NCBI GenBank assembly: GCA_028877195.1 | Contig: JAPPIL010000181.1 | Span: 1-13,691, forward strand | Length of the DNA stretch: 13,691 nucleotides | Source: Pseudomonadota bacterium | GTDB taxonomy: Bacteria; Bdellovibrionota_B; Oligoflexia; Oligoflexales; JAPPIL01 | Reading direction: 5' to 3' | Shown: piece after piece, positions 1 through 13,691 of the stretch | How positions within the stretch are numbered: the first letter of the stretch is position 1 | Layout of the letters: the number at the start of each line of letters is the position of its first letter | Translations under genes and position numbers: made by a program | The notes under the pieces: generated by a model | Databases searched by the model: none | Told to the model about the DNA's origin: nothing | Seen by the model: the letters and a program-made list of their open reading frames with translations, nothing else

Positions 1-360
1 AACGCACCAAGCAGTGTAGTCTGCCTCTACTTCATCTGCGACATTGCTTTGTCCCGTATGAGCATCACTCATGATGTAGTCATAGAGTTTTTTGCCGTTC
101 TTGTAGCCTGCCGCGGTCAGTAGTGCAACATTGTGCGCTTGATCAGATGTGAAGGCATCGGTTAACGAGCCTTTGGCATGATCATGGCAACCAGCGCAAA
201 TATCATCTATTGACGCTTGAATTTTTGTGAAGCCTGCGGCGCTACAAGTCGGTGATGGTGAAGTCGTGTCGGTCTCCACATCGTCAACTGGTTGAGCTTC
301 ACACTGGATTAGAGACATTCCCGTTAGGATTAAAAAAATTAACATGCGCCCGCAATACAT
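1..360 (-). CDS. c-type cytochrome, 5' portion only (gene continues beyond window start). The predicted N-terminus MYCGRMLIFLILTGMSLIQCEA... is a signal peptide. A single CxxCH haem-binding motif (CAGCH) is encoded at 184..198.
   Basis: Reverse-complement translation from the ATG at 358-360 gives an open frame running to position 1. It contains a hydrophobic signal sequence and DDICAGCHDHAKG. AGGGGG lies 5 nt upstream of the ATG as a Shine-Dalgarno. It is absent from the ORF track because it is truncated by the window edge. Confidence 0.5.
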   Translation of the reverse strand, partial: MYCGRMLIFLILTGMSLIQCEAQPVDDVETDTTSPSPTCSAAGFTKIQASIDDICAGCHDHAKGSLTDAFTSDQAHNVALLTAAGYKNGKKLYDYIMSDAHTGQSNVADEVEADYTAWCV

Positions 361-464
361 TGCTACCCCCCTATGTTTGCTGTGTTCAATCTGCTGTATT
401 TGATCTTGCTTATCTTGATGTTTTGCTCACCTTGCTCCAGTGTAATTGTTTATCAGGTAATCTT

Positions 465-577
465 AAATGTTTATTTTGGCATAGTCGCAAATATCCAGCT
501 GCCCAGCTTAAATTTAAAAGAAGGGTCGATGATAAAAACTAAATGTTTATTTCAGCAAGGTCGCAAATCTGCGGTGG
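465..577. repeat. Imperfect 29-bp direct repeat (TAAATGTTTATTTyrGCAwrGTCGCAAAT), two copies 73 bp apart. The second copy (540-568) is the last 9 codons plus stop of the ATPase gene. The first copy (467-495) lies just downstream of it.
   Basis: Direct comparison of 467-505 with 540-577 shows about 25 of 29 identical positions, after which the two sequences diverge. Confidence 0.5.
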
Positions 578-1399
578 ATCGCCGCGCTGAAGGATAAGGG
601 CATGCACCGAATCGCCGAGCATTTCTGGTTGAAATGAACTCGTGTATAAGGACAGCAGAAACCTTATCCTTGCCTGCACTTGGCGGCTCGATTCGGCATG
701 TAGGGTTGTTAACAAGCCGAGATGACCAATGGTCATAGCTTTGACAAAGGCGATAATTTCTTGCCCACGGATTTCTCCGATAACGAAACGATCGGGGCGC
801 AGACGCAATATTTCTTCAATCAACACTTCCATACTTGTATCACCCTGTGTTTGGCAACGCATCCACAGCGATGACATAAGCGGCAACTCAACGATAGATT
901 CAAGAATTGCCAGCCGCTCCTGTTGACACACTGCACGCAGTAGCGAAGCGAGAAAGGTTGTCTTGCCACTAGACGTTGAGCCGCAGACCAGCAAAGGTTT
1001 GTAGCCACGCACATGTGTCAGACAGTCGTCGCAAAGATTGTGCGGGTCGTTAAAATCAGCTAAGGTCAAGGCAGTAAACTCGTGTCGTCGCAGCGACACT
1101 ACTGCGCCATCGATTGCCACAGGTGGAATCAGGCAGTGCCAACGGACGTTATGTTCGTGTAGATAGCCACCACTGTATGGTTTGAGCGGGTCAAGGCGAA
1201 CTCCTTGCGAGAAGGAAAAATCCTGTAGCCAATGCACCATCTCCTGTTCGTTGGCGAAGATGGAGGGCAGGACTTTGCGTTTACCAGCAGTGTAGACGAC
1301 AACTGAACGGGTGCTGTTAATTAAAACTTCGTCAGTCGTGCGATCGGAGAAAAAGCGGTCGATGATGTCAGTAATATCAGCGCTGCTAATTGCGGAACC
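539..1399 (-). CDS. CpaF/TadA/VirB11-family (type II/IV secretion-type) ATPase, unusually small (about 287 aa if the whole open frame is used). The first ATG is at 1240, but the conserved N-terminal region is encoded upstream of it, out to 1399, with no canonical start codon.
   Basis: Walker A is GSTSSGKTT. The Walker B/His-box region is RPDRFVIGEIRGQE...TIGHLGLLTTLHAES. The Asp-box-like region is RLAILESIVEL. The upstream in-frame segment ...TDEVLINSTRSVVVYTAGKRKVLPSIFANEQEM matches the CpaF N-domain pattern (I.vNG...v.vER.GK...V...F.DE..L). The frame stays open to 1399 and contains only ATT/ATC/CTG as possible starts. Confidence 0.65.
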   Translation of the reverse strand, partial: GSAISSADITDIIDRFFSDRTTDEVLINSTRSVVVYTAGKRKVLPSIFANEQEMVHWLQDFSFSQGVRLDPLKPYSGGYLHEHNVRWHCLIPPVAIDGAVVSLRRHEFTALTLADFNDPHNLCDDCLTHVRGYKPLLVCGSTSSGKTTFLASLLRAVCQQERLAILESIVELPLMSSLWMRCQTQGDTSMEVLIEEILRLRPDRFVIGEIRGQEIIAFVKAMTIGHLGLLTTLHAESSRQVQARIRFLLSLYTSSFQPEMLGDSVHALILQRGDPPQICDLAEINI

Positions 1400-1802
1400 C
1401 TACTTTACCGCCACGCTTAACCGACGAGAGAATATCTTCGCGTGGCACGAGGTCAGTAGGGAGTTCCGCTCGCCGTAGGTTAGCACGGTAGAAGGTTGCC
1501 CCACGCAATTTCGCATAATCAAGGTCAGCTTCCTCAAGGTTGGCTCTGGTGAAGTCAGCGCCTTCAAGGTTCGCATTCCACAGCGATGCCCCTGACAAGT
1601 CGGCTTTGAAAAAATTAGCATCCTTGAGATTTGCGTAGGAAAAGTTCGCAAACTGAAGATTACAACCAGAGAAGTCTACCCGCGTAAGATTAGCGCGCCG
1701 CATATCCGTGTTGGATAGATCACTAGTTGAACCCAGTTTCTCAAGCACTTCCTTGCGGTTCAAAGATGCTACTGTTGAATTATTAAGACTCCCCCGTCCC
1801 AT
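1386..1802 (-). CDS. Pentapeptide-repeat protein (about 138 aa from the ATG at 1802; the track ORF extends to 1874).
   Basis: The C-terminal two thirds consist of A(N/D)LxxA(N/D)F-type pentapeptide repeats (ANLTRVDFSGCNLQFANFSYANLKDANFFKADLSGASLWNANLEGADFTRANLEEADLDYAKLRGATFYRANLRRAEL). The internal ATG at 1800-1802 is preceded by AGAGGT with 8-nt spacing. The stop at 1386-1388 overlaps the open frame of the downstream ATPase. Confidence 0.7.
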   Translation of the reverse strand: MGRGSLNNSTVASLNRKEVLEKLGSTSDLSNTDMRRANLTRVDFSGCNLQFANFSYANLKDANFFKADLSGASLWNANLEGADFTRANLEEADLDYAKLRGATFYRANLRRAELPTDLVPREDILSSVKRGGKVGFRN

Positions 1803-1934
1803 ACTCTTACCTCTGAAAAGAGCATCGTATAGAGGTAGCACAAAGGCCTGCTGTCCGCAATCTCTTTGTCTCAAACAAGAGCTTGTATTAGAAGGAGGTT
1901 AGCGGTTAAATAGTAGCAAGGTTAACGGGTTATC

Positions 1935-2921
1935 ATGATCGACCAGCTCATAGCATCAGACAACACAACCAGTCGTATTGAAGATACGTTGAGCCTTCCA
2001 ATCGCTAAAATCACTCCGATGGGTGGTGATGGATCGGAACGAAGTTTCCAACGCATTCATACGCGGGAGAAGACCTTCGTCTACATGCTGCTGCCTGCCA
2101 ACGAAGCCAAGCAAGTGCATGATGGCACATACGATTGGCTAGCGGTCGCGGCAACTCTAACGGCTGCTGGCATCAACTGCCCTAATGTCGTTGCTACGGT
2201 TGAAGATGGACTGATCATTGAAGATGGTGGCGATTACACCCTTAACCGCAAGCTCAACAACAAGAATCGCAATGAGCTTTTTGCCCACTGCTTTGCGGTC
2301 GCAAAACAAATGCTGACTATACCTCAATACCCACAACAAGTTTGGTGTCAGCGACGCTATGATTCACAAACATATTTGCGTGAGTTTAAATTTTTCCAAA
2401 AGATGTATCTTGAACGTTTCCTTAAGCTCACACCAACTATGCATGATCGTCTTACCCATGACTTCCATGCGATTAGCAACTACCTTGCGCAATTTTCAAA
2501 ACACTTTGTCCATCGCGACTACCATTCCCGCAATATCATGGTTTGCGACGATGATATTATGTTGCTTGATTTTCAAGATGCTATCATCGGTTCACACTTC
2601 TATGACCCTCTATCGCTATGCTTTGACAGCTACACGCATCTTGCCCCAGAAGTTCGTATGGGTTTGTTCATGAGCTACTGCGCCTCATTACAGCAGGAAT
2701 ACCCTAACCTTGATATGCATCACTGGAAGCCCCTACTCATTCAACGTCAACTGAAGGCGATCGGCTCATTTGCACGCTTGACTATCGACGCAAAGAAGGG
2801 CAACTACCTGCGCTATGTGCAGCCAGCAATTGCCTGCTTGCCGCGTCAACAGCTGATCGACGAGCGTTGGAGCTATGTGTCCGACACATTGCTGACCCAA
2901 ATCGCAAATAGCGTCAAGTAA
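1935..2921 (+). CDS. Protein-kinase-like-fold phosphotransferase of the APH / choline-kinase family (AmgK-like sugar/small-molecule kinase). The only plus-strand gene in the window.
   Basis: A Brenner-type catalytic motif HRDYHSRNIMV is followed by the metal-binding DFQDA. The N-terminal ITPMGGDGSERSFQRI resembles the nucleotide-positioning loop of APH/ChoK/AmgK-type kinases. Length is 328 aa. The ORF is clean. Confidence 0.65.
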   Translation: MIDQLIASDNTTSRIEDTLSLPIAKITPMGGDGSERSFQRIHTREKTFVYMLLPANEAKQVHDGTYDWLAVAATLTAAGINCPNVVATVEDGLIIEDGGDYTLNRKLNNKNRNELFAHCFAVAKQMLTIPQYPQQVWCQRRYDSQTYLREFKFFQKMYLERFLKLTPTMHDRLTHDFHAISNYLAQFSKHFVHRDYHSRNIMVCDDDIMLLDFQDAIIGSHFYDPLSLCFDSYTHLAPEVRMGLFMSYCASLQQEYPNLDMHHWKPLLIQRQLKAIGSFARLTIDAKKGNYLRYVQPAIACLPRQQLIDERWSYVSDTLLTQIANSVK

Positions 2922-2983
2922 GATTGATACCTTAACGGCATTTCTATCCATATAACTTCAAAAATTACAAAGCTTAAAAACAG

Positions 2984-4363
2984 CTATGCGACAGTGCGTT
3001 TCGTGCGGCAGAGGAACATAGCAAGCAACAGTAGCAGTGCGATGAGCGGGTATTTGAGGAGCATAACCATCGCTAACGGCAAGAGTAGCAACGCTTGCGC
3101 CAACACTTTCAACAGCGCATTACTACTGATGTGTGTCGCTAACGCAGGGGAATGCTCGTAGTATAGGGCAACGAGCTTGCGCCCGCTAGCGTAGGGCAAC
3201 AAGAAACGATCGCGAAACCAGCGCAACTGTTTAACGATAACTGCATCTGACCCATAGGCAGCGGTGGCGATAAAACAATGGAGGTCATGCCGTTTAGCTT
3301 CACCCAAATCGTTGAGTTCCAACAGTGTTTTGTTTTCAATCGCCGCAGCCTCCATGCACACACTGCGAGCGATGCCGTCAGGGTAATGCTGTAGCATAAT
3401 CTGATAGACGACACCAGGCTTGAGGTCAGGTATTGAATCGCTACGTCCCGATAGCAGGGTTGAATTCGACAAGGCAGGAATCTTGCCAACCTCATCATAA
3501 GCAAGATAAACATTAGGTGTTGGGCAAGAGATGCTACAGTCTGGCAACCATTGACATTCAGCATCAGCTGGCAAGTCGGTATCCCCACCAGCAGCGACAG
3601 GTCTGAATACTTTGGCAATCGAGACAAGCGACACGGGTTCGGTGCTTTTCGCCAGCACATAGGCAACGACCCCACGCACAGGCTGTTTGCCCTGCGAGTT
3701 TGTGAATTCAACGACATTCTCCCGCTGCATTTCAACCTGCAAACGATGATGTAAAGCCGTTACCCCCGTTAACTTCGGCGCAACACTAGGGACACCATCA
3801 ATGCGAATGAACTCATGCGTTATCGCTGCCAACAGCCCACCATAAGAATCTACCCCCCAGACACGATACGCAATTCTAACCTTAAGCTTACCGCTATCAT
3901 CATAGAGAGCATTTAAGTTATCCTCGTAAGCCCTAATCGCAATCTCATAATAAACCGTCGTATTGCCATTGATATTAGGCTCTTCCTCCACCTCGCGATC
4001 GACAGGCACAAAGTAGTAGTCTCGATGGTGGCTAACATTTGGCGTTGAGTCCTGTTCATTCGCATGTTCTCTCGCCTGCACTGGCGATTCATAATGCGGC
4101 AATGGTAATTCACGACTGTCGGCATCACTGTCAGGCAACGTTACCCATAACCTTGCCCAGATATTTTCCTCGCCATCCTTGAGGGCAACATCACTCGGTA
4201 GGATGTCATCAATCGTGAAGCGAACCGTCAGTTGCCTAGTATCCTGCTGACGAGGCAAGCTGACATCGCTAACGCTAATCTTAATATCGGCGTATACTTG
4301 AAGAGAGAAAAGCGCGGTGGCAAGGCTTGGCAACAGTCGGTTAAATGGTAATCTCCAATCCAT
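2984..4363 (-). CDS. Secreted or surface protein, 459 aa. It has a cleavable N-terminal signal peptide (cleavage after ...LQVYA) and a C-terminal tripartite sorting-signal-like domain: CFIATAAYGS motif (3248..3277), a conserved LRWFRDRFLL...YY..SP segment, a hydrophobic helix and the basic tail CRTKRTVA.
   Basis: The N-terminus MDWRLPFNRLLPSLATALFSLQVYA-DIK is a typical Sec signal. The C-terminus CFIATAAYGSDAVIVKQLRWFRDRFLLPYASGRKLVALYYEHSPALATHI...YPLIALLLLLAMFLCRTKRTVA matches the architecture I recall for CFI-box-type C-terminal putative sorting domains. The central about 330 aa are acidic, with a Cys cluster (AECQWLPDCSISCPTP), and have no family I recognise. Confidence 0.7.
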   Translation of the reverse strand: MDWRLPFNRLLPSLATALFSLQVYADIKISVSDVSLPRQQDTRQLTVRFTIDDILPSDVALKDGEENIWARLWVTLPDSDADSRELPLPHYESPVQAREHANEQDSTPNVSHHRDYYFVPVDREVEEEPNINGNTTVYYEIAIRAYEDNLNALYDDSGKLKVRIAYRVWGVDSYGGLLAAITHEFIRIDGVPSVAPKLTGVTALHHRLQVEMQRENVVEFTNSQGKQPVRGVVAYVLAKSTEPVSLVSIAKVFRPVAAGGDTDLPADAECQWLPDCSISCPTPNVYLAYDEVGKIPALSNSTLLSGRSDSIPDLKPGVVYQIMLQHYPDGIARSVCMEAAAIENKTLLELNDLGEAKRHDLHCFIATAAYGSDAVIVKQLRWFRDRFLLPYASGRKLVALYYEHSPALATHISSNALLKVLAQALLLLPLAMVMLLKYPLIALLLLLAMFLCRTKRTVA

Positions 4364-5276
4364 CGTAACCAGCTAATACTCGCAAAGAAGAGTTATGTCC
4401 ATTGCTAGCCGCAATTTTATCAGCATAGGTAACCGCATCCTCACATTTGCGATGAATATCGCTGTCAACAGCATCAGGTGAATGATGCACCAGCACTATG
4501 TTAGAGATATTCTCACGGAACGCAAGATCAATACCACGCGCAGGGCTGGAATGTCCCCAATCATAGTGTTTCTCTAATTCGTGCGGTTCATAGTGGCTGT
4601 CAAAGATGAGATAATCAAGGTTTTGATAGCAGACCAAGTCCTTCCCCAATTCTTCGGGGGTGCTGCGATCGAGTTTAGTGTCTAATGCCACTGCCACCGA
4701 CTTGCCATCGACATCAAAGCGATAGCCGTAGGCATGCCCAGGATGATCAAGTGTAAATGGAGTTATCGCCACGCCATCCACCTCTACTAGGGTGCGGGTG
4801 GCAAGCTGATGAAAGTTTATCTCTGCTTCAATATTTTGCCATAGCACGGGGAAGTTTATGCCATTGAAGAGCAGTTCCAGATGCTTGGCGGCGTAGCTAT
4901 GGACATGATAAATATCCACCACCGAACCATGCTCATACAAGGGTGAGAAAAAGGGCAAGCCGATGACATGATCCCAATGCAGGTGCGTTAAGAAAACCTT
5001 ATGATGCCTAGACCTCTCGCCAATTTGACGGCCGTAGTCCACCAACCCAGTGCCGAGATCAATGATAAAACTACCGCTATTGTGCTTGATTTCAATACAA
5101 GTGGTATTGCCACCATAGGTAAGTGGTCTTGCCAGCCCCTTGAGGGTCGCACGCAGTTTATCGGTATCGTTGGTTAGCTGCTCGTTTTGTGCAAGACCAA
5201 CCAACATTTCAACTAAAGAGTCATGTGATACTGAACGTGGGCTTGAGCCGCGTGTGCCCCAGAATTTTAACTTCAT
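4341..5276 (-). CDS. MBL-fold metallo-hydrolase (metallo-beta-lactamase superfamily, PhnP/RNase Z-like subgroup), 311 aa.
   Basis: The zinc-binding signature HLHWDH (HxHxDH) is present. The N-terminal MKLKFWGTRGSSP is typical of this subgroup. Further His/Asp ligands sit at DHPGHAYGY and VLVHHSPD. The 3' end overlaps the start of the next gene by 23 nt. Confidence 0.75.
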   Translation of the reverse strand: MKLKFWGTRGSSPRSVSHDSLVEMLVGLAQNEQLTNDTDKLRATLKGLARPLTYGGNTTCIEIKHNSGSFIIDLGTGLVDYGRQIGERSRHHKVFLTHLHWDHVIGLPFFSPLYEHGSVVDIYHVHSYAAKHLELLFNGINFPVLWQNIEAEINFHQLATRTLVEVDGVAITPFTLDHPGHAYGYRFDVDGKSVAVALDTKLDRSTPEELGKDLVCYQNLDYLIFDSHYEPHELEKHYDWGHSSPARGIDLAFRENISNIVLVHHSPDAVDSDIHRKCEDAVTYADKIAASNGHNSSLRVLAGYDGLEITI

Positions 5277-5332
5277 ACTGTTTAGTTTAGCATCTCGCAG
5301 CTATCACTCCCTAGATGGAAATCAGAGAGACA

Positions 5333-6286
5333 CTAAAAAAGCTGATGTTTGCCGAGACTCAAGATAAATTTCTTCGGATTGGTGGGACGACCGTTGACCC
5401 AAACCTCATAATGAAGATGAGCACCAGTTGATCGCCCTGTTGAGCCAACAGTGGCTATTTGGTCGCCGCGAGCAATTCTTTGCCCTACAACAACTAGGTT
5501 GTGAGCGTTATGTCCGTAACGCGTTACTACTCCATGCCCATGTGCAATCATAATGAAATTGCCGAAGCCTTCTTTTGTGCCTGAAAAAATTACCACTCCA
5601 TCTGCAGGGGCATAGATGGGTTTACCTACCGATGTCGCAATGTCAATGCCATAGTGTTTCTGGCGCTTGCCCGTGAACGGTGAGGTGCGATAACCAAACC
5701 CACTGCTTACCCAGCCATCAACTGGCGAAATCGCAGGGATAGACGATAACAGCGAGCGTTTCTTGCCTAATCGTGATAGGAGGCGCTGCATATCAAAAAT
5801 ATTTTGATGCGCACTATTCTCGATTTCAGTCAGTTTGCTGAAGAGATCGCTATGCACCATATCGCTAATCTTAACACCGTCAAAAATCGCACTGCTGTCA
5901 AGCGTAGCGCTCTTTTTGAACTCTTCATACTCGTCTTCGGTCAATGCCCCAATGCCAAGATGCTTTCTGGCTTTTTTGTTATTCAAGTGCATCAAATCAT
6001 TAAGCTGATCGGTGTAGCTCCCAACCACCCGTAAACTTTGCTTGACTTCACCAAGTCTCTCATTCAAAATCCGCACCTCGGCCTGCAGACTGTGGTGCTC
6101 GACTTTTAGTTTGCTAAACCCCCTGACCTCATCATGCATCTTGATATAGTCAAGTGCGAAAAAGACCGCAGCAAACAGCACCGCCAAACCCAACAGCGCC
6201 GCAAGCCTAAGCACCAACTGCGGCATCGCGAACGACCGCGTCATATCCGTTCCGTCTGGTATCAACACTAGCGTAATTTTCTTCAA
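5333..6286 (-). CDS. Membrane-anchored M23-family (LytM-domain) metallo-endopeptidase with an intact catalytic site, 317 aa.
   Basis: The N-terminal TM helix is LVLRLAALLGLAVLFAAVFFAL. It is followed by a coiled-coil-like charged region. The C-terminal M23 domain has HxxxD (HYGIDIA) and HxH (AHLHYEV) zinc ligands plus a G-rich core GFGNFIMIAHGHGVVTRYGHN. The TTG start at 6286 has AGGAAT 9 nt upstream. Confidence 0.8.
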   Translation of the reverse strand: MKKITLVLIPDGTDMTRSFAMPQLVLRLAALLGLAVLFAAVFFALDYIKMHDEVRGFSKLKVEHHSLQAEVRILNERLGEVKQSLRVVGSYTDQLNDLMHLNNKKARKHLGIGALTEDEYEEFKKSATLDSSAIFDGVKISDMVHSDLFSKLTEIENSAHQNIFDMQRLLSRLGKKRSLLSSIPAISPVDGWVSSGFGYRTSPFTGKRQKHYGIDIATSVGKPIYAPADGVVIFSGTKEGFGNFIMIAHGHGVVTRYGHNAHNLVVVGQRIARGDQIATVGSTGRSTGAHLHYEVWVNGRPTNPKKFILSLGKHQLF

Positions 6287-6289
6287 GGA

Positions 6290-6420
6290 TTAGATTCCTA
6301 ATTAAAATTAAATTTCTAATTAAATTTCTAATTAAATTTCTAATTAAATTTCTAATTAAAGTTCTAATTAAAGTTCTAATTAAAGTTCTAATTAAAGTTC
6401 TAATTAAAGTTCTAAATCAT
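6290..6420. repeat. AT-rich 12-bp tandem repeat array. Three copies of TTCTAATTAAAT (6314-6349) are followed by five copies of TTCTAATTAAAG (6350-6409), with degenerate copies flanking both sides. It abuts the M23 peptidase start codon.
   Basis: Direct reading shows a perfect 12-nt periodicity over about 96 bp and decaying copies at each end. It is located at -4 to about -135 relative to the M23 peptidase start at 6286. Confidence 0.9.
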
Positions 6421-6427
6421 GTGGTTT

Positions 6428-6733
6428 AATAAAAATTACTTGCCATATACGACCACACAGAGGGACTGTTTGTCGCAGGGGGAAGTATCCCCCGTGCACC
6501 CCCTCCTTAAAAAACTTGCTGATTTTATCGTTGCTCATAAGCATAAATCTACTTGTCTTAAAAATTACCTGCCACATACAACCACACAGAGGGACTGTTT
6601 GTCGCAGGGGGAAGTATCCCCCGTGCACCCCTCCTTAAAAAACTTGCTGATTTTATTGTTGCTCATAAACATAAATCTACTTGTCTTAAAAATTACTTGC
6701 CATATACGACTACACAGAGGCTGCCTATCCTTC
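6428..6733. repeat. Tandem direct repeat of a 129/128-bp unit, 2 full copies plus a roughly 35-bp partial third copy. Each unit contains a GC-rich stem-loop GCAGGGGGAAGTATCCCCCGTGC (first copy 6475..6497).
   Basis: The unit start AAAAATTAC occurs at 6431, 6560 and 6688. The copies are more than 95% identical, with a few substitutions and a 1-bp deletion in copy 2. An inner 5-bp G/C stem has a 6-nt loop and is flanked by the complementary GAGGG...CCCTC. Confidence 0.85.
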
Positions 6734-6783
6734 CTGTGTCTTCCTCGGCAAGCATGCCGAAAACATAAGTAAACTATGCTTTG

Positions 6784-7551
6784 CTATTTGGCTGCAACCA
6801 CAACGATAGTGATATTATCCTTTCCGTCTCGCTCATTAGCAAGGTCAACCAAACTTTCGACTGCTTTGAGTCTCTCCTTGCTCACACATAGAGAAATCTC
6901 TGCATCGCTAATCATGCCATGCAATCCATCTGATGATAAAACATACATATCACCAACCTCAACCCCAACGACGTGAGTATCAACATCTTCCTCCTCTTGG
7001 CAACCGACACTACGAGTTATGATGTTGCTAGCGACAGCCTTGTCCTCCCCGCTATGGGACTCTTTCCCGTGCCGCTGTTGATATTCATTAGCAAGGGAGT
7101 GGTCATTGGTAAGTTGATAAATAAAACGACTACGCACCAGATACACCCGACTGTCGCCAACATGGGCGATATATGCCTTGCTATTGATGAACAGTAGCAA
7201 CGACACGGTCGTTCCCATGCCGCTCAACTTTGGTTCTTCCAATGCCCGCTCGTAGATTTTGGTCGAAGCGAGGTTAACCGCAGTGCGGAGAATTTCAAAT
7301 ACATGCCCATCGATGCTTGTGCCGATGATTTTGTCTTTGCCAAGTTGACGTATTCTGTCAACGACATAGCCAGACACTATTTCAACGCACATACTACTCG
7401 CTACTTCACCGCCAGCATGACCACCCATGCCATCAGCTACGATGTAAAGCCGAGTGTTGCCGTCGATGAGGTAGGTGTCTTGATTGGAGTTTCTAACTTG
7501 ACCTATATCGGTCAGACCTCTCGCATCTATACGCATCAGTTGCTTGATCAA
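6784..7551 (-). CDS. PP2C-family Ser/Thr protein phosphatase (Stp1/PrpC-like), 255 aa.
   Basis: PP2C motifs appear in order: LTDIGQVRNSNQD, ADGMGGHAGGEVAS, SGMGTT, VGDSRVYL, SSDGL and DNITIVVV. Confidence 0.8.
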   Translation of the reverse strand: MIKQLMRIDARGLTDIGQVRNSNQDTYLIDGNTRLYIVADGMGGHAGGEVASSMCVEIVSGYVVDRIRQLGKDKIIGTSIDGHVFEILRTAVNLASTKIYERALEEPKLSGMGTTVSLLLFINSKAYIAHVGDSRVYLVRSRFIYQLTNDHSLANEYQQRHGKESHSGEDKAVASNIITRSVGCQEEEDVDTHVVGVEVGDMYVLSSDGLHGMISDAEISLCVSKERLKAVESLVDLANERDGKDNITIVVVAAK

Positions 7552-7597
7552 TTATTCATCCACCCACATGGTAATTTTAACAGACTCGTCGGCAAGA

Positions 7598-8101
7598 CTA
7601 CAAATTCAATGCCTGCCGTAGAAATTCTTGCGATACCTCACCAGTTGTGTGGAAACGCACAACGCCTTGGCGATCAATGATAAATGTTTCTGGGACACCT
7701 GTAAGACCATAGTCGATGCCAATTTTGCCAGCAACGTCAAGAGCTAGTGGGTAATTTTTACCGTAGCGGTCAGCAAAAACTCTCGCATCACGGTGCTTGT
7801 CATGCACGGCTAGCCCCACCACTGCCAGCTTATCACGATGCCGTTGCCACATTCTCTCCAGCAAGAACGATTCCTGCCGACAGGCCATGCACCAGCTTGC
7901 CCAAAAATTCAAAATAACCGCCTGCCCTTGCGCTAGCTCTGCGGTTGATTGTAGCCAGTCGGCCTGTTCGATGCTTGGAGCTGGTTTGCCGATCAACGGG
8001 TGGGGAATCCTGCTCTTACCTAATCCACGACCGAGCAAATAAACCAGCCCCCCAGCCAAGCCGAGTAGGAGCGCACAGATGATTAGGTGTGAACGCTGCA
8101 T
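7598..8101 (-). CDS. ccmG: Thiol:disulfide oxidoreductase CcmG/DsbE (cytochrome c maturation).
   Basis: It has an N-terminal membrane anchor, LIGKPAP, the thioredoxin active site WASWCMACRQE (CxxC) and GLTGVPETFIIDRQGVVRFHTTGEV. All align closely with E. coli DsbE/CcmG. The ATG at 8099-8101 overlaps the ccmE stop as TGATG; the track start is a TTG one codon upstream. Confidence 0.8.
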   Translation of the reverse strand: MQRSHLIICALLLGLAGGLVYLLGRGLGKSRIPHPLIGKPAPSIEQADWLQSTAELAQGQAVILNFWASWCMACRQESFLLERMWQRHRDKLAVVGLAVHDKHRDARVFADRYGKNYPLALDVAGKIGIDYGLTGVPETFIIDRQGVVRFHTTGEVSQEFLRQALNL

Positions 8102-8559
8102 CAATCTTCTAGGAGTGATTTGATCAGCAACTCTTTGTTTTCAATCTTGTTGTCGTGTGGGACACGATATTCCTCTGAATGCTTGACCATCAGGGTGTGG
8201 GTTTTCATCGCCTTGTTTGTCGCATCAAAATACCCTTCAGCCACCACCCCCTGTCCCTCCCGAAACAGGTCTGGTGCTATGCCTGTATGCTTGACCTTTA
8301 TGTTATGCCCTTTGAAATCAGTGATGGTGAAGCGCAAGATATGTTTGCCAGCTGCTGCTTCATCGTTGGTCTGCTCTTCAACGCTGCCCGCCATGACCAT
8401 GCCGCCAATCTTGATATTCTTGTTGCGCAAATTTTCCCCAGCCGCAAACGCTTCCGATGGTGTGTAGAAATAAACCAAGTTGCCGCCAAGATTGACCAAC
8501 GAAATCACCAGCACAGCCGCGGCGATAACCGCTAATCCGATAACCCATTTAGTCTTCAT
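8101..8559 (-). CDS. ccmE: Haem chaperone CcmE (cytochrome c maturation).
   Basis: Signature segments are LVYFYTPSE, GGMVMAGSV, DLFREGQGVVAEG and the haem-binding KHSEEY (His/Tyr). The likely start is the internal ATG at 8557-8559 (MKTKWVIGLAV...), which overlaps the ccmD stop. The longer track ORF (to 8631) is probably an over-extension. Confidence 0.8.
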   Translation of the reverse strand: MKTKWVIGLAVIAAAVLVISLVNLGGNLVYFYTPSEAFAAGENLRNKNIKIGGMVMAGSVEEQTNDEAAAGKHILRFTITDFKGHNIKVKHTGIAPDLFREGQGVVAEGYFDATNKAMKTHTLMVKHSEEYRVPHDNKIENKELLIKSLLED

Positions 8560-8677
8560 GATTCTCCTGCAGAGTTGCGAGTAACTTGTGTAGTTTACCG
8601 CGCTCCCAATACAGGTAGACGATGAAAGCAACCAAAGCTACAAAACCAATCACATACACTGACACTAGCGCTAGCAT
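8549..8677 (-). CDS. ccmD: Small haem-exporter subunit CcmD (42 aa, single TM helix); not in the supplied ORF track.
   Basis: Reverse-complement ATG at 8675-8677 gives MLALVSVYVIGFVALVAFIVYLYWERGKLHKLLATLQENHED*. AGGAGA lies 12 nt upstream. Its stop sits inside the ccmE start codon region. Size, single TM helix and position match CcmD. Confidence 0.55.
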   Translation of the reverse strand: MLALVSVYVIGFVALVAFIVYLYWERGKLHKLLATLQENHED

Positions 8678-8735
8678 GCTTTTGTATTTCTCCTATCGTT
8701 TGTAGAGTCGTTTGTAGCGCAAGGACGAGGACATG

Positions 8736-9500
8736 TTACACCTTATCTGCTTTACCTGTTTTATTGGTAAACGCTTTGAGAAAATCCATCGGGATTGGGA
8801 AGACGATGGTTGACTTCTGTTCGGAGGACATGTCAATCAAGGTCTGCATGTAGCGCAACTGAATGGTCATCGGGTTCTCCGATAACTGGTCAGCAGCTTG
8901 GCGCAACTGCTCGGATGCCTGTAACTCACCTTTGGCTGCGATAACCTTCGCCCGTCGTTCACGCTCGGCTTCCGCCTCCCTTGCCATTGCCCGTTGCATC
9001 TCGGTCGGCAAATCAACATGCTTGATCTCCACCGACACGACCTTAATCCCCCAGTTGTCAGTATCTTCATCTAAAATACTCTGAAGTTTGGTGTTGATCT
9101 CATCGCGGCTACTTAACAATTCGTCCAGCGTATGCCCACCTAGAATCGCTCGCAGGTGCGTCTGGGCAAGGAGGTTAGTAGCATAAAGGTAATTCTCAAC
9201 ATTAACCAAGGCTTTGTTGGGCGAGACTACCCTAAAATACAGCACGGCATTGACCTTCAAACTAACATTATCTCGACTGATAACATCCTGTGGGTCAATG
9301 TCCATCGTAACGGTGCGAATCGATACTTTGATCATCCGATCGATGAAGGGGATAATCAGGATAACGCCAGGCCCCTTGTGTTGCGGCAACAAGCGCCCTA
9401 GACGAAACACCACTCCACGTTCATATTCAGGCACTATCTTGATCGCATTCGCTAGAAAAACTAGCAGTAACCCGACCACTATCGGTAATCCCCAGCCCAT
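8736..9500 (-). CDS. SPFH / band-7 (stomatin-prohibitin-flotillin-HflK/C) domain membrane protein, 254 aa.
   Basis: N-terminal TM helix, then [18 protein letters not shown], the SPFH core and an Ala/Glu-rich coiled coil ([23 protein letters not shown]). AAGGGGA is 7 nt upstream of the ATG. The start is only 14 nt downstream of the decarboxylase stop. Confidence 0.8.
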
Positions 9501-9514
9501 ATTTCAATCCCCTT

Positions 9515-11203
9515 TCAACTAACCTGTTGTTTGCTTGATAATTGTAGCCTTGTCGCACGTAAATGTTCAATTAACTTTTCGACGGTCTCCGCAGTGGTGA
9601 ATGGTGAGGTGAAGTAAACCTTCAACGCGTTAGAATGAAGTAGCTTGTCTCCGTATTTGATTGCTTGATGCTTGGTAATCAATGAAATCGCCGAGATATT
9701 ATCTTGGTAAACTCGTGCTCGTATATTCTCATAGATAGCAAGATTATATTGATTATTGGCGATTAGTGTCGCACGCAGTTCGCTGTTGTTCAGTTCATCT
9801 TGATAGTCTTCATAGCTATAGTTGTCGGGGGCAAGACGAATGATCGTCGCAACACCGTGATTTTGAAAGTTCAGCACCGTTGCCCAGTCGAGTTCGTCCA
9901 GCTGTTGACGCAACTGCTGGTTCATTGCCGACAAGTGCCCTAGTATAACTTGGTATCCCTGCCGTCCCAACGCTTTCATCGTCGCAAAAGCAGATAATAC
10001 CCCGCTCGCATTGCGAGATGTTTCAATGCTAAACTTGCCAGGGAAGTATTTGCCGTTATTGCCAACATAAGGCATTTCGCTATCATCACGTTGTAGCAGA
10101 TTAAAGTCGTTGCCATCTTTGTTGACCGCAAACGACGAGATATAAGGGGCGCAACCCATCTTATGAAAGTCGATGCCGACACTATCGGCGTAGTGTAAAT
10201 TCTTCACCCGTTCATACACATTCTGTAGCATGTAGAGGGTGGTATCTTCAAATTGCAGCTTGTTTTGGGCAAAATCGTAGTTGCTAAAGACCGACCAGAC
10301 CCAGCTGATAACCGAGTCGGCATGCACATGTATACTGTAGGGTAAGGAAAACTCCTGCACGAGTTTGTCCCGCACTTGGCTGATCGCTTCGAGGTCATCA
10401 AAAGCAAAGTCAGTGGTTGTGCCTGCGTTAGCAACGATCGCGGCGATCTGCTCGCCTTTTTTTAGCGCTCTGCTTGCCTGTTGATAAAGCGCATCGACAC
10501 ACATCGAACCATCCGCGGCGACAGGGATCTTGATAACATTCCTACGTCCGATACCGACGACTGCGGCAGCATTGGCAACACTCCAGTGCGAGCCTTCAGC
10601 GCCAAACACAACGATGCGCTTCATATCCGCACCACCATGACGTAGACCGTTAGCGATAGCATTTGGCACAGCCTTCTCTAAACCGATGCGGATACTGTAG
10701 AGATTGACCCCTGAACCACCAAAGGTCGAGATACCTTTGCTCTTGTCGCAGTCATAACCGATCAAACGCGCCAACATCGCACAGCACTCGACCTCTGCTT
10801 GAGCGATTAGATGGCTATGCTCATCCCAAGCTAAATTCGTGGTCAGGATTGAGTCATAAAGAGAACCGACTAATGACGCGATCGTTGGCACAGGGTCAAC
10901 ATTGCGTTGGTCATACTCATGTCCAGCGATAACCGAACCCCGACAATATGACAGGAGAAGTGAGACGACCTCTTCGGTGCGCATACCATGTTCAGCAAGT
11001 GATGCTTGCTTGGCTAACTCAAAATCAGGTTGAGCCTCTTCATCAGCATAAGTTATCGCACCCGTTTTGGTAGCACACAGATTCTTGACAGCATCGGCGA
11101 TGGTTGCGACAAGGTATGCGTCTTGCTTTGTATCTAAACTGGGTTCAGCAAATAGCCGACGTATCGTCTGTAGTTGTTGTTGATAAGACACAGTCATAAA
11201 CAC
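9515..11203 (-). CDS. Group-II pyridoxal-phosphate-dependent decarboxylase family protein (amino-acid decarboxylase / sphingosine-phosphate-lyase-like fold), 562 aa. Substrate unknown.
   Basis: GISTFGGSGVNLYSI matches the GGSESN-type motif. HVHADSV matches HVDAA. The PLP-lysine motif DSVGIDFHKMGCAPY matches S.s.D.HK.g. There is no signal peptide. Confidence 0.7.
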   Translation of the reverse strand: MFMTVSYQQQLQTIRRLFAEPSLDTKQDAYLVATIADAVKNLCATKTGAITYADEEAQPDFELAKQASLAEHGMRTEEVVSLLLSYCRGSVIAGHEYDQRNVDPVPTIASLVGSLYDSILTTNLAWDEHSHLIAQAEVECCAMLARLIGYDCDKSKGISTFGGSGVNLYSIRIGLEKAVPNAIANGLRHGGADMKRIVVFGAEGSHWSVANAAAVVGIGRRNVIKIPVAADGSMCVDALYQQASRALKKGEQIAAIVANAGTTTDFAFDDLEAISQVRDKLVQEFSLPYSIHVHADSVISWVWSVFSNYDFAQNKLQFEDTTLYMLQNVYERVKNLHYADSVGIDFHKMGCAPYISSFAVNKDGNDFNLLQRDDSEMPYVGNNGKYFPGKFSIETSRNASGVLSAFATMKALGRQGYQVILGHLSAMNQQLRQQLDELDWATVLNFQNHGVATIIRLAPDNYSYEDYQDELNNSELRATLIANNQYNLAIYENIRARVYQDNISAISLITKHQAIKYGDKLLHSNALKVYFTSPFTTAETVEKLIEHLRATRLQLSSKQQVS

Positions 11204-11231
11204 CTCTAGCCGCTAGTGAACTTATACACGA

Positions 11232-11278
11232 GGCAGGTTAGTTGGTCAAAAGACTATGGATTGTATGGGCAGGTTAGT
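11232..11278. promoter_or_regulatory. Two copies of the 11-mer GGCAGGTTAGT in direct orientation, 36 bp apart, in the 82-bp region upstream of the decarboxylase start. Candidate operator/promoter element.
   Basis: Exact 11/11 match at 11232-11242 and 11268-11278. The location is between the kinase stop (11286) and the decarboxylase ATG (11203). Confidence 0.3.
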
Positions 11279-11285
11279 CTGCTAT

Positions 11286-12134
11286 CTATACATGCTGGCG
11301 CACTAAATCACGGCAGATGTCTCTGGGAATACCCATGCTGAACAATGAGTCCATCGCCACATTAGCGATAGATGCTTGTAGATCAAAGTGGCTAGCATTA
11401 CCTGAATTCGTGAATACGGGTTGATGAGCATCGATCAAGGCGACCTTGTTCGCACCGAGCACTCGTTTCATATAGTCCACACTCGGTTGAACATTTTCAA
11501 CATAGAACACATATCTTGAACGCAACGACCCTTCGGTATCATCATCACGCTCACGTTGTTTGGCGCGCAGCATCATTTCTTGTTTGCTGATACTCAAGTG
11601 CAGAAGTTTGATTATCGGAATCTTGTAGCGATTCAAGTAAGAGATAAGATGCTTGGCTGCCGCAACCGTGCGTGGATAACCATCAAGGATAAACGACTGG
11701 TCTTGAATATCCTCCGAAATCTCAATCCGAGATTCAATAAAACATTTTGTCCAACGGTCAGGCACAAGCAAACCATTCTGGGTGCAAAACTCAAGCCAAT
11801 CAAGTTGCGAGATGCCTTTAGCTTGTATCCGCTTATCGCCAAAGTATTCCTTTAGGTTAGGCATAAAACGATTAACTTTGGCAATCAATTTCGCATCAGC
11901 ATCAACACACGAAAAAATATCGGACTCTGAACTAATATGATAACGGTCGGCTAACATCTTGGCATAATCGGGATTGCGTTGTGCCTCATTAAACGCAAAG
12001 CGCAATATCGCACCCATCGACAGGTGTAATGACGTTGGGATCGAAAGAGCCTTGCTTAAGAACACTGCCACCTCACCCTTGCCGCAGCTAGACGGCCCTG
12101 TGAGAATTATCGCACCGCGATTCTTAAGTCGGAT
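11286..12134 (-). CDS. Adenylate-kinase-family (NMP kinase) protein, short-LID type, with a roughly 60-aa C-terminal extension. The track start (GTG at 12071) cuts through the P-loop, so the true 5' end lies upstream at about 12134, with no canonical start codon.
   Basis: NMP-binding GAILR, FILDGYPRT and the LID/R-rich RAKQRERDDDTEGSLRSRY are all present. Immediately upstream and in frame are ...IRLKNRGAIILTGPSSCGKGEVAVF, the P-loop GxxxxGKG. The open frame extends to a TAA at 12162-12164. The only start candidates are ATC (12132-12134) or ATA. Confidence 0.6.
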   Translation of the reverse strand: MRLKNRGAIILTGPSSCGKGEVAVFLSKALSIPTSLHLSMGAILRFAFNEAQRNPDYAKMLADRYHISSESDIFSCVDADAKLIAKVNRFMPNLKEYFGDKRIQAKGISQLDWLEFCTQNGLLVPDRWTKCFIESRIEISEDIQDQSFILDGYPRTVAAAKHLISYLNRYKIPIIKLLHLSISKQEMMLRAKQRERDDDTEGSLRSRYVFYVENVQPSVDYMKRVLGANKVALIDAHQPVFTNSGNASHFDLQASIANVAMDSLFSMGIPRDICRDLVRQHV

Positions 12135-12222
12135 TTTTTCTATAACTATTAGGGAGTCAGTGTCTGGTTAACCGCTCATCTTGGCCAAAAGGGTATTTTA
12201 AATCCAAAGATATGTATAGCAC

Positions 12223-13614
12223 TTAAAGCCTCTTGAGCAACTTTAATGCCATCCTCAACATCCACGTGTGGCGGTAAGGCGGGAAACGCAGCGGCAACTC
12301 AAAGCGCAGTGAGCGTCGGGTAGTCGCTTTCTGATGACTAAAACTCACAAACCCATGTTTGCCACGCGACTTGCCCATACCACTCAAGCCCTTACCACCA
12401 AATGGCAACCGATATGAACCATATTGAATCAAGGCATCGTTGATACAGCCCGACCCGTAAGCCACGCCAGCATTAAAATACGAGATAAACTCTTCCGACT
12501 GTGAGAATACATAAGCCGCAAGCGGAGTTGCAGACACTTTGTTGATCAGTGCCATCGCCTCCTCACGTTCGCGGTAGACGAATATCGGCAGTATCGGGCC
12601 AAAAATTTCCTCGCGCATTATCTCAGCATTTAAATCACAATCTTCCATCAAGGTCGGGGCGATAAACCGTGCGTCAACATCATGCTCACCGCCGCAGATA
12701 ACTTTGCCCGTCGTTAGTAGTGCGACGAGGCGTTGATGGCTTTGAGGGTGGATAATTCGCCCATAGTCATCGCTGTTTTTCGGGTCTTGACCGTAAAATG
12801 CAGTGATAGTTTGTTGTAGCAACGCGATGAATGCCTCTTTAACCTTTGCGTGCACGAGCAAATAATCGGGAGCGATACAGCTTTGCCCGCAATTAAAAAA
12901 TTTTGCCCAGACTAAACGTTGCGCAACAATTGGCAAGGGTGCATCTGCGGCAACAACTGCGGGACTCTTGCCGCCCAGTTCTAACGTTAACGGTGTCAAG
13001 TTAAGTGCCGCCTTTTGCGCCACAATGCGACCAACTCTCGTGCTGCCCGTGAAAAAGATATAATCAAATGGTAATGCGAGTAGTTCTTCACTCTGTTGTG
13101 CGTCAAGGCATAGGATGGCAACATGTTCAGGTGCGAAGCATTGCGCAATAATTGCCTGTAAAACTTTGTTCGTGTGCGGCGTATATTCCGACGGTTTCAA
13201 AATCACACAATTGCCTGCTGCCACCGCTGCGACTAGTGGCGATAACGCTAACTGGAGCGGATAATTCCAAGGGCTGATGATGAGTGTGTTGCCGTGCGGT
13301 TCATAACGATGGTAGCTGCGCGCAAACGCCAACAGCAGCGGAGTTCGCACTCTCGTAGCGCGTCGCCAGCTTTTTAGCTTGCTACGGATGTATGCTATCT
13401 CTTGATGAACGATGCCGAGTTCAGAGACCAGCGTCTCCGCCGCAGGTTTGCGGAAGTCAGCCCACAACGCATCAATGATTTCACGCTCACGTTTGTGAAG
13501 TTCAGCGTCCAGCGTGCGCAAAGACGCGATAATAAAATCATAACCACGCGTCTTGCCCGTAACAAACAGCTGGCGCTGCCGCTCAAAGAGGGTGGAGTAT
13601 TGGCTTTGTTGCAT
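12223..13614 (-). CDS. NAD(P)+-dependent aldehyde dehydrogenase, class-3 (ALDH3/fatty-aldehyde dehydrogenase-like), 463 aa.
   Basis: It has the catalytic Cys in FNCGQSCIAPDY, the general-base Glu in ELGGKSP, the cofactor-fold FTGSTRVGRIV and EEIFGPILPI. The length is typical for ALDH3. Confidence 0.85.
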   Translation of the reverse strand: MQQSQYSTLFERQRQLFVTGKTRGYDFIIASLRTLDAELHKREREIIDALWADFRKPAAETLVSELGIVHQEIAYIRSKLKSWRRATRVRTPLLLAFARSYHRYEPHGNTLIISPWNYPLQLALSPLVAAVAAGNCVILKPSEYTPHTNKVLQAIIAQCFAPEHVAILCLDAQQSEELLALPFDYIFFTGSTRVGRIVAQKAALNLTPLTLELGGKSPAVVAADAPLPIVAQRLVWAKFFNCGQSCIAPDYLLVHAKVKEAFIALLQQTITAFYGQDPKNSDDYGRIIHPQSHQRLVALLTTGKVICGGEHDVDARFIAPTLMEDCDLNAEIMREEIFGPILPIFVYREREEAMALINKVSATPLAAYVFSQSEEFISYFNAGVAYGSGCINDALIQYGSYRLPFGGKGLSGMGKSRGKHGFVSFSHQKATTRRSLRFELPLRFPPYRHTWMLRMALKLLKRL

Positions 13615-13639
13615 AACCCTGCTTAAGTCCTCTTCATAT

Positions 13640-13662
13640 ACGAGAGGCGTTCCCCCTCTCGT
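13640..13662. promoter_or_regulatory. Perfect 8-bp inverted repeat ACGAGAGG-(7 nt)-CCTCTCGT, 26-48 nt upstream of the ALDH start codon. Candidate operator or 5'-UTR hairpin.
   Basis: Read directly from the sequence. It is flanked by G-rich GAGGGGGA repeats on the coding strand. Confidence 0.25.
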
Positions 13663-13691
13663 GCTCTCCCCCTCTTGTTCACAAACATATG

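What the first reader, a model, noticed from the sequence alone, without database searches (positions are those of the whole stretch)
539..1399. Orphan, unusually small CpaF/VirB11-type ATPase with no canonical start for its N-domain and substitutions at two conserved acidic positions
The family-conserved N-terminal segment is encoded between the first ATG (1240) and the upstream stop (1400-1402), yet that stretch has no ATG, GTG or TTG. An ATT at 1388-1390 overlaps the pentapeptide gene's TAG as ATTAG. Where relatives have IED, the Asp-box-like region reads LES. The Walker-B-adjacent motif reads GEIRG where relatives have GE(I/M)RD. No other pilus or secretion-system genes (inner-membrane platform, secretin, pilins) are present in 13 kb. 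The neighbours are a pentapeptide-repeat protein and a cytochrome c. The options are a decaying pseudogene, a rare non-canonical start, or a repurposed regulatory or pseudo-ATPase.
Basis: partly seen in the sequence, partly recalled or inferred. Interest (0 to 1): 0.55.

Follow-up and report, generated by a model that had tools for sequence, protein, structure and literature searches.

The report
Mini CpaF-like ATPase, AUU/AUC start
This is an intact, selectively maintained, stripped-down secretion-type motor ATPase whose translation must begin at a rare non-canonical Ile codon. Its relatives sit next to the DNA-uptake gene dprA rather than next to pilus genes.

Summary
The core observation holds. 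On the minus strand the ATPase frame is open from 1399 to 542, and there is no ATG, GTG or TTG before ATG 1240. Those 53 codons nevertheless encode a helix and three strands of the family's N-domain.

It is not a pseudogene. An 85%-identical gene from another sample has the same gap. There dN/dS is 0.06 upstream of the ATG and 0.04 downstream, and the window's ATG is a Leu codon. Initiation must therefore use one of four conserved Ile codons: ATT 1390, ATT 1375, ATC 1366 or ATC 1363. GenBank already starts the protein at ATC 1363.

The "lost acidic residues" are not decay. GE(I/V)RG is the CpaF norm. The Asp-box D→S change is shared by the whole clade, and every residue described as catalytic in CpaF is retained.

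Two things are new. The about 285-aa family is linked to dprA in all 14 distinct relative loci examined, and is never seen with pilus genes. The window lineage has lost that linkage and sits behind a pentapeptide-repeat gene. It alone also has a 7-residue deletion of the "Central Loop", which in CpaF is modelled to contact the platform proteins.

I classify it as a new variant of a known kind, of moderate interest.

The parts
539..1390 (-). Mini CpaF/VirB11-type ATPase coding region at its maximal extent (283 aa if started at ATT 1390, 278 aa from ATT 1375, 274 aa from ATC 1363 as in GenBank). Stop TAA at 541-539.
   Evidence: Translation. Pfam T2SSE 90.6 bits against a cut-off of 24.9. AF2 pLDDT 92 and pTM 0.87. 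Foldseek top hits are CpaF 8rjf/8rkd and VirB11 HP0525.
1400..1402 (-). In-frame TAG that closes the ATPase frame upstream. It sets the upper limit for any start.
   Evidence: In the relative L001 the same TAG is present, with a further stop 5 codons upstream, so read-through from an upstream start is excluded.
1388..1390 (-). Candidate start ATT (Ile4 of the open frame), overlapping the pentapeptide gene's TAG as ATTAG.
   Evidence: Sequence. It is ATT in L001 too. An SD-like hexamer lies 7 nt upstream.
1398..1403 (-). SD-like GTAGGG, 7 nt upstream of ATT 1390 (GTAGGT in L001). It lies inside the pentapeptide coding sequence.
   Evidence: This is weak evidence, because the bases also encode Val-Gly of the upstream protein.
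1373..1375 (-). Candidate start ATT (Ile9). It lies 7 residues before the conserved FF, where relatives have their Met 8 residues before FF. It is also the first residue of the predicted helix 1.
   Evidence: Alignment, L001 codon comparison, AF2 secondary structure.
1361..1366 (-). ATC-ATC (Ile12, Ile13). ATC 1363-1361 is the start used in the deposited GenBank protein (MDRFF...).
   Evidence: Both codons are ATT-ATT in L001. Starting here would cut predicted helix 6-14 in half.
1238..1240 (-). First ATG. ENA and Logan gene callers used it (233-aa product), but it is not the real start.
   Evidence: It is Leu (CTG) in L001. dN/dS upstream is 0.06. AGGAG abuts the ATG with zero spacing.
956..982 (-). 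Walker A / P-loop, GSTSSGKTT (K146).
   Evidence: Invariant G, G and K in 60 of 60 sequences.
887..901 (-). Asp box, ESIVE. E167 and E171 are invariant. The Asp of CpaF's 'ED' is Ser here.
   Evidence: S 19 and A 4 in the clade; D in 27 of 32 CpaF-likes. CpaF E312 is the residue described next to the Mg2+.
833..853 (-). Shortened loop QTQGDTS at the position of the CpaF 'Central Loop'. It carries a 7-residue deletion found only in the window and its 85% relative.
   Evidence: The segment is 18 aa in 58 of 58 other sequences and 11 aa here and in P0002. In CpaF, residues E331-G334 of this loop are modelled to contact platform proteins CpaG/CpaH, and mutating them abolished phage infection; the authors caution that lower expression may contribute.
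764..790 (-). Walker B, RFVIGEIRG (E209, R211).
   Evidence: E and R are invariant in 60 of 60. G212 is the CpaF norm.
695..727 (-). His box, GHLGLLTTLHA (H226, H234).
   Evidence: Both His are invariant in 60 of 60.
1386..1802 (-). Upstream pentapeptide-repeat gene (138 aa from ATG 1802). Its stop overlaps ATT 1390, so it is a likely operon partner.
   Evidence: Pfam Pentapeptide 1e-25. The same gene, 84 of 87 residues identical, precedes the ATPase in L001.

Best explanation
Window 539-1390 (minus strand) encodes a functional, stand-alone 'core-only' traffic ATPase of about 278-283 aa, made of an NTD2-like domain plus a RecA-like domain. It belongs to the CpaF/TadA-VirB11 branch.

Shown:
- It belongs to an unnamed chromosomal family whose other examined members lie directly behind dprA, or inside the dprA-smg(-topA) cluster.
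- In this lineage the gene has moved behind a pentapeptide-repeat gene.
- It has lost any ATG/GTG/TTG start for its N-domain and has a 7-residue deletion in the Central Loop.
- It remains under strong purifying selection along its whole length.

Inferred:
- Translation starts at a near-cognate Ile codon. My rough split is ATT 1375 about 0.45, ATT 1390 about 0.35 and ATC 1366/1363 about 0.15.
- Initiation is probably helped by translational coupling to the pentapeptide ORF, whose stop overlaps or lies 10 nt upstream. This should give low, IF3-sensitive expression, as with infC and pcnB in E. coli.
- The protein hydrolyses ATP as a hexamer like CpaF/VirB11, because every residue described as catalytic there is kept.
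- Its cellular job is related to DNA uptake or processing rather than to building a pilus encoded next door. This is the least certain step.

The confidence given applies to the core claim, namely an intact, selected ATPase gene initiated at a non-canonical Ile codon. It does not apply to the DNA-processing role.
For: 1. No canonical start lies between 1399 and 1241.
2. Family profiles and solved CpaF align from residue 8-15. The AF2 model (pLDDT 92) places one helix and three strands upstream of Met 1240.
3. The 85% relative L001 comes from a different sequencing run and shares the layout. It has no ATG, GTG or TTG before the conserved FF/DxxxxEVL motif. Window ATG 1240 corresponds to CTG there. 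dN/dS is 0.06 over the 53 upstream codons and 0.04 downstream, with dS saturated.
4. The only near-cognate codons in the permitted 16 codons are four Ile codons, and they are Ile in both genomes.
5. A second assembler reproduces window 57-1863 exactly.
6. GenBank's own protein for this contig starts at ATC 1363.
7. AUU, AUC, AUA and CUG initiate at about 1-2% of AUG in E. coli, and infC and pcnB use AUU naturally (bioRxiv 10.1101/063800).
8. All residues described as catalytic in CpaF are invariant in 60 of 60 aligned sequences.
9. dprA linkage:
- dprA lies immediately upstream, overlapping the ATPase gene, in 6 of 6 clade loci. The overlap is 4 nt in five of them, and at least 17 nt in L088, depending on which start is taken.
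- The order is dprA-smg-ATPase in 5 more distant loci.
- dprA-smg lies 2.5-5 kb upstream in L095, L096/L099 and L098, with topA shown in between for L096 and L098.
- This is based.
10. An NJ tree puts window+P0002 as sister to the dprA-overlap clade in 96 of 100 bootstraps.
Against: - The exact start codon is not determined. Only two genomes of this sub-lineage exist in the databases searched.
- The SD-like element before ATT 1390 is weak and lies in coding sequence. ATT 1375 has no SD.
- No experimental data (N-terminal peptide, ribosome profiling) are available.
- ATPase activity and hexamer formation are inferred from conservation, not tested.
- Loss of the Asp-box Asp and of the Central Loop could alter activity or partner binding.
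- The functional link to DNA processing rests on gene order alone, and that order is absent in this window. Some dprA neighbours may reflect an old conserved gene order (LysM/TsaP-dprA-smg-topA) rather than shared function.
Confidence: 0.8

Rival explanations
1. The real product is the 233-aa protein starting at ATG 1240, as the ENA and Logan gene callers predicted. The upstream open frame would be untranslated remnant sequence.
For: It is the first canonical start. AGGAG lies just upstream. Two automated pipelines chose it.
Against: The ATG is CTG (Leu) in the closest relative. The upstream 53 codons have dN/dS 0.06 with saturated dS, and an in-frame 6-nt indel. The AGGAG abuts the ATG with no spacer. 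The product would lack helix 1 and three strands of a confidently folded N-domain. All relatives start about 8 residues before the FF motif.
Confidence: 0.04
2. The gene is a decaying pseudogene that lost its start codon after being separated from dprA.
For: It has no canonical start. It lost the ancestral dprA coupling, the Asp-box Asp and 7 residues of a conserved loop.
Against: The same features are shared with a relative separated by saturated synonymous divergence, while dN/dS stays at 0.04-0.06. There are no stops or frameshifts over 286 codons, and all catalytic residues are kept. The loop deletion is in frame and identical in both.
Confidence: 0.03
3. The N-domain is translated by a +1 ribosomal frameshift, or by read-through, from the pentapeptide ORF, giving a fusion protein.
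For: The ATPase frame is +1 relative to the pentapeptide frame, and the two overlap by 14 nt (1386-1399).
Against: There is no shared slippery site in the 4-codon overlap: GGG TTC CGC AAT TAG in the window against GGT TTT CGC AAT TAG in L001. tRNA-Asn cannot re-pair AAU to AUU. Relatives are stand-alone proteins whose Met aligns with this region. The ATPase frame upstream of the TAG has an extra stop in L001.
Confidence: 0.03
4. A sequencing or assembly error destroyed a canonical start codon.
For: The source is a metagenome-assembled contig, and a single-base error could turn ATG into ATT.
Against: A second assembler gives an identical sequence over 57-1863. An independent sample (L001), 15% divergent in protein, also lacks any canonical start and has ATT at all four Ile positions.
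Confidence: 0.02
5. Functional rival: the protein is an ordinary pilus or secretion motor (Tad/T4P/T4SS) whose partner genes are simply encoded elsewhere in the genome. On this reading the dprA neighbourhood of its relatives is only inherited gene order. This rivals only the inferred DNA-processing role. It is compatible with the core claim about an intact gene with a non-canonical start.
For: The fold and catalytic set are those of CpaF/VirB11. The dprA-linked relatives keep the RLDP 'Loop 8' motif and a full-length (18-aa) Central Loop segment, with a G-x-G motif in many of them. In the more distant dprA-smg-linked relatives a LysM-domain gene precedes dprA, as tsaP does in Pseudomonas, Vibrio and Acinetobacter.
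Against: None of the 14 distinct relative loci examined has a T2SSF platform, pilin or secretin gene nearby. A 340-aa out-group (P0062) does have them. The window lineage has deleted the loop that is modelled to contact the platform. The protein lacks the NTD0/NTD1 and C-terminal extensions of CpaF.
Confidence: 0.35

Closest known systems
CpaF/TadA, the Tad pilus motor ATPase (Caulobacter crescentus; PDB 8rkd, 8rjf, 9e24)
   Same: Best sequence and structure match (profile E 1e-48; Foldseek E 1e-23, TM 0.70). It shares the NTD2 + RecA-like CTD architecture, the GE(V/I)RG Walker B, Asp-box Glu, His box, R223/R347-equivalent arginines and the RxDP 'Loop 8' motif.
   Different: The window protein is 278-283 aa against 501 aa. 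It lacks NTD0/NTD1 and about 60 C-terminal residues. The Asp-box Asp is Ser, and the Central Loop (E331-G334 region) is shortened by 7 residues. There are no tadB/C, cpaE or pilin genes nearby, and it falls below every NCBIfam cut-off.
VirB11/TrbB type IV secretion ATPases (e.g. H. pylori HP0525, PDB 1g6o)
   Same: Two-domain hexameric traffic-ATPase fold of similar size, about 320-330 aa. NCBIfam TrbB_P and VirB11 are among the top profile hits.
   Different: Scores are 114 and 103 bits against cut-offs of 305 and 250. There are no T4SS genes nearby. It is about 45 aa shorter.
TIGR03819 'TadA family conjugal transfer-associated (helicase/secretion neighbourhood) ATPase' of Actinomycetota
   Same: Best NCBIfam hit (1e-39, 136.7 bits). 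It is a small CpaF-like ATPase.
   Different: The cut-off of 373 bits is not reached. The present family has dprA/smg instead.
E. coli infC and pcnB (natural AUU-initiated genes)
   Same: A gene with an essential N-terminus and no AUG/GUG/UUG start. An AUU near-cognate codon is the most plausible initiator.
   Different: Initiation here has not been shown experimentally. The AUU candidates lie at or 10 nt after the stop of an upstream ORF, which suggests coupling rather than IF3 autoregulation.
PINA, the archaeal Holliday-junction branch-migration ATPase (PDB 5f4h)
   Same: A member of the same ATPase superfamily that acts on DNA rather than on a pilus. It appears among the fold and profile hits.
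   Different: The match is distant (17-18% identity). PINA has a PIN domain and a KH domain that are absent here. It is a lead only.

Membership tests
T2SSE / PilT-VirB11 secretion-ATPase superfamily (Pfam PF00437) | Pfam T2SSE score above the gathering threshold | tested here: met
   90.6 bits against 24.9
T2SSE / PilT-VirB11 secretion-ATPase superfamily (Pfam PF00437) | Walker A, Walker B (catalytic Glu) and His box present | tested here: met
   K146, E209, R211, H226 and H234 are invariant in 60 of 60 aligned sequences
T2SSE / PilT-VirB11 secretion-ATPase superfamily (Pfam PF00437) | Asp box with its acidic residues | tested here: inconclusive
   Both Glu (E167, E171) are invariant. The Asp next to the first Glu is Ser (S or A throughout the clade; D in 27 of 32 CpaF-likes). 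The CpaF structure paper names only the Glu (E312) among the active-site residues.
T2SSE / PilT-VirB11 secretion-ATPase superfamily (Pfam PF00437) | Two-domain fold (N-terminal alpha/beta domain + RecA-like domain) | tested here: met
   AF2 pLDDT 92. Foldseek matches CpaF, HP0525, GspE2 and FlaI with probability 1.00.
T2SSE / PilT-VirB11 secretion-ATPase superfamily (Pfam PF00437) | ATP hydrolysis and hexamer formation | not testable with these tools
   Needs purified protein.
CpaF/TadA (Tad pilus motor) | N-terminal NTD0/NTD1 extension and full-length C-terminus (about 400-500 aa) | tested here: not met
   The alignment covers CpaF residues 156-399 of 501. The query has nothing before or after.
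CpaF/TadA (Tad pilus motor) | Conserved Central Loop (E331-G-S-G334) modelled to contact platform proteins CpaG/CpaH | tested here: not met
   A 7-residue deletion: the segment is 11 aa here against 18 aa in 58 of 58 other sequences.
CpaF/TadA (Tad pilus motor) | Encoded in a tad/cpa locus with tadB/C (T2SSF), cpaE/tadZ, pilin and secretin genes | tested here: not met
   None in the 13.7-kb window nor in the relatives' loci. The rest of the genome could not be examined.
VirB11 / TrbB (type IV secretion) | NCBIfam equivalog score above the cut-off | tested here: not met
   VirB11 102.6 against 249.95; TrbB_P 114.1 against 304.55
VirB11 / TrbB (type IV secretion) | Adjacent VirB/Trb genes | tested here: not met
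   None in the window
Unnamed dprA-linked mini-ATPase family (defined here) | Monophyletic with the 284-293-aa proteins P0003-P0024 | tested here: met
   54-60% identity. NJ bootstrap 100 of 100 for the joint clade, and sister position in 96 of 100.
Unnamed dprA-linked mini-ATPase family (defined here) | Gene lies directly downstream of dprA (overlapping it) or in a dprA-smg cluster | tested here: not met
   The window and L001 have a pentapeptide-repeat gene upstream, and there is no dprA in 13.7 kb. Relatives: 6 of 6 overlap dprA, 5 have dprA-smg-ATPase, and 3 have dprA-smg 2.5-5 kb upstream.
Genes initiated at a non-canonical AUU/AUC codon (as infC, pcnB) | No AUG/GUG/UUG upstream of conserved, selected N-terminal coding sequence | tested here: met
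   (dN/dS 0.06 upstream of the first ATG; the same holds in L001)
Genes initiated at a non-canonical AUU/AUC codon (as infC, pcnB) | Near-cognate codon conserved at the expected N-terminus | tested here: met
   ATT 1390 and ATT 1375 are ATT in both genomes. ATT 1375 aligns one residue from the relatives' Met. The sample is only two genomes.
Genes initiated at a non-canonical AUU/AUC codon (as infC, pcnB) | Experimental N-terminus (fMet at the AUU) | not testable with these tools
   Needs proteomics, initiation profiling or a reporter assay.
Pseudogene | Frameshifts, stops or relaxed selection | tested here: not met
   286 open codons; dN/dS 0.04-0.06

The most novel reading that the evidence does not exclude
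The about 285-aa proteins are a previously undescribed family of core-only CpaF-like ATPases that work with DprA in DNA uptake or recombination rather than in pilus assembly. In one lineage ComM is an apparent operon partner; elsewhere RecJ, RuvAB or TopA genes lie nearby. The window's sub-lineage would then be a further specialised offshoot. It has shed the loop that is modelled to dock onto platform proteins. It is translationally coupled through a rare AUU start to a pentapeptide-repeat protein. Some pentapeptide-repeat proteins, such as Qnr and MfpA, are DNA mimics (this last point is from my own knowledge).
Probability: 0.2. Interest if true: 0.65.

Novelty: new variant of a known kind. 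Interest (0 to 1): 0.42.

Why it matters
- It is a clean comparative case for a natural AUU/AUC-initiated bacterial gene. Such genes are rare; only infC and pcnB are confirmed in E. coli. It also shows how gene callers disagree: 233 aa against 274 aa against the likely 278-283 aa.
- Because it lacks a canonical start, standard pipelines truncate the protein. That hides a conserved family.
- That family is a minimal traffic ATPase tied to dprA in every relative locus examined. It is absent from curated NCBIfam models and from the literature I could search.
- If the ATPase acts in transformation or DNA processing, it would add a new motor to that pathway in Oligoflexus-like and related uncultured bacteria.
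- The window variant, with its Central Loop deleted, would be a natural test of what that loop does.

Tried and rejected
- Genome-collection scan with the clade alignment. It returned only 27-38% relatives, mostly actinomycete TadA-like, but did give two Oligoflexus MAG loci that proved useful.
- Metagenome scan with an RWHC(L/V)(I/L)PP pattern. It gave 16 loci, all relatives at 43% identity or less, and no further member of the window's sub-lineage. The start codon therefore rests on two genomes.
- PADLOC defence models for the ATPase, pentapeptide, kinase, CFI-box and MBL proteins: nothing meaningful.
- Promoter and terminator scan of 300-2100: counts at or below shuffled expectation, with no sites on the gene's strand, so uninformative.
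- Literature searches for DprA+CpaF, dprA+smg+Bdellovibrio and Oligoflexia+transformation found no description of this family.
- Read-through from an upstream start in the ATPase frame (the 83-aa ORF 1400-1651) was rejected. L001 has an extra stop there.
- +1 frameshifting was rejected for lack of a shared slippery site.
- Taxonomy could not be settled. GenBank labels the MAG 'Pseudomonadota bacterium', while the only named relatives are Oligoflexus MAGs.
- Whether the same genome also carries dprA, a second dprA-linked copy, or platform and pilin genes could not be tested.
Full report
**1. What is in the sequence**

On the minus strand an open frame runs from just after a TAG at 1402-1400 down to a TAA at 541-539, 286 sense codons in all. 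The ORF list and the translation agree that the first ATG, GTG or TTG in this frame is ATG 1240-1238.

The upstream gene is a 138-aa pentapeptide-repeat protein at 1802-1386 (Pfam 1e-25). It ends in AAT TAG.

By the window's own codon usage (ATG+GTG+TTG = 6.8% of codons), 53 codons without a canonical start has P about 0.024. For the 16 codons that matter, P is about 0.32. The gap is therefore not statistically striking in itself. What matters is that the stretch is real coding sequence.

**2. The upstream 53 codons are translated**

- NCBIfam profiles (TadA-like TIGR03819, TrbB) align from residue 8-15 of the open frame. A profile of the family aligns to solved CpaF from residue 11.
- An AlphaFold2 model built on a 60-sequence alignment is confident (pLDDT 92, pTM 0.87). 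It places helix 6-14 and strands 19-25, 29-34 and 37-41 upstream of the Met encoded by ATG 1240.
- The closest relative in 5.8 billion proteins is P0002 (85% identity), from a different run (L001, SRR13587048). It has the same pentapeptide-then-ATPase layout.
- Codon by codon, the 53 upstream codons have dN/dS 0.06 and the remaining 234 have 0.04. Synonymous sites are saturated.
- The window's ATG 1240 is CTG (Leu) in L001. L001 also has no ATG, GTG or TTG until a TTG inside the nearly invariant EVL motif, which is TTA in the window.
- A Logan assembly of SRR10996926 is identical to window 57-1863. An error-made gap is thus very unlikely.
- Read-through from further upstream is excluded, because L001 has an additional stop in that frame.
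- The 4-codon overlap contains no shared slippery site for a +1 shift.

**3. Where translation starts**

The start must lie in the first 16 codons, upstream of the conserved FF-xD motif. The only near-cognate codons there are four Ile codons: ATT 1390, ATT 1375, ATC 1366 and ATC 1363. All four are ATT in L001.

- Relatives place their Met 8 residues before FF, and all examined have ATG, GTG or TTG.
- ATT 1375 lies 7 residues before FF and is the first residue of predicted helix 1.
- ATT 1390 overlaps the upstream stop. It has an SD-like GTAGGG (GTAGGT in L001) 7 nt upstream.
- In five of the six dprA-linked clade loci the start overlaps the dprA stop as ATGA. A GGAGG-like SD is visible upstream in L004 and L087. 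Coupling is therefore probably ancestral.
- The GenBank protein for this very contig is MDE3269747.1, 274 aa, 'ATPase, T2SS/T4P/T4SS family [Pseudomonadota bacterium]'. It begins MDRFF, that is at ATC 1363. The non-canonical start is thus already implicit in the public annotation. That choice, however, truncates helix 1.
- ENA and Logan callers chose ATG 1240 (233 aa).
- In E. coli, AUU, AUC, AUA and CUG initiate at about 1-2% of AUG. infC and pcnB are the confirmed natural AUU genes.

I cannot decide between ATT 1375 and ATT 1390 with two genomes.

**4. The 'missing acidic residues'**

- Solved CpaF reads GEVRGPEA. In the 60-sequence alignment the position after the Arg is G in 28 of 32 CpaF-like proteins and in all 23 clade members. 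GEIRG is therefore normal, and GE(I/M)RD belongs to the PilT/GspE branch.
- The Asp-box 'ED' of CpaF is 'ES' here. It is S in 19 and A in 4 clade members, H, A or D in the 36-44% group, and D in 27 of 32 CpaF-likes.
- The CpaF cryo-EM paper (PMC11300603) names these active-site residues: K287, Asp-box E312, Walker B E357, R359, His-box H382, NTD2 R223 and trans-acting R347.
- Their equivalents here are K146, E167, E209, R211, a His-box His (H226 and H234 are both kept), R86 and R199. Each is invariant in all 60 sequences.

This is not a pseudo-ATPase by sequence.

**5.

The segment between the WxR strand and the following helix is exactly 18 residues in 58 of 58 other aligned sequences. It is 11 residues in the window and P0002 (window 833-853).

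In CpaF this is the 'Central Loop' (E331-G-S-G334). It faces the membrane and is modelled to contact the platform proteins CpaG/CpaH. A quadruple mutant abolished phage infection, though the authors caution that lower expression may contribute.

The 'Loop 8' RxDP motif is kept (RLDP, invariant).

**6. What family it belongs to**

About 24 proteins of 284-293 aa share 54-60% identity with the window protein. In all six distinct loci I could fetch, the gene lies directly behind dprA and overlaps it. These are L002/L003, L004, L087, L088, L109 and L110.

- The overlap is 4 nt in five of them. In L088 it is 17 nt if the likely GTG start is used.
- The dprA genes score 173-190 bits on TIGR00732, against a cut-off of 191.
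- This rests.

In L002, comM follows 62 nt downstream on the same strand. In L087, recJ is convergent.

More distant relatives (32-44% identity) show dprA-smg(DUF494)-ATPase:
- two Oligoflexus MAGs (L005, L006);
- L105/L106;
- a JGI contig;
- L107, where ruvBA is convergent downstream and the gene in the smg position has no Pfam hit on record.

In L096/L099, L095 and L098 the dprA-smg pair lies 2.5-5 kb upstream of the ATPase. topA was shown in between for L096 and L098.

In the more distant dprA-smg-linked loci a LysM-domain gene precedes dprA. This recalls the tsaP-dprA adjacency seen in the locus tags of Pseudomonas, Vibrio and Acinetobacter.

A 340-aa out-group (P0062) instead sits with a T2SSF platform gene, DUF4244 and a large helicase.

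An NJ tree places window+P0002 as sister to the dprA-overlap clade in 96 of 100 bootstraps. The two together are monophyletic in 100 of 100, inside the dprA-smg-linked group. dprA linkage is therefore ancestral, and the window arrangement is derived.

No NCBIfam model reaches its cut-off. No PADLOC model matches. I found no paper describing the family.

**7. Comparison with known systems**

In fold and sequence the protein is closest to CpaF/TadA (profile E 1e-48; Foldseek E 1e-23). Next come VirB11 HP0525, archaeal GspE2 and FlaI.

It is a core-only version. It has no NTD0/NTD1, it lacks about 60 C-terminal residues, and in this lineage it has no Central Loop.

It fails the defining features of CpaF membership (architecture, Central Loop, tad locus) and of VirB11/TrbB membership (score, locus). 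I therefore file it only in the T2SSE superfamily, as a member of an unnamed dprA-linked family.

It probably works as a hexameric ATP-driven motor; that part is inferred. What it moves is unknown. The neighbours point to DNA uptake or processing: dprA always; comM, recJ, ruvAB or topA in some loci. An archaeal superfamily member, PINA, does act on Holliday junctions and appears among distant hits. This is gene-order evidence only, and the window itself lacks those neighbours.

**8. Verdict**

The pseudogene and pseudo-ATPase readings are rejected. The non-canonical-start reading is strongly supported, and the GenBank annotation already implies it.

The additional findings raise this from an annotation curiosity to a moderately interesting lead. 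They are a dprA-linked mini-ATPase family, and a derived sub-lineage with a pentapeptide partner and a Central Loop deletion.

Noticed in passing
window 1386-1802 (-) and L001 2-265: The pentapeptide-repeat protein is more conserved between the two genomes (84 of 87 aligned residues) than the ATPase it precedes (85%). This suggests the pair is a selected unit. Its best NCBIfam hits (Alr5209-type, HetL) are far below their cut-offs.
   Followed up: partly
window 1-360 (-), runs off the window start (full ORF in L085 10881-11246): This is the 'cytochrome c' neighbour. It is a 121-aa ORF with an N-terminal hydrophobic signal-like segment and a single CAGCH motif. It has no Pfam cytochrome match, and the gene is not conserved downstream in L001.
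   Followed up: partly
window 1400-1651 (-): An 83-aa ORF lies in the ATPase frame, wholly inside the pentapeptide gene. It is interrupted by an extra stop in L001, so it is most likely an alternative-frame artefact of the repeat-coding DNA.
   Followed up: yes
window 2984-4363 (-): A 459-aa protein with no Pfam hit but a clear NCBIfam CFI-box-CTERM domain (71 bits against a cut-off of 40). It overlaps the preceding metallo-beta-lactamase-fold gene (4341-5276) by 23 nt.
   Followed up: no
window 7598-8677 (-): A compact cytochrome c maturation cluster: a small 42-aa ORF, CcmE (start 8559), then a thioredoxin/AhpC-TSA-like protein whose start codon (8101) overlaps the CcmE stop codon. This is the only heme-related gene set in the window.
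   Followed up: no
window 11286-12071 (-): A 261-aa ORF in which the adenylate-kinase domain matches only residues 97-202. The GTG start chosen mechanically may be too far upstream, or there may be an N-terminal extension.
   Followed up: no
L002 7057-10522: In one relative the order is dprA, mini-ATPase (4-nt overlap), then comM/YifB (377 bits, 62 nt downstream, same strand). This is an apparent three-gene transformation-type operon.
   Followed up: partly
L005 5999-6664 and L098 10547-11443: In two distant relatives an unannotated ORF follows the ATPase, overlapping it in L005 and 36 nt downstream in L098. The L005 ORF is 221 aa and rich in hydrophobic segments. Neither has a Pfam hit. I did not test whether they are related to each other or to platform proteins.
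   Followed up: no
L004, L087, L109, L110: In the dprA-overlap clade the pair sits divergently from a conserved rho-rpmE-prfA block. This indicates a stable core-chromosome location rather than a mobile element.
   Followed up: partly

Follow-up and report, generated by a model that had tools for sequence, protein, structure and literature searches.

In Cys-containing C-terminal sorting signals the Cys motif abuts the transmembrane (TM) segment, and the entire signal spans roughly 25–40 aa. The invariant Cys lies in the signature that opens the C-terminal region, TM and basic cluster usually come next, and the signals occur on proteins that have a signal peptide and otherwise unrelated passengers; in all these respects the CFI-box protein described here is alike. 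For MYXO-CTERM, JDVT-CTERM and CGP-CTERM, the Cys has been proposed to be the modified residue. The attributes of sorting signals given by Haft (2023) include a basic cluster, placement close to the C-terminus and an opening signature that is invariant, and also N-terminal signal peptides and the sharing of the signal by otherwise dissimilar proteins. Unlike the Cys-containing signals, the CFI-box has about 50 conserved helical residues between signature and membrane, has a TM that is dispensable in a quarter of the members, and is without a CPBP or other sorting enzyme that is nearby or recurrent. Here we describe the CFI-box protein encoded in a 13.7-kb window (the whole stretch of DNA that was analysed, 13,691 nucleotides) of a Pseudomonadota bacterium, together with its gene neighbourhood and its family.

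Architecture of the CFI-box protein

The features of the locus are collected in Table 1. The open reading frame ends with a TAG stop at 2984–2986, and its product is identical to the NCBI MAG protein OYH77_05660, annotated as 'hypothetical protein' of Pseudomonadota bacterium. The N-terminus (MDWRLPFNRLLPSLATALFSLQVYA up to the predicted cleavage site, followed by D) resembles a Sec signal peptide. The −1 residue, Ala25, is near-invariant in 24 aligned family members, and AF2 places a low-confidence helix at aa 4–18 of this region. Judged by eye, a signal peptide is present in the CFI-box protein and in all of the aligned members (24/24).

Two β domains follow as passengers. No Pfam or NCBIfam model matches the N-terminal β-sandwich domain. 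The second domain is a seven-stranded β-sandwich that superposes on FN3 structures; it differs from the FN3 domains of cell-surface proteins by a Cys-rich insert between strands and by the absence of a detectable sequence-family match. The FN3-like domain has four invariant cysteines (C270, C276, C280 and C336), which are likely to be paired in two disulfides. Cys363, the first residue of the CFI-box signature, is the fifth Cys; it is unpaired and invariant in the family. Counted with the four of the FN3 insert, it gives the protein an odd number of periplasmic Cys. A lipobox reading was rejected on position.

The preliminary description of CFIATAAYGS, a hydrophobic stretch and the tail CRTKRTVA on a signal-peptide protein was confirmed by translation: the signature is followed by DAVIVKQLRWFRDRFLLPYASGRKLVALYYEHSPALATHI, then by a hydrophobic stretch of 39 residues (SSNALLKVLAQALLLLPLAMVMLLKYPLIALLLLLAMFL), which KYP interrupts, and then by the tail. 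The membrane anchor is formed by PLIALLLLLAMFL and the last part of helix 3. Variants that lack a TM have an amphipathic helix 3, whereas the helix 3 of this protein is strongly hydrophobic. By the positive-inside rule, the tail would be cytoplasmic. The hydrophobic run past KYP counts 13 residues only, which leaves the exact membrane topology uncertain.

Table 1. Positions of the features in the window and the basis or description of each.
Feature	Residues	Position	Strand	Basis or description
MBL-fold metallo-hydrolase		4341..5276	(-)	HLHWDH motif, no signal peptide; upstream of the CFI-box gene
CFI-box open reading frame	459 aa + stop	2984..4363	(-)	Translation; exported FN3-like protein with CFI-box-CTERM domain
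Predicted Sec signal peptide	1-25	4289..4363	(-)	Sequence; cleavage after VYA
N-terminal β-sandwich domain	27-186	3806..4285	(-)	AF2 strands, pLDDT 66-89
FN3-like domain with Cys-rich insert	195-345	3329..3781	(-)	
CFI-box signature CFIATAAYGS	363-372	3248..3277	(-)	Translation
NF041770 CFI_box_CTERM HMM match	363-426	3086..3277	(-)	Profile positions 1-65 of 69
Helix 1, with invariant L-R-x-F-R-D	375-388	3200..3241	(-)	AF2, pLDDT about 90
Helix 2, with invariant YY..SP..A	392-414	3122..3190	(-)	AF2 and alignment
Helix 3, final conserved element (L..[VA][RQ]..L.P)	416-437	3053..3118	(-)	
Terminal hydrophobic segment	439-451	3011..3049	(-)	PLIALLLLLAMFL
Basic C-terminal tail	452-459	2987..3010	(-)	CRTKRTVA

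Family membership and conservation

The signature had been assigned in the preliminary description to a known C-terminal class, and the NCBIfam model NF041770 ('CFI-box-CTERM') identified this class with 71.2 bits (E 4.5e-20) on the full protein and 74.1 bits (E 5.7e-21) on the last 118 aa, the curated cutoff being 40 bits. In an alignment of 132 sequences 17 positions were invariant. These are C, F, A, T, A, A, Y and G, which make up eight of the first nine motif positions, and nine residues downstream (L380, R381, F383, R384, D385, Y401, Y402, P406 and A409). The downstream residues fall in the blocks LRWFRD (380–385) and YYEHSPALA (401–409), and the LRxFRD and YY..SP positions, for which an alignment check had been proposed, are thus conserved. 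A degenerate DNA pattern of the motif gave 1 match in the 13.7-kb window versus 0 in 200 shuffles; the motif pattern is not due to chance. An ordinary membrane anchor that resembles the motif by chance would account for the hydrophobic C-terminus and nothing beyond. It is refuted by the E value of the full-protein match, the 17 invariant columns and the 0/200 shuffles, and we assign it practically no probability.

A Pfam scan of the whole protein and of the C-terminus yielded nothing significant, and FpoO, considered as a Pfam identity, was rejected (E 0.13). None of the solved structures matched the CFI-box domain in sequence, and a literature search with the domain name and the motif strings found no paper on CFI-box-CTERM. 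Overall, the CFI-box protein is an ordinary member of a catalogued, functionally unstudied C-terminal domain family. It shares CF[IV]ATAAYG[ST], LRxFRD and YYxxSPxA with the family, and has signal peptide, TM and basic tail, as do about 71% of the members. The Cys-to-C-terminus distance, 97 residues, is also in keeping with the family (mode 100–115). Its differences from the family lie in (i) HDLH before the Cys, where a Gly-rich linker is usual; (ii) SPA in place of the SPP consensus; (iii) an unusually hydrophobic helix 3 and a short final TM; and (iv) the passenger (β-sandwich plus FN3 with 4-Cys insert), for which there is no family model. The passenger sets apart a group of orthologues that is linked to a gene of the MBL fold (see below).

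Breadth and modularity of the family

An exhaustive phmmer search placed the CFI-box domain in at least 11,102 50%-identity clusters at E≤1e-3, and a profile search gave at least 2,382 matches, with PF18998, RHS, DUF11/CLIPPER, Big_5 and TPR among the passengers. The domain occurs in many bacterial phyla and some archaea. As had been supposed, the carriers are mostly from uncultured or non-model lineages (Dehalococcoidia, Geobacterales, Nitrospirota, Hydrogenedentota and some archaea). The claim that its presence here is unusual did not hold, given the number of clusters and the many Pseudomonadota among the carriers. The window holds one copy of the CFI-box, and two occur in tandem at another locus (L080). 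When just the 104-aa C-terminus was used as query, a word-index search for homologues returned 1 match. In a metagenome scan with an alignment of the FN3 region, for which a narrower alignment was used after a first one proved too divergent, no confirmed relatives were found.

The C-terminal ends of 113 genomic CFI-box ORFs were compared. TM and basic tail are present in 80, the TM is missing in 27 (24%), and the domain is internal in 6. The distance from the Cys to the end is 75–123 aa in 107 of the 113, and the TM-bearing members have on average 3.3 K/R in the last 10 residues. TM and tail are also missing in 9 of the 18 MBL-linked orthologues of the CFI-box protein. The TM helix and basic tail do not define the domain; the curated HMM (69 positions) stops short of the TM, and about a quarter of the members do without both. 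Ahead of the Cys a Gly-rich linker is usual, with GG in 68 of 137 sequences, and the residue preceding the Cys is G, H, K, S or R depending on the subfamily.

Predicted structure of the CFI-box domain

The full-length AF2 model (mean pLDDT 80) consists of the signal-peptide helix, the two β domains and four C-terminal helices with pLDDT of 83–93. The C-terminal helices recur in a model of the CFI domain only (monomer pTM 0.52). In both models the CFI signature itself has a pLDDT below or about 50. Between the motif and the TM lie ~50 conserved residues confidently predicted as helical. Cys363 is 70–75 residues upstream of the TM (counted to about aa 434–439); in other members this distance is roughly 60 or more. 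The preliminary description had set membership of a C-terminal family against a position of the motif inside a larger globular domain. The catalogued C-terminal family stands; the second alternative is borne out in part, in that the motif opens a predicted helical domain of ~65 aa and does not directly adjoin a TM.

Gene neighbourhood

The MBL gene is the operon partner conserved with the CFI-box gene and its orthologues; its stop overlaps the start of the CFI-box gene by 23 nt. The MBL gene is located immediately upstream of the CFI-box gene in 5 of the 6 lineages examined, and the MBL orthologues are 41–83% identical. At loci with an MBL protein of at least 38% identity, a CFI protein was found downstream in 21/21 cases; with more distant MBL proteins this was 0/25. 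No MBL gene adjoins unrelated CFI-box proteins. The MBL gene tracks the passenger family and not the CFI-box. The MBL protein has the Lactamase_B_2 fold and the HxHxDH motif in common with RNase Z/ElaC-type MBL phosphodiesterases, and RNase Z proteins are its best solved relatives (E 9e-9). It scores, however, far under every equivalog cutoff (e.g. 55.8 versus 293 bits), and its subfamily, which has a WGTRGS N-terminus, is uncharacterised.

Since the MBL protein has no signal peptide, it cannot act on a periplasmic CFI-box. On this ground, and from its absence beside unrelated CFI-boxes and its tracking of the passenger, it was rejected as a processing enzyme. An M23 peptidase neighbour was rejected as well, being absent from all homologous loci, as are the other neighbours in the window. 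Genes for a sortase, exosortase, archaeosortase, rhombosortase or CPBP-type protein were not found in the 13.7-kb window. The proposal that the CFI-box gene lies next to candidate processing genes found no support. Neighbour clustering at 120 unrelated CFI-box loci, drawn from 120 assemblies (the set counting at least 120 loci among the matches listed), gave no recurrent partner or enzyme family; the commonest neighbours were an ABC ATPase (8), a PilT-like ATPase (5) and a PilC-like protein (4). Promoter or terminator signals above background were not detected around the CFI-box gene, and searches of the window for tRNAs and Rfam elements found none. The base composition of the window is even, and there is thus no sign of recent acquisition.

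Possible roles of the CFI-box

We consider it likely, with reservations, that the CFI-box folds into a juxtamembrane module for anchoring or docking, on a Sec-exported, TM-held protein. The protein would be exported via Sec and has signal peptide, β-sandwich, FN3-like domain, CFI-box, anchor and basic tail in this order. This suggests a topology in which the C-terminal TM holds the passenger domains at the outer side of the cytoplasmic membrane while the tail is cytoplasmic. The CFI-box comprises about 65–70 aa, with CF[IV]ATAAYG[ST] plus three conserved helices (LRxFRD, YYxxSPxA and LRxxVRxxLxP), and is a modular domain reused on thousands of unrelated exported proteins. It would not be a short motif–TM–Arg signal that is cut by a neighbouring sortase-type enzyme. 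A partner could contact or modify the protein at the invariant peptide with its single Cys. In this lineage the gene is probably co-transcribed, and translationally coupled, with that of the cytoplasmic MBL-fold hydrolase. That the module anchors or docks is inferred, and so is what the Cys does. Against a purely structural role, such a domain would be expected to pack the CFI peptide, yet this most conserved segment is placed with the least confidence in the models. Strict invariance over 9 residues, with one lone Cys, is found more typically at sites that an enzyme recognises or where a reaction takes place, and for this reason processing of the CFI-box retains some probability.

The '-CTERM' name given by the NCBI curators points to a true C-terminal sorting signal, recognised by a dedicated membrane enzyme encoded elsewhere. 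Such an enzyme would serve many substrates, cleave at or near the Cys and transfer the passenger to an acceptor, either a lipid or a component of the cell envelope, with the Cys as the modified residue. Of the attributes of Haft (2023), the CFI-box protein shows the position near the C-terminus (attribute 1), the invariant motif at the start (3), the terminal basic cluster (5; RTKR within CRTKRTVA), the signal peptide (6) and the sharing of the domain by unrelated proteins (7; many different Pfam passengers). The invariant signature Cys is like that of the four Cys-containing signals of doi 10.1101/2023.06.07.544157, the Gly-rich linker mostly precedes it, the motif is unstructured in the AF2 models, as expected of a linear recognition peptide, and a missing nearby enzyme is what many-to-one systems would predict. 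However, a TM directly after a short signature (attribute 4) is not what is found: because ~50 helical residues intervene, the CFI motif would be out of reach of an active site embedded in the membrane, in contrast to the motif of tripartite signals. Moreover, TM and tail are missing in 24% of the members and half of the orthologues, the domain is internal in about 5% of the members, the pre-Cys residue is unconserved among subfamilies, and the CFI-box is unmentioned in the survey of Cys-containing signals (doi 10.1101/2023.06.07.544157). We regard a sorting signal of this type as rather unlikely. Equally doubtful is a wider possibility, in which the CFI-box serves as the substrate or reaction module of an undescribed, widespread extracytoplasmic attachment or processing system and the MBL and FN3/CFI-box genes form a functional two-gene unit. 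The Cys would then be covalently modified or cleaved, by a partner or autocatalytically; such a module would work independently of a TM anchor, which would explain why a quarter of the members have none.

Homo-oligomerisation driven by the CFI peptide and the helices, with an inter-chain disulfide at Cys363, would display the passengers as dimers or trimers and would involve no processing. The small-residue-rich invariant peptide (A-T-A-A-Y-G), the long helices, the low monomer pTM, the odd number of periplasmic Cys and the fact that the motif could be placed in neither monomer model are all consistent with such a stalk. The family is, however, concentrated in anaerobes and found also in archaea, where extracytoplasmic disulfides may be less dependable, and we judge the chance of a stalk to be small. 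Smaller still is that of a self-processing module, in which Cys363 would act on the peptide bond before it (G/CF) by an N-to-S acyl shift, as in inteins and Hedgehog, and water or an envelope nucleophile would attack the thioester, so that the passenger is released or covalently attached. The Hedgehog cleavage site is GCF, which looks like the commonest CFI-box context, GG-C-F; the variable pre-Cys residue also recalls intein junctions, a catalytic site could be made up of the invariant T367, Y370, R381, R384, D385, Y401 and Y402, and an external enzyme recurs nowhere at the 120 loci among the matches listed. Hint domains, on the other hand, are β-rich, about 130–150 aa long and equipped with a TXXH block, whereas the CFI-box has ~65 aa and is predicted to be all-helical in two AF2 models, and is unmatched in sequence by solved structures. 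A Hint (Hedgehog–intein) identity was rejected, as fold and size differ and neither Pfam nor the PDB gave a match.

Overall, a 'hypothetical protein' can now be described as an exported FN3-like protein with a C-terminal TM tether and a named C-terminal domain, and the suggestion of a local processing system at this locus is removed. Among the C-terminal modules found on exported proteins of prokaryotes, the CFI-box is one of the larger. Its function is constrained by the dispensable TM, by the helical unit that separates the motif from the membrane and by an invariant peptide that is left unmodelled. Cultured carriers (Citrifermentans bremense, Geomonas propionica and Nitratidesulfovibrio) offer handles for experiments on the CFI-box.

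Identity and distribution of the CFI-box protein

The translation of the window protein contained all the features ascribed to it in the preliminary description (CFIATAAYGS, a hydrophobic stretch, CRTKRTVA and a signal peptide). CFIATAAYGS is followed by DAVIVKQLRWFRDRFLLPYASGRKLVALYYEHSPALATHI, a hydrophobic stretch of 39 residues with a KYP break, and finally CRTKRTVA and the stop codon. The N-terminus, MDWRLPFNRLLPSLATALFSLQVYA followed by D, is laid out in n, h and c regions like a Sec signal peptide, and the −1 position is almost always Ala in an alignment of 24 relatives. The AF2 model of the full-length protein, based on a 132-row alignment, had a mean pLDDT of 80. A scan against NCBIfam gave a single match, NF041770 (CFI_box_CTERM), which scored 71.2 bits with the complete sequence and 74.1 bits with only the final 118 aa (E about 1e-20; curated cutoff, 40 bits); the match spans aa 363–426, equivalent to profile positions 1–65 of 69. 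No Pfam model covered this region. Judged by profile score, the protein adds a member to a known, uncharacterised domain family, and the C-terminal sorting-domain class proposed in the preliminary description does exist under this accession. Both in 15 diverse C-termini and in 132 sequences, C363, F364, A366, T367, A368, A369, Y370 and G371 of the CFI peptide were invariant, as were L380, R381, F383, R384, D385, Y401, Y402, P406 and A409 downstream, which bears out the suggested conservation of LRxFRD and YY..SP. Chance was excluded as an explanation of the motif.

Features of the window and of the CFI-box protein
Feature	Position	Strand	Remarks
T2SSE/VirB11/TadA-family ATPase ORF	539..1240	minus	233 aa; profile positions about 103-276 of 370
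CFI-box protein ORF	2984..4363	minus	459 aa, by translation
CFIATAAYGS	3277..3248 exactly (aa 363-372)	minus	by translation
Signal-peptide helix	N-terminus		AF2 model
First beta-sandwich	aa 27-186		AF2 model
Second beta-sandwich	aa 195-345		AF2 model
C-terminal helices	aa 375-388, 392-414, 416-437, 439-458		AF2, pLDDT 83-93
MBL-fold hydrolase	4341..5276	minus	HLHWDH motif, WGTRGS N-terminus
M23 peptidase	5333..6286		near CFI gene
Intergenic gap, M23 peptidase to PP2C	6287..6783		about 500 nt
dsbE/ccmG-type thiol:disulfide oxidoreductase	7598..8104	minus	
ccmE	8101..8631	minus	
Adenylate-kinase-like ORF	11286..12071	minus	261 aa, GTG start
PP2C phosphatase, SPFH protein, PLP decarboxylase, APH/AmgK-like kinase, pentapeptide-repeat protein	within window		

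An exhaustive phmmer search with aa 356–459 against 1.84 billion cluster representatives yielded 11,102 proteins with a CFI-box at E<=1e-3. A profile search of a word-indexed database gave at least 2,382 matches, with PF18998, RHS, DUF11/CLIPPER, Big_5 and TPR among the many passengers fused to the domain, and a degenerate DNA pattern for CFIATAAYG gave at least 120 in species-representative genomes. Among the matches listed, bacterial carriers belong to Dehalococcoidia, Hydrogenedentota, Geobacterales, Desulfuromonadaceae, Nitrospirota, Syntrophales, Myxococcota, Gammaproteobacteria, Bacillota, Parcubacteria, Omnitrophota and Planctomycetota, and archaeal ones to Halobacteriota, Bathyarchaeia and Nanohalarchaeota; among cultured organisms, the domain occurs in Citrifermentans bremense R1, Geomonas propionica and Nitratidesulfovibrio. 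Since the CFI-box is this widespread across phyla, its presence in a Pseudomonadota-labelled MAG is not unusual, contrary to what had been proposed. In the paper library that was searched, neither the domain nor the motif was named, and the CFI-box is absent from Haft's survey of Cys-containing C-terminal signals (doi 10.1101/2023.06.07.544157).

Architecture of the C-terminus

The attributes of tripartite C-terminal signals listed by Haft (2023) served as a yardstick. Like these signals, the CFI-box lies near the C-terminus, begins with an invariant motif and usually has a basic cluster, and its carriers likewise have signal peptides and mutually unrelated passengers. In contrast, the TM segment does not directly follow the signature, as about 50 conserved, confidently helical residues lie in between; the NF041770 HMM ends before the TM. 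The CFI-box lacks the architectural core of a tripartite sorting signal. Of 137 CFI-box proteins, 88 have a Gly directly ahead of the Cys; within the window protein's own family this residue is H, K, S, R, N or A. It varies, and thus there is no conserved P1 position.

At genome loci, 113 complete ORF ends were scored: 80 had a TM plus basic tail, 27 (24%) stopped straight after helix 3 and had no TM, and six ran on beyond the TM and basic cluster. Five of these six (L031, L032, L038, L060 and L106, about 5% of CFI-box ORFs) have a second signal-peptide-like hydrophobic segment (e.g. ...AYA followed by AQ) and then a further beta-rich domain, as does database protein P0014; this suggests a two-TM hairpin joining two extracytoplasmic parts, or fused genes. 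The CFI-box is internal or duplicated in some representatives, e.g. P0140, P0142, P0144 and P0014. Among 18 non-redundant MBL-linked orthologues, nine carry the TM and tail and nine (L137, L148, L149, L151, L156, L160, L162, L164 and L175) stop just after helix 3, so that the anchor is optional even within one orthologous family. The latter end in ...YY or ...WY (conserved ...D(A/E/S/W)YY type), except L137, which ends in ...ASKQN. Helix 3 is strongly hydrophobic in the window protein and amphipathic in several TM-less variants (muH 0.46–0.54).

Gene neighbourhood

At the loci of full-length homologues (25–68% identity), the MBL gene was the only neighbour to recur, directly upstream on the same strand in five of six lineages; the encoded proteins are 41–83% identical over their full length and, by sequence, clear orthologues. 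Reciprocally, metagenome contigs were scanned with the MBL alignment, and relatives of at least 38% identity with at least 1.5 kb downstream were kept (n=21). In 18, the strict CFI motif followed on the same strand at a distance of 1068–1386 nt downstream; the other three had variant motifs (CFIATTAYG, CMVATAAYG) and gave matches of about 1e-40 to the N-terminal family HMM. Pairing was thus found at 21/21 loci at or above this identity and at 0/25 below it. The MBL stop and CFI start overlap by 23 nt in the window and in L001. The MBL-fold hydrolase and the roughly 450-aa FN3/CFI-box protein (window, L001-L006, L009, L133-L165, L200) are a strictly conserved, previously unannotated gene pair; this pairing, like the finding that the TM can be dispensed with, is a further observation of modest interest.

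The MBL gene was absent beside unrelated CFI-box proteins and therefore tracks the window protein's passenger family, not the CFI-box. As a processing enzyme it was rejected on this ground and for want of a signal peptide: a cytoplasmic protein cannot process a periplasmic motif. It is only a remote relative of RNase Z. The proposal that candidate processing genes lie next to the motif was not supported, as the window encodes no known sorting enzyme, the M23 peptidase recurs at no homologue locus, and neighbour clustering of 120 unrelated CFI-box loci gave no recurrent family. PilT-like ATPases and PilC/GspF-like genes occurred at 5 and 4 of these loci, respectively, which may be weak enrichment or chance.

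Elsewhere in the window, ccmE and dsbE overlap by 4 nt and are the only ccm genes; the ccmE ORF is about 20 aa too long at its N-terminal end, and the real start codon is therefore probably an internal one. The T2SSE/VirB11/TadA-family ORF scores far under every equivalog cutoff and may be truncated or degenerate. The adenylate-kinase-like ORF matches adk models from profile position about 54 on (64 bits vs a cutoff of 187), and its P-loop region seems missing or replaced by an unrelated N-terminal stretch of about 95 aa. The gap 6287..6783 has short ORFs only, no tRNA or Rfam match, strong negative GC skew and the lowest GC of the window (0.41 for 6001–7000).

Possible roles of the CFI-box

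A real many-to-one sorting system with a still undiscovered enzyme remains an alternative, as the CFI peptide is strictly invariant and lacks structure in the models; the long folded spacer behind it and the members without TM speak against such a system. Self-processing driven by the Cys also remains, for which the GG-C-F context is suggestive, but the small all-helical fold contradicts it. A disulfide-linked oligomerisation stalk is a further alternative.

The best-supported reading is that of a Sec-exported, FN3-like protein, which the C-terminal TM and basic tail would hold at the external side of the cytoplasmic membrane. The CFI-box would then be a folded, modular juxtamembrane unit, whose invariant peptide and Cys may contact a partner, which could be an enzyme, a second protomer or the interface with the membrane.

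Follow-up and report, generated by a model that had tools for sequence, protein, structure and literature searches.

The DNA studied here, a stretch of 13,691 bp that we call the window and that stems from an uncultured marine bacterium of Oligoflexia-like kind, carries a run of short, AT-rich tandem repeats that ends only a few nucleotides before the start codon of a gene for a peptidoglycan metallopeptidase. What does such an array do to the gene that it abuts? It might be a promoter whose geometry changes as copies are gained or lost; it might bend the DNA, bind a regulator, or fold within the leader of the messenger RNA; or it might be a minisatellite with little influence on its neighbor. 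The original prediction was a phase-variable or architectural promoter. The reading that we prefer, with a probability of roughly 0.6, sees in the array an AT-rich minisatellite (or VNTR, for variable-number tandem repeat) that is young and specific to its lineage, generated by slippage in the transcribed spacer between two genes, probably variable, and of little or unknown regulatory effect.

Anatomy of the array

Tandem Repeats Finder places a 12-bp tandem array at positions 6306-6415 (period 12, 9.2 copies, 98% matches, score 192). Reading the sequence directly, we distinguish two blocks. The first, at 6306-6353, comprises four perfect copies of AATTAAATTTCT, the T-type unit, which reads AGAAATTTAATT on the minus strand, that is, in the sense of the mRNA. 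The second, at 6354-6415, comprises five perfect copies of AATTAAAGTTCT, the G-type unit (6354-6413), followed by AA, two nucleotides of the next copy. The nine perfect copies lie head-to-tail at 6306-6413, and all exact matches to the pattern cluster there. Measured as stretches of perfect period 12, the T-type repeat extends over 55 bp (6306-6360) and the G-type repeat over 66 bp (6350-6415). When up to two mismatches are allowed, the window contains 12 matches to the 12-mer pattern against an expected 2.9, and none of 200 shuffles reaches 12; a chance origin of the array is thereby excluded. No second period-12 run of at least 24 bp was found across the 13.7 kb window.

On the side of the downstream gene, an M23 family peptidase described below, the array continues into a degenerate copy at 6294-6305, ATTCCTAATTAA, which matches the unit at 11 of 12 positions (on the minus strand, TTAATTAGGAAT as compared with TTAATTAGAAAT for the T-type unit). 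The single A-to-G change in this copy creates a Shine-Dalgarno sequence, AGGAA (6299-6295, minus strand), which precedes the TTG start codon of the M23 gene by 8 nt, and an extra half unit, AATTAA, sits between the degenerate copy and that start. In coordinates relative to the gene, the perfect array spans -20 to -129, and the degenerate copy and half unit bring it to -8. The original prediction of about nine 12-bp copies abutting the M23 start is thus confirmed by the repeat finder and by the reading of the sequence alike, with the copy number taken as a lower bound. Its span of -4 to about -135 came close to the actual one of -8 to -129, on a gene that lies on the minus strand.

Nowhere in the window is the DNA richer in AT than in the array region (GC 0.30-0.34 in 300-bp windows), and every 12-bp unit holds a 10-bp quasi-palindrome, TCTAATTAAA, built around a perfect TAATTA core. 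We note that this quasi-palindrome could be a protein site, and we count it against the reading that we prefer.

Genes around the array

The gene directly downstream of the array, at 5333-6286 on the minus strand, encodes an M23 family peptidoglycan metallopeptidase of 317 aa that starts with TTG at 6286 (Pfam PF01551, E=2.4e-34; a MepM/ShyA-like M23 domain). More than 5,000 homologues have E<=1e-20. Their names include Oligoflexus, Oligoflexales and Pseudobacteriovorax, and the source protein itself is labelled 'MAG: Pseudomonadota bacterium'. The query is covered over 100% of its length by homologues that likewise have 317 aa, and in the DNA of relatives the codon equivalent to TTG 6286 is GTG or ATG, followed by KK(V/I)TLVLIPDGT as it is here; together, these observations confirm the start at TTG 6286. 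The relatives have Shine-Dalgarno-like sequences, GGA or GAGG, 4-5 nt before their M23 start codons. Because an in-frame TAA occurs at 6292-6290, two codons upstream of the TTG, the array lies outside the M23 reading frame and is non-coding.

Upstream of the M23 gene, its conserved neighbor encodes a Stp1-like PP2C Ser/Thr phosphatase (6784-7536, minus strand). Downstream follow an MBL-fold protein (4341-5276, minus strand) and a 459-aa CFI-box-CTERM protein (2984-4363, minus strand). The gene order as a whole is aldehyde dehydrogenase, ADK-like protein, PLP decarboxylase, SPFH protein, CcmE, AhpC/TSA-like redoxin, PP2C, a 497-bp spacer, M23, MBL-fold and CFI-box-CTERM. Nearly all genes of the window are on the minus strand, those flanking the array all lie on one strand, and the window has no tRNA or tmRNA genes. 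The locus is chromosomal, with ccm genes nearby and with synteny to relatives that do not have the array. An M23 gene paired with a Stp1-like PP2C does not look like the surface, host-interaction or restriction-modification genes that are typical of contingency loci.

Relatives and recurrence of the 12-mer

At the orthologous position, the array is absent from the relatives at every distance that we considered. In those closest to the window by M23 identity (84%), the spacer between the PP2C and M23 genes is 179 bp long (L002/L003), or else the gene is preceded by at least 109 bp of non-repetitive DNA (L004); at 62% identity the spacer shrinks to 54 bp (L005), and at 55% to 2 bp (L016). None of these carries the array, which is thus lineage-specific, and Tandem Repeats Finder, run on L002 and L005, reported nothing comparable to it. 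The adjacency of PP2C and M23, on the other hand, is kept in L002, L005 and L016. The same cannot be said of the genes on the other side: in four of the four relatives examined, the MBL-fold and 459-aa genes are not downstream of M23. Their presence there is lineage-specific as well, so that the 'M23-MBL-cargo module' of the original prediction is not a conserved unit.

We also asked where else the 12-mer occurs. Among 185,579 species-representative genomes of GTDB, a set that does not include the source MAG, a dimer of the unit is found in exactly one, a Colwellia MAG with 3.7 intergenic copies. The dimer is present in six JGI metagenome contigs as well, in unrelated gene contexts and mostly in very AT-rich DNA. 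We treat this recurrence as the convergence of low-complexity, AT-rich sequence rather than as the mark of a repeat family. Two unrelated metagenome contigs (L010 and L011) share one locus at which the 12-mer is present in 3 and 2 copies, respectively. Arrays of this 12-mer therefore do change their copy number in nature.

Growth of the spacer

The spacer between PP2C and M23 covers 497 bp (6287-6783, minus strand). In the order of the mRNA it consists of about 110 nt that can be aligned with relatives, a set of 128-bp repeats, the 12-bp array and the Shine-Dalgarno sequence. The 128-bp tandem repeat, which the original prediction had missed, occupies 6430-6720 in 2.3 copies of 93% identity, and each copy contains a GGGGGA-AGTA-TCCCCC hairpin. 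The alignable sequence, the roughly 110 nt past the PP2C stop codon, includes the conserved motif TTTAYTTATGTTTTC and reaches into the 128-bp unit. By these alignments, the 128-bp repeat is ancestral PP2C-M23 spacer sequence that has been duplicated in place. The spacer has thus grown here by two local events, a 128-bp duplication and a 12-bp expansion, since the 128-bp unit aligns with the spacer of relatives and the 12-bp expansion has no counterpart in them.

The two repeats differ in age or in upkeep. The 128-bp copies have diverged by 7%, whereas the two 12-bp blocks are perfectly homogeneous, which implies that the 12-mer array is either younger than the adjoining duplication or continuously homogenized. 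The suggestion of the original prediction that two sub-variant blocks point to a recent expansion stands up well to this comparison.

We considered several other identities for the spacer. Open reading frames do exist in it, namely one of 46/74 aa on the minus strand (6404-6628) and one of 117 aa on the plus strand (6419-6772). They cross the 128/129-bp copies, which are set apart by a 1-bp indel (GGGGG versus GGGG), in different frames, and neither has a Pfam match. The homologous spacer, moreover, is only 2-54 bp long in some relatives, which leaves no place for a conserved gene. For these reasons we reject a coding spacer. A structured RNA finds no match in Rfam, whether in the whole window at gathering thresholds or in 6200-6850 at E<=1, and the predicted folds of the 128-nt units are no more stable than those of shuffles (z about -1). 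A mobile repeat element of the MITE or REP kind is rejected because there are no inverted repeats in 6200-6800 and no other copy of the array in the window, and because the 128-bp unit can be traced by alignment to the ancestral spacer. The 128-bp repeat region (6416-6790, array not included) has no BLAST match in plasmids and phages, and a 25-base core of the repeat has none in viral contigs. A replication origin or DNA-unwinding element is rejected as well: the cumulative GC skew falls almost monotonically, with no inflection at 6300, and the flanking genes are on one strand.

A minisatellite probably produced by slippage

How might the array have come about? We propose that slipped-strand duplication of 12 bases around the M23 ribosome-binding site started it. 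The terminal copy, which bears the Shine-Dalgarno sequence, is identical to the unit at 11 of 12 positions, and this points to an origin from local sequence. A single T/G point mutation and subsequent rounds of local duplication would then have given rise to the two homogeneous blocks; the perfect homogeneity of these sub-blocks argues for a recent, stepwise expansion. The resulting array would, in all likelihood, form part of an AU-rich RNA, be it leader or intercistronic, and would not act as promoter DNA. Transcription through it is the likeliest course of events, given that a promoter could not fit below the array and that no terminator is predicted to stop transcription from PP2C. The number of copies is probably unstable, and the influence of the array on M23 expression is probably small, considering that, in folding predictions, the Shine-Dalgarno sequence is equally accessible at any copy number. 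As the ribosome-binding site is embedded in the terminal copy, slippage could also duplicate or delete the Shine-Dalgarno sequence.

Predicted structure of the probable leader RNA

If any upstream promoter drives M23, then the array is necessarily part of the leader, and an RNA element is the first alternative to be weighed. There is a precedent for it. In Haemophilus influenzae, the heptamer repeat at hmw1A is transcribed, forms a hairpin in the 5' UTR and is processed by RNase III (PMC12721329). By analogy, the self-pairing units (UUUAAUUAGA) would form a hairpin whose length scales with copy number, and RNase III-type cleavage or mRNA stability would set the level of M23, with graded phase variation as the outcome.

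Folding predictions leave room for this idea without supporting it. In sense-strand RNA, the array forms one long interrupted hairpin of -27.8 kcal/mol (z=-3.6), and none of 200 shuffles is as good; the hairpin arises from UUUAAUUAGA, which can pair with itself with the help of two G-U pairs. Only RNA of the sense strand gives this signal, as the antisense RNA has z=-1.9 and the single-stranded DNA of the two strands has z=-0.6 and -1.0. When the number of copies is varied in silico from 0 to 40, the minimum free energy of the modelled leader becomes more negative by about 3.3 kcal/mol for each added unit. We record the sense-strand fold (z=-3.6) as an observation that counts against near-neutrality and could hint at a role at the level of RNA. 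The DNA values, being no better than shuffles, lead us to reject single-stranded DNA hairpins as a driver of slippage.

Several points weigh against an hmw1A-like element, however. The helices consist of AU and GU pairs only and can form in many alternative registers, and in the centroid structure of the full 521-nt spacer the array is unpaired, without stable pairing. The predicted accessibility of the Shine-Dalgarno sequence is flat, at 0.38-0.45 for 1 to 40 copies; being independent of copy number, it leads us to reject masking of the Shine-Dalgarno sequence by the array. The array, furthermore, is not conserved in relatives, and the gene downstream is housekeeping-like. We consider such an element unlikely. 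A fuller version, in which slippage tunes a copy-variable leader hairpin and so would exert graded, heritable control over the M23, MBL-fold and CFI-box-CTERM genes, is in our judgment slightly less likely still. Were the leader-hairpin reading true, an hmw1A-like mechanism would operate outside the classical pathogens, in an Oligoflexia-like, probably sponge-associated bacterium, and the 12-nt unit would also have spawned M23's own Shine-Dalgarno sequence.

Promoter activity and DNA curvature

Conversely, the array might act as DNA, as the original prediction held: slippage would change the geometry of a promoter, or the architecture upstream of it, and so switch M23 on and off. Its position invites the thought. 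Perfect repeats are prone to slippage, this one occupies -8 to -129 in the most AT-rich part of the window, and only 7 nt separate it from the start codon, so that the M23 promoter must lie either inside the array or upstream of it. Each T-type unit, moreover, presents a weak TAGAAA-N18-TTTAAT combination.

Yet no promoter in the array passes a scan. On the minus strand of 6287-6783 we found no sigma-70-like site at the threshold of the tool, whose consensus is of the E. coli type and may be ill suited to this phylum, and no intrinsic terminator was predicted there either. A permissive scan returned best matches of only 8-9 out of 12. The -10-like hexamers of the array, TTTAAT (the best of them, which lacks A2), TCTAAT and TAGAAA, are each missing either the near-invariant A2 or T6, and a weak combination, TAGATT-N18-TAAAAT, is found in each 128-bp unit too, at 6551-6522 and 6679-6650; these are candidates for a promoter upstream of the array. 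Even if the hexamers were used, gain or loss of 12 bp would recreate identical hexamer spacing inside the array, and thus the geometry of a core promoter would be unchanged. The genes PP2C and M23 are probably co-transcribed, given that only 2 and 54 bp separate them in some relatives. Taken together, the absence of a predicted promoter or terminator, the conserved PP2C-M23 pair and the spacers of 2-179 bp make the array likelier to be leader or intercistronic RNA than promoter DNA.

The architectural form of the same idea requires curvature, which we modelled from dinucleotide wedges with two sets of parameters, those of Bolshoy-Trifonov and those of De Santis. The ratio of end-to-end distance to contour length in the 127-bp array region is 0.95 and 0.98 in the two models. 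Mononucleotide shuffles of the array give 0.94 and 0.96 and M23 coding DNA gives 0.97, whereas a positive control of phased A6 tracts gives 0.29 and 0.36. Among 679 windows in the 13.7 kb, the array ranks between 139th and 241st in curvature. The reason is found in the twist, which amounts to 408-413 degrees per 12-bp unit under Bolshoy-Trifonov and to 425-426 degrees under De Santis. That is, a period of 12 bp misses the phase of the helix by 48-66 degrees, so that successive bends cancel and no unusual curvature is predicted. The curvature of the array is predicted to be that of the background.

The strongly curved DNA of the original prediction does not survive this comparison with shuffles, and its own figure of a 50-degree rotation per copy already implies units that are out of phase. 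Its promoter fares no better, considering the array and spacer without a sigma-70-like site, the conserved gene pair and the missing terminator between the two genes. We regard a phase-variable or architectural promoter as quite improbable. If copy-number variation with an effect on expression were nevertheless true, then repeat-driven phase variation would reach a new kind of gene, a cell-wall hydrolase, in an uncultured lineage that is predator-like and probably associated with sponges.

Possible binding sites for a protein

The regular spacing of the units, each with a palindromic core, would also fit an array of binding sites for a DNA-binding protein, be it iteron-like, centromere-like or the target of a cooperative repressor, with the quasi-palindrome TCTAATTAAA in every unit. 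The partition centromere tubC, for example, is made of blocks of direct repeats upstream of an operon, which also cover its promoter (PMC6009700). The surroundings speak against this interpretation. Among the open reading frames of the window that were scanned, no gene for Rep, ParR, TubR or another DNA-binding protein was recognized. The locus belongs to a chromosome and keeps its synteny with relatives in which the array is absent, and the cumulative GC skew shows no inflection. Finally, a dimer of the unit turns up in only 1 of 185,579 species genomes, besides six JGI metagenome contigs, and these have no gene context in common. Without a recognizable binding-protein gene, without conservation, and with a motif nearly absent elsewhere, the iteron-like or regulator-binding array proposed in the original prediction appears just as improbable as the promoter.

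Copy number and assembly

By default, the largest k used by metaSPAdes is 55. This value matters here, as the window is a short-read metagenome scaffold of 13.9 kb (ENA ERZ23495530, ROBB21-1_SAMN13943214_METAG-scaffold_5347). Names such as those of the records (ROBB21-1, NGUY21-1, TARA_..._METAG-scaffold) are the ones given by the Reef Microbiomics Database pipeline, in which each metagenome is assembled with metaSPAdes v3.14/3.15 (PMC13083261). We simulated a de Bruijn graph with k=55 and found that, for any array with at least four T-type and at least five G-type units, the shortest path is 4+5. Since the observed 4+5 is exactly this saturation value, and since the scaffold is named in the metaSPAdes manner, the nine copies are a lower bound. 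That is, the array has at least nine copies, and we see about an even chance that the assembly has collapsed it and underestimates their number. The 128-bp repeat, by comparison, is resolvable at k=55, because the longest exact match between its copies is 51 bp. The array is thus a clean example of a tandem repeat whose metaSPAdes copy number sits exactly at the k=55 saturation point, and such a number should be given no biological reading without a check of the reads.

An independent k=31 assembly, made by Logan from run SRR10996926 (BioSample SAMN13943214), was compared with the scaffold over some 200 nt that begin at the end of PP2C and run into the first 128-bp copy; it agrees there and breaks inside that copy. 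Look-ups of the exact M23, PP2C and MBL proteins return only the source scaffold and one Logan contig that ends before the array. That the array does not exist at all and is a product of short-read assembly is very improbable indeed. Such an artefact is suggested by a scaffold that is metagenomic and named as in a metaSPAdes pipeline, by periodic stretches whose lengths, 55 and 66 bp, are exactly those to which a k=55 graph would reduce any longer array, by the one other assembly of the sample, which stops short of the array, and by a seemingly low coverage of the organism, whose other genes were not recovered by Logan. However, de Bruijn assembly collapses tandem repeats and does not invent them, the scaffold join is biologically correct given the conserved PP2C-M23 synteny, a 110-bp array could be spanned by single 150-nt reads, and the doubt touches the copy number only and not the existence of the array.

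Comparison with known systems

It remains to compare the array with the systems that it resembles. Phased A-tracts, the classical source of curved DNA, have in common with it an AT-rich composition with short A/T runs, and they differ from it in period, which is 12 bp here against a helical repeat of 10-11 bp.

Simple-sequence contingency loci in promoters are exemplified by the TAAA tract upstream of Neisseria nadA and by repeats located between the -35 and -10 hexamers. With these the array shares an AT-rich repeat upstream of a gene and, judged from the record name only, a host-associated bacterium. The tract of a contingency locus lies in the promoter, 5' UTR or reading frame of the gene that it controls, and the array, at -8 to -129 of M23, is indeed so placed. 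The unit of such loci, however, is typically short, at 1-9 bp, and acts by shifting the reading frame or the spacing of hexamers, whereas the unit here is 12 bp long and non-coding, no promoter was identified, hexamer spacing inside the array is unaffected by copy number, and the class of gene seems atypical.

The iteron and centromere arrays parC and tubC (PMC6009700) share with it short blocks of direct repeats directly upstream of an operon. They differ in that no cognate binding-protein gene is recognized nearby here, the locus is chromosomal, the array is not conserved, and its two blocks are contiguous rather than split around a promoter. The (ATCTTTC)n repeats of hmw1A and hmw2A in Haemophilus influenzae (PMC12721329) are similar in two respects: a tandem repeat separates the start codon from whatever promoter there may be, and it is part of a long leader hairpin of the sense strand, which in our case is predicted. 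Yet the unit is 12 bp here as opposed to 7 bp, its AU-rich copies pair with one another as opposed to pairing with a G-rich arm, it precedes a conserved peptidoglycan hydrolase as opposed to an adhesin, and the accessibility of the Shine-Dalgarno sequence is predicted to be flat.

Intergenic VNTR or minisatellite loci of the sort used for MLVA correspond to the reading that we prefer. The array shares with them perfect head-to-tail units of at least 10 bp, internal variant blocks, absence from the orthologous loci of relatives, and copy-number polymorphism, which for this 12-mer is seen at another locus (L010 as compared with L011). The 12-bp repeat vrrA of Bacillus anthracis is an example of a bacterial VNTR used for MLVA typing. 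The feature is thus an ordinary intergenic minisatellite, of a well-known kind, and it differs from the others in that its terminal copy supplies the ribosome-binding site of the gene downstream.

Repeats in the spacer between PP2C and M23

Immediately 5' of the 12-bp array, in the sense of the mRNA, we find a second and longer tandem repeat in the 497-bp spacer that separates the PP2C phosphatase gene from the M23 peptidase gene. Its unit is 128 bp, and it occupies window positions 6430-6720 in 2.3 copies of 93% identity, with a 1-bp indel between copies and a GGGGGA-AGTA-TCCCCC hairpin in every copy. Because the repeat can be aligned with the ancestral PP2C-M23 spacer of the relatives, it is a local duplication. 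Rfam gave no match in the repeat, and its predicted folding is unremarkable.

The number of repeat copies cannot be read at face value anywhere in the scaffold. In the 12-bp array (6306-6415), the four T-type and five G-type copies that were assembled are the very values at which a de Bruijn graph of k=55 saturates; and the longest stretch of identity between the 128-bp copies is 51 bases, slightly less than k.

At either end of the spacer we note a small element. Directly 3' of the PP2C stop codon stands the 15-nt motif TTTAYTTATGTTTTC (about 6763-6777, minus strand), which is kept in both relatives whose M23 is 84% identical (L002, about 5832-5846; L004, about 36-50), and the spacer that flanks it is not conserved. 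Compared with promoter and terminator consensus sequences, the motif matches neither. At the M23 end, a small inverted repeat, AGGA...TCCT (6287-6298; 4-bp stem, 6-nt loop), would pair the Shine-Dalgarno sequence with the bases directly preceding the TTG start and with the first base of that codon; this weak stem appears in the predicted folds.

The 12-mer in other contigs

Arrays of the identical 12-mer are also found in unrelated contigs, and we found no gene context common to them. A Colwellia MAG carries 3.7 intergenic copies (L008, 5690-5735), and a single locus represented in two JGI contigs has three copies in one (L010, 978-1013) versus two in the other (L011, 1991-2014). Two further contigs, L009 (about 80-300) and L013, are AT-rich and poor in ORFs, and hold longer, degenerate arrays in which T and G variants are both present.

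Neighboring genes

Near the start of the window, on the minus strand, a 233-aa ORF (539-1240) adjoins the gene for a 162-aa pentapeptide-repeat protein (1386-1874). The match of the ORF to the type II/IV secretion ATPase family is confined to the central part of the T2SSE profile (positions 103-276 of 370), so the gene may be truncated.

Downstream of M23, also on the minus strand (2984-5276), the genes for an MBL-fold hydrolase and for a 459-aa protein that carries a CFI-box-CTERM domain overlap by 23 bp. Neither adjoins M23 in any of the four relatives examined, which makes the pair look, from gene order, like a lineage-specific insertion 3' of M23. PADLOC gave no match for either protein. 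The hydrolase bears a weak likeness to RNase Z and to cyclic-nucleotide phosphodiesterase, and has a weak Pfam match to the Anti-Pycsar protein Apyc1.
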